A stretch of 64,000 bases of DNA from assembly GCA_021162365.1 (NCBI GenBank), contig JAGGYW010000014.1:2518-66517 (forward strand). The letters are read 5' to 3'. The notes below the pieces were generated by a model. That model was not told the DNA's origin. It did not search any database and saw nothing but the letters and a program-made list of their open reading frames with translations. The position numbers were made by a program, and so were the translations under genes. This stretch comes from Nanobdellota archaeon (lineage in GTDB: Archaea > Nanobdellota > Nanobdellia > CSSed11-243R1). Below, one piece after another: positions 1-64,000 of the stretch. How positions within the stretch are numbered: the stretch's first letter is position 1; each line of letters begins with the position of its first letter.

Positions 1-21
1 AAATGGAGAGAGATACTAAAA

Positions 22-480
22 GTGTGGCCGAAAAACCTAGGCGTAGAAGCTGCAGTCCTAAATTATCTTGTGAAATATCCAAAAGATTATGCAAATGCAA
101 TAAGGCAACTCCCCAAAAATCTGCGAAGAATGTTTATCCATTCATTTCAATCGTACATCTTTAACAGAACTCTTGAAGAATTAATAAACAGAGACATAAC
201 TGTCAAAGAGATACCTTTAGTTGGATATGAAACAAAATTAGAAGGAGAAACTGGTGAAATCATTAAAAAAATACTAAAGGAAGAAAACATAAAATTGGAA
301 CACTTTAAACTTAAGAGAATGCCTGAACTCGCTGAAAAAGGAGATAAAAGAGACGCATGGATAAAAGTGGAAAATTTAAAGATACTTAATGTAAAAAACA
401 AAGAGGTGAAACTACAATTCACTCTTAAAAAAGGTGCATACGCAACAACAATCTTGGGATATATTGGTGTTAAAATATGA
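22..480 (+). CDS. truD: tRNA pseudouridine(13) synthase TruD/Pus7-like, C-terminal fragment (gene starts before the window)
   Basis: Motifs FQSYIFNRTL and C-terminal KKGAYATTILGYI match the TruD family C-terminus. The ORF runs off the window start. Confidence 0.55.
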   Translation: MWPKNLGVEAAVLNYLVKYPKDYANAIRQLPKNLRRMFIHSFQSYIFNRTLEELINRDITVKEIPLVGYETKLEGETGEIIKKILKEENIKLEHFKLKRMPELAEKGDKRDAWIKVENLKILNVKNKEVKLQFTLKKGAYATTILGYIGVKI

Positions 481-1115
481 TTTCAGTTATAGTTCCAGCA
501 TATAATGAAGAAAAGCAAATTGGAAAAACAATAGAGAAGCTGCTAAAAGAAAAAGTTGAGGAAATAATCGTTGTAGTTGATGGAAATGACAAAACAGGTG
601 AAATCGCAAAAAAATACAAAAAAGTTAAGGTGCTAACATTCAAACACCGCCTTGGAAAAGGTGGAGCAATAAAAGAAGGATTCAAAGCATCAAAAGGAGA
701 TGTAATTGTATTCGTTGACGCAGACTATTGGCATCAAAAAGCAAGCATTAGAAGCTTAGCAAAATGGATACCAAAATATGATATTGCTATCGGCTCCCGC
801 AGGAAACGTAAAACCATAAAACGAAAGATCTTATCATGGGGATTCAATCTTCTAACAAAAATACTCCTTGGATTAAATTTAAGAGACACTCAATGCGGAT
901 TTAAAGCATTTAAGAGAGAAGCACTAAAAGATTTACTAAGCAAGATGAAAACAAGGGGATATGCATTTGATGTAGAACTGCTTTACCTTGCAAAAAATAA
1001 ATACAAAATAAAAGAAGTCCCAGTAGAATGGGAAGATATAAACACAAAGATAAATCCTGTTAAAGACAGCCTAAAAATGTTTTTAGAATTACTTAGAATA
1101 AAGGCAGGAAAATGA
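477..1115 (+). CDS. Family 2 glycosyltransferase (dolichyl-phosphate sugar synthase-like)
   Basis: N-terminal VIVPAYNEE...VVDGNDKT and a DAD-type motif (VFVDADY) are typical of the GT-A fold in GT2/DPM-synthase-like enzymes. It overlaps the upstream gene stop by 4 nt, operon style. Confidence 0.7.
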   Translation: MISVIVPAYNEEKQIGKTIEKLLKEKVEEIIVVVDGNDKTGEIAKKYKKVKVLTFKHRLGKGGAIKEGFKASKGDVIVFVDADYWHQKASIRSLAKWIPKYDIAIGSRRKRKTIKRKILSWGFNLLTKILLGLNLRDTQCGFKAFKREALKDLLSKMKTRGYAFDVELLYLAKNKYKIKEVPVEWEDINTKINPVKDSLKMFLELLRIKAGK

Positions 1116-2413
1116 AATTTAACAAAGAGTTTCCAATAGTTATATTAATTGCTGCACTTAGTAGAATACCCTTACTCCTAAAAACAAAAGTGCTTATGTG
1201 GGATGCAGCAGTATATCTAATGAATGCAAAATGGTTCGCAGGTCAAAAAATATTTTGGGAATCTCTTAGAGCACCCTTCCTTCCATTTTTACTTTCATTC
1301 TTATTTAAGATTGGAATTAACAACGAAACTGCATTTAGAATTGTATCAATCACATTCGCAATAGCTTCCATAATGCTAACATATTTGCTTGCGAAAGAAC
1401 TTTTTGGCAAAAAGACGGCGTTTTTATCTGCAACTATCCTATCAGTAATCCCTATCCATGTATTCTGGAGTCCCATGATTTACACCGAAATTCCATCATC
1501 AGTATTTCTTTTAGCCTCCCTTTACTTTTTGTGGAAAGGATTAAAAAATGAAAAAATGATTTACATTTCAATATTCACAAGTGGTCTGGCATTCTTAACA
1601 AGGTATCCTCTTGGAATTTTATTTCCAGCAATTATGTTGTTCCTCCTACTTAACAAAAAACTCAACTTAAAGAAGATATTTTTGTACGCTACAATATTTT
1701 TGTTAACTATATCTCCATGGCTGATATACAACTATTCAACATTCGGAGATCCAATGCACTCGTTTAAAGAAGGAATAAGATGGCAAGGTCCAACACACCA
1801 ACCAATTTATTTTTATCTTACAACACTTCCAAACTATGCTTCCTTTGTTTCAATAATAATTATCGCTGGAGGAGTGTATTCCCTCCAGTTTTTCAAAAAA
1901 CAAAAGTTCCAACTGCTGCTAATTTTCTTAATCATGTTTATTGGATTTTTAACAGTTTCAGGTCATAAGGAAGAGAGATATATCTTACCAGCAATACCCT
2001 TAATTGTCATATTCTCATCCTACTTCATAGAAAAAATAGACATCAAGAAATGGATTCCCATTATTGGAGCAATAATTGTGCTAACGGCTGCAGCCTCGCT
2101 ACAACTCCAATTCCCATCTTGCGATGGAATAATAAATGCATCAAAAGACTTAGACGGTGTTGTTGCATCTACATATTGGCCACTAACAGCATACTATGGA
2201 AATGTAAAGGTAAGGGCAATGCCAGCAGATTTAAATGAGTTCGATAGCTTCCTACGTGAAGGAAACATAACTTATGTAATTACTTCAAGCAAAGGGGAGT
2301 GGCCACCATATGCACAAAACTTCTCTTTCTTCGACAACAACCCTAATCTAGAAGTTGTAAAAGGGATAACTGACAAGTGTCAAATTTACAAGGTATACAA
2401 AGTAAAGCTTTAA
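1112..2413 (+). CDS. Polytopic membrane glycosyltransferase, ArnT/PMT (GT39/GT83)-like
   Basis: About 11 predicted TM helices and a C-terminal soluble domain. It sits between two GT2 genes. Resemblance to dolichyl-phosphate-dependent glycosyltransferases is fold-level only. Confidence 0.45.
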   Translation: MKFNKEFPIVILIAALSRIPLLLKTKVLMWDAAVYLMNAKWFAGQKIFWESLRAPFLPFLLSFLFKIGINNETAFRIVSITFAIASIMLTYLLAKELFGKKTAFLSATILSVIPIHVFWSPMIYTEIPSSVFLLASLYFLWKGLKNEKMIYISIFTSGLAFLTRYPLGILFPAIMLFLLLNKKLNLKKIFLYATIFLLTISPWLIYNYSTFGDPMHSFKEGIRWQGPTHQPIYFYLTTLPNYASFVSIIIIAGGVYSLQFFKKQKFQLLLIFLIMFIGFLTVSGHKEERYILPAIPLIVIFSSYFIEKIDIKKWIPIIGAIIVLTAAASLQLQFPSCDGIINASKDLDGVVASTYWPLTAYYGNVKVRAMPADLNEFDSFLREGNITYVITSSKGEWPPYAQNFSFFDNNPNLEVVKGITDKCQIYKVYKVKL

Positions 2414-2438
2414 AATTCATTATTTATAGGTTATAACT

Positions 2439-3689
2439 ATGGATTTAAGTTCAATTTCACTACTTGTATTAATTTATTTTATGCTTTACTCTAGCATATT
2501 CTGGCTTCTATTGTATTTTGAAAAGAAGAAAAGCTTAAGTGAAGACCCAAAGCCGAAACGATTCCCTCTTGTAAGCATAGTAATTCCAGTATATAAAGGG
2601 GATAAAAAAGAAGTAATCAAGAAGGCAATCTCATCTGCATTAAGCTTGAGTTATCCAAAAAAAGAGATAATATTGTCATGGAATGGTCCAAAAACAGATG
2701 CCTACAAACTATGTGAAAAACTGGCAAATGAAAACAAAAACGTTAAACTAGTTTATACCCCAAAAAAAGGAAAAGCTGCAGGAATGAATGAAGCCTTGAA
2801 ACACATTAAAGGCGAACTGTTTTGTTGTTTAGATGCAGATTCATTCTTCCACAAAGACGCATTAGAACACATGGTTGGCTACTTTGAGGACCCAAAAATT
2901 GGGGCAGTCACAAGCAGCATGAAGGTATTTAACCCTAAGACAATTGTCCAAAAAATTCAATGGGTAGAATACATATTTGCAATATATCTAAGAAAGTTAT
3001 CATCCCTTATAGATTGTTTGTATGTCGTTCCAGGGCCAGGAAGTATGTATAGAACAGAAACAATCAAGAAAATTGGAGGGTTCGATGAAAACAACCTAAC
3101 CGAGGATATGGAAATTGCATTTCGCCTTTTGGATAATGGGTATAAAATCAAAAACAGCCTAAATGCATTTGTAGATACAATTGCTCCAAGTAAATTCATA
3201 GGCCTGCTAAAACAACGCATTAGATGGTACACTGGATTTTATGATAACGTTAAGCTTTACAGACACATGTTATTTAATCCAAAAGCGGGAATGTTAGGAA
3301 TATTTATGCTTCCTTTATCAATTGTCTGGGTAGGGATTATATTATATTCCATTGCAATTTTAATTAAATCTGTAGTGACTAAAGCGGTGTTCGATTTAAC
3401 TATTTTATCCATAATTGGACTGGATTTAGATGTGCTTATAAGCATCATCAAAAGAACCCTTGTATTTCAGCCAACATATTTAACATGGTTTGCATTTGTA
3501 CTATCCTTCATTGGCATATATGTAATCTATCTTGGATTAAAAATGTCGAAAGAAAAAGCAGAAGTAACACATAAATACCCCCACTATATCACATATTTAT
3601 TGTTTTACAGCATACTCGTTGGAGTATTTTGGATATCAACCCTTGGATACATCGTTGCACGCAGCAAGCTAAAATATAGGTTGTGGTAA
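2439..3689 (+). CDS. Membrane-integrated processive GT2 glycosyltransferase (cellulose/chitin/hyaluronan-synthase-like, QxxRW motif)
   Basis: SIVIPVYK, D-A-D (CLDADS), TED and the QRIRW motif are present. Multiple TM helices lie N- and C-terminal of the catalytic domain. Confidence 0.65.
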   Translation: MDLSSISLLVLIYFMLYSSIFWLLLYFEKKKSLSEDPKPKRFPLVSIVIPVYKGDKKEVIKKAISSALSLSYPKKEIILSWNGPKTDAYKLCEKLANENKNVKLVYTPKKGKAAGMNEALKHIKGELFCCLDADSFFHKDALEHMVGYFEDPKIGAVTSSMKVFNPKTIVQKIQWVEYIFAIYLRKLSSLIDCLYVVPGPGSMYRTETIKKIGGFDENNLTEDMEIAFRLLDNGYKIKNSLNAFVDTIAPSKFIGLLKQRIRWYTGFYDNVKLYRHMLFNPKAGMLGIFMLPLSIVWVGIILYSIAILIKSVVTKAVFDLTILSIIGLDLDVLISIIKRTLVFQPTYLTWFAFVLSFIGIYVIYLGLKMSKEKAEVTHKYPHYITYLLFYSILVGVFWISTLGYIVARSKLKYRLW

Positions 3690-3692
3690 AAG

Positions 3693-4352
3693 ATGAACAT
3701 ATTTTTGAAAGTCGGGATTGTAACAACTTTAATTTTTGTATCCGGGCTAATGTTTGGAATGCTCATAGGTAGCCAAAAGGTAAGCGAATTAGAGTTAACG
3801 ATTTCAAGGTTAGATGAGAACATACAAAACGCCGACCTTCAATTCCTTTTCTTCAACACCATGAACCAAAATATATCTTGTAAATTCTTGTCACATGAAG
3901 CCTCAAGATTAAGTGAGCAGGCAGATAACCTTGGAAGGGAAGTTTCCATGTATGAGAATTCCAAGAAAATAAGTGAGAAAAGTTTCTATGAGATGAAAAA
4001 GAGATACACATCCATTTTAATAAAAGATTGGCTCATGGTGGAAAAAATAAAAAGAACCTGTGGTGAAAATTACACAACAGTATTATACTTCTATTCAAAT
4101 AACAACTGCGATAGATGTCAAGAACAAGGTATCGTTTTAACATACCTAAAAGAAAAGCTCAAAGATGAATTTCTAGTATTTGCAATTGATGGAGATATCT
4201 CATTAGAGATAGTGAGCCTTCTAAAAGATGCATATGGAATAGAAGAATATCCAGCTCTTGTAATCAATGGTGAAGTGCATAATGGATTTACAGATTTAGA
4301 CGAATTAAAAGAAATAACATGTAATTACAATAATAACTTAACTATCTGTTAA
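3693..4352 (+). CDS. Membrane-anchored thioredoxin-fold protein (CxxC, cis-Pro)
   Basis: One N-terminal TM helix. The C-terminal domain has CDRC plus EYPALVING, a cis-Pro-like thioredoxin signature. Confidence 0.35.
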   Translation: MNIFLKVGIVTTLIFVSGLMFGMLIGSQKVSELELTISRLDENIQNADLQFLFFNTMNQNISCKFLSHEASRLSEQADNLGREVSMYENSKKISEKSFYEMKKRYTSILIKDWLMVEKIKRTCGENYTTVLYFYSNNNCDRCQEQGIVLTYLKEKLKDEFLVFAIDGDISLEIVSLLKDAYGIEEYPALVINGEVHNGFTDLDELKEITCNYNNNLTIC

Positions 4353-4661
4353 TTATGTTGGTGTGAGCACCTGAACTGTTATAACTGTGTCATTTTCTAA
4401 CTTACAATCACACACGCAAAGAGTTGTTGCTTTACCTTGAAGGGAATCTGGCGCAGCATAAGGTGCGTAATAACAATAGTAACTCCTACATTTGCTTGTC
4501 TCATTTACTTGCCTATTTAGCTCATCAGTTAACATTTGGCAAACCCTGTTGAATTGCTCCGTTCTTCTTTCTACCTTCAAGGTATGGAATACCTGATATA
4601 AAGCAATAGAAGAGAGTATCAAAACTGCCATGAAGATAATGATAGCTGTGGAATGTTTCAT
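4353..4661 (-). CDS. Small secreted cysteine-rich protein
   Basis: N-terminal signal or TM segment, CxC/CC clusters, 102 aa. No recognisable family. Confidence 0.25.
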   Translation of the reverse strand: MKHSTAIIIFMAVLILSSIALYQVFHTLKVERRTEQFNRVCQMLTDELNRQVNETSKCRSYYCYYAPYAAPDSLQGKATTLCVCDCKLENDTVITVQVLTPT

Positions 4662-4736
4662 GAAAATTCATAAAAGAAGTTAGTTTAAAAATGTTTTCAA
4701 AAATATAAAAGAAAAAAGAAAGGATTACCTTTCTAA

Positions 4737-7238
4737 TTACTCGAATTCTACACCACTAAGTGTGCCTGCAGCTGTGTTAATGACTACTTTGTCACCTGTC
4801 AATTTGTCTGCAAATTGTCCTTGAAGCAATCTTGCTGAGACAACTTTACCTGCAAGTTGTGTGTCCTTTGCTGCATAACCTGCTATGATCAATGCGTCAT
4901 TTGTTCCATATGCGTCCTCTATCAATTGGACAATTGCAGTGTCAGGTGCATAGTCAGCTGCTTTGTCTGTAAGACCTGCTTCTGCCAAGTTGTAGACCAA
5001 CTTGTTGACACTTGGTCCACCAATCAAGATTACGTTCTTGTCTGGTGTTGTTGTGTCGAAGTCTGTGTCTACTCTTGATATTCCGCCTGTTACATCAACA
5101 TAGTTGACGGTTACAGGTCCTGTTGTGGTGGTTGTTGTTGAAACTTTTTCTCCAGTTACATAGACATTTGCAAATACTTGGTTGTCTGGGTAGTCAATTG
5201 TTATTGTGTTTTGGTCGTTTGTGTAGTCATTCAATAAGTGTAATCCATAGGTAGTATAGCCTTCTTCTTTGTTGCTGTCGCCAATTGTGTATGGACCAAG
5301 ATCTAGACCAGAGCTATAATCTACATCCACATAATGACTCACGTTATTCCGTGTAAATGCTAACGCAACAGTGTCTGTTGTAGCCCCATCTTCGTGCTCT
5401 TCTGTAATTATCTTTACAACATCACTATCATCTGCTGCTGCACCGAAACCATCGAAGTCTATTGTTGCACCATATCCAGTAAGGATGTGGACATCTGTAT
5501 TATCTCCAATTGTACCACTGTTGTTCATATCAACTGTAATCGTTCCCGCACCTGTATTTACATTTATACCAATTGCATATCCATGGAAATACAATGTTGC
5601 GTCAGGTGTATTCGCTACATCATATGATATTTCCATTGTTTCTCCACTGTTTAAATCCTTCAACTTAATTATCTCATCCCCTGTATCTAGGTCCTTGAAT
5701 TGGAAGATGTGTGAGTAATCTCCCGCTGTTACTACAAACAATTCTTCATCCCCAATGTTATCTGTTTCATCTATGTGGAATGGATAATATGTACCTCCCG
5801 AGATATATCCAAGGTACACATCTGTTGTTTCCTCACCATCCGTATCACTGTCGTTATACACAAATAGTTCTCCGTCAAATGTCTCTCCATCTTTTGCTGT
5901 GTATTTCAACTTGTATTCATCGTCGTTGCTCTTGTATATCTTTATTGTCTCTGTGTTTTCTGTTGACAAGCCTGTAAATTGATAGTCAAATGTCTTTGTG
6001 AATAATGCATTTGCATCTTCGAGCTTGTCTGATAACTTGCCATCTACTGGGATGTACAAGTCATCGTCTGGTGTGTATTTAACTTCGATCGAGCTAATCT
6101 TTGCTACACCACTATCAATGTCCCCTGTTATTTTCACATCTGTATTGTCTACGTCACTTTCTCCAACTTTATATTCTGTTCCACCAAAGTCAGCATTTTC
6201 TACATCTGAGTCAGACAATACAATCTTGTCTGCACCAATGTAGAAGGTTACTTGGTCTGCACCTTGTGCTTCGCTACCTTCGTTCTCAAGCAAGTACTTG
6301 ATTCCTATTGTTGTTCCATCTGAAAGTGTTTTGACATCGTTTACTTGCAAGTCTCTCAACGCTTCTCCATTTATGTTCAAGTTAGCTACAAGTCCACCTG
6401 TAGATGCTGATTGACCAATTGAGACAACTTCTACTTCGTATGTCTTACCATTTACTGTGTACGTTTGTGTTGTGTATTCATTTTGTGTTGATTCAACTGC
6501 TCCACTCATCAAGGTTAACTCGACACTTTTTGTACCATCTGTTATTGCCTTTGTGATTGTGTAGTCCTTACCCAATATCTTTATTGTTTTCATCTCAATG
6601 TCTTCGAGGTGCTTAGTTGGTGCAGATGTGTCATAATCTGACTCTAATGCGTTTGAAAACGACAACTTATATGTATATGCTGGACTTGCTGATGCAAACT
6701 TCATATACCAAGCTGGTGTATCTGTGTCGTCATCTGGGTCTACTGCAAAGGTTACATTTGCATTGTCTGCCAAGTCAATGTATTCATCATAGCTGAATGT
6801 CCCCTTCTCATTTGTTATTGAACCTCCTGAAAGCATTGTGCTCATTTCGTCGCTTGTTATTGTTCCATAGTCATTTATGTTCTGGTCAAACTCAAGCTTG
6901 TCTCCTGACTTTTCAATCTTCCAAACTTCACCTGTCAATTCTGTTTCTGTTCCTGTTGTTCCAGCTGCTGTTGTTGAAACCTGTCCAAAGGCTGTTGCTA
7001 CATCCATACCTACTGAAACATCTTTTGCTAGGTCTGTTGCTGCTTGTGCTGTAAATGCTATGTTTGGATTCCAGCCCATTGTTCCTACTACCACGTATGC
7101 GTCAAAGACTCCGTCAGCTGTCACGAATGGTTGTGGCAAGTCATCCAAAGCTGCAAATGCTCCAGCCAAGGTTGCCCCAGCCATTACAGCTCCACCAACA
7201 AGAGCCGCAATTTTCTTTATGGTCCTTTTCATTTCCAT
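4737..7238 (-). CDS. Large secreted acidic Thr/Asp/Gly-rich surface protein (S-layer protein candidate)
   Basis: Signal peptide MEMKRTIKKIAALVGGAVMAGATLAGAFA. The 833 aa are low in Cys and K/R and very rich in T/D/G/N. A strong AGGAGGT RBS lies 8 nt upstream. A long 5' UTR carries a distal TATA-like box. Confidence 0.5.
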   Translation of the reverse strand: MEMKRTIKKIAALVGGAVMAGATLAGAFAALDDLPQPFVTADGVFDAYVVVGTMGWNPNIAFTAQAATDLAKDVSVGMDVATAFGQVSTTAAGTTGTETELTGEVWKIEKSGDKLEFDQNINDYGTITSDEMSTMLSGGSITNEKGTFSYDEYIDLADNANVTFAVDPDDDTDTPAWYMKFASASPAYTYKLSFSNALESDYDTSAPTKHLEDIEMKTIKILGKDYTITKAITDGTKSVELTLMSGAVESTQNEYTTQTYTVNGKTYEVEVVSIGQSASTGGLVANLNINGEALRDLQVNDVKTLSDGTTIGIKYLLENEGSEAQGADQVTFYIGADKIVLSDSDVENADFGGTEYKVGESDVDNTDVKITGDIDSGVAKISSIEVKYTPDDDLYIPVDGKLSDKLEDANALFTKTFDYQFTGLSTENTETIKIYKSNDDEYKLKYTAKDGETFDGELFVYNDSDTDGEETTDVYLGYISGGTYYPFHIDETDNIGDEELFVVTAGDYSHIFQFKDLDTGDEIIKLKDLNSGETMEISYDVANTPDATLYFHGYAIGINVNTGAGTITVDMNNSGTIGDNTDVHILTGYGATIDFDGFGAAADDSDVVKIITEEHEDGATTDTVALAFTRNNVSHYVDVDYSSGLDLGPYTIGDSNKEEGYTTYGLHLLNDYTNDQNTITIDYPDNQVFANVYVTGEKVSTTTTTTGPVTVNYVDVTGGISRVDTDFDTTTPDKNVILIGGPSVNKLVYNLAEAGLTDKAADYAPDTAIVQLIEDAYGTNDALIIAGYAAKDTQLAGKVVSARLLQGQFADKLTGDKVVINTAAGTLSGVEFE

Positions 7239-7336
7239 TTTTTTTCACCTACCTCCTTTGAGGTTATTTTTTGGTTTTTAATTCAAAACCTCGAGGAATT
7301 ACTGCTTTATTCGATAGCTATCTCTCCTTCGCGCGC

Positions 7337-7356
7337 GAGGTTTTATAAGTTTAAAC
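7337..7356 (-). promoter_or_regulatory. TATA-box-like element (TTTAAACTTATAAAA on the minus strand) about 100 nt upstream of the S-layer candidate gene
   Basis: AT-rich TATA-like sequence preceded by a purine-rich stretch. The long leader resembles other S-layer gene leaders. Confidence 0.25.
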
Positions 7357-7404
7357 ATGAATAGAAGGGTATTTAAGGTTTTCTTTGTGAATTTTCCTAG
7401 TTAG

Positions 7405-7890
7405 TCACTTCTTAATGGTAAAATTTGGAGTTTCCTCTATCTTCTCATTTTCGGCTTCTTTTGGCTTTTTAGGCACAATTTTAAGCTTTTTGAGAACATC
7501 ATTTGCCTGCTTTAACCTCGCTGCTAAAACCTTGATGTCCTTGTCCATGGCGCTCACTTTTGCGCTTACATCTGCCAGGATGTCCTGCAATTCATCTGCG
7601 GTTATTATCACTTCTGGAGGGTCTATAATCTCCACCACAGATGGCCCAAAAGAAAGAGTTATCACAAATAAGTCCCTCAAATTCTTAATTTCTGCCTCAA
7701 ACTCAACATGAGATGTAAACATCTTCTCTCCAATCTTCTCCGGCTCAGCATAATGCTCCTCAAACACCTTAACATTTTTCCTTAGCCTGTCAACTATTTT
7801 CTTTAGATGCTCATTCAACGCCTCCTTAGGCCATCCCATCAACTCAAAAAACATTCTAACATGGATCTTTTGCTTATCCTTCACAAACAT
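7405..7890 (-). CDS. Hypothetical cytosolic protein with C-terminal coiled coil
   Basis: 161 aa, good coding statistics, no recognised motif. Confidence 0.4.
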   Translation of the reverse strand: MFVKDKQKIHVRMFFELMGWPKEALNEHLKKIVDRLRKNVKVFEEHYAEPEKIGEKMFTSHVEFEAEIKNLRDLFVITLSFGPSVVEIIDPPEVIITADELQDILADVSAKVSAMDKDIKVLAARLKQANDVLKKLKIVPKKPKEAENEKIEETPNFTIKK

Positions 7891-7894
7891 CTTC

Positions 7895-8344
7895 TCACTT
7901 CCTTATAACAAAATAAAGCCCAACTAATGAAACCACAACAAGACCAATATATAAATATGTTGTGTCTATTTCCTGAGATCCCACCACTTTTATAGTGTAT
8001 GTCTCAACAAGCGTGTTATTATCATGCTTTATCTTCACACGAAGATTGTAGTATCCCTCCTCAGTGCCGTGTTTAATCAAATCCTCAAGCACAACATGTG
8101 ACACAATATCTGGTTGTAGACGAACCTCCTGTTTATTTGTTATCCACCCCTGACCAACGCAATTAAACCCCTTATACACATAGGAATACAGCGTTACATT
8201 CGCTGGCTCCTCCGACTTCAAGGACACATCAATCTTAAACCACTTACCAATCTCGACTTCTTCTGGGTAGGAGATATTATACTCCAAAGAAGCAGCTGCA
8301 CTAACTGAGAGCAGCAAAACTAAAGCAAAAACTGCCAACCGCAT
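7895..8344 (-). CDS. Secreted protein with C-terminal membrane anchor, N-glycosylation sequons
   Basis: Signal peptide MRLAVFALVLLLSVSAAAS, a C-terminal TM helix, and NxS/T sequons. Confidence 0.4.
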   Translation of the reverse strand: MRLAVFALVLLLSVSAAASLEYNISYPEEVEIGKWFKIDVSLKSEEPANVTLYSYVYKGFNCVGQGWITNKQEVRLQPDIVSHVVLEDLIKHGTEEGYYNLRVKIKHDNNTLVETYTIKVVGSQEIDTTYLYIGLVVVSLVGLYFVIRK

Positions 8345-8416
8345 AATCCTAAAACGCAGCCAATTTTTAAAAAACTTTATTAAATCATGTTGCTCTCTTT
8401 TTTATGGTGAGTTAAA

Positions 8417-8977
8417 ATGGCTTTCAAGTTTTTCAAGAAAAAAGAAAAAGATTTTCCTGCCGAGGAAAAGGCAGAAGTGCTTAATGAAGACGAACTACCT
8501 AATCTTCCTCCATTACCCGAACCACCAAAGGAAGATAGCTTTGGAAAGGGATTTAGATCTCCAGAGGAGTTAAAACCACCAACATTACCACAACTTCCTG
8601 AACTTCCAAAGCCACCAATGTTACCACACCCTCCAGAACCACCAACAGAACTTCCACCATTTAAAGCACCTGAGCCACTCCCAATACCACAGCCAAAACC
8701 TGCTGGTGTTGAGATGAAAATAAAATCTGAATTTGGCCCAGTACCAAAAGTAAAAGGTGCACCACACATTTACATAAGAATTGACAAATACAAGGAAGTA
8801 ATGAACACAATAAAAGAGCTTGGTGAGGAAATAAAAGCAACAAAGCAAGATCTAGAAGAAATCCATGAAATAAGCGAAAACGAGAGGGACAAAATAAAGG
8901 AAGCTGCAGAAGTTTTACTGCAGATAGAAAAATTGCTAAGTTACTTGGAGAAAACATTCACATCTCCAGAAGAATAG
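8417..8977 (+). CDS. Proline-rich hypothetical protein with helical C-terminal domain
   Basis: PPxP/PEPP repeats N-terminally and a helical KE-rich C-terminus. A TATA-like CTTTATTAAA lies 35 nt upstream. The antisense Gly-rich ORF was rejected. Confidence 0.4.
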   Translation: MAFKFFKKKEKDFPAEEKAEVLNEDELPNLPPLPEPPKEDSFGKGFRSPEELKPPTLPQLPELPKPPMLPHPPEPPTELPPFKAPEPLPIPQPKPAGVEMKIKSEFGPVPKVKGAPHIYIRIDKYKEVMNTIKELGEEIKATKQDLEEIHEISENERDKIKEAAEVLLQIEKLLSYLEKTFTSPEE

Positions 8978-8988
8978 TTCTTTCCAAA

Positions 8989-8999
8989 ACTTTTTATTT
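8989..8999 (+). promoter_or_regulatory. TATA-like box upstream of tRNA-Val(CAC)
   Basis: TTTTTATTTTA lies about 25-35 nt upstream of tRNA position +1. Confidence 0.3.
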
Positions 9000-9023
9000 T
9001 AATTTTCTATTCACTTTTCTAAA

Positions 9024-9145
9024 GGGTCCGTGGTCTAGTGCATCTTTCTTTGGAAAAGAAAGCTGCACCAAAGAAAGGGGCTGGACAATGGTATGACGCC
9101 ACCCTCACGCGGTGGAGGTCCCCGGTTCGAGTCCGGGCGGACCCA
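9024..9145 (+). tRNA. tRNA-Val (anticodon CAC) with a roughly 49-nt intron in the D-loop (about 9041-9089). The anticodon loop is uninterrupted.
   Basis: Acceptor GGGTCCG/CGGACCC, anticodon stem CCACC/GGTGG, loop CTCACGC, T-arm CCCGG-TTCGAGT-CCGGG. The D-loop sequence AGTG...GGTATGAC is split by an insert forming the hairpin CTTTCTTTGG/AAAGAAAG. Confidence 0.7.
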
Positions 9146-9184
9146 GTTGAAAGCTTTTTTAAATAACAACATATTTTAATTTGT

Positions 9185-9550
9185 GTGGTAAAAATGAGTA
9201 AAGAAGAAACTTATGTTCGACTTGATAATGCAAATCTCGCGAAGGTAACTTTTGCCAAGCTAGCAAAGGACTTCGCAAGATATTCTAAAATCATGATAGA
9301 AATTAAGAAGCTAAGTGATGCAAAAAACAAAAAGAGGAAAGAATTTCTTACAAAGCTAGGAAACATAGAAAAGCAATTCAAACAACTTGAGACAAGTCTC
9401 CCCAAGCCGCCAAAAGAGAAAAAAGTCCATAAGCCAAAGCAAAAGGAAGTAGCGCCCAAGCCAGAAAAGGAACTTGAAACCTTTGAAGAGTTAAGAGAGG
9501 AATTTGAGAGGATAAGAGCGCAGCTTGAAGATATAAGAAAGTCCGCCTAG
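9185..9550 (+). CDS. Lys/Glu-rich coiled-coil hypothetical protein
   Basis: 121 aa, PKP repeats, no family match recognised. Confidence 0.3.
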   Translation: MVKMSKEETYVRLDNANLAKVTFAKLAKDFARYSKIMIEIKKLSDAKNKKRKEFLTKLGNIEKQFKQLETSLPKPPKEKKVHKPKQKEVAPKPEKELETFEELREEFERIRAQLEDIRKSA

Positions 9551-9596
9551 TTCTATGAAAAATCTTAAAAACATACAAAGGCAAAGATTTTTGTAA

Positions 9597-9754
9597 GCGG
9601 GAGTGCCGGAGCGGTCAAACGGGCACGGCTCAAGGCACCCTTTTAGAAAAAGCGTGCACGGAAAAGGGTGAGTGACACCGTGTGGCTTAGTGCTGATGTG
9701 CCCAATGGCACTTGGCGAGCAATGCCTACGCAGGTTCAAATCCTGCCTCCCGCA
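9597..9754 (+). tRNA. tRNA-Leu (anticodon CAA), 158 nt: canonical intron after position 37 plus an additional insertion in the variable-arm region
   Basis: Acceptor GCGGGAG/CTCCCGC with discriminator A. Anticodon stem CACGG...CCGTG with loop CTCAAG|intron|A. T-arm GCAGG-TTCAAAT-CCTGC. The 47-nt variable region is about 30 nt longer than a Leu variable arm. Confidence 0.6.
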
Positions 9755-9773
9755 CTCAATTCTTGGTGATAAA

Positions 9774-10232
9774 ATGAAACAAGCAACTCTCTGCTTCATA
9801 ATTGAAAATGGAAAAATACTTTTAGGTATGAAAAAGCGTGGCTTCGGTGCAGGGAAGTGGAATGGGTTTGGTGGAAAAATTAAGGATGAAGAAAATATTG
9901 AAGAAGCGACAGTAAGAGAATTATATGAAGAAACAAATGTGTTGGCAAATAAACTTGAAAAGGTGGGTGAACTGAAATTTATATTCCCTTATAAAAAAGA
10001 GTGGAACCAAATAGTTCATGTATTCTTAGCCAGAGAATGGAATGGGGACCCAAAAGAAAGCGAGGAAATGTTACCAAAATGGTTCCACATAAACGAAATC
10101 CCATTTGATAAAATGTGGCAAGATGACAAACACTGGTTACCCATAATCCTAAATGGAAGAAAGGTAAATGCCACTTTCATATTTAAAGATGATAATGAAA
10201 CTATAGCGGAGATGAAGTTAAATGAAGCTTAA
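9774..10232 (+). CDS. Nudix hydrolase (MutT/8-oxo-dGTPase-like)
   Basis: Nudix box GKWNGFGGKIKDEENIEEATVRELYEETNV. The start is moved to M35 of the listed ORF because its N-terminal extension overlaps the tRNA-Leu gene. Confidence 0.75.
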   Translation: MKQATLCFIIENGKILLGMKKRGFGAGKWNGFGGKIKDEENIEEATVRELYEETNVLANKLEKVGELKFIFPYKKEWNQIVHVFLAREWNGDPKESEEMLPKWFHINEIPFDKMWQDDKHWLPIILNGRKVNATFIFKDDNETIAEMKLNEA

Positions 10233-11706
10233 ACTAACTCCGCGGATATATCAAGAAAAGATATTTGCTACAGCTACAAAACAAAACACATTAGTAATTC
10301 TTCCCACTGGGCTCGGGAAAACAATAATTGCCCTCATGCTCGCAGTTCACAGACTAAAAAAAATTCCTGGCTCAAAAATCCTTTTTCTTGCACCAACAAA
10401 GCCCCTATGCGAACAGCACAAAAAAACATTTGAAAAAAATATAGATGAGGGAAACTTCACAGTATTAACTGGAGCAAAAAAACCGGATGAAAGAAAAAAA
10501 CTTTGGGAAAACTCAACTTTCATATTTGCCACGCCGCAAACAATTACAAATGATTTAATAAGTGGAAAAATAAATTTTAACAACGTATCATTAATCATAT
10601 TTGACGAAGCACACAGGGCTGTCGGGAGTTATGATTATGTCTTTCTTGCAAAAAATTATATGAAGCAATCGAAAACACCACTCATTCTTGCACTTACTGC
10701 AAGCCCGGGAAGCGAGAAAGAGAAAATAAACGAAATCTGCAACAATCTCTTCATTAAAAAAATCGAAGTGAGGGACGAAAAATCCCCTGATGTAAAACAA
10801 TATGTGGAAAAAATGAGTGTAGAAAAAATCTTCATCGACCTCCCTGAAAGCCTGAAGGAACTTAAGGAACTCTTTGAAAAAGCTCTAAAAACACGTCTAA
10901 AGGAATTAAAAGATGCAAACATCATCCAGACATCAGATATAACTAAAATCAGAAAAAGAGATATGTTGCAACTCCAGGGAAAACTGGTTGCTACCAAAGA
11001 GCCTGCTTTCTTTAAATATGTTTCAACAGTTGCTGCATGCACAAAAATACTCCACTGTCTTGAGCTACTACAAACGCAAGGAATAAAACCGCTCGCAAGA
11101 TTTTTAGAAAAACTAAAAGGCCAGTATTACAGAGTAAAAGCGACAAAACAGCTTATGAATGACACAAACTTCAGAGAGGCAATGGCAAGAACATTTGAAC
11201 TTGAAACAAAAGGGATTGAACATCCAAAATTCGGCAAGCTTTTAGATATAATCTCCCCAAATGAGAAGACAATTGTTTTTACAAACTACAGAAACACTGT
11301 TGACAGGATAATTGAATTTCTACAAACAAATCCAGAATTAAATCCAACAAAGTTTATAGGCCAAAAGCAAGGGATGAGCCAAAAAGAACAAATAAAAATA
11401 CTTAGCGAATTCAAAGATGGGGTGTACAATGTATTAGTTAGCAGCAGCATCGGCGAGGAAGGATTAGACATCCCAGAAGTTCAAAAAGTAATCTTTTTTG
11501 AGCCGATACCAAGCGCGCTAAGAGCTATACAAAGGCGTGGAAGAACAGCAAGGCACGCTCCAGGGAAAGTAATCTTACTCATAACCAAAGACACAATAGA
11601 TGAAAAATACTATTGGGTCTCATTCCACAAAGAAAGAAGGATGAAAAAAGTAATAGGAGAAATAAAAGAAAATGGAAAACAACAAAGAAAACTCGAGGAA
11701 TTCTGA
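10222..11706 (+). CDS. hef: Hef/FANCM-type superfamily-2 helicase (helicase half of Hef)
   Basis: Walker A LPTGLGKT, DEAH-like FDEAH, an inserted helical domain, motif VI QRRGRTAR. Confidence 0.8.
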   Translation: MKLKLTPRIYQEKIFATATKQNTLVILPTGLGKTIIALMLAVHRLKKIPGSKILFLAPTKPLCEQHKKTFEKNIDEGNFTVLTGAKKPDERKKLWENSTFIFATPQTITNDLISGKINFNNVSLIIFDEAHRAVGSYDYVFLAKNYMKQSKTPLILALTASPGSEKEKINEICNNLFIKKIEVRDEKSPDVKQYVEKMSVEKIFIDLPESLKELKELFEKALKTRLKELKDANIIQTSDITKIRKRDMLQLQGKLVATKEPAFFKYVSTVAACTKILHCLELLQTQGIKPLARFLEKLKGQYYRVKATKQLMNDTNFREAMARTFELETKGIEHPKFGKLLDIISPNEKTIVFTNYRNTVDRIIEFLQTNPELNPTKFIGQKQGMSQKEQIKILSEFKDGVYNVLVSSSIGEEGLDIPEVQKVIFFEPIPSALRAIQRRGRTARHAPGKVILLITKDTIDEKYYWVSFHKERRMKKVIGEIKENGKQQRKLEEF

Positions 11707-12349
11707 AGTGAAAATAATTGTAGACACGCGAGAGCTCAGAAGCAATGTAGTTAAAAAGCTCTACGAGCTTGGGGCAAAAATAGAAAGCAGCCAACTACAA
11801 GTTGGGGATTTTATATTATCTGACAGAGTTTGTGTCGAAAGAAAAACTGTAAAAGATTTTTTACAATCTATAATCGATAAAAGATTATTCAACCAGATCT
11901 CCAACCTTTCCGAGAATTTTGAAAAACCAATTATCATTGTTGAAGGAATTGAAGATATATACACCGAAAGGATGATCCATCCAAATGCAATAAGAGGTGC
12001 TATTGCATCTCTCGCGATTGACTTCAGGATACCAATCATACAAACTACAGGAGAAGAAGAAACTGCACTATTCCTTTTCATGATTGCAAGCAGAGAACAA
12101 TTAGACAAAAAAATTTCTATATCATTACGGGGAGAAAAGAAGCCACTTAGTGATAAACTACTACAAGAGTATATTGTTTCAAGCTTCCCAGGAATTGGAA
12201 GGGAAATTGCCCAAAACCTCTTAAAACATTTTAAATCAATAAAAAATATTGTCAATGCAGATGTAAAAGAACTAAAACAAGTTGAAAAGATTGGCGACAA
12301 AAAAGCAAAAAGACTCAAAGAAATAGTTGAGAAGGAATATGAAAAATAA
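11672..12349 (+). CDS. XPF/ERCC4-type nuclease with C-terminal HhH2 (nuclease half of Hef), separate overlapping ORF
   Basis: GDFIL...ERKTVKDF is the ERCC4 nuclease signature (GDx(n)ERKxxxD). A C-terminal helix-hairpin-helix pair follows. The start overlaps the helicase ORF by 35 nt in the +1 frame. Confidence 0.75.
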   Translation: MENNKENSRNSEVKIIVDTRELRSNVVKKLYELGAKIESSQLQVGDFILSDRVCVERKTVKDFLQSIIDKRLFNQISNLSENFEKPIIIVEGIEDIYTERMIHPNAIRGAIASLAIDFRIPIIQTTGEEETALFLFMIASREQLDKKISISLRGEKKPLSDKLLQEYIVSSFPGIGREIAQNLLKHFKSIKNIVNADVKELKQVEKIGDKKAKRLKEIVEKEYEK

Positions 12350-13490
12350 AAAATATATAATTGTTGGGGTCGACCCGGGAATAACAACAGGATTATGTGC
12401 AATAGACCTAGATGGAAAAATCTTAAAACTATACAGCTCAAAAAAGATGGGCTTTGAAAAAATAGTTGGATGGATAAATGAAGTCGGAGTGCCAATTGTG
12501 ATCGCATGTGATGTTGAAGTGCCACCACAGCTTATCAAAAAACTAAGTATGCAACTAAAAACAAAAATCTATCATCCTCCACACGACCTAAAAGTCGGAG
12601 AAAAACAAAGAATCACTGAAGATATACCAACTAAAGACGACCATCAAAGAGATGCTTGTGCGGCAGCACTTTTCGCATTCAAAAAGTACCAATCTCTCTT
12701 CAAAAAAGTTGACTCCTTCTTAAAAAAGATTGGAAAGGAAGAAAAAGGAGACGAAGTCAAAAAGAAACTGCTGTTTAGAGAAGCAAAGAACATAAAAGAC
12801 GCCCTCAAGGAGAAAGTCGAGGAGGTAAACCTGCAAAAGAAAAAAAGAGTAAAACACTTGGAGAAAGAAAACGAGGCCACGGTCTTAAGAAAAGAGATTA
12901 CATACTTACGCAACAAATTAGACGAAATAAAAACTGAGCTGAAGAAAGAAAAAGGGAAAAACAGAGAACTAAGAGAAAAACTTTCTCTGAAAAAATCCAA
13001 TAAAGAGCTCCTCCAACTTGCTGATAAAAGAAAAAGCGTGATTTCTTCTTTAGAAGAAAAGATATTAAAAATGAAAATTGAAATCTCCAAACTAAGAGAA
13101 GAACTGCAAAGAAAAAATGAAGAAGAAAGGATTCTCAAAAAATATGACTGCTATATCATTAGGGAGATTAACAATCTAAGCGAAAAGGAAGCAGAAAAGA
13201 TTAAAGATGAGTTTGGCGATGTGATTTTAGTTAAAAACCTAACATTACCAAGTAAAAGTGTGGCACACCTACTAAAAAAACAACACATAAACATAATTAT
13301 ATACGAAAAAGGTAAAAAATTAGCAGACAAGCTGACAAAAGATGGTTTCACCCTAATCAATTCAAAAGAGATTAAGATACAAGAGAAGAATAATATCAAA
13401 TTCGTTCTTAAGGAAGAGGTGGAAAAGGCAATAAAGAGTGCAGAAATAGTTGAGAAGATTATTGAGGAATACAGGTCAAAAAGGCACTAA
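12327..13490 (+). CDS. COG2433/DUF460-family protein: N-terminal RuvC/YqgF-like RNase H-fold domain plus long coiled coil
   Basis: VGVDPGITTGLCAIDLDGK resembles the first catalytic strand of a RuvC/YqgF resolvase. The C-terminal 250 aa are K/E-rich coiled coil. Confidence 0.5.
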   Translation: MRRNMKNKKYIIVGVDPGITTGLCAIDLDGKILKLYSSKKMGFEKIVGWINEVGVPIVIACDVEVPPQLIKKLSMQLKTKIYHPPHDLKVGEKQRITEDIPTKDDHQRDACAAALFAFKKYQSLFKKVDSFLKKIGKEEKGDEVKKKLLFREAKNIKDALKEKVEEVNLQKKKRVKHLEKENEATVLRKEITYLRNKLDEIKTELKKEKGKNRELREKLSLKKSNKELLQLADKRKSVISSLEEKILKMKIEISKLREELQRKNEEERILKKYDCYIIREINNLSEKEAEKIKDEFGDVILVKNLTLPSKSVAHLLKKQHINIIIYEKGKKLADKLTKDGFTLINSKEIKIQEKNNIKFVLKEEVEKAIKSAEIVEKIIEEYRSKRH

Positions 13491-13521
13491 GATTTTATAA
13501 AGAAGTAATGATGATAGATAG

Positions 13522-14418
13522 TTGATGTTAAACGAAAAAGAATCTCGCGTCCTAGAAATAATCCAAAGAAGGGGCCCAACCCTCCCCATTGACATAGCTA
13601 AGGAACTTGGGATGGAAACGTTTCTCGCCTCTGCAATTCTTTCAACTTTGATAAACAAGGGGTATATCAAAATCTCGCACAGGAAGGTTGGTTCTTCACC
13701 ACTTTACTATGTAAGTGGACAGGAGCAACAGGTTAGAAACAAGCTTTACCCAGAACTAAATGAATTGGAGAAAAAAGCTCTTGCAAGGTTAAAAGAACTG
13801 CGAGTGGCATTCAGGGAAGATTTATACCCTCAAGAAAGGGTCCTCCTCTCAGAATTAAGGGATTTCGTGGATTACCTCCAAATAAAAAAGGATGACAAAG
13901 AATTCTTCTGCTGGAGACATTATTCTGTAACAGATGAGGAATTTAACCAAATATTAAAGGAAAGGTTAGAGCCTGAGAAGATTAGAGAAGAAGTTGAAAA
14001 AGAAGTAAAGGAAGTACTAAAAGAAGAAAAGCAAGAGATAAAAGAGATAAAGTTAACACCACAAGCTCCAAAAAAAAGAGTGAAAAAAACAACAAAAACA
14101 ATATCCAAGAACGCATTCGACAAAAAGGTGACAGAGTATCTGCAAAAGATTGGCGCAGAAATAATTTCGGAGGAAGTGGGGAGAACAGAATCAAATTATA
14201 TAATTTTACTTAATACTTCTATAGGTCCACAGAAGTTCTTAGTGAAATCAAAGAGCAAAAAGAGCATCAGCGAAGGGGATGTATCTAAGTTATATGTAGA
14301 AGCAACCTCAGCAAAGCTGCCAGCGATTTTAATAACACAATCAACACCAAGCAAAAAAGTAATGGATTACATCTCAAAGAACTTTGGCGGATTGATAAGA
14401 ATTATGACATTAAAATAA
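13522..14418 (+). CDS. Hypothetical protein with N-terminal winged-helix-like domain
   Basis: LEIIQRRGP-TLPIDIAKELG...GYIKISHRKVGSSPLYYV resembles a wHTH. The C-terminal alpha/beta domain is unassigned. Confidence 0.35.
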   Translation: MMLNEKESRVLEIIQRRGPTLPIDIAKELGMETFLASAILSTLINKGYIKISHRKVGSSPLYYVSGQEQQVRNKLYPELNELEKKALARLKELRVAFREDLYPQERVLLSELRDFVDYLQIKKDDKEFFCWRHYSVTDEEFNQILKERLEPEKIREEVEKEVKEVLKEEKQEIKEIKLTPQAPKKRVKKTTKTISKNAFDKKVTEYLQKIGAEIISEEVGRTESNYIILLNTSIGPQKFLVKSKSKKSISEGDVSKLYVEATSAKLPAILITQSTPSKKVMDYISKNFGGLIRIMTLK

Positions 14419-14429
14419 AAAGAAAAAAA

Positions 14430-14451
14430 GAAGAAGCTCAATTACTTCTTC
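14430..14451. terminator. Perfect hairpin GAAGAAG-ctcaatta-CTTCTTC followed by a T-run, between convergent genes
   Basis: 7-bp stem, 8-nt loop, T-rich tract after it. It lies just past the stop of the 13522..14418 gene. Confidence 0.3.
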
Positions 14452-14669
14452 TTTCTTTTTGTTGTTTTCTTCTTAGTTGTTTTCTTTTTCTTGGTTGTCT
14501 TTTTCTTGGTTGTCTTCTTTTTCTTTGTGGTTTTCTTCTTCTTTGTGGTTTTCTTTTTCTTAGCAGCCATTTTCATCCCTCCGACTCTCCAACCAAAATC
14601 ATTAGTTGAAGGTCTGTTTAAGTAATTATTTATAGTAACTTTTGATTTAAAAACATTTTTCTTTCCCAA
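14442..14669 (-). CDS. Questionable ORF encoding a (KKKKTT)n low-complexity tail
   Basis: Coding potential comes almost entirely from a 21-bp AT-rich tandem repeat. It may be a small basic protein, or it may not be coding. Confidence 0.2.
   Translation of the reverse strand: MGKKNVFKSKVTINNYLNRPSTNDFGWRVGGMKMAAKKKKTTKKKKTTKKKKTTKKKTTKKKKTTKKKTTKRKKK
14460..14575. repeat. Imperfect tandem repeat, about 5 copies of a roughly 21-bp unit (TTCTTGGTTGTCTTTTTC-like)
   Basis: Visible periodicity in the sequence. In the minus frame it encodes KKKKTTK repeats. Confidence 0.5.
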
Positions 14670-14738
14670 GCGAGCTGAGAAGTCACCAATTTCCCATAAA
14701 GTATAACATTTATATACTTTAAATACATTACATACATT

Positions 14739-14864
14739 ATGAAAACAACCATAACCATCTCAAAAAAAATATATGAAAAACTCATAAAGAAAAAGATGAG
14801 GATGTCATCAAAGGTTGGAAGACCAGTTACATGGGATGAATTCTTCGAGAAGAAGGTAAAATAG
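14739..14864 (+). CDS. Small ORF (41 aa) resembling archaeal mini antitoxin / RHH-like proteins (MKTTITISKKIYEKLIKKK...)
   Basis: The N-terminal MKTTITIS..IYEKL pattern resembles small archaeal VapB-like proteins. No partner toxin is adjacent. It is below the ORF-track cutoff. Confidence 0.2.
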   Translation: MKTTITISKKIYEKLIKKKMRMSSKVGRPVTWDEFFEKKVK

Positions 14865-14867
14865 TGA

Positions 14868-15025
14868 TAGCGGGGGGTGGATTTGAACCACCGACCTCCG
14901 GGTCTCCCACTTAATTCCTTTTCCGTACACGCTTTGCGCGAAGCGGAAAGGGTGTTATGAGCCCGGCGACCACTCCAGGCTAGTATGGGTTCCCCAACAA
15001 AACCTTATCGAGGATCTACCCCGCT
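14868..15025 (-). tRNA. Initiator tRNA-Met (anticodon CAT) with two introns: one in the D-arm and one at or near the canonical anticodon-loop site
   Basis: Read on the minus strand: AGCGGGG...CCCCGCT-A with an A1:U72 pair. The anticodon arm CCGGG-CTCATAA-[about 50-nt insert]-CCCGG carries the three G:C pairs typical of initiators. T-arm GGTGG-TTCAAAT-CCACC. The 5' region is about 31 nt too long between the D-stem strands. Confidence 0.6.
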
Positions 15026-15191
15026 ACCTGGATAAACCCGGGCTACTTTACAGGAATAATGTTCTGCATTTTTAAAGCTTGTGGAAATTCTTAATCTCCA
15101 AACAATACCAAACGGGGATTTAGAACTCCACAGCTTAGTGTATTTCACATCATGGACATCACAATATTTCATTATAGTCCTTAGAATATTT

Positions 15192-15470
15192 TTATGTGAA
15201 ACGCTTATATTCTTTGTTGATTATATCAAACAACCATTTAGAATTTACTCTAAGGTATACCGCATCGACTCTCTTATCTTTCACGACAAATGGAGTTAAT
15301 CCTAATCTCTTTAAAATCCCAGCTGCCCTATTCATAATACAAACGTCTCGTTTAGAATTAAAGCAGAACTCGACCCTGTAATGTCTATCTCGCACAGAAT
15401 GATAAGAATAACCATACCCAATAAATAAACCAACAATATACCCCAACTCAATTTGAGATACCCCTATCAT
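15192..15470 (-). CDS. Degenerate LAGLIDADG homing-endonuclease-like fragment (single half-domain, catalytic Asp replaced)
   Basis: LGYIVGLFIGYGYS resembles the LAGLIDADG helix, with DG replaced by YG. Spacing of the downstream basic and hydrophobic motifs is consistent with the fold. Only 92 aa. Confidence 0.3.
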   Translation of the reverse strand: MIGVSQIELGYIVGLFIGYGYSYHSVRDRHYRVEFCFNSKRDVCIMNRAAGILKRLGLTPFVVKDKRVDAVYLRVNSKWLFDIINKEYKRFT

Positions 15471-15473
15471 TTT

Positions 15474-16787
15474 CTAAAAACTAATTCCGAGCTTGAAAAC
15501 TGCATCATACGCCGGAGACATAAATGATTTTATGTACTCGCCCGCTTCTTTGCTTTCCCACCACTTTCTTCCAAACTTACTAGTCAATCTCTTTGAAAGC
15601 CACTTCATGTGCATCTCCGCTACAACATAGCTCGGCGCATAAATTGCAAACTCAGAAAGAATATGGTGGAATACCCAATAATCTTCTGGAAGAGAAATCC
15701 CAACAAATCTTTTTACCAAAGAGGAATATGTGCTACCAATTTCATCAAAATTTATCTCTCCTTTCCAGTACTTGAGTTTAACAAGAGAGTTAGCTGCATA
15801 AAAAGTCAAAAAGTTTGCATTAGCAAAATCGATCTTACTCTGTAACTGTTTGTCATATGCATCTATGGATTTCAAATAAATTTTGTTCGTAGCGATGGAC
15901 TCAAACAATTCAGAAAAAGTTTCTGCAACCCCGCTTTGGACAGCGTATCTTTTCCAGAATGGAATTTTAGGATCCATACTAACTGCGTGGGCCGCATGCC
16001 CAAACTCATGAAATGCAGTCTCAAACATCCTAAATCCACCAACAGGTTTATATGAAACCCTAACGTCATATGGTGGATCCGGCCAGAAACAATAAGCAAA
16101 GCCAAATTTATTCTTTCTATCCTTATCATCAACTAGTATCCTCTTAAATGGAAATCCCATATTCTTGTAAATTTCCTTCACATACTTCTTAGGTTCTAGA
16201 TTAAAATTCACATTTCTGTAGATAACTGAACCAATGTAGTAATATTCATTCCAATAATCTTTAGAAACACCAAGCTCATTCCAAACTTTACTTATCTTGC
16301 TTTTATGCTTACGACCAAGAGCAGCTATTTTCTTGAATATGCCCTCAGAAAGATTTTCTTTAAACAAATAAGAACCAAGAACATCTTCACTATATTTATA
16401 ATAAACTTCTTTTATTTTTTCAAAACGCTTTTTTATTATTTCCTTAAGTTTGTCTCCCTTTTTCACAAATGCATCTAAAACTTCTTTTCTCTCTTCTTCA
16501 TTAGAGGTGGGTAACCACATCTTCCAATTAGCATAGCTCACCCCTTTATGTCTTATCTTCGCTCTTACTTTTATTTGCTTTAAAAACAAATTTGTCTGCG
16601 CATAATCAGCCACATTCCCAAGGAGCCACAGTTTCAAATGCCTATCTTCTACTTTCTTTAAAAGTTGCTTTGACTTAACAGCAAGCTCACTTTGATACTC
16701 TTTAATTTTCTCTTCATCATACTTAAATCCAGAATACATTCTAAAATGCTGAATTGAAATTCTCCTGCAGAGCTCCTTAATGTTCAT
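15474..16787 (-). CDS. Zinc metallopeptidase, M3/oligoendopeptidase-F-like (HEFGH motif)
   Basis: FHEFGHAAH, a zincin HExxH with the Gly typical of M3. At 437 aa it is shorter than canonical PepF. Confidence 0.45.
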   Translation of the reverse strand: MNIKELCRRISIQHFRMYSGFKYDEEKIKEYQSELAVKSKQLLKKVEDRHLKLWLLGNVADYAQTNLFLKQIKVRAKIRHKGVSYANWKMWLPTSNEEERKEVLDAFVKKGDKLKEIIKKRFEKIKEVYYKYSEDVLGSYLFKENLSEGIFKKIAALGRKHKSKISKVWNELGVSKDYWNEYYYIGSVIYRNVNFNLEPKKYVKEIYKNMGFPFKRILVDDKDRKNKFGFAYCFWPDPPYDVRVSYKPVGGFRMFETAFHEFGHAAHAVSMDPKIPFWKRYAVQSGVAETFSELFESIATNKIYLKSIDAYDKQLQSKIDFANANFLTFYAANSLVKLKYWKGEINFDEIGSTYSSLVKRFVGISLPEDYWVFHHILSEFAIYAPSYVVAEMHMKWLSKRLTSKFGRKWWESKEAGEYIKSFMSPAYDAVFKLGISF

Positions 16788-18070
16788 CCTATCACTTGCA
16801 CATCTTCAAACAAAATTGGCGGCGAAACAACATTACCTTCTTGACGATGTTTGTTGCCTACAAACCTAACTTTACTTAATGCCTCGAACAAATTAAAACT
16901 TATCATTGCTTGTTTTACGGGGTACTTGATTTCACCATTCTTAACATAAAAAACATCCTCCACTCCAACAGAGCAGTCACCAGTTATCTTGTTTATCAAA
17001 TGAGTACCAATAAGGTCTCTCACAAGCAACCCTTCTCTTATTTCAGAGATCATATCTTCTTTAGAGATTCTGCTTTTTTTAATAACAAAATTTGTGGGTG
17101 CCACATTAGGTAAAATATCTATACCTCCAGAATCGCCAGTGCTCTTTACCCCATCTTTCTTAGCTGAAAAATTGTCATACAAGAAGTTCTTTAAAACGCC
17201 TTTTTCAAAAACTGTGGTTTTCTGGCGTCTTTCACCCTCCCCATCAAATGGGGAAGAAAACAATCCCTTCGCCAACACCCCATTATCATAGATTGAAATT
17301 GCATCAGAAAATATTTTTTCACCCAACTTTCCAACAAACCTACTACGCTTCGACTGAACATTGCTTGCCAAAACAGCAGGTATTATTACGGATTCCATTA
17401 AATCAGAAACTGCAAAATAATCAAATAACACATCTCCTTTGAAGTGTGTTATCTTCTTTGCACCTATTTTCGATTTCAAGAGATTTGATGCAGACCTACC
17501 CACCTTAGATGGATTGAACATATTATGAGATGTGTGAAAATCGTATGCATTCACTTTTGAATTGCTTACTTCTATAGAAGACGAAAATTCACTTTCCTTA
17601 TGTGTGAGATAAACTCCATTTGAATTGGCAAAAGATGTTTCTTGAATTGCAGTAGAAACAGATGCATTTGGCACATTAAATTCATTATGCACTGCGCCTA
17701 CAAGTTCCTCACCAAAAGCAAACAACTTACTTGGTGTTATGGAACTAACTTCAGGAGAATAAACACCACTCACCTTTGTTGTTTTCTTTGGAGTCGTAAG
17801 TGGAATGTTTACCTCCATTTCTTTCGAAACTTTCATTATCTTAGCTGCGGATAACACTGCCTCCTTCCAGTTGTTTAAATCGGTTGTTGAAGAATAACCA
17901 AATTTCCTACCTTTTGAAATCCTTACTCCAAGGGACACTTCTTCTCCATCGACAAAGCGGAGCACCTTTCTATTTGAATAAATCAACTCAGAAGTCCTTT
18001 CTCTTTCTAAGATAACAGTTACATCCCCAAATTTCTCTCCATAGTTAATTATCTTATTTAGTTCCACCAA
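16784..18070 (-). CDS. pmbA: TldE/PmbA-family protein (partner of TldD)
   Basis: TldD/PmbA fold with a Gly-rich C-terminal motif (GNVVSPPILFEDVQVIG-like). It has no HExxxH and lies adjacent to TldD. Confidence 0.65.
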   Translation of the reverse strand: MVELNKIINYGEKFGDVTVILERERTSELIYSNRKVLRFVDGEEVSLGVRISKGRKFGYSSTTDLNNWKEAVLSAAKIMKVSKEMEVNIPLTTPKKTTKVSGVYSPEVSSITPSKLFAFGEELVGAVHNEFNVPNASVSTAIQETSFANSNGVYLTHKESEFSSSIEVSNSKVNAYDFHTSHNMFNPSKVGRSASNLLKSKIGAKKITHFKGDVLFDYFAVSDLMESVIIPAVLASNVQSKRSRFVGKLGEKIFSDAISIYDNGVLAKGLFSSPFDGEGERRQKTTVFEKGVLKNFLYDNFSAKKDGVKSTGDSGGIDILPNVAPTNFVIKKSRISKEDMISEIREGLLVRDLIGTHLINKITGDCSVGVEDVFYVKNGEIKYPVKQAMISFNLFEALSKVRFVGNKHRQEGNVVSPPILFEDVQVIG

Positions 18071-19466
18071 CCATCGCCTCTGAAATCATTATGTGTGGTG
18101 CTGCGCCACCCACAGGGACCATCTGCCCGTTTTTGCCACATCTCCATCCACCAAAAGAAGGTCTTTGATCATTCCCTATTCTCTCTATTTTCATAAGTGT
18201 CTCAAGAATATTTCCTCCAAAAGAAACACCAAGCAACGGCTTTGTTATTTCTCCTTTCTCAATAAGGTATGCCTCCCTAGCATTAAACAAGAAGTTGCCT
18301 GTCGTTGGTTCAACAACACCACCCATTGAATTTTTTGCATAAACACCATACTTAATTCCTTCAAATAATTCTTCAAATTTATAATCCCCATTCGCGAGAA
18401 CAGTATTACTCATTCTTGGAATCTGTAAGTTAGATGCATTTTGTGCCCTGCCATTTCCCGTGGGTTTCATGCCCAGCTTGCTGGCAGTTTCGATAGAGTG
18501 GAGATAGTTGACAAGCTCCCCATTTTTGATAAGCTGTGTATTCTGGGCTTTGACACCCTCATCATCAAACATGTAAAAGCCATGCTCGTGCTTTATCTTT
18601 GGAGTGTCATACAAATTTAGAAATTCGGGAGCTATCTGTTTTCCTAATTTACCAACTAACACAGAACTTTTTTCAATTATGGAATCTGCTTCTGTTGCGT
18701 GCCCAACTGCTTCATGAAAGAAAACATGAGTTAACACAGGATCAACTACAAGAGGGAGTCTACCAGCTGGTGCTTTTTTTGCAACAAAAGAAACTTTAAG
18801 TTTTTCTTCTAACTCATTTATTAATTTTGAAAAGTCTGTTTTCAAAAAAAGCTTGTAATCTCCCACTTTACCTATCCTTTCAAAAGACTGCCTTAACTTA
18901 TCTCTTTTCTTCCCAGTCAGATTGATAAGGAAATTAAAATAAGGTCTTGCTTCATAAACATCTGCTCCAAAAGAGTTAACATACTTTTGTTCTCTTAATA
19001 TAAACGCAGCTTCTATACCCTTATTTTTAAGCTCCTTTAGACTAAATTCATTGTAAAGTTTGAGCATTAGCGCCAACTTATCTTCTATATCAACATCAAA
19101 TGGAGATTTCCCCTTAAACTCAACCTTTGCCTTAGATACAGGAACATTTTCAATTGAAAATTTGTCTGCATCCCTTGCAGAAACTTTTGCTGCTCTAAAT
19201 GCATTTTCAAACAGCTTGTGGAGATTATTTTCGTCATTTGTGTATGCAAAACCCCACGCACCCTTGTAAAATACTCTCACACCTATCTGTTTTGAGGATA
19301 AACTTTGAATTGATTTAACAGAAGAATTTTCCGTAACAATTGCTTCTGCCTTTTGATTAAGAACACGAACATCAATAAACTCTGCGCCTTTGCTCTCAAA
19401 CTTCTTCATTAATGCTCTGTAATTCATAAAAAGAATGAGAAAAAACACATTTAAAATTGTTTCCAC
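18054..19466 (-). CDS. tldD: TldD-family metalloprotease
   Basis: HEAVGHATEAD (HExxxH) is present. The C-terminus GGWRCGKNGQ...GGAAP is characteristic. Confidence 0.7.
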   Translation of the reverse strand: METILNVFFLILFMNYRALMKKFESKGAEFIDVRVLNQKAEAIVTENSSVKSIQSLSSKQIGVRVFYKGAWGFAYTNDENNLHKLFENAFRAAKVSARDADKFSIENVPVSKAKVEFKGKSPFDVDIEDKLALMLKLYNEFSLKELKNKGIEAAFILREQKYVNSFGADVYEARPYFNFLINLTGKKRDKLRQSFERIGKVGDYKLFLKTDFSKLINELEEKLKVSFVAKKAPAGRLPLVVDPVLTHVFFHEAVGHATEADSIIEKSSVLVGKLGKQIAPEFLNLYDTPKIKHEHGFYMFDDEGVKAQNTQLIKNGELVNYLHSIETASKLGMKPTGNGRAQNASNLQIPRMSNTVLANGDYKFEELFEGIKYGVYAKNSMGGVVEPTTGNFLFNAREAYLIEKGEITKPLLGVSFGGNILETLMKIERIGNDQRPSFGGWRCGKNGQMVPVGGAAPHIMISEAMVGGTK

Positions 19467-21374
19467 TTACTTTGAAATTGCTCTCTTTATTTTTGAGAGG
19501 ATTTTTTTCTTACCTCTTGGCCACTTCAAAGCATACTCTAAAACCTGTGCAATGTTCTCAACAGGAATTATTTTTATTCCCTTCTTGTCAACAAGCACAT
19601 CCTTTTCATTTGACTTTGGAATTAAAACAACTTTAATTCCGGCTTCCTTCGCTGCTTCTATTTTGGCATTAACTCCACCTATAGGAAGAACTTCTCCACG
19701 AATTGAAAGAGAGCCGGTCATTGCAACATCCTGTCTTACAGGAATCTTTTCGAGCGCAGAAATTACAGCTGTCGCAACAGACACAGACGCAGAATCTCCC
19801 TCTACACCTTCATATGTCTGTAAAAATTGAATATGGATGTCATAATTGCTTAATGACTTACCGGAGTACTTCTTAAATATCGCGCTAACATTCGTAATTG
19901 CTTCCTTAGCGATATCTCCAAGCTTTCCTGTTGCAAGAATTTTGCCCCTTTCTCTTTCCAGAGCAGGAACCACAGATGCCTCAATAGGCAACAAAATCCC
20001 TGAACCAAGCGCGCCACCAATTACTGCAAGCCCATTTACTCTTCCAATTTCAGCACCAGATACTTTGATTATCTGATATTCTTTCTTTTCATGAATGTAC
20101 CTTTCCGCAATCTGTTGCTCCAAAGTTTCTGAAGCACCTTTTGCTTTCCTTATGTGTTCGGGCTTAACATATTTGCTACCTTCTTCTTTTGCTATATCCC
20201 CTGCAACCCTAATTAGACCACCCAAATCTCTTAGCTTTAGAGTTAGATATCCTTTCCTTCCAGCGCGCCTTCTTGCTTCCTTAATTATTTCCAAAACTGC
20301 CTCTTTAGTGAAGTGTGGTATTTTCCCATCTTTTATTACTTCCTGTGCAACAAAACGGGCTAATTTTTCCACATTCTCGGGCATGTCTTTTATTTTATCT
20401 TTCATATACACTTCATACCCACTTCCGCGAATTCTACTTCTCAGCGCAGGATGAATATGACTAACTGTTTCAAGGTTACCAGCAGCAACAAGAATGAAAT
20501 CTGTTGGAACAGGGTCTGTTTTAACCATAGCCCCTGCACTTCTTTCGCTTCTTCCAGTTATAGGATACTTCTTCTCTTGCATAGCAGTTAGAATTTCAAC
20601 CTGCATCTCTGGCTTTAGGGTTGCAATCTCGTCTATAAATAAAACACCACCATTTGCCTTGTGGATTGCTCCTGCAATAACTCTCTCATGTGGTGGTGTC
20701 CCTAATCCACCTGTCTGGAAAGGGTCATGCAAAACATCTCCAAGAAACGCCCCCTCATGCAGGCCAGTAGCATCAACAAAGGGCGCATGAGTTAAGTTAG
20801 AATTATCGATTAATAGCTTAGGTCCAATTAACTTACGCCTTTGCATTTGCAACTTGTAAATCGCATAAAAAATCATGGCGCCCAAGAATATAACTATCAA
20901 AAACATTGTCCCTGAAATTCTATCAGCTGCCTTCAATATGTCACTTGTTTCCTTGTTAACTATCCAATCCAAAACAGTGGACGCAGTGAAAATGGCAACA
21001 AAGATAAGCACAATGAATAACCAACTATTTCTATTTGACATTTGCATTAGCGCTTTTAATCTCGTCTGCTCGATTATCTTCCTGCCCATCCCCGCAGGTA
21101 CAACTTTTATCTTTGGATTATTTTCATCCTTTGGATTTGGCAAACATAAAACATCAACGAGGCGCTCCTTTGGAAGAAGCTCTGCTAGTGCCTGTCCTAT
21201 CAAACTTTTACCAGTACCTGGCTCGCCTATTAGAAGAACATGTCTCCTCTGCCTTGCAGCCTTTTTGATAACATCCACTGCATCTTCTTGTCCTATTACC
21301 TGGTCTATTAATTTATCTGGGACTTTTATATCTGCAGTTGTCTTAAAATTCAAATACTTTGAATCGCTAACCAT
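19467..21374 (-). CDS. lonB: Archaeal membrane-bound Lon protease (LonB)
   Basis: AAA+ Walker [12 protein letters not shown] with two inserted TM helices. The C-terminal Lon proteolytic domain carries the Ser-Lys dyad ([11 protein letters not shown]...NAKIEAA). Confidence 0.85.
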
Positions 21375-21414
21375 CTTAGAAAATAAGAAAACAAAATGTT
21401 AAAAATATATCTTT

Positions 21415-21687
21415 TTACTCTGCTTCTTCTGTCTCTGCTTCACTAGGGATTGCTGCTTTCGAGATAATCAAAATATCTCCAACAGCTTTAACTAATTGGT
21501 GTGGAACAATTACTCCCTTTGCTCCAGAGATTGTTTTGCTTAAGTAGCTGCCTCTTGTTGCTTTTATTTTCCAACCAAAGATTTTGTTGTTTTGTATAAT
21601 TATCTCATCTATGTCTCCAAAATATTCTCCTTGGTCTGTGTAAACCTTAATACCATATGTTTTTGAAACTTCCCTTAGCTTCAACAT
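21415..21687 (-). CDS. PRC-barrel domain protein
   Basis: Small 90-aa beta-barrel-like sequence with a GDIDEIII motif. Confidence 0.4.
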   Translation of the reverse strand: MLKLREVSKTYGIKVYTDQGEYFGDIDEIIIQNNKIFGWKIKATRGSYLSKTISGAKGVIVPHQLVKAVGDILIISKAAIPSEAETEEAE

Positions 21688-21722
21688 AATCTTACCTCCT
21701 TTATATGAAAATACAAAAAACT

Positions 21723-22304
21723 CTATGCTTTTAAGTTTTCTGATTCCTCACCAACATGCTGCTTTACCTTCTCCTTCAACTCTGATTCAACAACCTGGAA
21801 ATACTCAAAGAATTTTTCTGTCAGGTCAATGAGTTGTGTGGTCCCATGCTTTTCGGTTATGATAAACCCCATCTTTTCCAACCTTTTTATGTGATCATAC
21901 GCCTTATTACCCCTTACCTTAACAACAGTGGATTGCTTAATGGGTTTATTTGCGGCAATCACTGCAAGAGTTTTAATTAAACTCTTCGGCATTTCCGGGG
22001 GAAGCAAATCCTTAACATTCGGGGTGTGCTCTGGCTTAACAGACATCTTCCAAATTTCACCTTCATTTACCACCTGCACACCTTTTGACTCATCTAAATA
22101 TTCTAATTCAAGCTCATCAAGAATTTTTCTTACTTCTCTTTTATTAATACCAGTTCTCTTAACTATTTCATCTACAGTAAGCCCATTAGTTGCAAAGAGC
22201 AACGCTTCAACTTTTGCTTTATTTTTAGCATGCTCATCCTGCTCTGACATATATCTCACCAAACTCTTCTTCTTGTTCAATTTTAACCTTACCTTTATTT
22301 GCAA
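21723..22304 (-). CDS. scpB: Segregation and condensation protein B (ScpB)
   Basis: Tandem winged helix with conserved VEALLFA...GLTVDEI. The true start is probably MSEQDEH near 22250. It overlaps the scpA 3' end. Confidence 0.7.
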   Translation of the reverse strand: MQIKVRLKLNKKKSLVRYMSEQDEHAKNKAKVEALLFATNGLTVDEIVKRTGINKREVRKILDELELEYLDESKGVQVVNEGEIWKMSVKPEHTPNVKDLLPPEMPKSLIKTLAVIAANKPIKQSTVVKVRGNKAYDHIKRLEKMGFIITEKHGTTQLIDLTEKFFEYFQVVESELKEKVKQHVGEESENLKA

Positions 22305-22911
22305 GATGGATTAATGGTATAAACGTCCAAAGTATATCTTCCCTCTGTTTGCTTGGGACCAAACTTGAAAATTTAATTACATCTTTATTAAATTTTTTAA
22401 AGAAGTCGAGAATCCGTGTATAAAGCAAGGCTATTTTTTCACTCAAATCAATTTTCTTTAATTTTAGTTTAATTTTGACTTCCCTCTGCCTTTGTCTAAA
22501 CTTCCTTTTTTCGCTCACAACAATTGCTTTTCTCAAAGAAGAAATCAGCTCTTCTATTGTCACCTTCCTCTTCTTTGGTTGTGGCACATGCGGATGCAGT
22601 TCATATTCCCCTATTTCTATTTTTTCTTCTTCTTTCTCCTCCTCTACTTCTTCCTGCCTTTTAGCAAGGAGATAGTCTGCTTTCATCTTAAGTAGAATAG
22701 CTGCAGCAAGAATAAATTTCCCAGAAACTCGAATGTCCAACTTCTTCATAAGTTTTATTGCCTCCAAATATTTTCTAACTAGTAAGGAGATATCTATATC
22801 CCATGGATCCAAACCTTCTCCTGCGACAATATCTCTAATCAATCCTTCCCATGTCAAATCTTCAGATAGGATTATATTATACAACTTATCTTCTTGCATA
22901 GTATAATACAA
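22234..22911 (-). CDS. scpA: Segregation and condensation protein A (ScpA kleisin)
   Basis: N-terminal motif W.GLIRDIV...DPWDIDIS, a kleisin-like C-terminus, adjacent to scpB. Confidence 0.7.
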   Translation of the reverse strand: MYYTMQEDKLYNIILSEDLTWEGLIRDIVAGEGLDPWDIDISLLVRKYLEAIKLMKKLDIRVSGKFILAAAILLKMKADYLLAKRQEEVEEEKEEEKIEIGEYELHPHVPQPKKRKVTIEELISSLRKAIVVSEKRKFRQRQREVKIKLKLKKIDLSEKIALLYTRILDFFKKFNKDVIKFSSLVPSKQREDILWTFIPLIHLANKGKVKIEQEEEFGEIYVRAG

Positions 22912-22951
22912 AAGTGCCTTGCTTAAAAACTTTTAATAAAAAAAGAAAAAA

Positions 22952-25249
<2,298 letters not shown>

Positions 25250-25546
25250 CTACGACAAGTCAATTATTATGATTTTTTTCCTAACAGCAGGTCTAACACA
25301 ACGACCAACGCGTCTTAGCTGGATAATCCTCATCTTATTTAATAACTTTAGGTCTTCAAATACATTTTTAACATCTCTGTCAACTATGCTTGCCAATTCT
25401 CTTATTGACCTTGGCTGATTTTCCATGACTGCTCTAATAAGCTCCATGCGCTTCTGTGTTAATGCTTCAAACAACTTCATTTGGCGCTCTATCAAAAGTA
25501 TCTCTCCCCTGTGTTTCGCCATCATCCGCTTAAATATCTCTTCCAT
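25250..25546 (-). CDS. Small HTH transcriptional regulator (possible pilus-locus regulator)
   Basis: PRSIRELASIVDRDVKNVFEDL reads as a helix-turn-helix. It is divergent from the first pilin gene. Confidence 0.35.
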   Translation of the reverse strand: MEEIFKRMMAKHRGEILLIERQMKLFEALTQKRMELIRAVMENQPRSIRELASIVDRDVKNVFEDLKLLNKMRIIQLRRVGRCVRPAVRKKIIIIDLS

Positions 25547-25663
25547 ATTATCACGCGTTGGTGTCTAACACCCACAAACTATTGTTGGTATTTGCAGCCA
25601 ACATTTATAAAGCTTTCGATTTGTCCTGAAGATTTTATAAACTTAGAACAACTTGTTAAATTA

Positions 25664-26299
25664 ATGAAGTCCCAAATGAGCATAGAATTCCTTACGGGTG
25701 TCGTAATAATCCTATTCATCTATGTAATTACAATATCTGTTTTTAGTAACTACGCCCAAACAGACTTGTTAGAAAGCGAAATTGGAAAGCAAATCTGTTA
25801 TAGGGTTTCCCTTGGAATTGACTCGGGTGTTATCGGTGGAGAAAATTTTGCGCTTAACTTAACAATGCCATACGGAATAAATGGGAAGAATTATACAATT
25901 TATACAACCCCTGATAAAGCTCTTGTCACAGTTGAATGGGATGGGGGCATATTCTCTTGCACTACAACAACCCAAAATGTAAGTGAAGTAAGATTTACCC
26001 CATGTAAATTTTCTGTTAATAATATAAACAGAACAATATACTTATCCACATTGTCAACAAACAAAGATGTTTATTCGATAGGAGAAACAGTGGAAATGCG
26101 TGGTGAGGACTTCTTAACAAATGTTACCCTCAAAATCTTTGATAAGGGTAGCAACATTATCTACTCAAATACACTCCAAACAACTGACAGCACATTCACA
26201 GACACATGGCAACCAAACCAAAAGGGAGAATTTAGAATAGTCGCGACAGATAACTATTACAAAACTTTAAATGCGGAAAGGGTGATTTATGTAGTATGA
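25664..26299 (+). CDS. Type IV pilin-like protein (class III signal peptide)
   Basis: MKSQMSIEFLTGVVIILFIYVITI is paralogous to the N-terminus of 26498..27220. The start is moved from 25481 because that extension overlaps the regulator gene. Confidence 0.5.
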   Translation: MKSQMSIEFLTGVVIILFIYVITISVFSNYAQTDLLESEIGKQICYRVSLGIDSGVIGGENFALNLTMPYGINGKNYTIYTTPDKALVTVEWDGGIFSCTTTTQNVSEVRFTPCKFSVNNINRTIYLSTLSTNKDVYSIGETVEMRGEDFLTNVTLKIFDKGSNIIYSNTLQTTDSTFTDTWQPNQKGEFRIVATDNYYKTLNAERVIYVV

Positions 26300-26505
26300 A
26301 AGGGCAAATAATTTCCATGGATTTGTTTATTGCAATAATGATTCTAATGATAATTATAGGTGGTGTTGGAGTAATGATTTACGAGTTTAAAGTCCATGAA
26401 GAGCAAGCCGCGCTTAACAGGGATATGCAACTAAAAGGAGAAGCTGCAATTAATTCTCTTATTTATTCCCCAGGAACAGAAGATTGGGAAGATAAATCTA
26501 AGTAA
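26296..26505 (+). CDS. Small pilin-like protein
   Basis: MKGQIISMDLFIAIMILMIIIGG has a KG-Q prepilin-like cleavage motif and a single hydrophobic helix. Confidence 0.35.
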   Translation: MKGQIISMDLFIAIMILMIIIGGVGVMIYEFKVHEEQAALNRDMQLKGEAAINSLIYSPGTEDWEDKSK

Positions 26506-27220
26506 CTTTAAATACTGCTGCCCCAATAACTTTTGAATCGGGGATCATGGCAGAGATTACCCATCTTCCCAAGGCATTCCCAACAACATAAGACCCACTA
26601 TATGCATTTGTAACACTCACTACAGAAGTTGTAGCTATGGTGCCGTTTGGATAATAAATCGTTAAATTTACATCAGAACTTGCTGAGAAATCGTAGCTTT
26701 CATTTGCAAGATAAAAACTATAGTAAACAGTTTCGCCAGGAGAGAATGTATTATCTTGGTTTTGATAAGATGAGTCATTGTACACCTCCACAACAATACT
26801 TGAAATTGTGTGATCATTAACAAAAACGATTGCACCATACTCTGTCATTTTCACAGTTAAAGTTACTCTACCAGGATTTAATGGGATTGAACCATAAACA
26901 TTAACTTTCGTTGTTTTATACACATCATGAACACTTCCATCTCTAAACCTAAGAGTTACTTCATCCCCATATATGTATGTTCCACTCCTATCAAGGTTAC
27001 TTGGTATAGTAACATAAACTTTTGTTGTGGCACCCACACCCTGCGCATAAACAAGATTTATAGAAGAGATTAACCCCTCAACAACTTGTTGTGCATTAAC
27101 TACATTGATATCACTAAAGTAAGATGTGATGTAATCCACCCCAAAAAAGGAAGCAATCCCTATTAGTACTAAACCGAGAGCCACAATTGACATAAACTCG
27201 ATGGCACTTTGTGATTTCAT
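26498..27220 (-). CDS. Type IV pilin-like protein
   Basis: MKSQSAIEFMSIVALGLVLIG, a class III signal with Glu at +5. Confidence 0.5.
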   Translation of the reverse strand: MKSQSAIEFMSIVALGLVLIGIASFFGVDYITSYFSDINVVNAQQVVEGLISSINLVYAQGVGATTKVYVTIPSNLDRSGTYIYGDEVTLRFRDGSVHDVYKTTKVNVYGSIPLNPGRVTLTVKMTEYGAIVFVNDHTISSIVVEVYNDSSYQNQDNTFSPGETVYYSFYLANESYDFSASSDVNLTIYYPNGTIATTSVVSVTNAYSGSYVVGNALGRWVISAMIPDSKVIGAAVFKVT

Positions 27221-27552
27221 ATACTACCTCCTTTTTCCATTTCCAACTTGCTATCCTTTATCTCCAAGTAAGTACTATTGATGGAGATATCCAGCAAGAA
27301 ATTTTTCTCATAAGTACTATTAACAAAATGTATATAATCTGAAATAGTTGAATTTGTGGCATTTTTTTCAAGAAGATATGTCTTATCGTACTTTATGTCA
27401 TAAAAAGAGGATGCAATTTTATACGCGCCAAGGCGTTGATATTGACTCTCTATAACAAAAGTTTCTCTTTTTGCCTGCAAATTAGAAAAGGTAATCAGAA
27501 CTAACAAAATCAATTGAATTACCAAAATTGTTGATAAAATTCCCTTCTTCAT
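27217..27552 (-). CDS. Minor pilin-like / secreted protein
   Basis: N-terminal KKG followed by a hydrophobic helix. Translationally coupled (ATGA overlaps) within the pilin operon. Confidence 0.3.
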   Translation of the reverse strand: MKKGILSTILVIQLILLVLITFSNLQAKRETFVIESQYQRLGAYKIASSFYDIKYDKTYLLEKNATNSTISDYIHFVNSTYEKNFLLDISINSTYLEIKDSKLEMEKGGSI

Positions 27553-28307
27553 CTTCTCGAATCCGCCTCCACAACAAGCATTCCGTACCTAAAGACATTA
27601 AAGTTATCATATCTTTCTTCTTGGAAACCCCCACCTACTTCTTCAACACTTGCAACCGCAACATACTCATCCACAACCGCATCTGAGGGCACACTAACGT
27701 TAAAAGCGACACTCGTTGACACACCAACTGGGACGATTTGACTCTTCGGGGTTATATTCCAATTAACCTGACTACCAGCACAATCCTCAACCCACAATGT
27801 GAAGTTAAACACTCCCGGAGTTGTCGGATTGCTAAAGTTCACAACAACTGAAACATTCCTGCCTGCAAGCGAAGATGGTGCAGAAACACTAACATTTCCA
27901 CTCTGAGAGCCCAAACCCTCAGTAACCGTAAGTACAAGATATCTTCTCAATACAAAATATTCATCGAAAGAATGCTCCCTCACTTCAAGCTCTTTATTAA
28001 GAGAGGTGCCATTCCATACATAAACTTCAACATTTACGGGGTAGCCAACCTCATCAGCTAAAAACTTTAAATCGTCTAGTGCTCCCGTGGTGTTGCCCAA
28101 TTGATATTTTTTGTATATCTTCGAAATTGCTTCGCTATTATCATATGCACCAAAGTAATTGTCCACATAGCTATACACATTTGCCCCAGAACTACCAAAA
28201 GTAGTAGTAGAAGAGAAAAACTGGTAGAACCCAATCGATGCTGCAATAAATATAGATAGAGCAAGTACTGCATCTAAAGTAAAAATTACTCCCTTCCTCA
28301 CTTCCAA
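27549..28307 (-). CDS. Pilin-like protein with class III signal peptide
   Basis: MEVRKGVIFTLDAVLALSIFIAASIGF shows RKG then a hydrophobic stretch. Confidence 0.4.
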   Translation of the reverse strand: MEVRKGVIFTLDAVLALSIFIAASIGFYQFFSSTTTFGSSGANVYSYVDNYFGAYDNSEAISKIYKKYQLGNTTGALDDLKFLADEVGYPVNVEVYVWNGTSLNKELEVREHSFDEYFVLRRYLVLTVTEGLGSQSGNVSVSAPSSLAGRNVSVVVNFSNPTTPGVFNFTLWVEDCAGSQVNWNITPKSQIVPVGVSTSVAFNVSVPSDAVVDEYVAVASVEEVGGGFQEERYDNFNVFRYGMLVVEADSRR

Positions 28308-29968
28308 ACACCTAGCGAGATTCTAATTACCTCGTATGATGAATTTGTCTTCAACACTGCAATCCTATCAAAAAATATTGCCTTTGAATAACCTCCTTCA
28401 TTAGGCACTGTTTGTGGGAACACACCAGGAGATGTAGAAATTGTTGGGGTAGCTAACCCACCCTTGTCCCTTGCGGAAACACCAGTACCAACTATCCCAT
28501 AAATAACGTCACTAGAGCTTCTGCCAGGAGCAATTCCATAAAATACATTCTTATTATCAACCTTGACGGGTGTACCATCTAAATATTTTACCTCTAAGTA
28601 AAAATCATAATCCCACAAACCTAAAACATTCTTGACACAATAGTAATCTGTATTTAATAACGCTGCCAACTTATCTGCATCAATTATTCCGGGAAGCCTT
28701 GCTAATCCAATCGTTGTAACATTGTTGCATGCTTCAGGTGAAGGTGGTGCAATTGGAGGCGAAACATGTATTGTGCCTAAGTCAACCTCAGAAATAGCAC
28801 CACATTTATTCTTAGCATATACCTTAACAGGTAAATATCCTTCCCTATTCGGATAGACCCTAACAAAATAATATCCATCTAAGTGAGTTCCATTCACTAA
28901 GTGCAATGACATATTTTTACTACCAACTTGAACAATGACTGATTCTATTGGCGGTGGCCCTATTACATGAGCATTTACATTAATGTATTCTCCAAAATGA
29001 ATTTCTGAAGGCGAGAAGTATGCATTAACAATTGTTGGTGGTGGGCAATGGGCTGCAGATACCTTCACAAGCAGCTCTGACTTACTATTCATAGGGAATA
29101 TGAGTGGAAGTAAAGCACTATTATCAGATGCATTTGCATAAATTACATACTCACCCTCTGAGGGGAAAATCACATTCACCACGCAAATTTGTGGTGGGGT
29201 GTATAAATCAAATGCTACAGAACAATTACATAAATTGCCTCCACAAGTAACATTTCCAGACACCGGACTAACACTAACACCCTGTGGGAATTGAATAAAG
29301 ATTGTTCCATTATACACTGTAACTCCGTGGAATCCTCCATAATGACCCGAAACTAAATTAGCAAAATTGGACACCCTAAATGTAACATTATATTCGTTAT
29401 TCGCAGTGATGTTGCCGTCTGCACCCTCTGCTGTAGAAAAGTCAGAGTTGTCTATTTTGAAATCTGTTTGTATGACGGGAGAGGGTTGAGAATATATAGT
29501 TTCCACCCTGCTTTTTGTTGAGCTATCATTAAATTCGACTGTCATCGTAGAATAAATTGTCTTCTTGAAGTTCTTTGGCACAAACGTGTAGTACCACTCT
29601 ACGTAACTTCCAGGTTCAACCCTAATTGGGGCATTCAAATTTGTTTTGACATACTTACCATCAACAACATATACATTTGGAGGGTAATCACCAACATCAT
29701 TCCCAATGAATGAACTGACAACATAATCTATATACCTCTTATACCCACCATTGCGGAATTCCCACTCGTGGGTAAGATTGCTTATGTATACTGGAGATGT
29801 ACCATTGTTATATACAACAAAGTAAACCGTCTCGTTTAACTTAAAATGTAAGGAAGGATTTGGAATACTTTGATAGATTATTACATTATCCGCTTGCAGG
29901 GAGTGTGCAATCCCAAAAACAAAAAACAACAATATGGCTCCGAGGATAGTTTTCATTCTCATACTCAA
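28298..29968 (-). CDS. Large secreted protein (putative pilus-associated adhesin)
   Basis: Sec signal MKTILGAILLFFVFGIAHSLQA. 556 aa with many NxS/T sequons. It is the first gene of the downstream pilin sub-operon. Confidence 0.35.
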   Translation of the reverse strand: MSMRMKTILGAILLFFVFGIAHSLQADNVIIYQSIPNPSLHFKLNETVYFVVYNNGTSPVYISNLTHEWEFRNGGYKRYIDYVVSSFIGNDVGDYPPNVYVVDGKYVKTNLNAPIRVEPGSYVEWYYTFVPKNFKKTIYSTMTVEFNDSSTKSRVETIYSQPSPVIQTDFKIDNSDFSTAEGADGNITANNEYNVTFRVSNFANLVSGHYGGFHGVTVYNGTIFIQFPQGVSVSPVSGNVTCGGNLCNCSVAFDLYTPPQICVVNVIFPSEGEYVIYANASDNSALLPLIFPMNSKSELLVKVSAAHCPPPTIVNAYFSPSEIHFGEYINVNAHVIGPPPIESVIVQVGSKNMSLHLVNGTHLDGYYFVRVYPNREGYLPVKVYAKNKCGAISEVDLGTIHVSPPIAPPSPEACNNVTTIGLARLPGIIDADKLAALLNTDYYCVKNVLGLWDYDFYLEVKYLDGTPVKVDNKNVFYGIAPGRSSSDVIYGIVGTGVSARDKGGLATPTISTSPGVFPQTVPNEGGYSKAIFFDRIAVLKTNSSYEVIRISLGVWK

Positions 29969-30036
29969 AACTTAGCTTCTTAGAGATTATTAATTTTTCT
30001 AAAAGTATTTTAATCATTTTATCCTTATGAAAACAT

Positions 30037-30879
30037 ATGGCTAAAAGGAAAACAACAAAAAAAGCGACAAAGAAGAAAAAGATAAAGAAAAGAGCAGTAA
30101 AAAAAGCAAAAAGCGTGAAAAAAAAGCAAAAAAAGATTTCTAAGGGCATAATTGAACACCTCACGAAGAAGCTAAAGGGGGGAATTGAAAAAAAAGAAAT
30201 TAAAACTAATCACATCTCCAAGGCAATAATTGTAGAGGATTTAATGCTAAGGAACCCCATAACAACAACATCAAACACACCACTATTAGAGGCAATAGAG
30301 CTGCTCACTAAATATAAGCTAAGAAGCATCATAGTTGTGGAAGATAAAACCCCTGTTGGGATACTCACCGAGGAGGGAGTGATTGAGTACATCTCTTCTT
30401 TCGTCAATGTAAAAGAAGAGACATTAGAAGAAAATACAAAAAAACTTGAAAGGCTACTAAAAAAGCCCGTTTCATCTGTTATGATTAAAATTGACAAGTT
30501 TGTGAAAAAAACAACGCCTGTAGAGGCAGCCGTAAAGATAATGAATTCTTACGAAATAGACCAGTTACCTGTCGTAAACAAAAACAATGAACTTGTGGGC
30601 ACAATTATGTTAGATCACATTCTTGAGTTCATAGAAAAAAGCGCGACCGAAAAAGAAATTGTGGGAAGAGAGGTATTGGAAACAGGTATAGACAAACTTT
30701 TAGATTTAGTTGAATCTCAAAAGGAAATCTCCTCAAAAGAAGCCGCTGAAATTCTAAAAATGCCTCTCTCAGAAGTTGAAAAGTTTGCGCGCATCCTAAG
30801 AGAACATGGCTTAATAGATATTGACTTCTCAACAATTGGCACGATAAAACTAATAAAAAAAGAAAGGGAAGAAGTTTAG
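30037..30879 (+). CDS. CBS-pair domain protein with Lys-rich N-terminal tail and C-terminal helical (HTH-like) domain
   Basis: N-terminal KRKTTKKATKKKKIKKRAVKK. Two CBS motifs (IIVEDLMLRNP..., IDQLPVVNKNNELVGTI). It lies on the opposite strand inside the pilus locus. Confidence 0.6.
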   Translation: MAKRKTTKKATKKKKIKKRAVKKAKSVKKKQKKISKGIIEHLTKKLKGGIEKKEIKTNHISKAIIVEDLMLRNPITTTSNTPLLEAIELLTKYKLRSIIVVEDKTPVGILTEEGVIEYISSFVNVKEETLEENTKKLERLLKKPVSSVMIKIDKFVKKTTPVEAAVKIMNSYEIDQLPVVNKNNELVGTIMLDHILEFIEKSATEKEIVGREVLETGIDKLLDLVESQKEISSKEAAEILKMPLSEVEKFARILREHGLIDIDFSTIGTIKLIKKEREEV

Positions 30880-31358
30880 GTTGCTTCAACCGCACCAAAC
30901 AATGTTCCTGAATCACGGTGGTCTATACCTGAATCTGGGTCTGTGTAGTCAAAGTCGACAACCAATGAGTAAGAGGTTCTCGCTGTAAGTGTCACACCCC
31001 AAGTTGTATCACAGTCACCCCATGCAACATACATCTCATTTGGTGCAATATTCCCTGCTGTAGTTCCATTCGTCAGTGTACACTCTACATTTTTATAATA
31101 CACATAAATATTGTTAAGTGTCACTGTCTTTCCAAGCTGATTCTGGAATGCTATTGAAAAGTTTCCATCTTCGTTAAGGGAGAAATCTGCAACCCTGAAC
31201 TGTGCAAATCCTGTTTGTCTCTTTCCTGTCCACTGACCCGGACTAAACACTCCAAGGGCGTACAACGATGCTCCAACAATAATCACTATTAATATTGCCC
31301 AACCGTATGTTAAAAGATATTCCAACGCTGATTGTCCTTTCCTCATCAACATCACCAA
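30876..31358 (-). CDS. Archaeal type IV pilin (class III signal peptide, KG|QSALEYL)
   Basis: MRKGQSALEYLLTYGWAILIVIIV is a canonical prepilin peptidase (PibD/FlaK) substrate motif with Glu+5. Confidence 0.7.
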   Translation of the reverse strand: MVMLMRKGQSALEYLLTYGWAILIVIIVGASLYALGVFSPGQWTGKRQTGFAQFRVADFSLNEDGNFSIAFQNQLGKTVTLNNIYVYYKNVECTLTNGTTAGNIAPNEMYVAWGDCDTTWGVTLTARTSYSLVVDFDYTDPDSGIDHRDSGTLFGAVEAT

Positions 31359-31387
31359 TTATTCTAATTTTTATTCATATATAAACA

Positions 31388-32368
31388 TTACACAACCCTT
31401 ATCCCTCCGAAAAATGCGGAGAGGACGAGCCTTGCTATATAAAACAATGCAAGTGCAATCCCCAAGAAAAATGGAATATACTTTACTCCATATTTCTCAT
31501 TACCTTTGTTTATTAGTGCAACTATGAAAGAAGCAAACACGGAAACAATTGTCAAATTAATGTACGCAAAGTTAGTTAAAAACTCTCCGGAGATGCTGGA
31601 TGGTACAATTTTAACAGTTGGTGTTTTTTCTGTTACAAATTGAACTGCAATTGAATGACTTAGCTTTGATAAAACTTCTGCAAGCTGGATGGACACTGCA
31701 TATAAGACGGGTGCAATCAAACAAGCGGCTATGAATATGAAAAATGCATACACAAAAATCATAGATCTAACTTCTTTTCTTATGGACGCAGTTTCCTTTA
31801 TATCATTTGCAGTGCTTTCTAAAAGAACTGATAAATCACCACCAGAATTAATTCCCTCTATTATCAAATTCATGGTTTGCTTGAACAGCTTTGAATCAAT
31901 TCCATAAGAAAGCTCGGAAAAAGCGTCAACTAATGAAGCACCTGCTGCTATTTTTTTCCCAGCCTTCTTAATCTTATCTGCAAGAAAACCAAATTCCGGA
32001 CGTGCACTAAGCAAAAATGCTTCCTCTGGAGAAATACCACTCCTTAAATTAGACGCCATAAGTAGTAGTACATCCGGTAACATCATCTCAACATACCTTG
32101 CCCTCTGCTCTGCAAGAAGGGACAAAATCATCAACACACTTGCATAGTAAATGAAAACAGTTAACGCAGCAGATATAAGAGCATAAAAAGCTCCGTAAGT
32201 ATTAAACACAATCAATCCGGCAATAGTAGTAATTATAACTCCTAGCAAAAAGTTAACACTTACAAAGTAAAATGGGTTTACTTTAATGTCTGCATAAGTT
32301 AGCATTTCCTTTACTTTCTTTACCTTTCCTCTCGTCAGCAGCTTGCCAAATTCAATTAATAAATTCAT
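31388..32368 (-). CDS. TadC/PilC/FlaJ-like platform protein (T2SS-F domain), second half
   Basis: A T2SSF-like domain (LRSGISPEEAF...LVDAF) between TM helices. Confidence 0.55.
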   Translation of the reverse strand: MNLLIEFGKLLTRGKVKKVKEMLTYADIKVNPFYFVSVNFLLGVIITTIAGLIVFNTYGAFYALISAALTVFIYYASVLMILSLLAEQRARYVEMMLPDVLLLMASNLRSGISPEEAFLLSARPEFGFLADKIKKAGKKIAAGASLVDAFSELSYGIDSKLFKQTMNLIIEGINSGGDLSVLLESTANDIKETASIRKEVRSMIFVYAFFIFIAACLIAPVLYAVSIQLAEVLSKLSHSIAVQFVTEKTPTVKIVPSSISGEFLTNFAYINLTIVSVFASFIVALINKGNEKYGVKYIPFFLGIALALFYIARLVLSAFFGGIRVV

Positions 32369-33264
32369 TATATCACCAAAAGAGGCCTCTTATTCCTAAT
32401 AATTGATATAAAAAATATTTGGAGTATAAAAACAAAAAATGGAATTAAGTAAAAAATGTAAAGCGGAGCCTCAAGCTCCGAAAATGCACTCATCACAACA
32501 ATAACAGTAATCCCCAAACTTGGGAATACAATCGTAAACATCATATACATGAGGATAATCGGATTTAACTCTGCTCCATACTTCCTTATAAGAATTTTGT
32601 GCTCTTTTGTTAAGGTGGAAGTAATCCCTTCCAATATGTCTGCGATTTCTGCACCTGCACGCAAATTATTTGTTATCTGCCATATGATTCTCCTAAAGTA
32701 TAGAGAAGGATTCCTTAAAGCCATATTTTCAAGGGCTGTAACTTCATCTATTCCAGCAGAGATTTCTTTTATTGTCTTCTTGAACTCTTTAGAAACTTCA
32801 CCAAAATCGCCGTATGCCACTCCAACCATGGCGTCATAAAGAGGGATCCCAGACTTTATTTTCACGTAAATATACCTAAGCGCGAAGAGTAAATCCTTTT
32901 CAAGCAATTTAATCTTCTTAATTAACAACAACTTAAGATAAAAAAATGAGTAAATTGAGACAAAAAAAGCTATGGTTCCTCCACTCAACAATGAAATTTT
33001 CAATGCTTCGACTACTCCCCGAGAAATTGTTCCGATTACCATCAAAGGTGTAAATATAAGTAGAAAAGTAAAAACAACAGAAAATGTTGCCATAGCAAGA
33101 TATTCTTCTGGGGATAACTTTATCTCTAATTGGGTTAAATTTGTCTCAACGCTTGGAAAAAACCTGGAAAGAAATGCACCAAAAGGTAAAAAAATCCTCG
33201 ACATTCTTAGCATTGTCTCTTCCTTCATTGGCAAAAAACTGAAAAGTCTCATTTTATCTTTCAA
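32368..33264 (-). CDS. TadB/PilC/FlaJ-like platform protein (T2SS-F domain), first half
   Basis: A T2SSF-like domain (IKSGIPLYDAM...) with TM helices. Its stop overlaps the start of the next platform gene (ATGA). Confidence 0.55.
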   Translation of the reverse strand: MKDKMRLFSFLPMKEETMLRMSRIFLPFGAFLSRFFPSVETNLTQLEIKLSPEEYLAMATFSVVFTFLLIFTPLMVIGTISRGVVEALKISLLSGGTIAFFVSIYSFFYLKLLLIKKIKLLEKDLLFALRYIYVKIKSGIPLYDAMVGVAYGDFGEVSKEFKKTIKEISAGIDEVTALENMALRNPSLYFRRIIWQITNNLRAGAEIADILEGITSTLTKEHKILIRKYGAELNPIILMYMMFTIVFPSLGITVIVVMSAFSELEAPLYIFYLIPFFVFILQIFFISIIRNKRPLLVI

Positions 33265-34771
33265 GCTCCGAAAAGAAGTTACCCAAAACTAACTCAACTC
33301 CTTTTTTCTCATGCATGAGTTTCATTAATTGCTTTTTATCCTTGTAATACTCACTAACAACTTTACCAACAGTGTTAACAGTATCAATGTTATTCTCAAC
33401 TAACCACTTTAGGATACCCGTCTTTTCCTTCATGTCCTTTTGGAGTTCATCCTTACTAAGACCAGTGAACAATTTTATCTCATTCATTAATCTCTTCGAA
33501 TCCCCTACTTTCATCTGAACATCTTTACTTGCATCCCATCTATATATTGTATTAATCTCAACCTCCTTTCCAGAAACAACTTCTGAAACCTCAAAAAGAC
33601 GGCGTATATTCTTTCTTCTTTGCCTGAACATGATTGCAAACAAAGGCAATGAACGAATCAAATCGGGAGGTAAATTAATTGGAGGTGAGGTTAATCTTCT
33701 AAATGCCTCCTCTGCAGTATTTGCATGTAATGTAGAATAAACAGAGTGGCCTGTATTCAATGCTTCAAACAAAACTTCGGCTTCCTCTTGCCTTCTTACT
33801 TCTCCAACAACAATCCTGTCCGGCCTCATCCTCAAGGAATTTATTAACAAATCAAGCATATCCACCCCACCTTTCCCCTCAGGATTTGGATCTCTTGTGG
33901 TAAGGGGGACCCAATGTAAAAATGATGGAAGGTTGAGTTCCCTTGTTTCTTCAATACTTATGACTCTCTGATTTGGGGGAACAAACGGAAGTATAACATT
34001 AAGCAAACTTGTCTTACCTGTGGCTGTTCCACCACCAATGATTATACTCATCTCATATTGCACTGCCAACCACAGAAGAGCAGCAGTTTCATAATTTAAT
34101 GTCTTATTCTTGATAAAATCAGTAATTGTCCATGGTTTCCTTCTGAACATTCTAATTGTAAGAGTGTTCCCTTTTGTAGAGATAGGAAACAAGGTTGCAT
34201 TAACTCTGTCGCCGGTCAATAAATGTGCATCCATTAATGGATTTAAAACAGTTATTTGTCTTCCAACTCTTCTGCCAACTATGGATGCATAGTTTTTAAT
34301 TTGCTCCTCGCTATCAACAATTAAGTTTGTCTCGAGCCACCCAAGTTTTTTATGGTAAACCCATACTGGTTCTTTGCTGTTGTTTATAACAATTTCCTCC
34401 AAGTTATCGTCATGCAAAAGAAACTCCACATTTCCTAATCCAAGCATCTCATTAACCAAAAAAGTAATTCCGTAATCGACGACTTCCTCCGGAGCAGTAG
34501 GGATACCTTCTTTAATTATTTCCCTAGCTTTTGCCGATATTGTATACTTAATTTTCTCAAATTGAATTGGATCCCTTAACACTTCTAACTTTATAGGAAT
34601 TTTAGCAATTAGCTTATCCCTAACATCTTCCAAAAACGCCAGTGTTGCTGGCTCCAATTTTGGTAGATTTAAAACATAAATTGGGACAAATTTATCTTCA
34701 TCCTTGTAGATAGAAACAGTTACCTTTGTTGTACCTATTCTTACAGGATAGTTGCTAATTTGTTTTCTCAT
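33254..34771 (-). CDS. Type IV pilus/archaellum-family secretion ATPase (PilB/FlaI/TadA-like)
   Basis: Walker A GGTATGKTS. Asp box, Walker B and His box arrangement match the VirB11/GspE superfamily. Confidence 0.8.
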   Translation of the reverse strand: MRKQISNYPVRIGTTKVTVSIYKDEDKFVPIYVLNLPKLEPATLAFLEDVRDKLIAKIPIKLEVLRDPIQFEKIKYTISAKAREIIKEGIPTAPEEVVDYGITFLVNEMLGLGNVEFLLHDDNLEEIVINNSKEPVWVYHKKLGWLETNLIVDSEEQIKNYASIVGRRVGRQITVLNPLMDAHLLTGDRVNATLFPISTKGNTLTIRMFRRKPWTITDFIKNKTLNYETAALLWLAVQYEMSIIIGGGTATGKTSLLNVILPFVPPNQRVISIEETRELNLPSFLHWVPLTTRDPNPEGKGGVDMLDLLINSLRMRPDRIVVGEVRRQEEAEVLFEALNTGHSVYSTLHANTAEEAFRRLTSPPINLPPDLIRSLPLFAIMFRQRRKNIRRLFEVSEVVSGKEVEINTIYRWDASKDVQMKVGDSKRLMNEIKLFTGLSKDELQKDMKEKTGILKWLVENNIDTVNTVGKVVSEYYKDKKQLMKLMHEKKGVELVLGNFFSELER

Positions 34772-34832
34772 TTTAACCTACTAATTTAACATTAAGAACC
34801 TTTATATTTTTTAAAATTACTTTCCATTAGTA

Positions 34833-37800
34833 ATGAATCATATAAAGAAGCTCGAAATATTTGGATTTAAATCCTTCTCCGGAAGAAAAGAAATTACATT
34901 TCCTGAGGGGTTAAACTGCATAATGGGCCCAAATGGAAGCGGAAAAAGCAACGTCACAGAAGCTATCTGCTTTGTTCTAGGAAAAGCGTCAAAAAAAGAC
35001 CTCCGCGCAGAAAGACTGGGCGACTTAGTATTCAATGGTGGAAAGAAACTTCCACCAAGCAAGTTTGCAAAAGTGACAATTGTCATAGACAACAAAAATA
35101 GAAGATTTCCAATAGATGATGACGAAGTAAGAATAAGTAGAAAAGTAGACAGAGAAGGGAGAAGTTTGTTCAGGGTAAACGGAAAAAGAGAAACAAGAGA
35201 ATATGTAAAAAACTTACTTGCCTATGCGAATATAGATGCGGACGGATACAACATAGTAATGCAGGGAGAGATAGAAAAATTTGTGGATTTGTCCCCAGAT
35301 GAAAGAAGAAAAATAATTGAAGACTTATCAGGGATTTCTGTTTACGAAGAGAAAAAACACAAATGTATGCTAGAAATAGAAAAAGTCAATCAAAAGCTAA
35401 AGGAGGCAAACATAATTCTCAATGAAAAAATAAAGCATATGGAAGAACTAAAAAAGGAGAAAGAAGAAGCCGAAAAATTCAACGACCTAAAGGAAAAACT
35501 AAGATACAAAAAAGCCTCAAAATTATTCAAAGAGATTGAGGAAATTAATTCTGAAAAAAGAAAGCTTGAAGAAAAGGTATTATCAAAACAAAAAGAAATT
35601 GAAGAGTTAACAAACACAAAGCAGGAAATTTCAAAGAAGATAGATGAAATTAGTAAGGAAATAGAGAGCATAAACAAAACAACAGAAGAGCTCGGCGAAA
35701 CAGAACAGATAGAACTTAACAATCAAATTGAGAATCTAAGAATAAGAATAAATGAAATCAATGCTGAAATCAAAGGAAGGAAAAATGAGATAGTTAGGAT
35801 AAATGAAAGAAAAAAGCAAATTCAAAAAGATATAGAAATAAACAAAGAAAATTCAAAAAAATCAGAGGAGAGACTTAAAAAACTAAGCGAAGAGAGCGAA
35901 GCACTAAAGAAAAAGCTCGAAAAGCTGAAGGAAGAATTTAAGCTATTAAGTAACCTAGACAAAGAGAGAGTAGAAATAAAATCAAAGATAAATGAAGTTG
36001 AAAAAGAAATAATTAACATCAAAGGAGAGTTAAGTACTTTTGAAGAGAGAATAAAAGGAATTGAAAAAAAGAAAGAACTTGAAAAAGAACTAAATCTGAA
36101 AGAGCGTATTCTCAAAGAAAAGGCCGAAGAAGATTCCTCCCTTGCAATAAAAATATCTGGCCTAAAGGAAGAAAGAGACAAGCTTAACAAGCAGCTCCAC
36201 ACCTTTGAAGGGAAGAAAGAAATCTTGTTTGGTCTCCTGAAAAAAGGTGTTAGAGCAATCCTGCAAGCGAAGGAAAGAGGCGAAATAAAAGGAATTCATG
36301 GATTAGTATACGACCTTGCAAAAGTTGATGAAAAATATTCTGTGCCAATTAAAGTAGCTGCGGGTAATAGGAGTAACGCAATAGTTGTTGACAATGTAGA
36401 TGTTGCAAAAGAGTGCATAAGGTTTCTGCGTGAAAATAAACTTGGCGTAGCTACATTTCTCCCACTAGACAAACTAAGAACAGAAAAAATCAAAAAAGAA
36501 ATCAAAGTAGGGAACGGTGTAGTTGGCTATGCAATTGATTTAATAAAATATGACAAGAGATATGAAAATGTATTCAACTATATTTTATCCGACACACTTA
36601 TTGTAAAAGATATTGAAACTGCAAAAAGAGTTGGGATTAACAAATATAGGATGGTAACTCTTAAAGGGGACTTAATAGAAAAAAGTGGGGCAATCTCCGG
36701 AGGACATAGGCAAAAGGAAACTCTCGGGTTTAGCAGCGAGCCGTTGGACGAAAAAATAGAAAAAATAAAATCGGAGATTTCTGAAATTGCATCTCAGATA
36801 ACTTCGCTTGAATCTAAAAGAGAAAAGTTGTTTGAAGACATCTCAAATATGAGAAGCGAAATATTTCACTTAAACTCAACAATTGAGAGTATAGAAGATG
36901 TCAATGAAGAAAAATTAAAAGAACTAAAAGAAAAACTAAAGGAGAAAGAAAAGCTGAGAGCTGAGCTTGAGGCTAAGCTTAAAGAAATGCCTTCTAAGGC
37001 AGACGAAGAACTGCTAAACAAACTAAGCAAGGACATAGAAACCACACAAACAAAGATAAATGAATTAGAAGCAAAAAAAGGAGGAATAAAATTTGAGATA
37101 GAAATCTCGCAAAAAGATTTAGAACGCTCAACGAAACTTTTGGAAGAGCTACAAAAAGAGGAGGAAAACTTCAAAAAGACAATTTCCTCTCTTGAAGATG
37201 AATCTAAAAAGCTTGAAAGTGATCTAAAGAAAAAGCTTGAAGAAGAAAAGAGATTCCACTCAAAGCTAAGGGAACTTTACGAAAAGAGAAACAAATTGAA
37301 TGACAAAATAAAACAGCTTGAGATAAAAAAAGCAAGAATCGATGAAAAGATAGAAAAAATAAGAGATGAATTCAATAACTTAAAACTCAAACTCGCAGAA
37401 GTAAATGCAAAACTTGAGGGAAAAAACACTGCCATGCAGGAGTTCTCAGACATCAAAATTGAAAAGGTTAACAAAAGCATAAAAGAACTTGAAAAAGAAA
37501 TACACACGCTTGAGATGTTAATCTCAAACTTCGGCGCTGTAAATCTACGGGCGCTTGATGTATACAAAGAAGTTGAAAAAGAGTATAATGAACTGAAAGA
37601 AAAATACGACAAATTAAACGAGGAGAAAAATGAAATCTTAAAAGTTATGGAAGAAGTAGAAGAAAAGAAAAAAGAGGCATTCTTCGAAACATTCAACAAT
37701 GTAGCTAAAAACTTCGAAAGAGTATTCTCGATCTTATCTCCAAACGGGGAAGGTAAGCTCGTACTTGAAAATGAGGACAACCCATTTGAAGGGGGGTTAG

Positions 37801-38129
37801 ACATAATCGCTCGCCCGGGTGGAAAAAAATTCATCTCTTTAAGAGCAATGAGTGGTGGAGAAAAAACACTAACAACTCTTGCATTTATATTCGCAGTTCA
37901 GGAGTATATACCCTCTCCATTTTACATAATGGATGAAGTTGAAGCCGCGCTAGACAGAGAGAATTCCGAAAGACTAGCACAATTGCTTGCAGAATATTCA
38001 AAAACATCGCAGTTTATTGTGGTTACACACAATGATGCGGTACTCGCCCACGCAGACACAATTTATGGAGTGCACATGAATCAACTTGGTGAGTCCCAAA
38101 TAGTTTCCGTAAAGCTTCCTAAGAGATAA
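34833..38129 (+). CDS. smc: Chromosome segregation protein SMC
   Basis: N-terminal Walker A GPNGSGKSN. Long coiled coils with a central hinge (GxxGxAIDLI). C-terminal signature LSGGEKTL and Walker B. Confidence 0.9.
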   Translation: MNHIKKLEIFGFKSFSGRKEITFPEGLNCIMGPNGSGKSNVTEAICFVLGKASKKDLRAERLGDLVFNGGKKLPPSKFAKVTIVIDNKNRRFPIDDDEVRISRKVDREGRSLFRVNGKRETREYVKNLLAYANIDADGYNIVMQGEIEKFVDLSPDERRKIIEDLSGISVYEEKKHKCMLEIEKVNQKLKEANIILNEKIKHMEELKKEKEEAEKFNDLKEKLRYKKASKLFKEIEEINSEKRKLEEKVLSKQKEIEELTNTKQEISKKIDEISKEIESINKTTEELGETEQIELNNQIENLRIRINEINAEIKGRKNEIVRINERKKQIQKDIEINKENSKKSEERLKKLSEESEALKKKLEKLKEEFKLLSNLDKERVEIKSKINEVEKEIINIKGELSTFEERIKGIEKKKELEKELNLKERILKEKAEEDSSLAIKISGLKEERDKLNKQLHTFEGKKEILFGLLKKGVRAILQAKERGEIKGIHGLVYDLAKVDEKYSVPIKVAAGNRSNAIVVDNVDVAKECIRFLRENKLGVATFLPLDKLRTEKIKKEIKVGNGVVGYAIDLIKYDKRYENVFNYILSDTLIVKDIETAKRVGINKYRMVTLKGDLIEKSGAISGGHRQKETLGFSSEPLDEKIEKIKSEISEIASQITSLESKREKLFEDISNMRSEIFHLNSTIESIEDVNEEKLKELKEKLKEKEKLRAELEAKLKEMPSKADEELLNKLSKDIETTQTKINELEAKKGGIKFEIEISQKDLERSTKLLEELQKEEENFKKTISSLEDESKKLESDLKKKLEEEKRFHSKLRELYEKRNKLNDKIKQLEIKKARIDEKIEKIRDEFNNLKLKLAEVNAKLEGKNTAMQEFSDIKIEKVNKSIKELEKEIHTLEMLISNFGAVNLRALDVYKEVEKEYNELKEKYDKLNEEKNEILKVMEEVEEKKKEAFFETFNNVAKNFERVFSILSPNGEGKLVLENEDNPFEGGLDIIARPGGKKFISLRAMSGGEKTLTTLAFIFAVQEYIPSPFYIMDEVEAALDRENSERLAQLLAEYSKTSQFIVVTHNDAVLAHADTIYGVHMNQLGESQIVSVKLPKR

Positions 38130-38396
38130 TTAACTAAACTTACACTTAAAATTCTCACACCCACAATTTAAATCTGGCTTCTCTGTTTTGTTTAAAAACT
38201 CACAAAGTTCATCTGGACATTTCCACCAACTCAAATCCTTGGAGTCACATCTCCAAGTACAACAAACTTTCTGCATGTGGCAGTTAGAATCTAAAAGACA
38301 GGGAGTGTTTGGAATAAACTCTGGAGCAAATATATACACCGCTGCAACAACAATAATTACCCCAACTATGACCCCTGCAAAAAAAGAAGTGAACAT
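38130..38396 (-). CDS. Small membrane-anchored Cys-rich protein
   Basis: One N-terminal TM helix and 10 Cys in 88 aa. Confidence 0.3.
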   Translation of the reverse strand: MFTSFFAGVIVGVIIVVAAVYIFAPEFIPNTPCLLDSNCHMQKVCCTWRCDSKDLSWWKCPDELCEFLNKTEKPDLNCGCENFKCKFS

Positions 38397-38417
38397 GTTT
38401 TATCACCATAAAAGATA

Positions 38418-38591
38418 TGGGCCCGCCCAGATTCGAATTCCCCCACGCTTTCTTTCCGTGCACGCTTTCTTTCCGGAAAGAAAGGGTGCCTGGGGACCTC
38501 CCGCAGTCTGAACCCCCTTCTTTCCGTAAACGCTTTCTTGGAAAGAAAGGGTTTCGTCAAGCGGACGCCATAACCACTAGGCCACGGGCCC
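38418..38591 (-). tRNA. tRNA-Val (anticodon GAC), 174 nt, with two introns: canonical anticodon-loop site and T-arm (near 53/54)
   Basis: On the minus strand: GGGCCCG-TG-GCCTAGTGGTTATGGC-G-TCCGC-TTGACGA-[about 48-nt insert]-GCGGG-AGGTC-CCCAG-[about 50-nt insert]-TTCGAAT-CTGGG-CGGGCCC-A. Both inserts form CCCTTTCTTTCC/GGAAAGAAAGGG hairpins. Confidence 0.6.
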
Positions 38592-38616
38592 ATAAAATCT
38601 CCTTTAACATAGATGT

Positions 38617-39129
38617 TTAAAAATCTTTGGTTAGATATTCTCTCAGCTCATCAGAAGACAATACTTTCGTAATCTCCTTCATAGCACCCACCATTTCATG
38701 GAGTGCGCCATCCATCTCAATCATAGTCACAGTGAAATAAGTCATACCAAACGGATTGCTGAGCAATGGCTCCGATGTAAGATAAAATTCACTTCCATCC
38801 CACATTATCTTCTGAGGGGATTTATCCAAGTTTAGCAAACCATATTCTAAAACGCTAAAAGGTTTTGGAAAATCAATACTAACACCAACATACTGTCGCG
38901 CTGTATCTACACCATTTAAATTCCACATCACCATTCTTTCTCTTACCTTTGTATAATCTCTCTCAGGGAATATTATTCCACATAGATCAGGAGCATCCAC
39001 TTTCTTGAGAGGAGCATAGAATACAAAGAGCTGTACCCCACCCGGAATGATATATTCCCAACTACTAAATCTATCTTTGATATATTTCGCACGATTTCTG
39101 ATTGCATCTAAATCCATATACACCACCAT
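38617..39129 (-). CDS. Hypothetical protein (171 aa)
   Basis: Start trimmed to MVVYMDLD, since the listed N-terminal extension overlaps tRNA-Ser. No family recognised. Confidence 0.4.
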   Translation of the reverse strand: MVVYMDLDAIRNRAKYIKDRFSSWEYIIPGGVQLFVFYAPLKKVDAPDLCGIIFPERDYTKVRERMVMWNLNGVDTARQYVGVSIDFPKPFSVLEYGLLNLDKSPQKIMWDGSEFYLTSEPLLSNPFGMTYFTVTMIEMDGALHEMVGAMKEITKVLSSDELREYLTKDF

Positions 39130-39133
39130 AAAG

Positions 39134-39402
39134 CGCCGGGGGTGGGACTCTCGTGCACCCACGAAAGTTTTCTCTTTCGTGCACGTTTCTCTTTTCCAAA
39201 GAGAGAAAGTGCCTTCGAACCCACGCACCCTTGCGGGAACTGGCTTTCAGCCTGCTTTTCATAAACACTTTCTTTCCCTGCAGGCTTTCTGGAAAGAAAG
39301 GCTGCTAGCAGGCCAGCGCCATAACCAGATTCCCCACACCTTCTTCCCTTCTTTTGGTAAAGCTTTTCTTCGGGGAAGAAAAGGTTTCTAGGCGACCCCG
39401 GC
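39134..39402 (-). tRNA. tRNA-Ser (anticodon GCT), about 269 nt, with three introns (D-loop, canonical 37/38, T-loop)
   Basis: On the minus strand: GCCGGGG-TC-GCCTAG-[about 60 nt]-TGGTTATGGCG-C-CTGGC-CTGCTA-[about 59 nt]-A-GCCAG-var arm TTCCCGCAAGGGTGC-GTGGG-TTCGA-[about 62 nt]-GT-CCCAC-CCCCGGC-G. The alternative of two separate genes was considered; no second T-arm or acceptor was found. Confidence 0.5.
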
Positions 39403-39480
39403 ATGATTCATAGAAACAATATTCCTCTTATATTTCTTTCTCTTAGCACAAGCTTCTTTCTTTTAAGAAGAGAAAGTGAG

Positions 39481-39751
39481 TGGGCGGGCACGCCAACCCT
39501 TGAGAAGCCACACCAGGGGCAGTCCCCAGATCTTTTCTCCACCCCGTATCCCAAGAGCATGTGCTACCCTGCTTAGTGCTGCTTCCTTCCGGACCTCGCA
39601 CGGTTCACAGAATAACACATCCCTTGGGGCGAGGCTTCTTAGATACGACCTGGGCTTGCCCAAAATGTGGCAACCCTCAGGTTGGCTTCGGCCCCCCATA
39701 AGGACGGTTTGGGGTTAACAGGCCACGCCCAACGGCCCACCTAGCCCGCCC
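39481..39751 (-). ncRNA. ffs: Signal recognition particle RNA (7S/SRP RNA)
   Basis: The minus strand reads GGGCGGGC...GCCCGCCC, a terminal helix. Internally it contains GGUCCGGAAGGAAGCAGC, the conserved SRP RNA helix-8 (domain IV) motif. GC-rich relative to the genome. Confidence 0.7.
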
Positions 39752-39787
39752 AAATAAAAATTAAAAAAAGTCAAGTTAAAAAGTTTT

Positions 39788-40993
39788 CTAAACACCTAAA
39801 TCTTTTGCTGTAAGTATCTTGACTCTTCTACTACTTCCTGCCGCTCCCTCAGCTACAATCGTTGATATATGTGAGCGCTCTGCATATCTTATTATGTCAG
39901 GAGTTACTTGTCCATCCATAACGATTGTATCAACCTCTGGCAAGCTCCTTATTGTATTCTTCAGCTCCTTCGTTGGAACTTTACCAAGAATGTTCATATC
40001 CGAATCTAACAAGTAAGCTCCTCTGGTACCAATTAACTCATCAAGCATTTTCTTAAACTGCTTAGCATATTCTGGGTGTACATCACTTCTTCTTTGTTGT
40101 TGTCTTTGCTGTCTCCTTTCAACTCTTTGTTGCTGAACTTGTTGTGGCTTGTGATTTCCATTTTCTCCCATCTCTTCCTTAAATTGGTCTATGGGTATCT
40201 TTGCCCTTAGGCACTTATGGATCTCTTTTTTCGTTAGTTCCTCTACTTCCTTTCCTGAAGGTGCCATAGCAACAAAATCAACATCTCCCACAGCCATAAG
40301 TTCTCTAACGATTAACTTGCCACCTCTGTCTCCATCTACAAACACAGTTGTTGTCTTTGTTTTAGTAAGCTCTGCAACAGTTGGTGGAACAGATGTTCCA
40401 TTCAATCCAATAACATTCTTAAATCCGTGCTTAAGCAAGTTAATTACATCTGCCCTTCCTTCAACAACAATTATTTCATCACTATCTTTTATATTGGGTC
40501 CTGCCGGAAGTCTTTCTTTTCCATACTCAACTAACTCCAAACTCCTAACTGTCTGCTTTAACTCCTCCATGAGCTCTGCGGAATCAGGTCCTTTATCAAT
40601 CATGTTCTTCAAAAGCTCCTTTGCTCTTTCAATTACATATTCTCTCTTTGTAACTCTAACATCCTCTATGTTTTCCACACTAAGCTTAGCATTGCAAGGA
40701 CCAATCCTTTGTATTGTCTCCAAAGCAGAAGCCACAATTGCAGTTTCTGCCATGTCCATAGAAGAAGGAATTGTTATCTCACCTTCTGCCTTTCCACCTT
40801 TATTCTCAAGTTTCACTTCTATTCTTCCAATCCTACCTGATTTCTGCAATTCTCTTAGTTCCAAGTCAGAACCTAAAAGACCCTCAGTTTGTCCAAATAT
40901 GGCACCAATCACATCTGGTTTTTCAACAGTCCCATCCACATGTATCTTCGCATGAATAATGTATTTCGCAGATACGGGTGCTATCTTACCCAT
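39788..40993 (-). CDS. dnaG: Archaeal DnaG-type primase (TOPRIM; exosome-associated)
   Basis: N-terminus MGKI.PVSAKYIIHAKI..DG.VEKPDVIGAIFGQTEGLLG is archaeal DnaG-specific. TOPRIM IIVVEGRADV...DGDRGG. Contains a Gln/Arg-rich insertion. Confidence 0.8.
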   Translation of the reverse strand: MGKIAPVSAKYIIHAKIHVDGTVEKPDVIGAIFGQTEGLLGSDLELRELQKSGRIGRIEVKLENKGGKAEGEITIPSSMDMAETAIVASALETIQRIGPCNAKLSVENIEDVRVTKREYVIERAKELLKNMIDKGPDSAELMEELKQTVRSLELVEYGKERLPAGPNIKDSDEIIVVEGRADVINLLKHGFKNVIGLNGTSVPPTVAELTKTKTTTVFVDGDRGGKLIVRELMAVGDVDFVAMAPSGKEVEELTKKEIHKCLRAKIPIDQFKEEMGENGNHKPQQVQQQRVERRQQRQQQRRSDVHPEYAKQFKKMLDELIGTRGAYLLDSDMNILGKVPTKELKNTIRSLPEVDTIVMDGQVTPDIIRYAERSHISTIVAEGAAGSSRRVKILTAKDLGV

Positions 40994-40999
40994 TCAAAT

Positions 41000-41410
41000 C
41001 GCCTCCTTTTTAGCCAACGGCGAGAAATAGCTAAATACCTAGTTGGGTCTTTCAACCCAATTCATTGGTGATTACAGTGAACATGATGATTCTCGCCATT
41101 TGGCGCTTTAATTATGATTTTGGTAAGGTGTGAATATGATGGCCCGCAACTATCCGACTATCACGTGTCAAGTCAGCACCTTCGCGGGCCAAATATATCA
41201 AGCAGGAGTATTCTACGCTCACCGCCGAAGCTCGTGCGAGCCTCTCACGTAGAGAACCGGCCTGCTTGATTACGCCTTGCCACAACTATAGACACTACAT
41301 GCTTTTATAAAGCTTTCTATTAATTACTTTACAGGGACTACAATCACCATAACGTGTGGCGCCTTTCCCTTATTACAGGTTCATTTCTAACTTTCTTTTG
41401 GCTGGGCTTT
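41000..41410. ncRNA. Unassigned GC-enriched, highly base-paired noncoding region (candidate structured RNA; identity unknown)
   Basis: No ORF of 60 aa or more. Nested long-range complements: GCCAAcGGCGAGAA/TTCTCGCCaTTGGC, GGCCCGC/GCGGGCC, ATCAAGCAGG/CCTGCTTGAT, GCTCG-TG-CGAGC. An ATGATGA C-box-like element is present. Confidence 0.25.
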
Positions 41411-41510
41411 TTTTTCTTTGATAAAACTTTCTTCCTTAGAAAGAATTTCTTTTCCATTAATACCTTTCTCTCTTAGTACAGGTTCTCTCTTTTCTAAAGA
41501 GAGAAAGTGT

Positions 41511-42008
41511 TCACATGAAGCGCTGCATGTGGAAGAACGCCTTTACTTCGTTCTCTATGGTATGCATATCAGCAGCTACCTTCTCCTTCCATGTATCTAA
41601 GGTAGAACGATAGAAGTATGTATCATAAACACCCTTCAAAAACTTCATTAACGGGTTGGTTTCCCATCTATTTTCATAATCCGTCTGTATGAAACACTTT
41701 ATTTCCAACTCAATTGTACCAGAATTCTTTGTCGTTTGAACTCCTTCAACAACAACCTGCACCTTTTGCAAACCTAAAACAAGGGTCTTTGCAAAAATCC
41801 TAAATAAAGAGTAGTCATCAACTTTTTTATAACAATTCCATTCTATTTCTATCTCATCTCCTTCCGGCTTTGTTTTGTGTTTATACTTCTGCTCTTCAAC
41901 ATCATATCCTAAACTTCTAAACAAATCATAGAGAAGCCTATAGTAATCTCCGAAGTCAAAAATCCCAGTATATTTTGCACGCGCTTTTGTTACAGCTATT
42001 TCTTCCAT
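41511..42008 (-). CDS. Hypothetical protein
   Basis: 165 aa. A terminator-like hairpin (TCTCTCTTTTCTAAAGAGAGA) lies just downstream. Confidence 0.4.
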   Translation of the reverse strand: MEEIAVTKARAKYTGIFDFGDYYRLLYDLFRSLGYDVEEQKYKHKTKPEGDEIEIEWNCYKKVDDYSLFRIFAKTLVLGLQKVQVVVEGVQTTKNSGTIELEIKCFIQTDYENRWETNPLMKFLKGVYDTYFYRSTLDTWKEKVAADMHTIENEVKAFFHMQRFM

Positions 42009-42011
42009 ATC

Positions 42012-42467
42012 TCAACCTCGCGGGTAATATGTTAATTTAAATGTAGGTTCTCTTATTTTAAGTTTTTCAATTAGCACATCTATTATACTTGGCTCAATTT
42101 TTAGTAAATCCTTCTCGCTTAATATACCTACCACTCTTCCTCCATCTACAACTGGCAGACGCTTAATGCCTTTTGAATTCATTAGTTTTGCAGCCGCGGA
42201 GATATCATCATTTGGCGAGATAGTAAGTACTTTTTTACTCATTATTTCCCTAACTTTTGTTTTTGTCGGATGCTTATTTTTTATGAAAGCCCTTCTTAAA
42301 ATGTCTCCTTCCGTAACTATCCCAACAAGTGTTCCCCTATCTAAAACCAATACCGAACCAATTTTGTTTCTTGCCATCAACCTTGCTGCTTTAGCGATGC
42401 TTGTATCTGGACTAACAAACTTTGGCTTTCTTGACATTACTTCTTTAGCTCTTATCTTATATCCCAT
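42012..42467 (-). CDS. CBS-pair domain protein
   Basis: Two CBS motifs (KIGSVLVLDRG.LVGIVTEGDI, GIKRLPVVDGGRVVGILSEKDL). Confidence 0.65.
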   Translation of the reverse strand: MGYKIRAKEVMSRKPKFVSPDTSIAKAARLMARNKIGSVLVLDRGTLVGIVTEGDILRRAFIKNKHPTKTKVREIMSKKVLTISPNDDISAAAKLMNSKGIKRLPVVDGGRVVGILSEKDLLKIEPSIIDVLIEKLKIREPTFKLTYYPRG

Positions 42468-42581
42468 ACATAATCAAAGTAGCGATTAATTAAAATAGTT
42501 GTCGCCAATAGAAAAGCTTAAAAAACATGCGATACTAAGATATTACTGTCTCTTATATTCACTATTCAAAAGGGGTGAAAA

Positions 42582-43307
42582 ATGGAAGATCCTGCAAAAC
42601 ATTTAGTTGAATTATACTTAAAGGCAAAAGTAATTCGCGTAAACGGAGATAAAGACCCATCAGATGAATACATACCAAACTCTGAAAAATTAAGATTAAA
42701 TTTCACAACACTTTTTAGCGAATACCCTCACGAACTTGCAAAGATTTTTGTCGAGGCAATATACAAAGAGGTATACAGAAAAATAGGTGTTGATGTGATC
42801 CTCGGCGTCGGAGACTCAGGAGTAACGTTGACCACTGCAAGTAATATGCTATCTGAAATGATAAGGGCAGATGAAATCGCAGGTGAAGAAATAAAAAATT
42901 ACAGGCATGTCGGCGTTTCAAAAACTGGGGAGATAAGGGGGGAATTAAAACCCAACGACAGGCTCTGCCCAATAGACGAAGTTGGTATAACCTATAACAC
43001 CCTAATACGTTGGCTTGGCTACATCTATGGTGCAGTAGATGGGATTGCCTATCCTGTCGTAATTGTTGGATGGGATTTAGGCTTACGCGACAAAGAAGGT
43101 ACATTATATAGAGAAAAAGCAGAGTTGAAGATAAATAAATATAATTCATCTAATGGCTATGAGAAAAAAGTCAAAATAATCCCAATAGCAACAACACAAG
43201 ATTTCTTGAACCATGATGATCTTGGCGAAAAGGAAAGAGAAGCTTTAGAAGATATTGTTAAAGATAAAGAATACTCACAACCAGTAAAAGCAAGAACAGT
43301 TGCCTAA
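42582..43307 (+). CDS. Phosphoribosyltransferase-fold (type I PRTase-like) protein
   Basis: PIDEVGITYNTL resembles the PRPP-binding loop (hydrophobic-D-E/D-x-x-T-x-x-T). VILGVGDSGV upstream. Confidence 0.3.
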   Translation: MEDPAKHLVELYLKAKVIRVNGDKDPSDEYIPNSEKLRLNFTTLFSEYPHELAKIFVEAIYKEVYRKIGVDVILGVGDSGVTLTTASNMLSEMIRADEIAGEEIKNYRHVGVSKTGEIRGELKPNDRLCPIDEVGITYNTLIRWLGYIYGAVDGIAYPVVIVGWDLGLRDKEGTLYREKAELKINKYNSSNGYEKKVKIIPIATTQDFLNHDDLGEKEREALEDIVKDKEYSQPVKARTVA

Positions 43308-45217
43308 CGGATTCTTAATGCATCCAAATTTCTTGGTGCAGTTGTTTCAACTCTAAGTAACTTATGTACAGTTGATGCCAATTCCAAACACTTCGAGCTT
43401 TCACCATGCACAAATATAACTTTGCGTGGCTTTGGGTCTAAATGTTTCACATAGTTTATAAGCTGATTCCTATCTGAGTGACCTGAAAGCCCTTCCACAG
43501 AATACACACTTAATTTAACATCTACCATTTCCACTTTTCCGCCAAATGTTTCAACAGGAACTTGTTTTTCACCCCTCTGAACCCTTCGACCTAAAGTTCC
43601 TTCAGCCTGATACGAAACAAATACGATTGCATTCTTTTTATTTGGTGCAAGTTTTTGGAAATAATAAACACTCGAACCTCCAGTAAGCATACCAGAAGTT
43701 GCAATTATAATGCAGGGCTTCCTGCTGTTAATTAGTTTATCTCTTTCCTCTTGCGACCCAACTCTTACAAAGCAATCTGCAACAAAAGGATTTGCATCCT
43801 CACCAAAAATTTGCTTCTTAACATCTCTATTCATAAATTCTGGGTAGGTGGTGTGAATTGCAGTCACATCCCAAACCATACCATCAACATAAACTTTAAC
43901 CTCGGGGATTTTCTTCTCACGCATAGCTTCTTCTACAATTAACATAACTTCCTGCGCCCTCCCAACCCCAAGAACTGGTATCAAAACCTTCCCTTTATTT
44001 TCAATTGTTGATTTGATAATGTCAATAAGTTGGTTCTCACATTCCTCCCTGCTTGGCTGCGTATCTTCTTTTGCACCATAAGTTGACTCCATCATTAGTG
44101 TCTCAACTCTCGTAAACTTCGTCAGCGCTGGCTCCAACAATTTTGTCCTTGCATACTTGAAGTCGCCAGTATAAAGGTAATTATGATATCCGTTTCCAAT
44201 GTTTAAATGAACAAGAGAGCTCCCAAGAACATGTCCTGCGTTATGTAAAGTTAACCTAACATCAGCAGTTATATCAGTAACCTCATCATAGTCAAGGGTA
44301 ATTGTGTTTTTAATCATCTCTTTTATCTCACGACTTGTATACTCCGGCTTTCTTCCAGTCCGTTGGATAACATCAATATAATCAAGCTGAAGCAAAGTCA
44401 TAATATCTCTCGTTGGCTCTGTAGAATAAACAGGTCCTTTATACCCATATTTGAAAAGCAATGGCACTGCTCCACTATGATCTAAATGGGCGTGAGAAAC
44501 GACAACTGCATCAATCTTGTGAATATCGAATTCAGGCGCATCAAAATGTGGAAATGCATTTTCTGTTGAAGCAACATTTATGCCACAATCAAGCAAAACA
44601 TTCGATAGTGGAGTCTGCAAAAGCATACAGCTCCTTCCAACTTCCCTACCTGCACCAAGAATGGAAACACGAATCCAATAGTTAGAATCCCTCTCCCACT
44701 TAGTCATGTAAATTTTCTTCCCAATTTTGTTCATAAAATCCCTACGATATTCTGAATTCTGGAAAAGAGTATACCTAATTGTTTTTATTAAATCAGATTG
44801 GATTACTGGAGCGCGTCTTATCTTTGGAACCCACAACGTTTGCTTTCTAATTTCATTCATCACTTGCCCTTCTTTACCAATTGCCAATCCTGGCTTGCGC
44901 GCTTCAATAAAGGCAATAGAACGCTTATAATCAAACCACGCTTCTTCCAAGCCAGCTTCCTTAGGAACAATTTTGTTTATTATTTCTTGAGTTTCTTCAG
45001 GCGGAACAAGCATAGAAGGATCCATTCTTAACTCTACTCTTTTCTTTACTTTGTTCACAATGTTCCTAATTATCTCCTTCGAATCAAGGAAGAAATCCTT
45101 ATTTTTTGTATATAATACAATATTTGCCCCTTCATACATTATGTCACTAATGTTTGCTTCCGGAGGTAATTCTTCCTTGATTTGCTTTAAGATATCTCCA
45201 TTCTTCATTATTATCAC
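43304..45217 (-). CDS. aCPSF1/FttA: KH-domain beta-CASP metallo-beta-lactamase ribonuclease (transcription termination factor)
   Basis: Two N-terminal KH domains, the MBL motif HAHLDHSG, and beta-CASP motifs in the C-terminal half. Confidence 0.85.
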   Translation of the reverse strand: MIIMKNGDILKQIKEELPPEANISDIMYEGANIVLYTKNKDFFLDSKEIIRNIVNKVKKRVELRMDPSMLVPPEETQEIINKIVPKEAGLEEAWFDYKRSIAFIEARKPGLAIGKEGQVMNEIRKQTLWVPKIRRAPVIQSDLIKTIRYTLFQNSEYRRDFMNKIGKKIYMTKWERDSNYWIRVSILGAGREVGRSCMLLQTPLSNVLLDCGINVASTENAFPHFDAPEFDIHKIDAVVVSHAHLDHSGAVPLLFKYGYKGPVYSTEPTRDIMTLLQLDYIDVIQRTGRKPEYTSREIKEMIKNTITLDYDEVTDITADVRLTLHNAGHVLGSSLVHLNIGNGYHNYLYTGDFKYARTKLLEPALTKFTRVETLMMESTYGAKEDTQPSREECENQLIDIIKSTIENKGKVLIPVLGVGRAQEVMLIVEEAMREKKIPEVKVYVDGMVWDVTAIHTTYPEFMNRDVKKQIFGEDANPFVADCFVRVGSQEERDKLINSRKPCIIIATSGMLTGGSSVYYFQKLAPNKKNAIVFVSYQAEGTLGRRVQRGEKQVPVETFGGKVEMVDVKLSVYSVEGLSGHSDRNQLINYVKHLDPKPRKVIFVHGESSKCLELASTVHKLLRVETTAPRNLDALRIR

Positions 45218-45225
45218 AGAAAAAT

Positions 45226-45861
45226 TTACTTGCTAACAATCTTTTGAATCTCTTCCTTTGGAACTTTTGAAATTCCTTTCTTAGTTATTGTGTAGACATC
45301 AATGCCTTCACCAGTTGCTATGTCCCTTGCCATGGCTGCTTTAATTGCTCTAGCTGCAATATGAATTCCTTCCTTAAGTGAAATACCGTCTTTGTAATTA
45401 TCCTCTAAAACACCATATGCCATTACACTACCACTACCAGTTGAGATGTATTTGTCTTCAAGGTTACTACCATCTGGTCCAAGAGAATAAAGATGATATC
45501 CTGTTTCATCGACTCCGGCTAAGAGAAGTTGTACATAAAAAGGTATGCTAAACCTATTGCTATATAGGATGTTTGCTAGCAAAGTGGATGCTGCTTTTAC
45601 AGTAATCTTCTTATTTTTCCTTATCTCATACAACTCAAGCTCTGCCTTTAAGTACTTAGCTAACATCTGTGCATCGCCAACCATCCCCGCTGTTGTCATA
45701 AGAATCCTGTCAGTAATCTCCACAACTTTATCCACATTTTTGTGAGCAACAAGGTATCCCATAGTCGCTCTCTTATCTGCAGCAACAACTACTCCTTCCT
45801 TTGTAACAATCCCTACAGTAGTTGTGCCATGTTTCATTTCGTCTTTTGATATGCCCTCCAT
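45226..45861 (-). CDS. psmB: Proteasome subunit beta (with propeptide)
   Basis: The propeptide ends ...KHG|TTTVGIVTKEGVVVAADKR. Thr1 and Lys33 context conserved. Confidence 0.85.
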   Translation of the reverse strand: MEGISKDEMKHGTTTVGIVTKEGVVVAADKRATMGYLVAHKNVDKVVEITDRILMTTAGMVGDAQMLAKYLKAELELYEIRKNKKITVKAASTLLANILYSNRFSIPFYVQLLLAGVDETGYHLYSLGPDGSNLEDKYISTGSGSVMAYGVLEDNYKDGISLKEGIHIAARAIKAAMARDIATGEGIDVYTITKKGISKVPKEEIQKIVSK

Positions 45862-45962
45862 AGTATCAACCAGAACTGATAGGAATTAAATCGTAGTGTA
45901 GGTTTATAAATCTTTTTGTTTGTTTGCAAAACATTATAAACAATAATAGAATTTTCTAATTC

Positions 45963-47237
45963 ATGCTTGACATTAAGTTATTTAGGGAGAACCCAGAGCT
46001 AATAAAAGAATCTGAGAGGAAGAGGTTCAAAGATACAAAAAATGTAGACAAAGTAATAGAATATGACACTAAATGGAGAGAAGTCATCGCAGAACTTCAG
46101 GAACTACAACATAAGCAAAACGAGGTATCAAAAGAAATTATTGAACTAAAGAAAAAAGGGGACAGTGCAGAAAAAAAGATTTCTCTCATGAAGAATATCA
46201 CAAATGAAATTGCACTCTTGGAAGACAAGGCAAGAGAACTCTTGCAAAAAAGGGATGAATATAGATATAAGGTTGGCAACATCCTCCATGAAAGTGTGCC
46301 GGTGGCAGAAACAGAAGAAGGAAATGTCACAGTTAGAACATGGGGAGAACCACGAAAGTTTGAGTTTACACCTAAATCCCATGCAGATTTAATCATAGAT
46401 TTGGGGATAGCTGATGTAGAAAAGGCCTCAAAAATTGTTGGATCGCGATTCTACTTCCTAAAGGAAAAAGGAGTTTTGCTAAATCTTGCACTAATACGAT
46501 TTGCATTTGACACCCTCATCAAAGAAGGGTTCACTCCCATGTGGACCCCATTTTTATTAAGAAAAAGTTATATGAAAGGTGCTGCCGAGCTTGGAGATTT
46601 TGACGAGCAGCTTTATGCAATCCAAGATGAAAACTGGTACTTAATTGCAACAACAGAACAGCCCCTCGCATCATATCACTCAAACGAAGTAATAGATGAA
46701 AAGGATTTACCAATCAAGTATGTCGGATACTCGACAAACTTTAGAAAAGAAGCAGGCAGCCATGGGAAGGACACAAAAGGAATATTTAGAGTCCACCAGT
46801 TTGACAAAGTCGAGCAGTATGTTATATGCAAGCCATATGACTCCTGGGACTGGCATGAAAAGATGATAAAAATCACCGAAAAAATTTTCCAAGCTCTTGA
46901 GATACCATATAGAATTGTAAATATTGCAAGTGGGGAAATGAATGACAACGGCGCTAAAAAATATGACCTAGAAGGATGGTTCCCAAGCCAAAACAAATAT
47001 CGGGAGCTGGGTTCTGCTACAAATACAACTGATTATCAGGCAAGAAAATTAAACATAAAATTTGGTAAAGTTGGTGGTAAAAAAGAATATGTTCACACAT
47101 TAAACAATACAGCAATTGCAACCGAGAGGGCAATTTGTGCTCTACTTGAAAATCACCAGCAAGAAGATGGAAGTGTAAAAATACCTAAGGCTCTCTGGGA
47201 ATACACTGGGTTCAAAGAGCTGGTGCCAAATGAATAA
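45963..47237 (+). CDS. serS: Seryl-tRNA synthetase
   Basis: N-terminal coiled-coil arm. Class II motifs, including motif 2 (FRKEAGSHGKDTKGIFRVHQF) and motif 3 (GSATNTTDYQARKL). Confidence 0.9.
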   Translation: MLDIKLFRENPELIKESERKRFKDTKNVDKVIEYDTKWREVIAELQELQHKQNEVSKEIIELKKKGDSAEKKISLMKNITNEIALLEDKARELLQKRDEYRYKVGNILHESVPVAETEEGNVTVRTWGEPRKFEFTPKSHADLIIDLGIADVEKASKIVGSRFYFLKEKGVLLNLALIRFAFDTLIKEGFTPMWTPFLLRKSYMKGAAELGDFDEQLYAIQDENWYLIATTEQPLASYHSNEVIDEKDLPIKYVGYSTNFRKEAGSHGKDTKGIFRVHQFDKVEQYVICKPYDSWDWHEKMIKITEKIFQALEIPYRIVNIASGEMNDNGAKKYDLEGWFPSQNKYRELGSATNTTDYQARKLNIKFGKVGGKKEYVHTLNNTAIATERAICALLENHQQEDGSVKIPKALWEYTGFKELVPNE

Positions 47238-47416
47238 AAAGGGTGCAATAAATGAAATTTTGGTAATTGTCTTACTTGTTGTTGTTCTAGCTGTAGTTGT
47301 TGTATTGTGGCTCACATGGGGAAAACTCGGTAAAGAAACAGGTGAGGGATTAAACAACTTATTTGAAATGTTGTGGAACAAATAGTTTTAAAAAAGCACT
47401 TTTTCTAACGAATATT

Positions 47417-48955
47417 ATGAAATACGTACCAGATACATCTGCTATCATAGATGGTGTATTGTCAAAAAAAATTGAGAAAAAGGAAATAAAAGAAGCAGTT
47501 ATCTTAGTCCATAATGCTGTCCTTGCAGAGCTAGAAGCACAGGCAAACTACGGAAGAGAAGTGGGCTTTCTTGGTCTAGAAGAACTGCAACGCCTTAAAG
47601 AAATATCAAAGAAAAATAAGAAAATTGAACTAAAGTATGTTGGAGAACGCCCTAAAGAATTTGAGATAAAATATGCAAAAGCAGGCGAGATAGACGCAAT
47701 GATAAGGGAACTCGCCCTAAAAGAAGACGCGTACTTCGTCACCCTTGACAAAGTTGATGCAGAAGCTGCAAAAGCTCAAGGGATAAAAGTAATCTTCATA
47801 GAAACTGAAACAATAGCTGAAAAACCCCTTTCTTTTGAAAAGTTGTTTGACAACAAAACTATGTCTATTCACCTAAGAGAAGGAATGGTCCCAATTGCAA
47901 AAAAAGGAGAGCCAGGGAACTGGACAATGGTCAAAGTTGGAAAGAAAAAACTTGAGAAAGAAGAAATGGAAGCCATAGCAAAAGAAATCATCGAGAGGGG
48001 CAAAATGAACCTTCCAGGCTCATTTATAGAAACAGAAAGAAAAAGAAGCACGATCGCACAGATAAAAAATTATAGAATCGTAATTACAAAACCCCCATTC
48101 TCGGATGGATGGGAAATAACAATCGTTAGACCAATTAAAAAACTCTCACTCTCAGATTACAATCTACCTAAAAAATTAATAAAAAGATTTGAAACAAACG
48201 CGGCGGGCATCTTAATCTCTGGAGCTCCCGGACATGGAAAAACTACATTCGCGGAAGCACTTGCAGAGTTCTATATGAAAAAAGAAAAAGTAGTAAAAAC
48301 AGTTGAGGCACCAAGAGACTTAAGACTTCCTGTTGAGATAACACAATATAGCAAAGCATTAGGGAGCATAGATGAAATAAGGGATGTTTTATTGTTAAGC
48401 AGGCCAGACTACACAATATTTGATGAAATGAGAAACAATCAAGACTTCTTGCTCTATGCAGACCTACGGCTCGCGGGAGTTGGGATGATTGGAGTAGTTC
48501 ATGCAACATCACCAATCGACTCAATCCAAAGATTCGTAAAAAGGGTGGAGCTTGGTATGATACCTTCAATAGTTGACACAGTAATCTTCATAGAGAACGG
48601 ACAAATCGCAAAAGTATATTCCCTAAACATGGCTGTAAAAGTGCCTACAGGCATGACTGAGAGCGACTTAGCTCGCCCATTAGTAGAAATACGTGACTTC
48701 TTTACAGGAGAAATAGAATATGAGATGTATTCTTATGGCGAGGAAACTGTTGTTGTTCCAGTAACCCCTAAAAAAGGTATTGAAGACATGCTCAAAAAAG
48801 AATTGAGAATGGACGTTGATATAAAAATAAAAGAAGGTGTTGTGTATATATACGCGCGGAAAAACCAAGTTAAAAGAATTCTTGGGCGTGGTGGAAAAAG
48901 GATAAGAAACTTAGAAAGAAGAGTTGGAATGCCCATAGAAGTAATCACACAGTGA
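47417..48955 (+). CDS. PIN-domain ATPase with C-terminal KH domain (COG1855 family)
   Basis: N-terminal PIN (MKYVPDTSAIIDG), a P-loop GAPGHGKTT, and a C-terminal KH (ILGRGGKRIRNLERRVGMPIEVI). The start is trimmed from 47363. Confidence 0.65.
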   Translation: MKYVPDTSAIIDGVLSKKIEKKEIKEAVILVHNAVLAELEAQANYGREVGFLGLEELQRLKEISKKNKKIELKYVGERPKEFEIKYAKAGEIDAMIRELALKEDAYFVTLDKVDAEAAKAQGIKVIFIETETIAEKPLSFEKLFDNKTMSIHLREGMVPIAKKGEPGNWTMVKVGKKKLEKEEMEAIAKEIIERGKMNLPGSFIETERKRSTIAQIKNYRIVITKPPFSDGWEITIVRPIKKLSLSDYNLPKKLIKRFETNAAGILISGAPGHGKTTFAEALAEFYMKKEKVVKTVEAPRDLRLPVEITQYSKALGSIDEIRDVLLLSRPDYTIFDEMRNNQDFLLYADLRLAGVGMIGVVHATSPIDSIQRFVKRVELGMIPSIVDTVIFIENGQIAKVYSLNMAVKVPTGMTESDLARPLVEIRDFFTGEIEYEMYSYGEETVVVPVTPKKGIEDMLKKELRMDVDIKIKEGVVYIYARKNQVKRILGRGGKRIRNLERRVGMPIEVITQ

Positions 48956-49913
48956 AGTAATCATCCCACTTGTTCCTATCTTTCCCCTCATGTTCCCTCC
49001 TAGGAACCGAACTTGCCATGTTTTCCCTTGCAGCTACGTTTGCAACATATTTCATTATTTTTTTAATGGGGTCTCCATCTCCAATCAAATAATATTCATA
49101 CCCCCACGACTTCCTATTAAATGCTAACTCCCCATCTCTCACCATATCCTCTTTCACTAAGGTTAAATATTGTTCAGCCACATCACGTAGCTCCGGTATA
49201 GAAAGAGTTCCCATAAGAAAATCATTGAGTTTATTATAAAGTGCAACAGATCTTGCAGCAAGATATACAACAACATCTTCAAAATTATCTTCTATCGTCC
49301 TCTTAGACGAGATGTCAGGTAACTCAAACTCTTTCTCAAATTCACTAACTCTCTTCTTCCTAATCTCTAAATTATTCAATATGTATTGAGTGTGCTCACC
49401 TATGACATCTAAAAGAGTGGCATACTCATTCTTTGGATTATCTAACTTAACTACATCAACAACAACATCCTTCTCAAGGAATATCCATATATCTGGGTCC
49501 CCAACAACTATCTTCCCACCATCACTAAGCAAAGATTCCAATTCTCTAATCCTAGACAGCTGTTCTCTCAAAAGATTGGACGACTGGAGGTATAATTCGT
49601 CTAAATAGGATGGGTCTATCTTGTCCTTAACGGATTTCTCGCCAAAGACAGAATTCATCTTTTTCCTAATAATACCCATAAAAGTATCAGGGCCATATAA
49701 ATCAGTCAAGAACAACTCCTCGTCCTGAAGATATATAGAAACACCCTTATAACTTAAGCTAACTATCCCCAGTTCTAGTTTAGCTCTCTCCACTACTGCT
49801 GGATTAAAGGTATCCGCAGTATCCCGCATAATATTATTTATTCTATCAAGAGATCTTCCTGCAACCTCTAGCGGAGAGTATAAGAGCATTTTAGCTCTTT
49901 CAAAATAATTCAT
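48945..49913 (-). CDS. Hypothetical protein
   Basis: 322 aa, no recognisable motifs. Confidence 0.4.
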   Translation of the reverse strand: MNYFERAKMLLYSPLEVAGRSLDRINNIMRDTADTFNPAVVERAKLELGIVSLSYKGVSIYLQDEELFLTDLYGPDTFMGIIRKKMNSVFGEKSVKDKIDPSYLDELYLQSSNLLREQLSRIRELESLLSDGGKIVVGDPDIWIFLEKDVVVDVVKLDNPKNEYATLLDVIGEHTQYILNNLEIRKKRVSEFEKEFELPDISSKRTIEDNFEDVVVYLAARSVALYNKLNDFLMGTLSIPELRDVAEQYLTLVKEDMVRDGELAFNRKSWGYEYYLIGDGDPIKKIMKYVANVAARENMASSVPRREHEGKDRNKWDDYFTV

Positions 49914-50008
49914 AGTTACACCTGTAATTACTATATAGTAGTTGCTTAAAAAGATTTCGGTGTAGTAAGTGTTAAATAATCAGATTAACTAATATTCAGT
50001 GGTGATGT

Positions 50009-50203
50009 ATGATGGCCCCAAGTACAAAAGAAAAAAAGATAGAGGCGCTAGTTAAGAAGATAGTATTCTTAGAAGAATATGAAAAAACACTTAAGAAGCA
50101 TAGGAAAACAATCGATAAAAAAATATACAAAAAATTGAAGGATAGCTTAGAAAAAACTAAAAAGAAAGCTGAAAAAGAAATTGCCAAATACAGCAAGAGG
50201 TGA
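50009..50203 (+). CDS. Small Lys-rich protein
   Basis: 64 aa, KE-rich. Resembles the K-rich tails seen elsewhere in the window. Confidence 0.25.
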   Translation: MMAPSTKEKKIEALVKKIVFLEEYEKTLKKHRKTIDKKIYKKLKDSLEKTKKKAEKEIAKYSKR

Positions 50204-50207
50204 TAGT

Positions 50208-50858
50208 ATGGGTTTACTAAAAAGAAGTGCGTTAAAAGTAAGATATGGTGCTGGACACCTTAAAGCAAGAGCTGCAAAAAAAATAGGTGGAAAATTCGCA
50301 AAGGTGGAAAAAACGGTTTTATCAAAATTAGGAAATGAGGTCGCACTGATAAGAAAAAGCGCTGCAGATCTACTTAAAGAATTTAATTTTCAAAAAGAAA
50401 AACAGTTCCTCCTACGCAAGCTTATAGAAGAAGTCAAAAAAGAAAGTAAGCAATTAGAGGAGTTAAGAGTAACTATCCTAAAAGAAGAAAAACTCTTACC
50501 GTACGTACGAGCAGTACAATCCGAAATGATCATGGGGAAAAACGCGGACCCCGCAGTTGTGCTTAAAAAAGAGAGACAGGTAGAATCAACATTACATGCG
50601 CTTATTCAAATGGCACACCGTGAAACGAGTGAAGGTTATATGTACAGAAACACATTAATAAGCCAAAAAAGAGCACTTGAAGCACTACTTAAAATAGTCG
50701 AAGATCAAATAAAGTGGTTGGGTATATCACAGAAACAAATTAGTAGAGCCACAACGCTAGATAAAGAACTTGAAAAAGCGACAAAGAATGCAAAGCGTCT
50801 TGTTGGAAGGGAAGCAAAAGAGCTACTGAAAGCCCAGCATAGTAGGCTTGGAATATAA
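50208..50858 (+). CDS. Hypothetical helical protein
   Basis: Start set at MGLLKRS. K/E/R-rich helical sequence, no family recognised. Confidence 0.35.
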   Translation: MGLLKRSALKVRYGAGHLKARAAKKIGGKFAKVEKTVLSKLGNEVALIRKSAADLLKEFNFQKEKQFLLRKLIEEVKKESKQLEELRVTILKEEKLLPYVRAVQSEMIMGKNADPAVVLKKERQVESTLHALIQMAHRETSEGYMYRNTLISQKRALEALLKIVEDQIKWLGISQKQISRATTLDKELEKATKNAKRLVGREAKELLKAQHSRLGI

Positions 50859-50878
50859 TCTTTCTTTTTTATTCAATT

Positions 50879-51421
50879 ATGATCCTCATCCTTACTGGAA
50901 CACCTGGCGTTGGGAAGTCTACAGTTGCAAAACATTTAGCTAAAAAAATTAATGCTGAAGTTTTGGATTTAGAAAAAATTGCAAAAAAAGAAAAAATTGT
51001 AAAAGGGTACGACAGGAAGGCGCGTTCTTATGTGATTAATGAAACAAAACTAACAAAAGCAATCAAAAAGTATGTTACAAAAGATGAAAACTACATAATT
51101 CCAAATCATATTGCTCAATTTATTTCTCCAAAAATAGTTGACATATGTGTCGTATTGAGGTATGATCCAAAAAAACTTGCTTCTAGATTAAAAAGAAGAG
51201 GATATCATAAAAGCAAAATAAATGAAAATGTTGAAGCAGAAATTCTAGATACATGCCTAATTGAAGCCCTACAAAACAAACAGAAGGTTCATGAGATAGA
51301 CACAACTGGAAAGAAAGTTAAAGAGATCGTGAATGAAATTTTAGACATAATTAACAAAAAAAAGAAACCAAAATATGGAAAAGTTAAATGGCTCCCAAAA
51401 TATGAAAATCTACTAAAATGA
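50879..51421 (+). CDS. Fap7/AK6-like nucleoside monophosphate (adenylate) kinase
   Basis: N-terminal P-loop ILILTGTPGVGKST. At 180 aa the length fits archaeal AK6. Confidence 0.5.
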   Translation: MILILTGTPGVGKSTVAKHLAKKINAEVLDLEKIAKKEKIVKGYDRKARSYVINETKLTKAIKKYVTKDENYIIPNHIAQFISPKIVDICVVLRYDPKKLASRLKRRGYHKSKINENVEAEILDTCLIEALQNKQKVHEIDTTGKKVKEIVNEILDIINKKKKPKYGKVKWLPKYENLLK

Positions 51422-52566
51422 ATTTTGTAATTTCAATTTTAATTGGAATTGCACTTGGATTCATTTCCGGAGTTGTGCCGGGACTGCACCCAAACTTCAT
51501 TGGTGCTTTACTAATTTCTCAGTTTAGCGACTGGTGGATTCTCCCAATGTTTGTTTCAATGCTTGTTTCCTCCCAATTCTTTGAGGTAATCCGTTCAACC
51601 TTTCTTTTTGTACCAGAAGAGAGCAATATTCTTGCCATGCATCCAATATTCAAGTTTGTAAATGAAGGAAAATCTCTCGTAGCAATCAAACTCATAACTC
51701 TTGGAACTCTTGCTTCACTCCTCGTTGGGGTTATACTTTCCCCTATTCTAATCAAAGCCGTGCCTTTTGTTTATCAATACCTAAAGATATATGTGCCCTA
51801 CCTACTCTTAGCATTAATGGCAATGTTAATTCTGAAGGACAAACATCCAATCCACGCGATAATAATCTTTTCAATCTCTGGAATTATCGGATATTTTGGA
51901 TTAAAGTCGTTGAGTCAGCCATTATTGATTTTACTTACTGGCTTCTTTGGACTCCCAATCTTAATTAACATAAAGCAAAAGATGCCAAAACAGCTTAAGT
52001 CAGACAAAGTTGTAATTAAAAAGAAAAATATCTTAAATGGTTTGACTTCTGCGCTTGCATCCTCTCTCCTACTTACATTCCTTCCTGCAGTTGGTCCAGC
52101 GCAAGCATCTCTATTCTCAAGATGGATATTAAAAAAGAAAGAGGAATTCTTAATCTCAATTGGCGCAATTTCTGGGTTTGACATAATTTTTTCAACAGTT
52201 CTTCTATTCACAATTGGAAAAGCGAGAATCGGGGTTCTTGAAATGCTTGGACAAAAATTCAGCTTTAACTTGGATGTATTCATATTGATTTTGTTACTTT
52301 CTATTGCTGTTGGGACAATAGCATATATACTAACTGCAAGAATTGGAAAATTGCTCGCCAAAGCAGAAGATAAAATCAACTATGATATTGTAAAAGTGGC
52401 AGTTGTTATCCTAATAATCTCTGTTACAATTTACTTTGATGGTGCGCCCGGATTGCTCTTCCTGGCAGCTGCAACGCTAACTGGCATTCTAACAAGTAAA
52501 TTGAAAACAAATATGTCAAATTGCATGGGTTCCCTCGTAATTCCGACACTGATTTATTACCTATAG
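51418..52566 (+). CDS. TctA/DUF112-family integral membrane protein
   Basis: N-terminal G-x3-G-x3-PGLHP motif and about 10 TM helices, the second half repeating the first. Confidence 0.45.
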   Translation: MNFVISILIGIALGFISGVVPGLHPNFIGALLISQFSDWWILPMFVSMLVSSQFFEVIRSTFLFVPEESNILAMHPIFKFVNEGKSLVAIKLITLGTLASLLVGVILSPILIKAVPFVYQYLKIYVPYLLLALMAMLILKDKHPIHAIIIFSISGIIGYFGLKSLSQPLLILLTGFFGLPILINIKQKMPKQLKSDKVVIKKKNILNGLTSALASSLLLTFLPAVGPAQASLFSRWILKKKEEFLISIGAISGFDIIFSTVLLFTIGKARIGVLEMLGQKFSFNLDVFILILLLSIAVGTIAYILTARIGKLLAKAEDKINYDIVKVAVVILIISVTIYFDGAPGLLFLAAATLTGILTSKLKTNMSNCMGSLVIPTLIYYL

Positions 52567-53322
52567 CCACTTACGAAGCCAGTTTCTTGTCGCAAGAATT
52601 ACTTTCTTTGCCTTTTCCTTATCAAGATAATCGTGGTCTACGCCTTCAACAATTACAAGTTTGTTTTTTGGATTCGGAAAGAACTTAAACATTTTCAGAT
52701 TTTCCTCACGATTGCAGACCTCCTTGTCTTCGCTCGCAATAAACGAGAGAACAGGACAATCGACAGTTTCAATAAAAGGAATCATGTTAAGGCTTCCCCA
52801 TTCTTTAAACAAGTTGTACCCGACCCTTACTTTTTTCTTATCAATTTTTCTTTCTCTTACAATAAATTTACTTATTTTTAGCTCCTCTTCAAACTTTTTG
52901 TATCTCTCATATTGAATTTTTGGATTTAAAAGCGGGCTCCACAAAACAAGTGTCTTTATTTTTGAATCATAAGCAATTATCGAGACTGTGGCACCCATAG
53001 AAAACCCAATTAATCCTATTTTCTTGTAGCCAAGTTTCTCAACAAACTCAATTGCAGCTTTTAAATCTTCAACTTCGCTTGAAATTGTTGCATCCTTATA
53101 ATCTCCTTCGCTTTCTCCGCATCCAGCAAAGTCGAATCGTAGGACCGCAATTTTGTTCATAGAAAGAAATTCGGCTGCCGCCTCAATTATTGGTTGGTAA
53201 TCTTTATCGCCTTTGAATGTGTGTGCTATAATCATTACTTTGTCAGTTTTTTCTTTTGGCTCATGTAAAATCCCAACAATCTTCTCTCCTTTTTTATTTT
53301 GAAATTCTACCTTTCTTTGCAT
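52561..53322 (-). CDS. Alpha/beta hydrolase (dienelactone hydrolase / S9-like)
   Basis: Nucleophile elbow GFSMGA and a C-terminal His in a GVDHDY context. Confidence 0.6.
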   Translation of the reverse strand: MQRKVEFQNKKGEKIVGILHEPKEKTDKVMIIAHTFKGDKDYQPIIEAAAEFLSMNKIAVLRFDFAGCGESEGDYKDATISSEVEDLKAAIEFVEKLGYKKIGLIGFSMGATVSIIAYDSKIKTLVLWSPLLNPKIQYERYKKFEEELKISKFIVRERKIDKKKVRVGYNLFKEWGSLNMIPFIETVDCPVLSFIASEDKEVCNREENLKMFKFFPNPKNKLVIVEGVDHDYLDKEKAKKVILATRNWLRKWL

Positions 53323-53385
53323 TTTAATTATAAAAACTTGAAATTTTAATAATGTTTTTATAGAAACAATATCTTATCAAACTAC

Positions 53386-53736
53386 ATGGACGACAAACTA
53401 AAAAAGATGTTAGAAACAAAAGGAATAGCTTTAGTAAGCATAAATAAAGACGGTTCTCCTCACCTAATCGCTGTTGCATATGCAAAAGTAGTTGATGATA
53501 AAATTATAATCACCGACAATTTCATGAAAACGACAAATGAAAACATAAAGAGACACCCAATGATATTGCTTGCTGTTTGGAATGATGAATTTGAAGGGTA
53601 TCGCATAGAAGGAACTGCTGAATATTACAACGATGGAAAATGGTTAGAGTTTGTAAAAAGTTTAAAAGAAAACGATGGTTTGCCTGCAAAAGGTGCTATT
53701 GTGGTTACACCTAAGAAGATTGTAAGGCTTTCCTAA
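53386..53736 (+). CDS. Pyridoxamine 5'-phosphate oxidase-like FMN-binding split-barrel protein
   Basis: IALVSINKDGSPHLIAVAY...IIITDNFMKTTNENIK is typical of the PNPOx-like fold. Confidence 0.5.
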   Translation: MDDKLKKMLETKGIALVSINKDGSPHLIAVAYAKVVDDKIIITDNFMKTTNENIKRHPMILLAVWNDEFEGYRIEGTAEYYNDGKWLEFVKSLKENDGLPAKGAIVVTPKKIVRLS

Positions 53737-54505
53737 TTTCTTTCATTATTTTATTATGTATCTTTCCATTACTGGCAATTATGTTCTTGTGTTTGAAAAG
53801 TTTGAACTCTTCACCCTTGAAGTTTGTTACTTTCCCTCCAGCTTCTCTTACGATTAAACTTCCTGCCGCAACATCCCATGGCGAATTAAAGTCAACCATA
53901 AAATAAACAGGTGTTCTTCCTGCCGCCACAAAACATAGCTCAAGCTCAGCTGCGCCTTGCTGTCTCAACGCCAGAACTTTGGGGCGAAGATGAGTAAATA
54001 TCCTTGAAATCTTTTTTATCGCTTTATCTGACAAGCCATTGCAAAACTGAACAAATGACTTTCTTAAATCAGAAACACTTGAAACATGAATCTTTTTGCC
54101 ATTTAATTTAGCACCTTTCCCTTTTTCTGCATAATAAAATTCATCATGAAATGGTGCATAAACTCCGGCATGAGTAACTTCTCCCCCTTCAACTAATGCA
54201 ATTGCAACATTAAAGAAAGGGTTTCTTATTGCATAATTTTTTGTTCCATCAAGTGGGTCTACAACCCAAATTCTATCTGCCTTTCCATGCATACCTGTTT
54301 CTTCGCCAAGAATTGCGTCATTCGGAAAATGTTTTTTAATTTTGGAGACGATAAACTTCTCAGATAGCTTGTCTGCTTCTGTAACTATGTCTCCCCTACC
54401 CTTTGGATCGATGTGTTTTAGCTTTCCAAAGTGCTTCATTAGAATCTTACCTGCTCCTTTTGAAGTTTGTTCTATAAACTTTTCAATGCTCTTCATAAAC
54501 CCCAC
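53711..54505 (-). CDS. suhB: Inositol monophosphatase / FBPase class IV family (SuhB-like)
   Basis: WVVDPLDGTKNY (the DPxDGT motif), GEETG and WD..AG motifs. Confidence 0.8.
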   Translation of the reverse strand: MGFMKSIEKFIEQTSKGAGKILMKHFGKLKHIDPKGRGDIVTEADKLSEKFIVSKIKKHFPNDAILGEETGMHGKADRIWVVDPLDGTKNYAIRNPFFNVAIALVEGGEVTHAGVYAPFHDEFYYAEKGKGAKLNGKKIHVSSVSDLRKSFVQFCNGLSDKAIKKISRIFTHLRPKVLALRQQGAAELELCFVAAGRTPVYFMVDFNSPWDVAAGSLIVREAGGKVTNFKGEEFKLFKHKNIIASNGKIHNKIMKEIRKALQSS

Positions 54506-54932
54506 CTTTTAGGTAGTTTTCAATTATCTTCCTTGACGCGAAGAATAAGTTTTCAGGTAAGTTATTGATATCAAACCACCTCCACTCAGTTATTTCATCT
54601 GGTTCCATAACTTTTGGCTCCCCAACAAAATCTTTACAAAGAAAACCAATTGTTACAAAATGAGCGTGCTCATTAATATCATCCGCAACACTAATTAGCT
54701 TTAAAGAATTCACTTTGATACTTGTCTCTTCCTCTACCTCCCTCTTTGCACATTCCAAAAGCTTTTCCCTAAGTTCAACCTTTCCACCTGGTAATGTCCA
54801 AGTTCCTTCTCCATGAAGTTCTGAATCTGCTTTCTCAGGGTCTGTGTTCCTCAACCCAAGAAGAATCTTATTATCATTATTTATCATCAAAACTCCTACA
54901 CCAATTCCTACAAAATCCACGCCGGGTTTCAT
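54483..54932 (-). CDS. Nudix hydrolase
   Basis: Nudix box GGKVELREKLLECAKREVEEETSI. Confidence 0.7.
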   Translation of the reverse strand: MKPGVDFVGIGVGVLMINNDNKILLGLRNTDPEKADSELHGEGTWTLPGGKVELREKLLECAKREVEEETSIKVNSLKLISVADDINEHAHFVTIGFLCKDFVGEPKVMEPDEITEWRWFDINNLPENLFFASRKIIENYLKGGVYEEH

Positions 54933-55456
54933 TCGAACACCTCCCTACTGATAAAAGGACATAGCGCCATATAAATCCCGTGCTTATACAACTCTTTTCG
55001 AGTTACTCTACCTTTTGTGAAGACTCCTATTGCCCCTTGCTTCTTCTTAACATCCTTTTCACCAATCATTTCATCCATCACGGTACCTAATTCCTTTCCC
55101 TTTCTTATCTCAGCTAGAACTTTTTCAGGACATTCAAACCACCCAGAAGTGCCAGTACCAATTTTTCCACTCTTATCCATAATAACAACAAAGCCAAGAT
55201 TGTAGTACTTCCCACCAAGTTTGATTATGCCTCCTTCAATTCCAACAGAAAAATCAACGCCTGCTGCCATAGCATTTCTTGCTCTATTTAGTGCTCCAAG
55301 GATAACTTCCTCATTAAATGGCTGCGGAGGAACATTACTTTCTATCGGCTTCCCTGTTATATGTACATCTCCAAAAACCTCACTAAAAACTTCTTTCACT
55401 GCATCAACCTTCACGGGGTTTGTAGATGCAACCACAACTCTCATTTCAACCACCAA
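54929..55456 (-). CDS. Non-canonical purine NTP phosphatase (YjjX/DUF84 inosine/xanthosine triphosphatase family)
   Basis: The N-terminus VVVASTNPVKVDAVKEVF matches the family signature (ASxNPxK). Confidence 0.55.
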   Translation of the reverse strand: MVVEMRVVVASTNPVKVDAVKEVFSEVFGDVHITGKPIESNVPPQPFNEEVILGALNRARNAMAAGVDFSVGIEGGIIKLGGKYYNLGFVVIMDKSGKIGTGTSGWFECPEKVLAEIRKGKELGTVMDEMIGEKDVKKKQGAIGVFTKGRVTRKELYKHGIYMALCPFISREVFE

Positions 55457-58400
55457 AAAATTCAGTTAATCCTTTTTGTTTTGTTGGCTCTTTTCCAAAG
55501 ACAGATTCAACTCTCCTCTTTAGGATCTCAAGAGATTGTTTCAAATACTCGGGCAAGGAGTACTTTTCAGCTAAATTCAAAGAAGGTTCTAAATATTTTG
55601 AAACTGTTCCTTCGGAAACTGTCAACACAAGTTTACCACCACATTTAGTGCATTTCCCACTCAAAGGAATCCTTCTATACTTTTCATTGCACTTTATACA
55701 TCTAACTTCCTGACGCGTAAACTTTCTTAAATTTCCTTTAATATCTTTTAAGAAATGTTTCTCAATAACAATCCTTGCAACATCAGCCTTATCAACCGCT
55801 TTTATCTTATCTGCAAGTTCCATCTGGCGCTTAACTTTATCTGCAATGGTAGTAAGTGTCTTATACGCTGACACCCTATTTCCAACATTCATGTCAGAAA
55901 CATCATGGGTGAATTTGAATCCGTGATATTCCTCTGGCGTTCCAAGGGTATGTTCGACCTGTTTGATTTTAACATCGTATGGAGACATCCATTTCTGGGT
56001 TGCCTCATAAAACTCAATTGGGTATTCATCCACAATGTCCATATTGTAAACTTCGTCATCTACTTCTTCCGGTATCAATCTTGTTGTTAGAACTAATGGT
56101 GCGTCCATATGCCTACTTCCACGAGCATCTGGTAGATACTGGCGAGAGAAGTTAAGGAGTGCGTCCATTAACAACATAAATCCTAATTCATCCCCATCAC
56201 AATTCCTTCTGACAGCAGAATGAAAGTATGGATGAGCGAAAAAACATTGTGTTTTAGAGAAGCCAATTATTCTTCCAACCATACCTGCTGATGTGTGCGG
56301 TGCAAGTGCAATAATTAATTTGCCGACCATATCTTTTGGTGAAGATATATTGTAATACCTGTCAAGCTTGTAATGTTTTTCTAACAAATCATCAACAAAT
56401 GCGGCAGTATTATAAACCATTTGCAAAGCAGTGGTGTCCTGCCAGTCCTCACAATCGGGAAGTATAACATCTTGTGGGAAAAGTTCTAAAATTTGATTTG
56501 GATTTTCAAGAGGCTTCCCGTAAATGTCGTGAGTGTATCCCAATTCCTTTAGCTTCTCTACGCTTGTTCCAATCTCTTTTGGCCTAAAATGTGTAATTGG
56601 TGTCTCAATTGCATCATACCTAATAGTTCCGTCTTTGTTAACATAAACATTGTGTAATGCTCGCAAGATTCCTTTCTCAATTGGCTCAGGTATTCTTAAT
56701 TTATTAGAAGTGCCCCTGACACCTTTAACAAGCGGAGGTAATGAAACCCCTAAGTTAGTTAATGCATTATCTACATATGCCTTTACATCTATCTTCTGCT
56801 TTGTAAAGAAAACTGTTCTGATTCCACAATGCATTTCCTTATCTGTTTCCTTCCCACACCGCACACAAAAACGAAGTGGCTCCAGCCTTGCACCACACTT
56901 GGGACACTTAGGGTATATATTTGTGACTCCACACTTTTCGCATCTAAATTGTGGGAATTGGGACTCAACATACCCAACTTCTAATGCAGCATTTAAACTC
57001 CTCATCCTACCCCCTTGGGAGGATACCGGAAATAACACATGTGGGCTCCCCTTCATCTTTCTTAGCTTTGCTTTCTCGGGCCGGCCAAGGCGAGCACCCA
57101 CATATATTCCAACTCTATCCCTTACTTTCACTTTGGATAGAGAATTCACAACATCAAGAGGCGTTTCAAAAGTTTTATTATCTAATTCTGGCCAAACTCC
57201 ATCAGGGAGATATCCAAATGAATAAAGTAACCCTATTGCATCGCTTCCCTCTATTAAAATTCCTTCATCCGTAAGTTTATGTGGCAAATAAATTTCTTCC
57301 AACGTTTTTTTAATAGACTTATTATGTGAAAGGACAATCTTATCTCCATCTATCTTCGACTGCTTTAGCGAATTAAATAAATCAATTATTTCTTCTGGCG
57401 TTGAATTATTAAAGAAGAAAGTCAAACTTGAATGAAGAGGAATGTTGTATTTAATTGAAATCTCTGCAAGAGCTTTTGGATCTAATTCCGAGATATCTTC
57501 CTTTCCACCAGCATTCCTGAATTCTTGAATCCACCACTCTTCAACATACGGACTTGGAACAAGTATATGATTGTTCCTCGTAAATTCACCATACGCAACA
57601 AGAATGTCCCCCAAGAACAAAATCTCTTTAATCCTATTTTTGTATTTGTAAAAATCCTCAAGAGTATTTATTTTAACAACACTCTCATCATTTAACTTTA
57701 CAACAGGTCCATCTATTGTATCGCAAGGAGTAGCAGCACATGCTTTTCCGGGTCTCTCCAACCTTAACTGACTACCTGTTGCAATAAAATCCCCAAGAAC
57801 ATGCATAGTTGCTGGATTAAAACTTGCTGCAGCAAGGCCGCTTAAACGAGAACGCCCGTATCTTAATCTAAACCCTCCCTTTCTCATTGGATAAGAAAAA
57901 ACAGGTCTACCTGCAACAGTCTCCTGAATGTAAATATCGTTTGGTTGGATTGTTTTTGACTCAACCTTTGATCCTGCATGTATCTTTGTCTTTAGCTCAA
58001 CATATTCTTTTAGGAAAGTCCAATCAGACAAATCAAAATCTTTACCCCATTTCTCAACTCTCTTCAAAAGTTTTGGTGCCTTCTGGGCAAGGCCCTCACA
58101 AAGAACTAAACACATCCCTCCACGAATTTTTGGAGTGCCTACTCTTGGCAAATCTTTGTAGATTAAAACTTCTCTATCAGATGTGGGGTCTCCATTAATT
58201 TCAATCGGTAAGTGTTTCAAAAGAAAGTCAAGCTCTTCAGGTGTTGGGAAATATTGAAGACGGGCAACCGAATGATGATATGCTTCCACTTCAACCTTTG
58301 TTCTTTCTATTTCCTCTTTTGTTATATCAAACGGTTCAAGCCCAAACTTGCGACGTAGATAGTCAGCAATCAATAGAGTAACTGCTGCAGCAGTACCTCC

Positions 58401-58862
58401 AGCAGCTCTTATTGGTCCAGCAAAATAGCAGGAAGCATACTTCTTACCATCCATCCTTTCTTTTATTTTAAATTCTATGAATCCTTCAAGAGGTGCAGAA
58501 ACAACACCCATAGTGATGTAAGCAAGTCCGACCCTAATCCCAACTTCCATCGCTTCCCTTTGATCTTTGAATTTGCAGAACTTCTCCCTTGCAACTTCTT
58601 CCGCAATTGTGAGAGCAACTCTCCAGTCCCCACTACCAAACTTTTTATCTAACTCCTCCAATCTCTTAGCAATCCCAGACCCAACTATTTGAGGGGCCAA
58701 AGCACCTACAAGCCCTTCAACTCTTTCAAAAAGATTTTTTGCAAGAGGGATATCTACATAATCCTCGGGGTCGCTACCTATCTTGCGTGCTTCGCTAGCA
58801 ATTTCGTATGCTCTTTTTACTTCTTTTTCAATTGACTCAAAATAATGTTGTATGTTCATCAC
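55446..58862 (-). CDS. polC: DNA polymerase II (PolD) large subunit DP2
   Basis: 1138 aa. Cys-rich Zn-binding motifs (CxxC...CxxC near the C-terminus and a central CEKCG...CPKCG). Immediately downstream of DP1. The length gives no indication of an intein. Confidence 0.9.
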   Translation of the reverse strand: MMNIQHYFESIEKEVKRAYEIASEARKIGSDPEDYVDIPLAKNLFERVEGLVGALAPQIVGSGIAKRLEELDKKFGSGDWRVALTIAEEVAREKFCKFKDQREAMEVGIRVGLAYITMGVVSAPLEGFIEFKIKERMDGKKYASCYFAGPIRAAGGTAAAVTLLIADYLRRKFGLEPFDITKEEIERTKVEVEAYHHSVARLQYFPTPEELDFLLKHLPIEINGDPTSDREVLIYKDLPRVGTPKIRGGMCLVLCEGLAQKAPKLLKRVEKWGKDFDLSDWTFLKEYVELKTKIHAGSKVESKTIQPNDIYIQETVAGRPVFSYPMRKGGFRLRYGRSRLSGLAAASFNPATMHVLGDFIATGSQLRLERPGKACAATPCDTIDGPVVKLNDESVVKINTLEDFYKYKNRIKEILFLGDILVAYGEFTRNNHILVPSPYVEEWWIQEFRNAGGKEDISELDPKALAEISIKYNIPLHSSLTFFFNNSTPEEIIDLFNSLKQSKIDGDKIVLSHNKSIKKTLEEIYLPHKLTDEGILIEGSDAIGLLYSFGYLPDGVWPELDNKTFETPLDVVNSLSKVKVRDRVGIYVGARLGRPEKAKLRKMKGSPHVLFPVSSQGGRMRSLNAALEVGYVESQFPQFRCEKCGVTNIYPKCPKCGARLEPLRFCVRCGKETDKEMHCGIRTVFFTKQKIDVKAYVDNALTNLGVSLPPLVKGVRGTSNKLRIPEPIEKGILRALHNVYVNKDGTIRYDAIETPITHFRPKEIGTSVEKLKELGYTHDIYGKPLENPNQILELFPQDVILPDCEDWQDTTALQMVYNTAAFVDDLLEKHYKLDRYYNISSPKDMVGKLIIALAPHTSAGMVGRIIGFSKTQCFFAHPYFHSAVRRNCDGDELGFMLLMDALLNFSRQYLPDARGSRHMDAPLVLTTRLIPEEVDDEVYNMDIVDEYPIEFYEATQKWMSPYDVKIKQVEHTLGTPEEYHGFKFTHDVSDMNVGNRVSAYKTLTTIADKVKRQMELADKIKAVDKADVARIVIEKHFLKDIKGNLRKFTRQEVRCIKCNEKYRRIPLSGKCTKCGGKLVLTVSEGTVSKYLEPSLNLAEKYSLPEYLKQSLEILKRRVESVFGKEPTKQKGLTEFFGG

Positions 58863-60343
58863 AAAAACCTCATTACTTTAGTTTGATTTTCTTTTAAACT
58901 AAATATAGGAACTCTGCCCGGCGTTGGGTTATGACCAAGTTTTTCCTGGAAAGGGGTTTTCTTTTGGAAGCACCCAGTACCAATTGTTGTAATATTTTTA
59001 TACCTCCCAATTTTGGTATAGTGAATATGCCCGCTTGCAAAAACATCTACCGGGCTATCTATTACTAAAAAGTCGCGGGCCATTGGATTAATTAAGGTAG
59101 AACCATGTGATGGAGCAAGATGTCTCTTCCTCAAAAGGAACTCCATAATCTTATCCGCTCTTTCATATCCAAACTTCCTTAGGAAAGGAACATCGGAAAC
59201 TAATCTGTCAAACGACATTCCATGATATAATAAAATATCAAATCCAGGGAATCCATCAATTCCATGAATATTGACAACTGCAGGATTTGATGCCATAGTT
59301 ATGTTATTAATTTGATAAACTGGCCTTGCAATATCCTCAAACAAAACATGTTGCGGCTCTGCAAGCCGTAAGGCATCGTGGTTCCCAGGTATAACAATAA
59401 TTTGAATATCTTCCGGAATGTCTGCAAAGTATTTTGCGAACTCTTCATATTGGGAATAGATATCTTTTATCACCAACTCCTTCTCCTGCCCAGGGTAAAT
59501 ACCAACACCATCAACTAAATCTCCTATTACAAAAAGGTACTTCACTTTTTTCGCAACTTCTCTTTGTGCCTCAGAACCAACCTTTCCATTAAGCCACTTT
59601 ACAAACATGGAAAATTCCTTTGGCAGAAACATGTTGCTCCCTACATGAGTATCTGAAACAAATGCAGCATATACATCATCTTTTGACTTCTTGATAGGTC
59701 TATCTGGGACATCTGGGAAGAGTATTTTTGTAGGATAAATTACATTCTTTGATTTTGTGCCGATTACACCTATCACTTCATCCAAAACAATTTCGTCTGC
59801 TACCTTTACAACATCTTCGCTCTTTAATATGAGATTTATTTGCCCTGTGGGGTCTTCTATCTCTACTATGTGTGTACCTGTAAATGTCTTTCGTATATCC
59901 TTTACCATCCCTATTGTTGCTACCTCTTGCCTCCCAGTCATTTTTAAGATTCTGGAAATAGAAACAACATTTCTCAATTCAATTCTATTCCTAAGGAGAT
60001 TGCTTAATCTCTCAAACCTATCTAAATAGTATGTAAGCCAGTCGTTAATGTCTATTTTCTTGTTCGTCTGCCTATACATTTTTTTAAGTTTAACACTTGT
60101 ATCAACTTCACTTCTTCTGTCAACAGGCCGCTTTACAATATATTTTATTTCCAATTCTTTCTTCTGGGAACCTAAAAATTCAGAATACAATTCATTTGTT
60201 ACAAAAATAGGTTTTGGGTCCTTTGTCTTAAGAAATTTAAGGAAATCTTCTATGTGCTCTTCCTTTATTTCTAAGTCAGGGGACACCAGAAATCCTGCAT
60301 TGATTATTTTGGTTAGTTTACTTTCCATAACATTTACCCCCAA
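58859..60343 (-). CDS. polB: DNA polymerase II (PolD) small subunit DP1 (calcineurin-like phosphoesterase exonuclease)
   Basis: Phosphoesterase motifs (GDLVD, GNHD). N-terminal OB region. Translationally coupled to DP2. Confidence 0.85.
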   Translation of the reverse strand: MGVNVMESKLTKIINAGFLVSPDLEIKEEHIEDFLKFLKTKDPKPIFVTNELYSEFLGSQKKELEIKYIVKRPVDRRSEVDTSVKLKKMYRQTNKKIDINDWLTYYLDRFERLSNLLRNRIELRNVVSISRILKMTGRQEVATIGMVKDIRKTFTGTHIVEIEDPTGQINLILKSEDVVKVADEIVLDEVIGVIGTKSKNVIYPTKILFPDVPDRPIKKSKDDVYAAFVSDTHVGSNMFLPKEFSMFVKWLNGKVGSEAQREVAKKVKYLFVIGDLVDGVGIYPGQEKELVIKDIYSQYEEFAKYFADIPEDIQIIVIPGNHDALRLAEPQHVLFEDIARPVYQINNITMASNPAVVNIHGIDGFPGFDILLYHGMSFDRLVSDVPFLRKFGYERADKIMEFLLRKRHLAPSHGSTLINPMARDFLVIDSPVDVFASGHIHYTKIGRYKNITTIGTGCFQKKTPFQEKLGHNPTPGRVPIFSLKENQTKVMRFL

Positions 60344-60354
60344 GGGGATTTTAA

Positions 60355-61563
60355 TTACAACTTAAGATCTGCTTTTAAGATCTCTTCAATCTTATTAACA
60401 ATTTCATCAGACACACTTAAACTTATCTCCCTTGTTCTTCCATATCTCCCTTTTGAAATTACCTTTGCATTAATTATTCCAAGCATATCTAATTCAGATA
60501 TTAAATCGGATACTCTCCTTTGTGTTAAAGGTTTTGTTGCAGTCCTAATACAAATGCTTTTGTAAACATCATAAATTTCCCCTGTATAAACTGGGGGTTC
60601 TCTACTCTTTAAAATAAGGATCGCGGCATAAAGCACAGATTGTGACTGCATAGGCAAATTCTTTACAACCTCCTCTATTGTTTCCTTCTCAATTTTTTCT
60701 TCTGCAGCATCAACATCTCTTTCATCGATTCTGTCTTTTCCTGCCCTCTCAGCAATTTCACCAGCAACCCTAAGCAAGTCTAAAGCTCTTCTTGCATCTC
60801 CATGTTCCCTTGCAGCATACGCAGCACACTTCGCAATCACAGATTCTGAGATCACACCATCGTTAAATGCAATTTTTGCCCTTTCAGTTAGAATATCTTT
60901 AAGTTGTATTGCATCATATGGTGGAAAAACCATTTCCTCTTCATTTAAAGAGGATTTAACCCGTGGATCCAAGTTGTTCATAAAAAGAACATCGTTAGAT
61001 ATGCCAATTATGTTAAGTTTTGCATTCTTTAATTCTTGATTTATTCTTGTCAAATTATAAAGGACCTCATCACCAACCTTTTTTACAAGCTGGTCAACTT
61101 CATCTAAGATTAAAATTATAACCCTCTCTTCTTTATCTATTGCTTCAAAAAATATTTTATAAACTTCATCAGTTGGTAGCCCTGTTGCAGGTATTTCCTG
61201 ACCGAACTCCCTTGCAAGCTGTGCAATTAATCTATATTCTGTATCTGCAACTTTTCTCATCTTACAATTCACATACACAACCTTTAGTGGCACTTTCTTT
61301 GACTCTGCAATCTTGCTAAGCTGAGAACAAACATAATTTGTACATAATGATTTACCAGAGCCAGTTTTCCCATAGATAAACACGTTTGACGGCTTCTCCA
61401 ATCTCAAAGCGGGCGCCAATATTTTTGCGAGCATGGCAATCTGGTCTTCTCTATGTGGTATATTATCAGGAGTATATTTTATTGTAAGAGCATCCTTATT
61501 AGCAAATATTGATTGCTTATTCAGAAACTCCTCAAAGATTTTATCTACGGCTACCCCCATCAC
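60355..61563 (-). CDS. cdc6: Orc1/Cdc6 replication initiator
   Basis: AAA+ Walker A GKTGSGKS. Walker B ILDEVD. C-terminal winged helix. Adjacent to the ORB elements. Confidence 0.9.
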   Translation of the reverse strand: MMGVAVDKIFEEFLNKQSIFANKDALTIKYTPDNIPHREDQIAMLAKILAPALRLEKPSNVFIYGKTGSGKSLCTNYVCSQLSKIAESKKVPLKVVYVNCKMRKVADTEYRLIAQLAREFGQEIPATGLPTDEVYKIFFEAIDKEERVIILILDEVDQLVKKVGDEVLYNLTRINQELKNAKLNIIGISNDVLFMNNLDPRVKSSLNEEEMVFPPYDAIQLKDILTERAKIAFNDGVISESVIAKCAAYAAREHGDARRALDLLRVAGEIAERAGKDRIDERDVDAAEEKIEKETIEEVVKNLPMQSQSVLYAAILILKSREPPVYTGEIYDVYKSICIRTATKPLTQRRVSDLISELDMLGIINAKVISKGRYGRTREISLSVSDEIVNKIEEILKADLKL

Positions 61564-61859
61564 TTTTTCTCAAAACAAGATTATTTAAATCCTTTTGTAT
61601 ACTCTAGAATATGTTCCACACGAAATAAATATGTCTAAAAAACTTCACAAGTGGAGCTTACACATACCTTTGTTTCCTGTGGAAAAGAATAAAGAATTCT
61701 GGCACAAAAACAAAAATTTTCTATTACTTTCATCCAAAGGGTGTATGTTTCCTGTGAAAATAAGAAAAGACTTGACTTTAAACGAAACAAAGGTGAATAT
61801 TAATCTTACATAAGCAGAATTAAAAATCTTAAATAGAAATTCATTATTTTTTCAAATGC

Positions 61860-62045
61860 AGCTTATTTTTTGCTTCTTTTATTTATTATCTATATTGAAA
61901 ATAAATATATAATATATATAATAGAGTGAATAAAAACAAAAAATGGAAATTTCCACTGGAAATAAGGGGGAGGTCTAAATTTTGTTCCAAAAGAATAAAA
62001 GGGGTGTATTTTAAATTCCAAAAGAAATAAAGGGGTGTATTGCTT
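61860..62045. other. Chromosomal replication origin (oriC): AT-rich DUE followed by three same-orientation ORB/mini-ORB elements
   Basis: 61861-61935 is more than 85% AT. ORB1 at 61951-61970 reads TTCCACTGGAAATAAGGGGG (dyad plus G-string). ORB2 (61985-62008) and ORB3 (62016-62039) read TTCCAAAAGAA(T/A)AAAGGGGTGTA. Location is upstream of cdc6-polD, as in Pyrococcus oriC. Confidence 0.6.
61889..61908. repeat. 20-bp direct repeat TCTATATTGAAAATAAATAT, copy 1 of 2
   Basis: Identical 20-mer at 62708-62727. Together they flank the gene 62106..62672. Confidence 0.6.
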
Positions 62046-62105
62046 TCTTTTTTAATCAAAGTTTTTAAAAATTGATTTTTTTATTTCAACCCTTTCTAAA
62101 GGAAA

Positions 62106-62672
62106 TTATGGTGTGTGGGTGTTGAAGAGATCATGTAATTTATTTATCTTTGCTTTTAGGATCTGGTTCTTGCCCACCTTCTCTTTAAGCCAATCCTTTA
62201 ACAACTCAATTTTCTTTTTCAGGGCGTGCTCCCCTTTTATCTTTTCTTCATATTTTAAACGAACTTTGATATTGTTAAATTTTTTAATTTCTTCTTCAAG
62301 GCGGATGATTTGTTTCTTAATTTCTTCCTCCCAATTTATGTCTGCTTTTTCCTCTTTTAATTCTTCAAGCTTTTTCTTTTCTTTTTCCTTTAGTTGCTTT
62401 GGAAATATTGCATATGGTCCTAGTGTGTAGTACTTATGTTCTGCTTCTTCACCCCAGGTGAACATACCTTTCTCTCTTTTTACATCAACAACAATATACT
62501 CTCCAAGTTCGACCCCTTTCTTTAGATTGTAATAAAGATTTCTTAATGAGATATAGCCAAAAACATTTCTATAAATTTTGTAAATTTGATAACCATAGCT
62601 TATATTCAGATGTTGTAAAATAACCGCAATTCTCTCCCGGATGTCAGTTTTTACTGGTCTCCCCCTTGGCAT
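62106..62672 (-). CDS. PadR-like winged-helix protein with C-terminal coiled coil (origin-adjacent)
   Basis: N-terminus RERIAVILQHLNISYGYQIYKIYRNVFGYISLRNLYYNLKKGVELGEYIV resembles the PadR wHTH. The C-terminal KE-rich coiled coil follows. Confidence 0.4.
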   Translation of the reverse strand: MPRGRPVKTDIRERIAVILQHLNISYGYQIYKIYRNVFGYISLRNLYYNLKKGVELGEYIVVDVKREKGMFTWGEEAEHKYYTLGPYAIFPKQLKEKEKKKLEELKEEKADINWEEEIKKQIIRLEEEIKKFNNIKVRLKYEEKIKGEHALKKKIELLKDWLKEKVGKNQILKAKINKLHDLFNTHTP

Positions 62673-62707
62673 GCTTTTAGATGGTATTTTCTTACTTTAA
62701 TTTTTTT

Positions 62708-62727
62708 CTATATTGAAAATAAATATG
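62708..62727. repeat. 20-bp direct repeat TCTATATTGAAAATAAATAT, copy 2 of 2
   Basis: Identical to 61889-61908. It sits in the divergent promoter region between the 188-aa gene and RPA. Confidence 0.6.
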
Positions 62728-62779
62728 TAAAAAACCAACCAAAAACAAACCTTTTTATAATTCAAACTCAAACAATACT

Positions 62780-63814
62780 TTGGGTGCCACTATGTTAAAA
62801 ATTCCTATATCTGAAATTATAAGCCGAATAAAAGAGAAGACAGGATTAGATGAGAAAGTAATTGAGAAAAAAATTGACGACAAGGTTGAAGAACTCTCAG
62901 GTCTTGTTTCTCGCGATGGGGCGGCACACATAGTCGCTAATGAGTTTGGTATTCAGCTTTTCAAGACAACTGAAACAGGATTACTTAAAATTAAAAATAT
63001 TCTGCCTGGATTGAAAACAGCATCTGTTGTTGGTAGGGTTCTAAGAATTTATCCTGTTAGAGTGTTTACGACTAAAAAGGGCAATGAAGGTAAGGTTGTT
63101 TCTTTTTTAATTGGCGATGCAACAGGAAGAATAAGAATTGTTTTTTGGGATACAAATCAGATAAAGCTAATTGAGGAAGGTAAGTTAAGCGAGGGAGATA
63201 TAATCAAAATAACTAACGCATATGTTAAAGAAGGAATAAATGGATTGGAACTTCACGCCCGTTCAGCAAGTTTAATTGAAGTTAACCCAAATATTCCAGA
63301 GGCAAAAGAAATACCCCCTCTCGATGAATTGTGGCAGCTGAGTGAAAGAGTGTCAATTAAAAACATAACTGATGAAGGAGTTTACGAAATTCGCGGCGCT
63401 GTAGTAAATATATTGGAAAATAACCCCTTCTTTGATGTTTGCCCCATCTGTAAAAAAAGAACACACGACGGTTTTTGTAGCGAGCATGGCAGAGTTGAAC
63501 CAAAGAAATCTATGTTTATCTCAACAATAGTTGATGACGGGACAGATAACATGAGAGTTGTGTTTTTCGGCAAGCAAGCAGAGCAACTAATAGGTATGTC
63601 CTCTGAAGAGGCATATAACTTATCAAAAGAGCACAACGATCCATTCTATCCAATAGAAGTGAAAAAAATTGACATACTCGGCAGGGAATTAGTAATTGAA
63701 GGTAAGGTTTCTAAGAATGATTTCTCTGGCGAGTTAGAGATGATTGCAAGAAGATTAACCACACCTAATCCAATAGTTGAGTCTAAGAAACTTATGAAAG
63801 AGTTGGAAAAATGA
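62780..63814 (+). CDS. rpa: Replication protein A (RPA) ssDNA-binding protein with OB folds and Zn ribbon
   Basis: OB-fold segments (VVGRVLRIYPVRVF...GDATGRIRIVFWD) and a zinc ribbon CPICKKRTHDGFCSEHG. Confidence 0.8.
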   Translation: MGATMLKIPISEIISRIKEKTGLDEKVIEKKIDDKVEELSGLVSRDGAAHIVANEFGIQLFKTTETGLLKIKNILPGLKTASVVGRVLRIYPVRVFTTKKGNEGKVVSFLIGDATGRIRIVFWDTNQIKLIEEGKLSEGDIIKITNAYVKEGINGLELHARSASLIEVNPNIPEAKEIPPLDELWQLSERVSIKNITDEGVYEIRGAVVNILENNPFFDVCPICKKRTHDGFCSEHGRVEPKKSMFISTIVDDGTDNMRVVFFGKQAEQLIGMSSEEAYNLSKEHNDPFYPIEVKKIDILGRELVIEGKVSKNDFSGELEMIARRLTTPNPIVESKKLMKELEK

Positions 63815-64000
63815 AAATAAAAATTTCAACACCTGTTTATCCTACCGAAGATGAGGATAAAATTGTTTCTGCACTCGAAAAGTTTTTCCCAATTAAGTTT
63901 AAGAAGAGAAAAGACACAATTATTGGGGAGGCCACAGACATCGAAGTTCTTAAGGAGTTAAAGCAAAAGATCCAAGATACTCGTATAAAAAACACAGTTT
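63811..64000 (+). CDS. UPF0201/COG1931-like small protein, N-terminal part (runs off the window)
   Basis: MKIKISTPVYPTEDEDKIVSALEKFFP resembles the UPF0201 N-terminus (V.PTED.EKV..AL...FP). Truncated by the window end. Confidence 0.3.
   Translation, partial: MKIKISTPVYPTEDEDKIVSALEKFFPIKFKKRKDTIIGEATDIEVLKELKQKIQDTRIKNTV

Follow-up and report, generated by a model that had tools for sequence, protein, structure and literature searches.

To our knowledge, the Thermoproteales provide the sole documented case of tRNA intron gain, and the agent behind it is not known. Near-identical introns are described in unrelated tRNAs of these archaea (Fujishima et al. 2010, via PMC4090602 and PMC3239211), and their recent gain is inferred to have proceeded by transposition at the DNA level and to need a splicing endonuclease of broad specificity (PMC4090602, PMC3239211). 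The locus described here (the window, i.e., the whole 64-kb stretch of DNA analysed) resembles the Thermoproteales families in carrying highly similar introns at differing positions of non-orthologous tRNAs (eight introns, five tRNAs). In the present case, the host is a DPANN archaeon, the eight introns have a hairpin-plus-tail core common to many archaeal phyla, which the Thermoproteales families may or may not share, and the same element also occurs outside tRNA genes, in tRNA and SRP RNA trailers, in intergenic regions and, in frame, within ORFs. The origin of introns at odd positions of archaeal tRNAs is an open question. If the interpretation proposed below is true, the 'intron gain' long debated for archaeal tRNAs would have a concrete, testable agent. 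Its sequence, structure and boundary are defined, a small covariance model suffices to search for it, and its filled and empty sites and occurrence in many phyla permit comparison.

Rickettsia palindromic elements (RPEs) are reportedly bacterial, 100-150 bp long, confined to a single genus and devoid of an internal transposase, and these short palindromes are said to lie in frame in many unrelated protein genes, as well as in RNA genes, where they are apparently tolerated. The present element is likewise a short imperfect palindrome with dispersed copies, in-frame insertions in ORFs and no transposase inside, but it measures 40-65 nt, is spread over many archaeal phyla and, in tRNA genes, is inferred to be removed as a bulge-helix-bulge (BHB) intron. 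REPs and BIMEs are mobilised by RAYTs (IS200/IS605-like Y1 transposases), REPs being species-specific and extragenic. The features shared with them are an imperfect palindrome in which a mismatch is conserved, a conserved single-stranded motif beside it, many copies following genes, inverted pairs and covariation free of G·U; in contrast, no cognate RAYT or TnpA has been identified for the present element, tRNA genes and ORFs harbour copies of it, different phyla have its core in common, and the copies in ANME-1 tnpA genes are insertions in the coding sequence rather than transposon ends. The criterion for a REP/RPE-like element, namely dispersed short palindromes with presence/absence at homologous sites, is fulfilled. 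Small structured RNAs in a tRNA intron or trailer are also known from the archaeal tRNA-Trp intron, which carries a C/D box sRNA, and from the tRNA-sRNA dicistrons of Nanoarchaeum, the sRNA being freed by tRNA processing enzymes in both cases; unlike these, the present element has no C/D boxes, K-turn, guide or Rfam match. Searching the literature, both for the topic and for the motif as written, brought up no account of the element, and it was not matched in Rfam at gathering or permissive thresholds; with Rfam 15, there was no relevant match at E ≤ 5 for the window or at E ≤ 10 for positions 38400-39500.

The earlier note on this DNA had stated that all five tRNA genes of the window contain introns, and reconstruction of the genes, both manual and with a BHB script, bore this out: 5 of 5 are interrupted, by 10 introns in total, and the cloverleaves are regained upon intron removal (Table 1). 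On the unspliced sequence, ARAGORN and Rfam reported one false partial tRNA-Val only. ARAGORN runs with default and canonical-intron options, whose sole output was one false partial tRNA, and at low stringency, which returned pure noise, were discarded. After deletion of the predicted introns, the program identified 4 of the 5 genes (Val-CAC, Leu, iMet and Val-GAC); spliced tRNA-Ser was misfolded, and its class II cloverleaf, regular when drawn manually, was regained in that way only. Standard tRNA finders overlooked 4 of the 5 tRNA genes, and because they overlook such genes, element-rich genomes, including those of DPANN archaea and ANME-1, will look tRNA-poor. Eight of the introns had been listed in the earlier note, with coordinates accurate to within a few bases, but the second intron of tRNA-Leu and the first of initiator tRNA-Met had been missed, and the view that the introns form one sequence family holds for 8 of the 10. 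The two exceptions, with good BHBs and no family features, are short BHB introns unrelated to the element family; Leu_i2 is kept at the same place in a relative (L024).

Table 1. tRNA genes, introns and free-standing copies of the element in the window, with predicted BHBs.
Feature	Coordinates	Strand	Description	Identification	BHB
tRNA-Val(CAC)	9024..9145	+	one intron	acceptor GGGTCCG/CGGACCC; ARAGORN Val(cac) for 4/4 spliced variants	
ValCAC_i1	9041..9086 (boundaries ±3 nt)	+	D-loop intron, divergent family member	regex match; no R1 match	6-bp helix TCTAGT/GCTGGA in three registers, each with 4/4 central helix
tRNA-Leu(CAA)	9597..9754	+	two introns	ARAGORN Leu(caa) only with both introns excised in silico	
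Leu_i1	9635..9676	+	37/38 intron, canonical family member	R1 match 9635-9665, 53.1 bits, E 1.9e-14	relaxed; h 6 bp, h' 9 bp; strict-register central helix 2/4
Leu_i2	9691..9722	+	32-nt variable-arm intron, not family		central helix GCTT/GAGC 4/4, h' 5
Initiator tRNA-Met	14868..15025	-	two introns	A1:U72 acceptor AGCGGGG/CCCCGCT; spliced form is ARAGORN Met(cat)	
iMet_i1	14985..15015	-	31-nt intron at 10/11, not family		strict hBHBh'; GGGT/ACCC 4/4, h' 8-12 bp
iMet_i2	14904..14955	-	37/38 intron, canonical family member	R1 match 14955-14919, E 5.8e-9	central helix CTCA/TGGG 4/4, h 5
tRNA-Val(GAC)	38418..38591	-	two introns	spliced form is ARAGORN Val(gac)	
ValGAC_i1	38506..38554	-	37/38 intron, canonical family member	R1 match, E 6.2e-10	TTGA/TCAG 4/4, h 5, h' 12 with slack
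ValGAC_i2	38438..38489	-	53/54 intron, canonical family member	R1 match, E 2.1e-9	central helix CCCC/GGGG 4/4
tRNA-Ser(GCU)	39134..39402	-	class II, three introns	manual cloverleaf: acceptor GCCGGGG/CCCCGGC, G73, long variable arm	
Ser_i1	39331..39386	-	D-loop intron, divergent family member	weak R1 match 39351-39387, E 2.4	central helix CCTA/TGGG 4/4
Ser_i2	39246..39305	-	37/38 intron, family subtype GCAG..CCTGCAGGG	R1 match, E 1.3e-3	relaxed; central helix 3/4 with U·U, h 6
Ser_i3	39148..39213	-	T-loop intron at 59/60, divergent family member	regex match	TTCG/CGAG 4/4, h 5
IG1	39432..39478	-	free-standing copy, 3-4 nt past SRP RNA 3' end	family architecture	
SRP RNA	39482..39751	-	IG1 directly after	Rfam RF01857, 148.6 bits, E 3.5e-34	
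IG2	41463..41509	-	free-standing copy, 1 nt past stop codon of ORF 41511-42008	family architecture	one BHB-like candidate (ATGT/GTAT, h' 11), significance unclear

The other eight introns and the two intergenic copies share one architecture, including the conserved core and inverted arms noticed previously, and occur at D-loop, 37/38, 53/54 and 59/60 positions in five unrelated tRNAs as well as between genes. A covariance model (R1), built from 24 copies that all derive from archaea other than the window genome, matched five of the introns at E values of 2e-14 to 1e-3, with nothing comparable elsewhere in the 64 kb; in 5 of 5 cases the match starts at the predicted first intron base, a prediction made independently from tRNA structure. 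ValCAC_i1, Ser_i3, IG1 and IG2 were not found by this strict model and are assigned by shared architecture only. A post hoc regular expression gave 11 matches against 1.2 in shuffles, 9 of the 11 being the elements described here. One might argue that any BHB intron of an AT-rich genome needs a stable helix, so that CT/GA hairpins of independent origin come to resemble each other, and the arms are indeed polypyrimidine and polypurine runs, with 4 of the 10 window copies escaping R1. We give this explanation practically no chance. The copies have in common a non-repetitive core, C-GUNN-ACGG, and a C·C mismatch, the two non-family introns of the same genes form BHBs without such arms, and the R1 matches, obtained with a model from other phyla, together with the basal-helix covariation and alignment pairing given below, effectively refute convergence. 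By model score and motif count, the similarity exceeds chance and CT/GA low complexity.

The 5' part of the element comprises a 4-bp basal helix (N1N2AC/GUN2'N1'), then the conserved C·C mismatch and, above it, a pyrimidine/purine stem (CUUUU.../...AAAAG) that varies towards its apex. The 3' part consists of a single-stranded tail, ACGGAAAR, and a variable 3' extension, which in the window genome is a second purine arm able to pair with the pyrimidine arm, replacing the inner arm. Among 122 copies collected without constraint on the variable bases, both variable pairs of the basal helix are Watson-Crick in 114, without G·U (shuffles: mean 37, maximum 51), and 99.5% of the cells of alignment A1 are paired, a value matched by 0 of 500 shuffles. 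G·U pairs number 0 in ~230 basal helices and 15 of 554 in apical stems, a scarcity more typical of DNA palindromes. We demonstrate that the element is inserted DNA whose 5' end is the first base of the basal helix, and the related introns are probably copies of a short (~40-65 nt) mobile palindromic element widespread in uncultivated Archaea.

Alternatively, the similarity could stem from purifying selection on a functional RNA module, attached to the introns and trailers of stable RNAs and freed by tRNA processing. Such a module might bind an RNA-processing protein that is conserved among Archaea, or it might act as a kinetic folding switch, with the inner hairpin forming first and the outer BHB helix later. 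We consider this rather unlikely, although it is compatible with mobility and does not exclude it. The recurrence of two alternative pairings speaks in its favour: an outer helix of ≥7 bp is present in 58% of tRNA-linked copies vs 18% of controls, and in 8 of 8 family introns the outer, BHB-forming conformer, predicted at -12 to -25 kcal/mol, is more stable than the inner hairpin at -7.5 to -13, the unconstrained minimum of Leu_i1 and Ser_i3 still keeping the latter. The two conformers also count in favour of the mobile element, as does the splicing geometry. The near absence of G·U from the stems and the lack of a matching Rfam family weigh against it. A scan for BHBs found a 4/4 central helix with 3-nt bulges at the predicted cuts in 8 of the 10 introns, a geometry with a per-site chance of ~2%; Ser_i2 reaches 3/4 and Leu_i1 2/4, and several BHBs are relaxed (h or h' weak). 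Excision from mature tRNAs is inferred from this geometry and the regained cloverleaves, without splicing or circular-intron data.

Across Archaea, the motif is present in >200 loci of ANME-1, Bathyarchaeia, Thermoplasmata, Altiarchaeota and many DPANN phyla. The motif scan yielded at least 118 genome loci; among the matches listed, ~105 are archaeal, from many phyla, and ~13 are bacterial, which is chance level; further matches listed are 120 contigs from metagenomes and 8 from viruses. Thermoproteales genomes are absent from the matches listed (at least 118 loci). As far as these matches indicate, the family is pan-archaeal and not lineage-private. The core is identical across phyla, as an RNA module would predict; such near-identity of 8-mers is unusual for a selfish repeat and suggests recognition by a conserved factor or a role at the RNA level. 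The possibility, raised in the earlier note, that the element exists outside tRNAs is substantiated by IG1 and IG2 and by copies elsewhere in Archaea that are intergenic, follow tRNA 3' ends or lie in frame within protein genes. Assignment to tRNA contexts relied on a strict T-arm/acceptor detector, which left ~75% of copies unclassified; classing by element deletion and ARAGORN was abandoned, being confounded by multi-intron tRNAs.

Two properties of the copies are expected of an RNA module. They start at RNA processing sites, i.e., at the 5' splice site in all five R1 matches, 1-4 nt past tRNA 3' ends in trailers and just past the SRP RNA, and those associated with tRNAs are strongly biased, with 59 copies in tRNA sense vs 3 inside (+5 near) in the antisense control. 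The bias is not obviously predicted by a symmetric DNA palindrome. The same properties, with element boundaries falling where the endonuclease or RNase Z cuts, would also suit movement at the RNA level, whereby excised BHB introns are re-inserted by reverse splicing or RtcB ligation, reverse transcribed and recombined, and intron families at differing positions have a precedent (PMC4090602, citing Fujishima et al. 2010). The 'intron transposition' that has been proposed for Thermoproteales can be read, among other ways, as movement of this kind. We regard it as very improbable here: in the review cited, gain is placed at the DNA level (PMC4090602), an inverted pair of copies lies within a single intron, and no reverse transcriptase linked to copies was found among the neighbour ORFs of ~240 loci. 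Tandem pairs exist as well as inverted ones, and a tRNA intron of a syntenic relative contains an antisense copy, which an RNA module would not predict.

Copies in protein genes bear on both alternatives. They are found in frame within six Pfam domains (Y1_Tnp, Diphthamide_syn, Glyco_transf_4, PCMT, CbiZ and the P-type ATPase hydrolase domain), in PCMT on the opposite strand, and for copies with a long open frame on either side, the two frames agree in 18 cases and differ in 5. From the reading frames alone, in the absence of translation data, in-frame copies appear to run through coding frames. Insertion into unrelated protein domains, once in the opposite orientation, argues against an RNA module, and the lack of a convincing BHB in the in-frame ORF copies, one of them on the opposite strand, argues against movement of excised introns. 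Gene callers may mis-annotate proteins bearing such inserts; if the in-frame copies are translated, they would be an archaeal counterpart of Rickettsia palindromic elements and would add peptide insertions to essential enzymes.

Homologous IS200-type tnpA genes of ANME-1 have three sites that are either filled or empty, with inserts of 45 or 39, 39 and 36 nt. Presence/absence in homologous genes with lengths that are always multiples of three is again not expected of an RNA module. No target-site duplication was found on comparing filled with empty tnpA sites, and a MITE, defined by terminal inverted repeats and such duplications, was rejected for a hairpin with an asymmetric tail; BHB introns of the mRNA were likewise dismissed for the tnpA copies, which have no convincing BHB and through which the frames continue. 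In a syntenic relative (L087), the tRNA-Ser introns are at the same three positions as in the window and the orthologue of ValGAC_i1 is ~92% identical, whereas the second Val-GAC intron is at 59/60 instead of 53/54 and is of the same subtype as the 37/38 intron of tRNA-Ser in the window. Between related sequences, copies demonstrably differ in presence, position and subtype. The propagation of related introns postulated in the earlier note draws support from the five kinds of position, the shifted Val intron and the presence/absence in homologous genes. At the same time, the L087 orthologue of Ser_i1 has CCAC/GTGG in place of AAA/TTT, a compensatory change that keeps the inner hairpin; it points to selection on structure and not to copy-and-paste alone, and it favours an RNA module.

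For a mobile palindromic element, the following course can be envisaged. An element within a tRNA gene would be co-transcribed with it, the inner hairpin folding first and the stabler outer pairing later, the latter providing, with four exon bases, the h' helix of an often relaxed BHB. The broad-specificity archaeal splicing endonuclease would then cut both 3-nt bulges and RtcB would ligate the exons; because BHB splicing removes the element, the insertion would be harmless and persist as an 'intron'. The likeliest source of new copies would be a hairpin-dependent mechanism, as yet unidentified, that acts on DNA. Neither a transposase nor another mobilising activity has been identified, and clustering of neighbour ORFs revealed no family in >4 of ~240 loci, although an enzyme acting in trans cannot be excluded on that ground. 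The 3' end of each intron is fitted to its own exon by base pairing, which simple insertion does not explain. More tentatively, it is possible that this single ~45-nt hairpin family, conserved in DPANN archaea, ANME-1, Bathyarchaeia and Thermoplasmata, accounts for a large share of the non-canonical tRNA introns of Archaea. Moving as DNA, it would enter tRNA genes, the trailers of stable RNAs and, with the frame preserved, protein genes. The hairpin-recognising activity behind this, yet to be identified, would be a Y1/HUH-type enzyme acting in trans or else a universal enzyme of the host, and in tRNAs the element would become a spliceable BHB intron by gaining the second arm.

Several other identities were considered and rejected. 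The C/D box sRNA was excluded, the boxes being absent from the element and no Rfam snoRNA match overlapping it. A K-turn/L7Ae site, H/ACA RNA, hammerhead or pistol-type ribozymes, SECIS, a promoter (BRE-TATA) and a CRISPR-repeat-like hairpin with an 8-nt handle were dropped on inspection, since defining motifs or tests for them were lacking. A purine-motif triple helix, with the tail antiparallel to the purine strand, fits Ser_i1 but is not discriminable since most arms are mirror-symmetric, and while CCCTTTT could act as an oligo-T terminator in trailer copies, this does not account for those in introns or ORFs.

Individual copies vary around the common plan, with subtypes such as GAGCC/CCCTCGGG and GCAG/CCTGCAGGG. 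The layout of ValCAC_i1 is GCA-T-C-TTTCTTTGG / AAAAGAAAG-C-TGC / ACCAAAGAAAGG, and ValGAC_i2 has a duplicated 3' strand (two copies of GGAAAGAAAGCGTG). In Ser_i1, the C·C mismatch is kept next to its AAA/TTT basal helix. Ser_i3 reads GCAC-TTTCTCTCTTT...AAGAGAAA-C-GTGC-ACGAAAG, followed by CTTTCGTGGGTGCACG, and also holds a partial inverted copy of the core and tail. IG1 is located upstream of the tRNA-Ser promoter, the SRP RNA ending at 39482.

On the raw sequence of the window, ARAGORN and the Rfam tRNA model failed to delimit any of the five tRNA genes properly, and their single partial call (9077-9145) has a false acceptor stem located within an intron. We located the five loci through G+C islands and T-arm motifs (the G+C content of the window is ~36%) and read the sense strand in combination with a search for bulge-helix-bulge (BHB) motifs with a 4-bp central helix and 3-nt bulges, placing the cut after the second bulge base. 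This yielded five tRNA genes with ten introns.

Coordinates of tRNA genes, non-family introns and neighboring elements in the window
Feature	Positions	Strand	Remarks
tRNA-Val(CAC)	9024-9145		ARAGORN Val(cac) once introns are removed
tRNA-Leu(CAA)	9597-9754		ARAGORN Leu(caa) once introns are removed
Leu variable-arm intron	9691-9722	+	32 nt; unlike the family
Initiator tRNA-Met	14868-15025		ARAGORN Met(cat) once introns are removed
iMet 10/11 intron	14985-15015	-	31 nt; strict hBHBh', h' 8-12 bp; unlike the family
tRNA-Val(GAC)	38418-38591		ARAGORN Val(gac) once introns are removed
tRNA-Ser	39134-39402		Regular class II cloverleaf drawn by hand; spliced form misfolded by ARAGORN
IG1	39432-39478		Begins 3-4 nt past the SRP RNA
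Archaeal SRP RNA	39482-39751	-	Identified in the window
IG2	41463-41509		Begins 1 nt past a stop codon

The BHB test, together with the recognition of the spliced Val, Leu and Met tRNAs by ARAGORN, supported the predicted tRNA introns. The central helix is complete (4/4) at the predicted cuts in 8 of the 10. In Ser_i2, the second tRNA-Ser intron, it is 3/4 with one U·U, and Leu_i1 has a relaxed BHB, with only 2/4 in the strict register, yet h and h' helices of 6 and 9 bp. A central helix of 6 bp leaves the exact borders of the Val-CAC D-loop intron uncertain by ~3 nt. The earlier note had listed eight introns as members of one family. All eight are borne out and do have a common architecture, but two further introns were overlooked, in the variable arm of tRNA-Leu (its removal is required for the ARAGORN call, and it is kept in the relative L024) and at position 10/11 of the initiator tRNA, and neither resembles the family.

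The family observation itself is confirmed: the eight introns share one architecture with two non-tRNA copies, IG1 and IG2, and the element also occurs outside tRNAs, as had been surmised. A regular expression, composed post hoc after the family copies had been seen, matches the window 11 times (1.2 in shuffles); nine matches are family copies and two are chance matches in ORFs. The covariance model R1, trained exclusively on 24 copies from other organisms, detects Leu_i1, ValGAC_i1, ValGAC_i2, iMet_i2 and Ser_i2 (E 1.9e-14 to 1.3e-3), with no comparable match beyond these five introns in a scan of the 64-kb window, and in all five the model's position 1 falls on the base at which tRNA structure predicts the intron to begin. 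Ser_i1 is marginal with R1, and ValCAC_i1, Ser_i3 (the T-loop intron), IG1 and IG2 are divergent variants. Around IG2 there is only one BHB-like candidate; a lysine-rich 37-codon ORF (MEKKFFLRKKVLSKKKKPSQKK..., 41344-41457, minus strand) starts exactly at its 3' cut, and excision would put the ATG right behind the upstream stop codon. The match is probably a coincidence.

Folding of the copies revealed that the two "variable" core bases pair with the two bases preceding ACCC, so that N1N2AC-C-CUUUU-[apical part]-AAAAG-C-GUN2'N1' forms a hairpin, with ACGGAAAA after it. In an unbiased set, both variable basal pairs are Watson-Crick in 114 of the 122 copies (shuffles: mean 37, maximum 51), with all four bases occurring and zero G·U, and 99.5% of cells are paired in the 24-sequence alignment, a value equaled by none of 500 shuffles. 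Neither the C·C mismatch nor the tail varies in the pattern-derived sets, where both are fixed by the search patterns; in the window copies, which were not pattern-selected, the tail varies (ACGG, ACCA, AGGG, ACGA). Apical parts form subfamilies, e.g., ACAGGAGCUUCCGCUUCCUCA and GCUCGCUCCAGAUGGGNACGCUCGC. The element matches no Rfam family, and no description of the motif was found in the literature, our coverage of which was incomplete and did not include the primary 2010 Thermoproteales paper.

The hairpin element is pan-archaeal. The pattern CCTTT-gap-AAAGCGTKYACGGAAA, derived from four window copies, occurs at at least 118 loci in the genome collection, with ~7 expected by chance. Among the 118 matches listed, ~105 are archaeal and ~13 bacterial, the archaeal sources including ANME-1/Methanophagales, Methanosarcinales, Bathyarchaeia, Thermoplasmata and Altiarchaeota as well as Nano-, Woese-, Aenigm-, Micr-, Iain-, Undin- and Parv-archaeota. 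A second pattern, with two core bases unconstrained, recovered at least 120 metagenome contigs and 8 viral contigs. Five loci (L036, L043, L078, L082, L105) carry the element in tandem, as two or three copies spaced 10-80 nt, identical spacers in some of them suggesting local duplication. On the IMG/VR viral contig L126 (~705-740), the element lies between two 20-nt direct repeats (GGGCCCGGAGGGATTTGAAC) corresponding to a tRNA 3' end in reverse complement, as at an integration att site.

About a quarter of the copies could be assigned to the interior or vicinity of tRNAs by a strict detector, the unassigned ones lying between or inside ORFs. The tRNA-linked copies are located in the D-loop or T-arm, 36-42 nt from the 5' end, or 1-4 nt past the discriminator base, and 59 are in sense orientation versus 3 inside and 5 near tRNAs in the antisense control. 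No protein family recurs among the neighboring genes examined. Within the coding sequence of ANME-type IS200-like tnpA, alignment of six homologous genes revealed three sites, each filled in some and empty in others, with inserts of 45 or 39, 39 and 36 nt that leave the reading frame uninterrupted; target duplication is absent from this alignment. Such ANME-1-type IS200/IS605 genes (L098 7568-7900, L038, L007, L023, L002, L198) carry up to three in-frame inserts each, either the element or a hairpin variant (AAAACTTT..AAAGTTTT + ATCAAAAACGCTTCGCAA), located beside the HUH motif and in two loops further along, in combinations that vary between gene copies. Other in-frame copies lie within the Pfam domains of diphthamide synthase, GT4 glycosyltransferase, CbiZ, P-type ATPase and, in opposite orientation, PCMT. 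Among copies flanked on both sides by long open frames, the two frames agree for 18 and differ for 5, a ratio that is indicative but biased, given that the survey detects only frame-preserving copies. Taken together, the contexts, filled and empty sites and in-frame insertions are properties of inserted mobile DNA persisting where tolerated; the mover is unidentified, and translation of the ORF copies has not been shown.

The window DNA is also present on a metagenome scaffold, and window positions 34164-40411 have a syntenic counterpart of 8 kb in "Nanobdellati archaeon S014_metabat2_scaf2bin.107" (L087), which shares SMC, tRNA-Val, tRNA-Ser, SRP RNA and DnaG at 72-87% nucleotide identity. 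Since Nanobdellati is the NCBI kingdom name of DPANN, this synteny identifies the host as a DPANN archaeon. In L087, tRNA-Ser has introns at all three window positions and ValGAC_i1 is ~92% identical, whereas the second tRNA-Val intron is at 59/60 instead of 53/54. This intron is of the GCAG...CCTGCAGGG subtype, found in the window at Ser 37/38, where L087 has the GCAC...CGTGCACGG subtype. The differences between the subtypes are coordinated, leaving the basal pair intact along with an 8-nt palindrome (CGTGCACG or CCTGCAGG), and the hairpin of the orthologous Ser D-loop introns is preserved through CCAC/GTGG versus AAA/TTT. The shift in position and subtype, combined with preserved pairing, indicates both turnover and selection on structure. 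The proposal that the introns propagate as mobile or duplicated elements is supported by this shift and by the tnpA sites. The T-loop intron of L087 tRNA-Val(GAC) (3489-3576) is a composite of one sense copy followed by an inverted, antisense copy, whose tails pair mutually (AGGGAAAGAAA/TTTCTTTTCCCT), resembling inverted REP pairs.

In the window copies, a second purine arm follows the tail. When one arm or the other was blocked in folding, the inner hairpin of each of the eight family introns proved less stable (-7.5 to -13 kcal/mol) than the outer pairing of the pyrimidine arm with the second purine arm (-12 to -25 kcal/mol), and yet the unconstrained minimum of Leu_i1 and Ser_i3 keeps the inner hairpin. 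A host-factor binding site or folding switch remains a live alternative for the element's role, one compatible with mobility. The outer pairing extends into the BHB central helix made with four exon bases, and across Archaea outer helices of at least 7 bp occur in 58% of tRNA-linked copies (controls 18%) and 39% of the others (controls 23%). In our reading, which is an inference, two adaptations render an inserted hairpin spliceable, namely the second arm and a 3' end complementary to the exon; a broad-specificity endonuclease in the host would allow many such insertions to be tolerated (PMC3239211). The universal T-loop sequence TTCR may account for the 59/60 hot spot.

In Thermoproteales, tRNAs with several introns and relaxed BHBs are established, as are intron families that imply transposition at the DNA level; in ARMAN, disrupted tRNAs are established (PMC4090602, PMC3239211). 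Very high tRNA intron loads have recently been reported for Asgard genomes, with no element mentioned (PMC11291895). The finding outreaches the original observation: what was noted as an "intron family" is a hairpin element widespread in Archaea, and its boundary and structure can be defined.

Between the DnaG gene and the ORF at 41511-42008 lies a 165-nt segment (41128-41292, minus strand) of ~60% G+C (genome 36%), with a BRE/TATA-like AAAGCTTTATAAAAGC ~25 nt upstream. It has no Rfam match and no credible ORF. Predicted to fold as two long helices (minimum free energy -65.6 kcal/mol, z -3.8, 0 of 200 shuffles equally stable), it is a candidate for an unknown structured RNA.

Follow-up and report, generated by a model that had tools for sequence, protein, structure and literature searches.

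The window analysed here, a stretch of 64,000 nucleotides (64 kb), is archaeal chromosome of about 36% GC and carries ordinary housekeeping genes such as those for Cdc6/Orc1, a PolD subunit, Cdc48, LonB and FttA. Beside the ORF of a DnaG-type primase and the archaeal SRP RNA lies a tRNA-Ser(GCU) gene of which the four exons are separated by three introns (Table 1). The seryl-tRNA synthetase (SerRS) is encoded in the same 64-kb window. With the DnaG protein used as an anchor, the closest sequences come from MAGs of uncultivated DPANN archaea that bear the labels Nanoarchaeota, Nanobdellati or 'archaeon' (85, 83, 76 and 75% identity), followed by a next tier of 51-59% identity that is mostly labelled Woesearchaeota. 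The host is an uncultivated DPANN archaeon that can be described as Woesearchaeota/Nanoarchaeota-like.

Table 1. Features of the tRNA-Ser(GCU) locus and further tRNA genes of the window (positions are those of the 64-kb window).
Feature	Coordinates	Strand	Description
TATA-box-like element AAATATAA	39428..39435	-	-33 to -26 from tRNA position 1; putative archaeal promoter, proposed from sequence
Exon 1, GCCGGGG UC GCCUAG	39388..39402	-	acceptor 5' strand, positions 8-9, D-stem 5' strand, A14 G15
Intron 1	39330..39387	-	58 nt; D-loop, 15/16; relaxed HBh'
Exon 2, UCUGGUUAUGGC G CUGGC CUGCUA	39306..39329	-	D-arm remainder, anticodon stem 5' strand, loop to A37; anticodon GCU
Intron 2	39246..39305	-	60 nt; canonical position 37/38; hBHBh' geometry
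Exon 3	39214..39245	-	A38, anticodon stem 3' strand, 15-nt variable arm (UUCCCGCAAGGGUGC), T-stem 5' strand GUGGG, T-loop UUCGAA
Intron 3	39148..39213	-	66 nt; T-loop, 59/60; hBHBh'
Exon 4	39134..39147	-	U60, T-stem 3' strand CCCAC, acceptor 3' strand CCCCGGC, discriminator G73
Archaeal SRP RNA	39482-39751	-	Rfam RF01857, 148.6 bits
DnaG-type primase ORF	39788-40993		
tRNA-Val(GAC)	38418-38591	-	introns at 37/38 and 53/54; splices to a 73-nt tRNA
tRNA-Val(CAC)	9024-9145	+	D-loop intron at 15/16
tRNA-Leu(CAA)	9597-9754	+	37/38 intron and variable-arm insert; ARAGORN accepts many boundaries for the second insert
tRNA-Met(CAU), initiator-like	14868-15025	-	two inserts; ARAGORN accepts many boundaries for the first insert

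The four exons are colinear and in mature order on one strand, span 269 nt, and have a GC content of about 68-70% compared to about 36% for the window. When joined at the boundaries of Table 1 they yield an 85-nt class II tRNA-Ser(gct) according to ARAGORN, with a clean cloverleaf, a 7-bp acceptor stem, A14, G15 and G18G19, the T-loop UUCGAAU, a long variable arm and G73; the CCA end is not encoded. The joined exons of the gene hence supply the canonical cloverleaf, the anticodon and the identity elements that define an archaeal BHB-intron tRNA gene. In its unspliced form the 269-nt sequence gives no tRNA with ARAGORN (with or without intron mode) or Rfam (gathering cutoff and E ≤ 10). A chance origin is excluded because none of 40,000 controls gave a tRNA, neither the 20,000 random window positions spliced with the same four-exon geometry nor the 20,000 shuffles of the mature sequence. 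L081, an independent ENA metagenome assembly that is 99.97% identical and represents practically the same strain, contains the identical 269 nt, and the gene is therefore not an assembly artefact. We consider it very likely that positions 39134-39402 of the minus strand hold a genuine three-intron tRNA-Ser(GCU) gene, the splicing of which we infer.

An earlier note on this DNA had proposed a single tRNA-Ser(GCU) gene with introns in the D-loop, the anticodon loop and the T-loop, and this proposal is borne out by exons that are kept, introns that vary and stems that are compensated across the introns. All the elements it had named are found on the minus strand where it had placed them (GCCGGGG at 39402-39396, CCCCGGC at 39141-39135, GCCTAG, TGGTTATGGCG, CTGGC-CTGCTA, A-GCCAG, GTGGG-TTCGA and GTCCCAC), and two of the three introns indeed occupy non-canonical sites (15/16 and 59/60). 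The boundaries as first drawn stood for intron 2 at 37/38, but had to be moved by 2 nt for intron 1 and by 1 nt for intron 3, which sits at 59/60 and not at 58/59. The insert sizes, given as 59-62 nt, are replaced by measured lengths of 58, 60 and 66 nt.

Orthologs of this tRNA-Ser gene, all downstream of DnaG, were recovered from three reference MAG loci through the DnaG anchor (L002, L047, L001) and from one metagenome contig (L078) by a metagenome scan with exon 2 as query; two further matches of that scan are chance hits in GC-rich coding DNA. The SRP RNA lies between DnaG and tRNA-Ser where BLAST detected it (L047 and L001), and the GAAAGAAATATAAG motif is also found upstream of the gene in L047. 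Each of the five genes, the one of the window included, splices to exactly 85 nt. Exons 1 and 2 are the same in all five and overall exon identity is 89-100%, while the introns share 38-93% identity and range from 32 to 66 nt. The differences observed between exons lie in stems and are compensated: the variable-arm stem covaries (CCC-GCAA-GGG versus UCC-UUCG-GGA), and the T-stem, with its paired strands flanking intron 3, is GUGAG/CUCAC in L047 versus GUGGG/CCCAC. In addition, a single G/A difference at T-loop position 57 covaries with the intron; the orthologs being few and related, these covariation counts are small. Intron 2 is exactly absent from L002 (CTGCTA^AGCCAG; ^ marks a splice site), and in L001 and L078 there is an additional, fourth intron, an HBh' at 53/54 (CGUG/CACG, GG^A, AA^U) that splits off a micro-exon of only 6 nt (UUCGAA). 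Conserved exons, freely varying introns, compensation and exact presence or absence of an intron are all found here, as in a functional interrupted gene. The comparison shows that the gene structure is conserved and under purifying selection in these relatives, with selection acting on the exons as well as on the pairing at the junctions. Two ARAGORN predictions in the same loci are artefacts in which intron sequence is taken as the acceptor stem, namely an 'intron-less tRNA-Ser' in L002 (1589-1674) and a 'tRNA-Gly' in L001.

The exon-intron boundaries were described with the standard BHB template. In it, helix H of 4 bp pairs the final bases of the 5' exon with the 3' end of the intron and separates two bulges of 3 nt, each cut after its second base; an outer helix h and an intron helix h' complete the motif. 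For intron 1, H is (G)CCU/GGG(N), the bulges are AG^A and AA^U, and h' covaries; an outer helix h is lacking, which makes this a relaxed HBh' motif, and the register is conserved in the five orthologs. In intron 2 the 5-bp anticodon stem serves as h, H is CUGC/GCUG with one U.U mismatch, the bulges are UA^G and AA^A, and h' contains one A.A mismatch; in L047 the helix H of intron 2 is fully paired (CUGC/GUAG, one G.U included). In intron 3 the T-stem GUGGG/CCCAC serves as h and UUCG/CGAG as H; the bulges are AA^G and AG^U, and a single unpaired A shifts h' (GCAC/GUGC). This last motif is canonical in L002 and L047 and its H covaries (UUCA/UGAG in L002). Helix h' covaries between L001 and L078 (G-C versus A-U). 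Each boundary of the gene is hence matched by a BHB motif or one of its accepted relaxed forms (HBh', hBH, BHL), with hBHBh' and minor mismatches for introns 2 and 3 and HBh' for intron 1. The BHBs do not appear when the precursor is folded without constraints to minimum free energy (37 and 70 °C), and the assignment draws on the template in combination with the comparative analysis. For intron 2, an intron-intron helix CAGCC/GGCUG was also considered; it lacks conservation and would leave the 5' site within a loop of 7 nt, and the mismatched BHB register shared by the orthologs is preferred. A C/D-box sRNA in intron 2 was rejected by inspection as well, since CUGA is present and a C box is not.

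The boundaries were put to a formal test on 28 junctions from 12 genes, in which the splice sites were set only by rebuilding the mature tRNA, and the fit of the junctions lies far above that of slid or re-paired controls. At the observed sites 88% of helix H is paired. Sliding the 3' site by 1-3 nt lowers this to 29-53%, and exchanging the 5' and 3' partner strands between introns gives 55±4%, with none of 2000 permutations attaining the observed 88%; the 28 junctions come from related sequences and are not independent trials, a relatedness that the slid control retains. Helix h' is paired for 75% over the same junctions versus 39-58% in the controls. The outer helix h is complete (5/5) at every 37/38 junction and also at 59/60 where the T-stem strand is contiguous (4 of 6 junctions), and amounts to about 1/5 at the 15/16 and 53/54 junctions.

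The boundaries first drawn, with intron 1 ending ...GAAUC^UGG and intron 3 at 58/59, amount to a competing version of the same three-intron gene. Removal of the inserts in this way gives an 83-nt product that ARAGORN also accepts as tRNA-Ser(gct), with a D-loop equal to that of the neighbouring tRNA-Val(GAC). In the corrected version the 'TC' (the 'UC' before UGG) belongs to the exon, so that the D-loop reads AGUCUGGUUA and the spliced D-arm equals the uninterrupted D-arm of tRNA-Val(GAC) save for these 2 nt. We end intron 1 at ...GGGGAA because of the end of a homologous intron, the BHB register and the invariance of TC. The homologous intron is found in the D-loop of tRNA-Val(GAC) of L001 and ends ...GGGGGGAA^TGG, i.e., ...GGGGGGAA^TGGTTATGGCG, at a site that exactly splits the D-arm left uninterrupted in tRNA-Val(GAC) of the window (GCCTAG^TGGTTATGGCG). 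Only the corrected register yields the central helix in every one of the five orthologs, whereas helix H of intron 1 is nearly absent from all of them with the original boundary; moreover, the 'TC' is constant in the five genes while the three intron bases preceding it vary. For intron 3, the 59/60 site gives the canonical T-loop UUCGAAU and a proper BHB, with H = UUCG/CGAG and the T-stem as h. Taken together, the boundaries as first drawn appear very unlikely. About as unlikely is that the locus is a pseudogene, a tRNA gene broken by insertions of repetitive, MITE-like hairpins with a functional intron-less copy located elsewhere. The inserts do belong to a repeated family, of which look-alikes occur between genes. 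Yet, across five lineages with DnaG proteins of 75-85% identity the exons have remained 89-100% identical and show compensated changes only while the inserts diverge freely, each insert sits at an exon/intron pairing capable of forming a BHB, with covariation, and all five tRNA genes of the window are interrupted, including the initiator-like tRNA-Met; these cannot all be dispensable.

A 98-aa protein is annotated by a gene caller in the ENA assembly (L081) over the same region (39108-39404, minus strand), and a stop-free ORF indeed spans it in the window. The same frame contains two to three stops in each of the four orthologs, however, conservation follows the tRNA exons and not the codons, and the ORF overlaps the next gene, which makes a protein-coding gene exceedingly improbable. 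The remaining alternatives, self-splicing introns and a split (trans-spliced) or permuted tRNA, have a practically negligible probability. Group I and II introns of ribozyme size measure more than about 200 nt and possess a conserved catalytic core. The present inserts of 58-66 nt are far too small and match no Rfam intron family even at E ≤ 10, and features of a self-splicing intron are hence absent. Split tRNA genes are known from another DPANN member, Nanoarchaeum equitans (PMC4033280). A split tRNA has its pieces at separate loci, each with its own promoter and with complementary flanks; the pieces of the present gene are colinear, follow one another in mature order on a single strand, span 269 nt and share one upstream TATA-like box, an arrangement that differs from that of a split or permuted gene. 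The best explanation, which we hold with high confidence, is that the locus encodes a functional tRNA-Ser(GCU) of a DPANN archaeon as a single transcript with three protein-spliced BHB-type introns at 15/16, 37/38 and 59/60. Its motifs are imperfect, which argues against it to some degree: intron 1 has no h, intron 2 has the U.U and A.A mismatches, and h' of intron 3 is shifted by one base.

The interruption of tRNA-Ser is part of a pattern that extends over the locus. By following intron-profile matches and GC-rich islands, four further tRNA genes were uncovered (Table 1), so that all five tRNA genes of the window are interrupted, by at least nine inserts, and all five are missed or mis-called by standard finders; no intact tRNA gene was found in the 64 kb. 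The sole tRNA that ARAGORN and Rfam report in the window, a tRNA-Val(CAC) at 9077-9145, is a shortened misreading of the actual gene with a wrong 5' end, in which intron sequence is used as acceptor stem. In the metagenome contig L078, tRNA-Val(GAC) even takes up a gene of 330 nt with three introns for a 73-nt tRNA.

Most introns follow a common plan comprising a 5' arm (N)CACCC, a pyrimidine tract, a purine tract, a core (e.g., GCGUGCAC), a second purine tract and a 3' arm GGGUG, and the introns of the family fold as one long stem that extends h', with a loop containing ...AGAAAGCGUGCACGG... One profile finds the introns of the Ser, Val(GAC), Val(CAC), Leu and Met genes. It matches only the window and four close relatives, and not roughly 70 more distant loci. 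Introns of different genes and positions can be nearly identical: intron 1 of tRNA-Ser in the window matches the D-loop intron of tRNA-Val(GAC) in L001 at 95% identity over 59 nt, compared to only 52% for the orthologous intron of tRNA-Ser in L001, and 22 of 22 nt agree between intron 2 (37/38) of tRNA-Ser in the window and the 59/60 intron of tRNA-Val(GAC) in L047. Similar introns across genes and positions are what characterises the transposed tRNA intron family of the Thermoproteales type, and they are found here. The introns form one lineage-specific family of hairpins of about 50 nt that would have spread between tRNA genes and positions within them. Two intron look-alikes do not belong to any tRNA gene: one follows the SRP RNA (39427-39478), the other an ORF (41459-41509). 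A scan of viral contigs with the intron core AAAGCGTGCACGGAAAG gave six matches, all of them chance matches inside coding sequence.

Drawing on what is established for tRNA splicing in archaea, we propose that the precursor would be transcribed from the TATA-like box about 30 nt upstream, that the archaeal splicing endonuclease EndA would cut within each bulge after the second bulge nucleotide, that an RtcB-type ligase would join the exons, and that CCA would be added afterwards. Introns 2 and 3 would offer full hBHBh' motifs to EndA, and intron 1, with its relaxed HBh' motif, presumably needs an EndA of broadened specificity. Since intron 1 is an HBh' without an outer helix, the need for a relaxed-specificity endonuclease appears a reasonable supposition from sequence. 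EndA was not found in the 64-kb window by tblastn, and neither EndA nor RtcB is among the 27 window ORFs scanned with Pfam. The only EndA match, a weak one at 63047-63229 (E=3.6), was rejected; its ORF resembles an OB-fold/RPA-like protein by eye and has no match to Woesearchaeota EndA queries. The only EndA seen occurs in two more distant Woesearchaeota loci (L029, L032) as a single plain alpha unit, closest to the alpha subunit of N. equitans (3IEY_A) and the alpha4 enzyme of M. jannaschii (1A79) and without the insertion of the N. equitans type. Plain alpha-type EndA has been described as strict for the canonical BHB; cleavage of HBh' and other relaxed motifs is ascribed to (alpha-beta)2 and epsilon2 enzymes, and a loop-bearing alpha4 EndA in DPANN is associated with increased tRNA disruption (PMC5829648). 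Should the present lineage, like other Woesearchaeota, possess a plain alpha4 EndA, then a supposedly strict class of enzyme would be cleaving relaxed HBh' motifs.

Multi-intron tRNA genes are a textbook peculiarity of Thermoproteales. They are known from Pyrobaculum, Thermofilum and Caldivirga (Sugahara 2008; Fujishima 2010; as summarised in PMC4033280 and PMC8450103), and the rarity of three introns in one gene, mainly confined to this order as the earlier note had it, agrees with the reported 'maximum of three introns' (PMC4033280) and 'up to three' (PMC8450103). In Pyrobaculum calidifontis 71 introns occur in 46 genes, with up to three per gene (PMC8450103), and the occurrence of similar introns across tRNA genes and positions has been termed 'intron transposition' (PMC4033280). 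The present genes share with those of Thermoproteales BHB-type introns that number as many as three per gene and sit at canonical as well as non-canonical sites, the relatedness of introns in different genes and positions, and the fact that standard tRNA finders miss them. They differ in belonging to a DPANN lineage with a low-GC genome, whereas Thermoproteales belong to TACK, and in having longer introns (about 50-66 nt) of one hairpin family with a conserved GCGUGCAC-containing loop. The local density is at least nine inserts in five genes compared to 71 in 46 genes for the cited record holder, and, unlike in Thermoproteales, two relatives (L001, L078) have four introns in tRNA-Ser. Four introns exceed the published maximum of three.

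Within DPANN, ARMAN-2 has a loop-bearing epsilon2 EndA together with disrupted tRNA genes (PMC3239211), and a survey that included a Woesearchaeota genome reported increased tRNA disruption with non-canonical and multiple introns, attributing incomplete predicted tRNA sets to undetected disrupted genes (PMC5829648). These studies concern the same superphylum but give proportions at genome level, not the present gene or intron family. Pre-tRNA-Glu(UUC) of Methanopyrus kandleri contains a canonical intron and an HBh' D-loop intron, and cleavage at the relaxed site depends on the enzyme (PMC5829648). The combination of a relaxed HBh' D-loop intron with a canonical 37/38 intron in one precursor is therefore shared with the present gene; M. 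kandleri is a euryarchaeon, however, and its precursor has two introns instead of three, with cleavage shown experimentally, whereas the present gene is known from its sequence. A tRNA gene of a red alga has the same distribution of introns over three arms within one gene and BHB-like motifs, but it is eukaryotic, depends on the TSEN enzyme and has unrelated intron sequences. In our literature search there was no account of the present tRNA-Ser gene, its intron family or four-intron tRNA genes. The multi-intron BHB tRNA gene as a kind is already known, and the lineage is poorly documented; the wider pattern of intron density, four-intron orthologs and one mobile hairpin family is the part that could be a new variant.

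The tRNA-Ser gene brings a Thermoproteales-like architecture, at the published maximum of three introns, to a DPANN archaeon as part of a locus-wide pattern. Specialists would not be surprised by it in principle, but it constitutes an unusually clean and extreme example in an under-studied lineage. As a tentative proposition, to which we give slightly less than even chances, this DPANN lineage of hydrothermal sediment would have the most fragmented set of cis-encoded tRNA genes yet seen, produced by one actively mobile family of hairpin introns of about 50 nt, intergenic copies included. ARAGORN and Rfam together found one of the five tRNA genes of the window, with a wrong 5' end, and a spurious 98-aa protein was annotated over tRNA-Ser. 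At least some of the tRNAs that seem to be 'missing' from DPANN MAGs are therefore an artefact of annotation, and inferences on completeness or auxotrophy drawn from such absences are unsafe. With exact gain or loss of single introns and near-identical introns at different sites among close relatives, the lineage offers a natural system for studying the spread of BHB introns and the limits of splicing-endonuclease specificity.

Among the tRNA-Ser(GCU) orthologs of close relatives, two genes, one in the related MAG locus L001 and the other in the metagenome contig L078, are interrupted by four introns, at positions 15/16, 37/38, 53/54 and 59/60. The last two are separated by a micro-exon of only six nucleotides (UUCGAA), and splicing of both genes yields the same 85-nt tRNA. 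According to reviews, archaeal tRNA genes have at most three introns each (PMC4033280, PMC8450103).

Intron sets also vary among the orthologs of tRNA-Val(GAC), which is a hidden gene in the window. Here, the 49-nt intron at 37/38 has a canonical hBHBh' motif (H = UUGA/UCAG) and the 52-nt intron at 53/54 the relaxed HBh' form; the 73-nt tRNA obtained by splicing is accepted by ARAGORN. The gene carries no intron in the MAG locus L002, introns at 37/38 and 59/60 in the MAG locus L047, at 15/16 and 37/38 in L001, and at 15/16, 37/38 and 53/54 in L078, where it reaches 330 nt.

Three further tRNA genes of the window are interrupted. In that of tRNA-Val(CAC), a 50-nt intron (H = GUCU/GGAC) interrupts the D-loop at 15/16. 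ARAGORN and Rfam report a single tRNA across the window, at 9077-9145, and this is a truncated misreading of the same gene in which intron bases are taken as the 5' acceptor strand. In tRNA-Leu(CAA), the 42-nt intron at 37/38 contains the intron-family core AAAGCGTGCACGGAAAAG; a second insert, of another type and with approximate boundaries, adds about 30 nucleotides to the variable-arm region. The initiator-like tRNA-Met(CAU), featured by A1-U72 and an anticodon stem GGG/CCC, has a 52-nt insert at 37/38 (H = CUCA/UGGG) and a D-arm insert of about 30 nt with approximate boundaries.

Location of the features described (window coordinates unless a locus is named)
Feature	Location	Strand	Remarks
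tRNA-Val(CAC)	9024-9145	+	D-loop intron
tRNA-Leu(CAA)	9597-9754	+	two inserts
tRNA-Met(CAU), initiator-like	14868-15025	-	two inserts
tRNA-Val(GAC)	38418-38591	-	174 nt, two introns
98-aa ORF	39108-39404; L081 2667-2963	- (window)	spans entire tRNA-Ser gene
Intron-like pyrimidine-hairpin/purine element	39427-39478; 41459-41509	-	two copies outside tRNA genes
Archaeal SRP RNA	39482-39751	-	RF01857, 148.6 bits
Structured RNA candidate	~41090-41285	-	conserved; between ORF 41511-42008 and dnaG
Seryl-tRNA synthetase	45963-47237	+	Seryl_tRNA_N + class II core
tRNA-Ser(GCU), four introns	L001 5557-5812; L078 34-276
Single-unit EndA	L032 6505-7308; L029 7350-8054	-	tRNA_int_endo_N + tRNA_int_endo

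The public ENA assembly of essentially the same strain (L081) annotates the 98-aa ORF as protein-coding. This call is spurious, because two to three stops interrupt the frame in every tRNA-Ser ortholog.

One helix of the SRP RNA lacks about 40 positions of the model. The RNA is encoded downstream of dnaG and directly upstream of the tRNA-Ser gene. This arrangement differs among relatives: in L002 the tRNA-Ser gene starts only a few bases from the dnaG stop, with no intervening SRP RNA, and in L047 an insertion of about 700 nt separates the SRP RNA from the tRNA. The distance between the genes of seryl-tRNA synthetase and tRNA-Ser is about 6.5 kb.

The structured RNA candidate is preceded by TTTATAAAA, shares 68-80% identity with its counterparts in L047, L001 and L002 and has no match in Rfam. 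RNAalifold predicts 54 pairs over the four sequences, 12 of them with compensatory changes. In the predicted fold, an AUA follows each of two hairpins that contain internal loops, so the candidate may represent a double-hairpin guide RNA of the H/ACA type.

In the more distant Woesearchaeota loci L032 and L029, EndA genes lie 1-2 kb downstream of dnaG. The products are extended at the N-terminus by about 95 aa rich in lysine, and their nearest relatives are N. equitans alpha (3IEY_A) and M. jannaschii EndA (1A79).

Of the intron-like elements outside tRNA genes, one copy is situated between the 3' end of the SRP RNA and the tRNA-Ser promoter, and the other directly past the stop codon of ORF 41511-42008, upstream of the candidate ncRNA. 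Both could be terminators, spacers or mobile-element relics.

Follow-up and report, generated by a model that had tools for sequence, protein, structure and literature searches.

The intergenic DNA upstream of the orc1/cdc6-PolD genes is, with a probability of roughly 0.87, the origin of chromosomal replication in a DPANN archaeon of the Woesearchaeota type, belonging to the widespread Orc1-1/oriC1 kind. The origin region spans positions 61564-62117 of the window (the whole stretch of 64 kb that was analysed), and consists of the cdc6-ORF188 intergenic DNA together with the last origin recognition box (ORB), which overlaps the stop codon of the ORF. A preliminary description had already placed an origin upstream of cdc6-polD, which is supported at the sequence level by the type of the initiator, the ORBs, the AT-rich tract and their conservation; however, it gave the extent as 61860-62045, and only the right half had been seen. 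The region thus appears to be a canonical oriC1-type origin, of an ordinary kind in a little-studied lineage, from which replication would be predicted to fire. The new part is a conserved palindrome in the AT tract, which recurs just upstream of the adjacent gene for a 188-aa protein. The genome may have further origins outside the window. To our knowledge, the experimental mapping of replication origins has covered only about a dozen species of archaea, and no DPANN archaeon is among them.

The initiator locus and its ORB elements

The window contains one cdc6 copy and one ORB cluster. The orc1/cdc6 initiator gene (60355-61563, minus strand; Pfam Cdc6_C, Cdc6_lid and AAA), which probably begins at the ATG at 61560, encodes a protein that scored 558 bits against the ORC1-type NCBIfam equivalog NF001625 (cutoff 501). 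Its best PDB relatives were S. solfataricus Orc1-1 (2qby_A, E 4e-110) and A. pernix ORC1 (2v1u_A, E 1e-102), both ORB-bound structures, whereas Orc1-3 (2e-46) and the Orc1-2 types (1e-20 to 1e-29) were far behind. Because of this distance between the PDB matches, the initiator was assigned to the Orc1-1 type, as an Orc1-1 orthologue. Downstream of cdc6 on the same strand lie the Pfam-identified PolD small subunit DP1 (58859-60343, directly downstream) and large subunit DP2 (55446-58862), and the order cdc6-DP1-DP2 is kept in about 70 of 80 relatives. On the other side of the origin, the ORF of 188 codons (62106-62672, minus strand) is transcribed towards the origin and is followed by a gene for an RPA-like single-stranded DNA-binding protein (62780-63814, plus strand; Pfam OB-fold and Rep_fac-A_C), which probably starts at the ATG at 62792 and matched NCBIfam replication factor A at 4e-61, under the curated cutoff.

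The intergenic gap upstream of cdc6 measures 542 bp (61564-62105), and the origin region is 75% A+T; the genome as a whole is AT-rich, with about 36% G+C. A likely cdc6 promoter TATA box, TTTAAATA, lies at 61583-61590 on the minus strand within a block, TATACAAAAGGATTTAAATAA, that is kept in four relatives. The conserved ATG at 61560 follows the box at a distance of about 27 nt, implying a leaderless or near-leaderless cdc6 mRNA. An Rfam scan of 61400-62900 returned no RNA family match, ruling out a structured RNA gene as the explanation of the region. A scan for sigma-70 promoters and terminators gave matches at the level of shuffled sequence; these are bacterial-type signals that are not relevant to archaea.

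Six ORB-type sites were found in 61564-62117: four on the right in the same direction, one strong inverted site on the left, and one mini-ORB. The first right-hand site, R1 (61951-61973, plus strand), reads TTCCACTGGAAATAAGGGGG at 61951-61970 and TTCCACTGGAAATAAGGGGGAGG in its full form; it has a perfect dyad, scored 27.9 bits, points its G-string away from the AT tract and is kept in the relatives L001 and L003. R2 (TTCCAAAAGAATAAAAGGGGTGTA, 61985-62008, plus strand, 20.3 bits) and R3 (TTCCAAAAGAAATAAAGGGGTGTA, 62016-62039, plus strand, 29.5 bits), 31 bp from R2, are both kept in relatives; each repeat is 24 nt long, and the two differ in the position of a T. The weak R4 (TTCTAAAGGAAATTATGGTGTGTG, 62094-62117, plus strand, 18.3 bits) overlaps the 3' end of the 188-aa ORF and has counterparts in L001 and L003. 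The left ORB (TTCCACAGGAAACAAAGGTATGTG, 61661-61684, minus strand), which is inverted with respect to the right-hand ORBs, has the top score in the window (31.2 bits); its dyad is turned towards the AT tract, it is kept in relatives, and a site of its class lies at -80 to -175 from cdc6 in most of them. All dyads of this set thus face the AT tract with the G-strings outward, the left ORB being on the minus strand and the right ORBs on the plus strand.

Between the left ORB and the cdc6 promoter lies the mini-ORB (TTCCACACGAAA, 61614-61625, plus strand, 20.5 bits), which is without a G-string. It is kept in L001, L002 and L003, and sites oriented in the same way occur at -15 to -65 from cdc6 in many relatives. 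The mini-ORB stands 25-40 bp ahead of the putative TATA box of cdc6 and is a candidate site for Orc1 autoregulation. In addition, a degenerate ORB occupies 61736-61759 (minus strand), with a matrix score below 12; its dyad, TTTCACAGGAAA, is at 61748-61759 on the minus strand, but its G-string, AAAGGGTGTA, is on the wrong strand (61736-61745, plus strand), whereas the homologous site in L002 and L003 has a normally oriented G-string.

These sites were recovered by independent means. The ORB core TTCCANNNGAAA has 10 matches in the window against 1.9 expected, five of them inside the 542-bp intergenic region, and a count of ten was reached in none of 100 shuffles. A position matrix built from the relatives only, with the window excluded, was scanned over both strands (128 kb) at a threshold of at least 16 bits, and gave six matches, all in 61614-62117. 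The family ORB logo, tTTCCAnAnGAAAtnAAGGnGT, has GGnGT as a conserved element four bases beyond the dyad, at positions that had not been used for finding the sites. We also compared the sites over 21 nt with the ORB of S. islandicus, whose sequence, CTCCAATGGAACCGAAGGGGT, was pieced together from primers in the literature. The ORBs here are in the same register as this query, with GGGGT also in register, and their identities are 13-15 of 21: R2 (joint best) and R3 are the two best matches in the window with 15, the left ORB and R1 have 14, and R4 has 13. Used as a literature query, the ORB sequence string returned unrelated papers only.

The AT-rich tract between the inverted ORBs (61780-61950) is a candidate duplex unwinding element (DUE). 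At scales of 60, 100 and 150 bp, its nearest-neighbour free energy marks it as the least stable part of the 64-kb window, whose most AT-rich 75-bp stretch (89%, first base 61878) it also contains. Its 75-bp core (61866-61940, 88% A+T) abuts R1 and agrees with the DUE of about 75 bp and more than 85% A+T that the preliminary description had placed before the ORBs. The earlier account of the ORBs themselves was right in part. Its ORB1, a dyad plus G-string, is R1, and its two further repeats in the same orientation are R2 and R3 on the plus strand, although the 23-nt consensus given for them was one base short. The three ORBs that it counted are real, but the inverted left ORB, the mini-ORB, the weak R4 and the palindrome in the AT tract had been missed.

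The preliminary description had named a lack of ORB conservation in related genomes, together with a skew minimum elsewhere, as a reason to abandon the origin. Across 80 related species of the Woesearchaeota clade, the core proved to be enriched about 60-fold ahead of cdc6, with 2.35 occurrences per kb over the 900 bp that precede the gene and 0.04 per kb elsewhere (58-fold). Other intergenic DNA of the relatives had 0.015 per kb (150-fold fewer). Inverted ORBs surround the AT maximum in 43 of 64 loci, and relatives with 78-92% Cdc6 identity show block-wise footprints of the origin region. This conservation points to clear purifying selection on the ORB elements across species whose Cdc6 proteins are only about 60% identical.

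By analogy with Sulfolobus, Aeropyrum and Pyrococcus, Orc1 monomers would bind each ORB with a fixed polarity, the winged helix contacting the dyad and the initiator-specific motif of the AAA+ domain contacting the G-string. The ATP form of Orc1 would then bring MCM to the AT-rich DNA that the inverted ORBs enclose, the duplex would open beside R1, and two forks would depart in opposite directions. Orc1 bound at the promoter-proximal mini-ORB would probably regulate its own gene.

Strand composition and competing readings

The preliminary description had suggested GC skew as a check on the origin. Over the whole window this skew follows gene orientation, so third-codon-position skews were computed separately for the genes of each strand instead. 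The asymmetry is strong and uniform over 61 kb on the cdc6 side, with the cdc6-coding strand rich in G and T (p 1e-7 and 1e-8). Such a pattern is consistent with a fork that sets out at 61.6 kb or farther on, and the polarity is the usual leading-strand polarity for forks leaving the origin locus. On the far side, the window has only two genes, and L092, the second assembly of the same organism, offers 3.5 kb, in which AT3 flips sign and GC3 does not. Among five near relatives with 10-kb flanks, L087, whose 528-kb scaffold has the homologous locus near 285 kb, matches the window, L089 and L090 show the opposite polarity, and L088 and L091 have no switch; because these polarities contradict each other, they were not used either way. 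In the aggregate of 80 loci, AT3 switches on either side (p about 1e-5) with a polarity opposite to that of the window, and this was not counted as support. Archaeal skews are weak and variable in polarity (PMC12999951). Taken together, the skews, which cover only 2-3.5 kb of the far side, are compatible with an origin but not decisive.

Since the skews do not prove a switch at the locus, the region might be only the regulatory DNA of the cdc6-polD operon, at which Orc1 autoregulates while replication starts elsewhere or without a fixed origin. The position of the mini-ORB ahead of the putative TATA box and the recurrence of promoter-proximal sites in relatives would suit such a role, and Orc1/Cdc6 proteins have been reported as gene regulators in some archaea (PMC5333045; PMC9738581). 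Nevertheless, autoregulation does not need four further ORBs 390-560 bp upstream, nor an inverted arrangement of the ORBs around the least stable stretch in the 64 kb, and this arrangement copies an origin that has been proven by mutagenesis and marker frequency. Moreover, both roles coexist at one locus in known cases, so that regulation would be an addition to the origin and not an alternative to it. We therefore regard a purely regulatory region as very unlikely.

A genuine origin might also be dormant or dispensable, with the chromosome replicated mainly from another origin or by recombination-dependent initiation. Non-essential or silent origins have been reported in some archaea, such as the dormant origin of Haloferax mediterranei (PMC5333045), and the abstract of a preprint speaks of origins 'non-essential under laboratory conditions' (bioRxiv 10.1101/2023.11.15.567178), so that an origin may carry the elements and still not be used; a local skew switch, moreover, is not demonstrable here. 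Dormancy is, however, at odds with the purifying selection on the elements across such divergent Cdc6 proteins, and with the strong, uniform asymmetry of usual leading-strand polarity on the cdc6 side. ORC1/Cdc6 is also present in 206 of 208 complete Nanobdellota genomes, whose authors use it as an origin marker and rotate their assemblies to it. These points make a dormant origin highly improbable. Finally, short A/T-rich repeats are common by chance in an AT-rich genome, and the window holds many weak repeat families, but a chance cluster, devoid of any specific function, in a long stretch between genes is refuted by the shuffles, by the enrichment across the 80 species and the scarcity of the core in their other intergenic DNA, by the agreement of the relatives-only matrix with the independent Sulfolobus ORB query on the same sites, and by the conservation of the elements in position and orientation, leaving it a negligible probability.

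The analysis provides an explicit sequence-level origin model for a large uncultured clade, specifying the ORB logo, the polarity and the position of the DUE. It yields evidence that these reduced genomes keep the Orc1-1/ORB grammar known from Sulfolobus and Aeropyrum, and gives a precise origin coordinate for growth-rate estimates from metagenome read depth.

A conserved palindrome and the adjacent 188-aa protein

The palindrome TTATCTATATTGAAAA (61886-61901) lies inside the AT tract as the core of a 44-nt repeat (61869-61912). Its columns are invariant in four relatives, and the family consensus is the 16-bp TTTTCwATATAGAAAA. Of 45 inter-ORB regions, 17 contain the k-mer CTATATTGA (0.4 expected), a match with at most one mismatch is present in 36 of 66 species (0.7 expected), and the palindrome is enriched about 30-fold upstream of cdc6. 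A second copy, TTTTCTATATTGAAAA (62704-62719), lies in the ORF188/RPA intergenic DNA, 32 nt before the start codon of ORF188, again as the core of a 44-nt repeat (62687-62730). The two 44-nt repeats are 84% identical, and the exact 12-mer of the palindrome occurs at only these two places in the 64 kb.

Two simpler roles were considered for these copies. The palindrome was rejected as the TATA box of the 188-aa gene, as it abuts the start codon in L004 (-1) and L090 (6 nt). The AT-tract copy of the 44-nt repeat was likewise rejected as the promoter of a small gene; the sole mini-ORF downstream has 12 codons and is not conserved in L001.

In the 188-aa protein, an N-terminal RGRP motif, which is AT-hook-like and invariant in its family, is followed by a predicted winged helix of PadR-like type and then, at the C-terminus, by a helical domain. 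Searches gave no NCBIfam match and, at E-values up to 10, no Pfam family beyond noise, PadR included; among its homologues, no precomputed Pfam domains were found. The AlphaFold model (pLDDT 89) predicts a winged helix with a long wing and C-terminal helices, and its best Foldseek matches were PadR structures, with probabilities of 0.98-1.0 and E-values of only about 1e-3. The family has 180 representatives in 1.84 billion proteins and comes in long (about 185 aa) and short (about 105 aa) forms. The genes of the long-form homologues always adjoin oriC. In all 13 long-form loci the palindrome precedes the ATG of the gene by -1 to 32 nt, and of two short-form genes inspected, one also has it upstream.

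The 188-aa protein is thus a candidate binder of the palindrome. The occurrence of the palindrome both in the AT tract and upstream of the gene for this PadR-like, AT-hook-bearing protein therefore suggests a lineage-specific origin accessory factor. As an added and less certain layer of the mechanism, a dimeric factor, most likely the adjacent 188-aa protein, would bind the AT-tract palindrome; its gene would carry the same palindrome as its own operator, and the factor would modulate origin opening or licensing. We propose only tentatively, as a possibility that is rather less probable than not, a dedicated Woesearchaeota origin accessory system, in which the palindrome in the unwinding element and a lineage-restricted PadR-like RGRP protein, autoregulated via the palindrome, would gate opening, the protein acting either as a DUE-occupying repressor or as an architectural activator. 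The palindrome and the neighbouring DNA-binding protein offer a testable lead on the control of initiation in host-dependent archaea. If the accessory system is real, the protein would be the first candidate origin-specific regulator in DPANN archaea, and a functional analogue, not a homologue, of Sulfolobus ucm/UBP and of bacterial oriC regulators.

Comparison with known origins and regulators

PadR regulators form two subfamilies of different size, long and short. The 188-aa family would resemble them in this division, in the palindrome just upstream of its own gene and, as far as the predicted model goes, in the winged helix with a long wing and the C-terminal helical domain, as in the B. 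subtilis PadR-operator complex (PDB 5x11). It differs from them in being tiny, without a Pfam PadR match and with an invariant N-terminal RGRP, and in that the second presumed operator copy of the 188-aa protein is in a replication origin and not at a target gene.

The preliminary description had likened the arrangement to the Pyrococcus origin with RPA nearby. The order origin-cdc6-DP1-DP2 is indeed that of P. abyssi and P. furiosus (PMC1904270; PMC4010727), the Pyrococcus ORB core TTCCAGTGGAAA is almost identical to R1, and ORB and mini-ORB classes with inverted ORBs flanking AT-rich DNA are present in both (PMC1904270). The likeness does not extend to the ORB spacing: the 34-bp Pyrococcus ORB, TTCCAGTGGAAATGAAACTCTGGGGGG, has a 9-nt spacer before the G-run (PMC1904270), compared with 3-4 nt here. 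Nor does it extend to the second ORB/mini-ORB cluster that the Thermococcales have inside dp1 (PMC1904270), since dp1 here (58859-60343) had no matrix match of at least 12 bits and a single core match at 58958. The RPA gene adjoining the origin is a further difference from Pyrococcus, and is shared by near relatives only. The ORB spacing is of the Sulfolobus/Aeropyrum kind and not Pyrococcus-like.

Another close parallel is oriC1 of S. islandicus and S. solfataricus. The S. islandicus origin has been proven by mutagenesis and marker frequency, whereas the present one is predicted from its sequence. The Sulfolobus origin likewise has an Orc1-1-type initiator encoded beside it and a further ORB towards the initiator gene, and the ORBs share the dyad, the 4-nt spacer and GGGGT in the same register (15 of 21 identical). 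In the ORB3-DUE-ORB2 unit of S. islandicus, as here, inverted ORBs turn their dyads inward on an AT-rich tract and their G-strings outward. There are, however, four ORBs on the distal side here and one there, the inverted strong ORBs are 265 bp apart versus about 100 bp (roughly a twofold difference), and the middle left-hand ORB is degenerate here. Both AT tracts contain a conserved non-ORB motif, ucm in Sulfolobus and the palindrome here, but the 16-bp palindrome has no resemblance to the M6/M7 region that covers ucm (AGATAACCAT TATACAAAAG). The presumed binders differ as well: UBP, which binds ucm, is an abundant, beta-rich nucleoid protein that forms a saddle-shaped dimer and occupies hundreds of genomic sites, whereas the candidate binder here is a PadR-like winged-helix protein encoded beside the origin.

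ORB elements around the AT-rich tract next to cdc6

The Cdc6 protein encoded in the window is 100% identical to 'MAG: ORC1-type DNA replication protein [Nanoarchaeota archaeon]' and its relatives come from Woesearchaeota/Nanoarchaeota MAGs; the source is a DPANN archaeon. Three minus-strand genes, encoding PolD DP2 (55446-58862), PolD DP1 (58859-60343) and Orc1/Cdc6 (60355-61563), border a 542-bp intergenic region (61564-62105), beyond which lie a minus-strand ORF for a 188-aa protein (62106-62672) and a plus-strand RPA-like gene (62780-63814). The preliminary description had placed an origin at 61860-62045, with three origin recognition boxes (ORBs) and an AT-rich duplex unwinding element (DUE) of about 75 bp with more than 85% A+T. 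All three repeats were recovered, at 61951-61970, 61985-62008 and 62016-62039, each on the plus strand, and the candidate DUE (61866-61940) is indeed 88% A+T. The 75-bp window with the highest A+T content in the 64 kb lies in this tract, which is also the least stable DNA there at the 60, 100 and 150 bp scales.

The ORB core TTCCANNNGAAA matches the window 10 times, as compared with 1.9 expected (0 of 100 shuffles reached ten), and five of these matches fall in the intergenic region. We then scored both strands with a 26-column matrix built from 122 sites upstream of cdc6 in other species, with the window left out. Matches of at least 16 bits numbered six, all within 61614-62117: a mini-ORB (L0, 61614, plus strand, 20.5 bits), L1 (61673, minus strand, 31.2 bits), R1 (61951, plus, 27.9 bits), R2 (61985, plus, 20.3 bits), R3 (62016, plus, 29.5 bits) and R4 (62094, plus, 18.3 bits). 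Since all six are placed around the AT tract, the origin is two-armed, with four ORBs beyond the tract on the right and, on the left between the tract and cdc6, an inverted ORB plus the promoter-proximal mini-ORB. The origin interpretation is supported by the ORBs, the initiator type and the conservation described below, but its extent and architecture needed correction.

A seventh, degenerate dyad lies at 61748-61759 on the minus strand with its G-string on the wrong strand; across this degenerate ORB (61736-61759), the G-string (AAAGGGTGTA) occupies the opposite strand and the opposite side of the dyad. At the homologous site of two related loci (L002 and L003) the G-string has the normal orientation, which points to decay or a small local inversion in the window lineage. 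Isolated ORB-core matches also occur at 58958-58969 (minus strand), near the dp1 3' end, and at 31900-31911 (plus strand, 15.4 bits); neither belongs to a cluster.

Conservation and strand composition

The conservation of the ORBs in related genomes was evaluated in 80 loci, obtained by scanning one genome per GTDB species, and the elements proved to be conserved. The order cdc6-DP1-DP2 is kept in about 70 of the 80 loci. Over the 900 bp that precede cdc6, the ORB core reaches a density of 2.35 per kb; the remainder of the loci has 0.04 per kb and the other intergenic DNA of the relatives 0.015 per kb. Inverted ORBs surround the AT maximum in 43 of the 64 loci with enough upstream sequence. 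When the origin region was aligned with those of relatives at 92%, 82% and 78% Cdc6 identity, conservation came in discrete blocks, at the mini-ORB, the left ORB and the three right-hand ORBs, at the TATA region of cdc6 and at one place within the AT tract.

The RPA-side gene block is also kept in near relatives (L087 to L091) and in a second assembly of the same organism (L092). It comprises RPA, an RNA-binding protein, IF5A, a histone, eRF1, a class I aminoacyl-tRNA synthetase (Pfam tRNA-synt_1) and SAM synthetase, and several of its genes are oriented towards the origin. LAGLIDADG-domain inteins interrupt DP2 in some relatives, and also SAM synthetase in L090 (L081, 7989 onward; L090, 12755-17743 and 1-888); in L091 (8683-9333) an inserted free-standing LAGLIDADG gene separates the 188-aa-type ORF from the origin. 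The window DP2 (1138 aa) lacks an intein.

Because the raw GC skew of the window tracks gene orientation, third-codon-position skews were calculated by gene strand. Between 0 and 61.5 kb, GC3 and AT3 are +0.28 and -0.03 in the 33 minus-strand genes and -0.04 and +0.30 in the 24 plus-strand genes (p = 1.5e-7 and 1.3e-8). The asymmetry is even along the window and the cdc6-coding strand is G/T-rich, as is usual for the leading strand of a fork that departs from the locus. For a switch of the asymmetry at the locus, the window offers only two genes beyond the origin; L092 adds 3.5 kb, over which AT3 changes sign and GC3 does not, and the polarity of the skew is inconsistent among near relatives with 10-kb flanks. 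The skew is at most compatible with an origin here. Over 1-61563 (55 long ORFs), GC3 and AT3 each have a strand component of about 0.16 that does not depend on how the genes are oriented, the minus strand being rich in G and T. This asymmetry is unusually strong; it is large relative to the archaeal values in the PMC12999951 survey, which described archaeal skews as weak, as set largely by the orientation of genes and, at third positions, as inverted in some cases.

A palindrome shared by the AT tract and a PadR-like gene

A palindrome, TTATCTATATTGAAAA, is located inside the AT tract at 61886-61901. The 44-nt stretch that holds it (61869-61912) recurs with 84% identity at 62687-62730, with its palindrome at 62704-62719; this second copy lies 32 nt upstream of the 188-aa ORF start codon. 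The exact 12-mer of the palindrome occurs only in these two places in the 64 kb. In relatives, the consensus TTTTCwATATAGAAAA is enriched about 30-fold upstream of cdc6; its k-mers are found in 17 of 45 inter-ORB regions (0.4 expected), and the palindrome with at most one mismatch in 36 of 66 species (0.7 expected).

No Pfam or NCBIfam family matched the 188-aa protein, whose family is very small (26 close homologues; 180 representatives among 1.84 billion proteins) and has an invariant N-terminal M-x-RGRP motif. The confidently predicted structure (pLDDT 89) has a helical domain at the C terminus in addition to a winged helix, whose wing is long. PadR regulators, among them a PadR-operator complex, are its top structural matches. 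Without exception, the long forms (~185 aa) have their genes immediately next to the origin; the genes for short forms (~105 aa) lie elsewhere. Each of the 13 long-form loci has the palindrome upstream of the gene and also within the AT tract, and of two short-form genes examined, one has it upstream. In the related locus L029, both copies share the variant TTTGCAATATTGyAAA. A role as the TATA box of the 188-aa-type gene was ruled out, as the palindrome abuts the start codon in L004 and L090, and it is therefore a putative operator.

The origin-region DNA of L092 is identical to that of the window where aligned, save for a 278-bp deletion within the 188-aa ORF, which reflects variation within the population or else an assembly error; it leaves an 84-aa product with the winged-helix domain only (L092, 2748-3002).

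From the pairing of the palindrome with a PadR-like protein we tentatively predict an autoregulated dimeric protein that might also bind the unwinding element, a possibility we rate at somewhat worse than even. The pairing would be analogous to Sulfolobus ucm/UBP in role only, as sequence and fold differ, and is the part of the locus that merits follow-up.

Comparison with characterized origins

The ORB elements, their polarity and conservation, and the initiator type are evident at the sequence level. By analogy with model systems, Orc1 would occupy each ORB as a monomer of fixed polarity, the ATP form of Orc1 would recruit MCM to the tract that the inverted sites enclose, and the duplex would melt beside the inner ORB; replication would be bidirectional. 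The mini-ORB lies 25-40 bp before the TATA box and would probably mediate cdc6 autoregulation. The literature searched yielded no published account of the ORBs of this origin, and no origin has been characterized so far in the clade; the sequence evidence supports its assignment as a canonical Orc1-1/ORB origin, of a known kind.

The logo of the relatives' sites is tTTCCAnAnGAAAtnAAGGnGT, and GGnGT is conserved four bases past the dyad, at positions outside the search pattern. The Thermococcales have an ORB cluster in dp1, whereas the window has a single isolated core match near the dp1 3' end. We rebuilt the ORB3-DUE-ORB2 sequence of Sulfolobus islandicus oriC1 from mutagenesis primers (supplement of PMC12141716); its ORB is CTCCAATGGAACCGAAGGGGT, with the dyads towards the DUE and the G-strings outward, and the window sites are oriented alike. 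With this ORB as a query, the two best window matches (15/21) were at 61985 and 62016; the site at 61951 and the left ORB came next, each with 14/21. The P. furiosus ORBs have the core in common with the window but a 9-nt spacer, and the window ORB grammar is therefore Sulfolobus/Aeropyrum-like. The initiator type agrees with this grammar, as the closest solved structures, 2qby_A (4e-110) and 2v1u_A (1e-102), are the two ORB-bound structures of the Orc1-1 type, and the Orc1-3 and Orc1-2 types match far less well.
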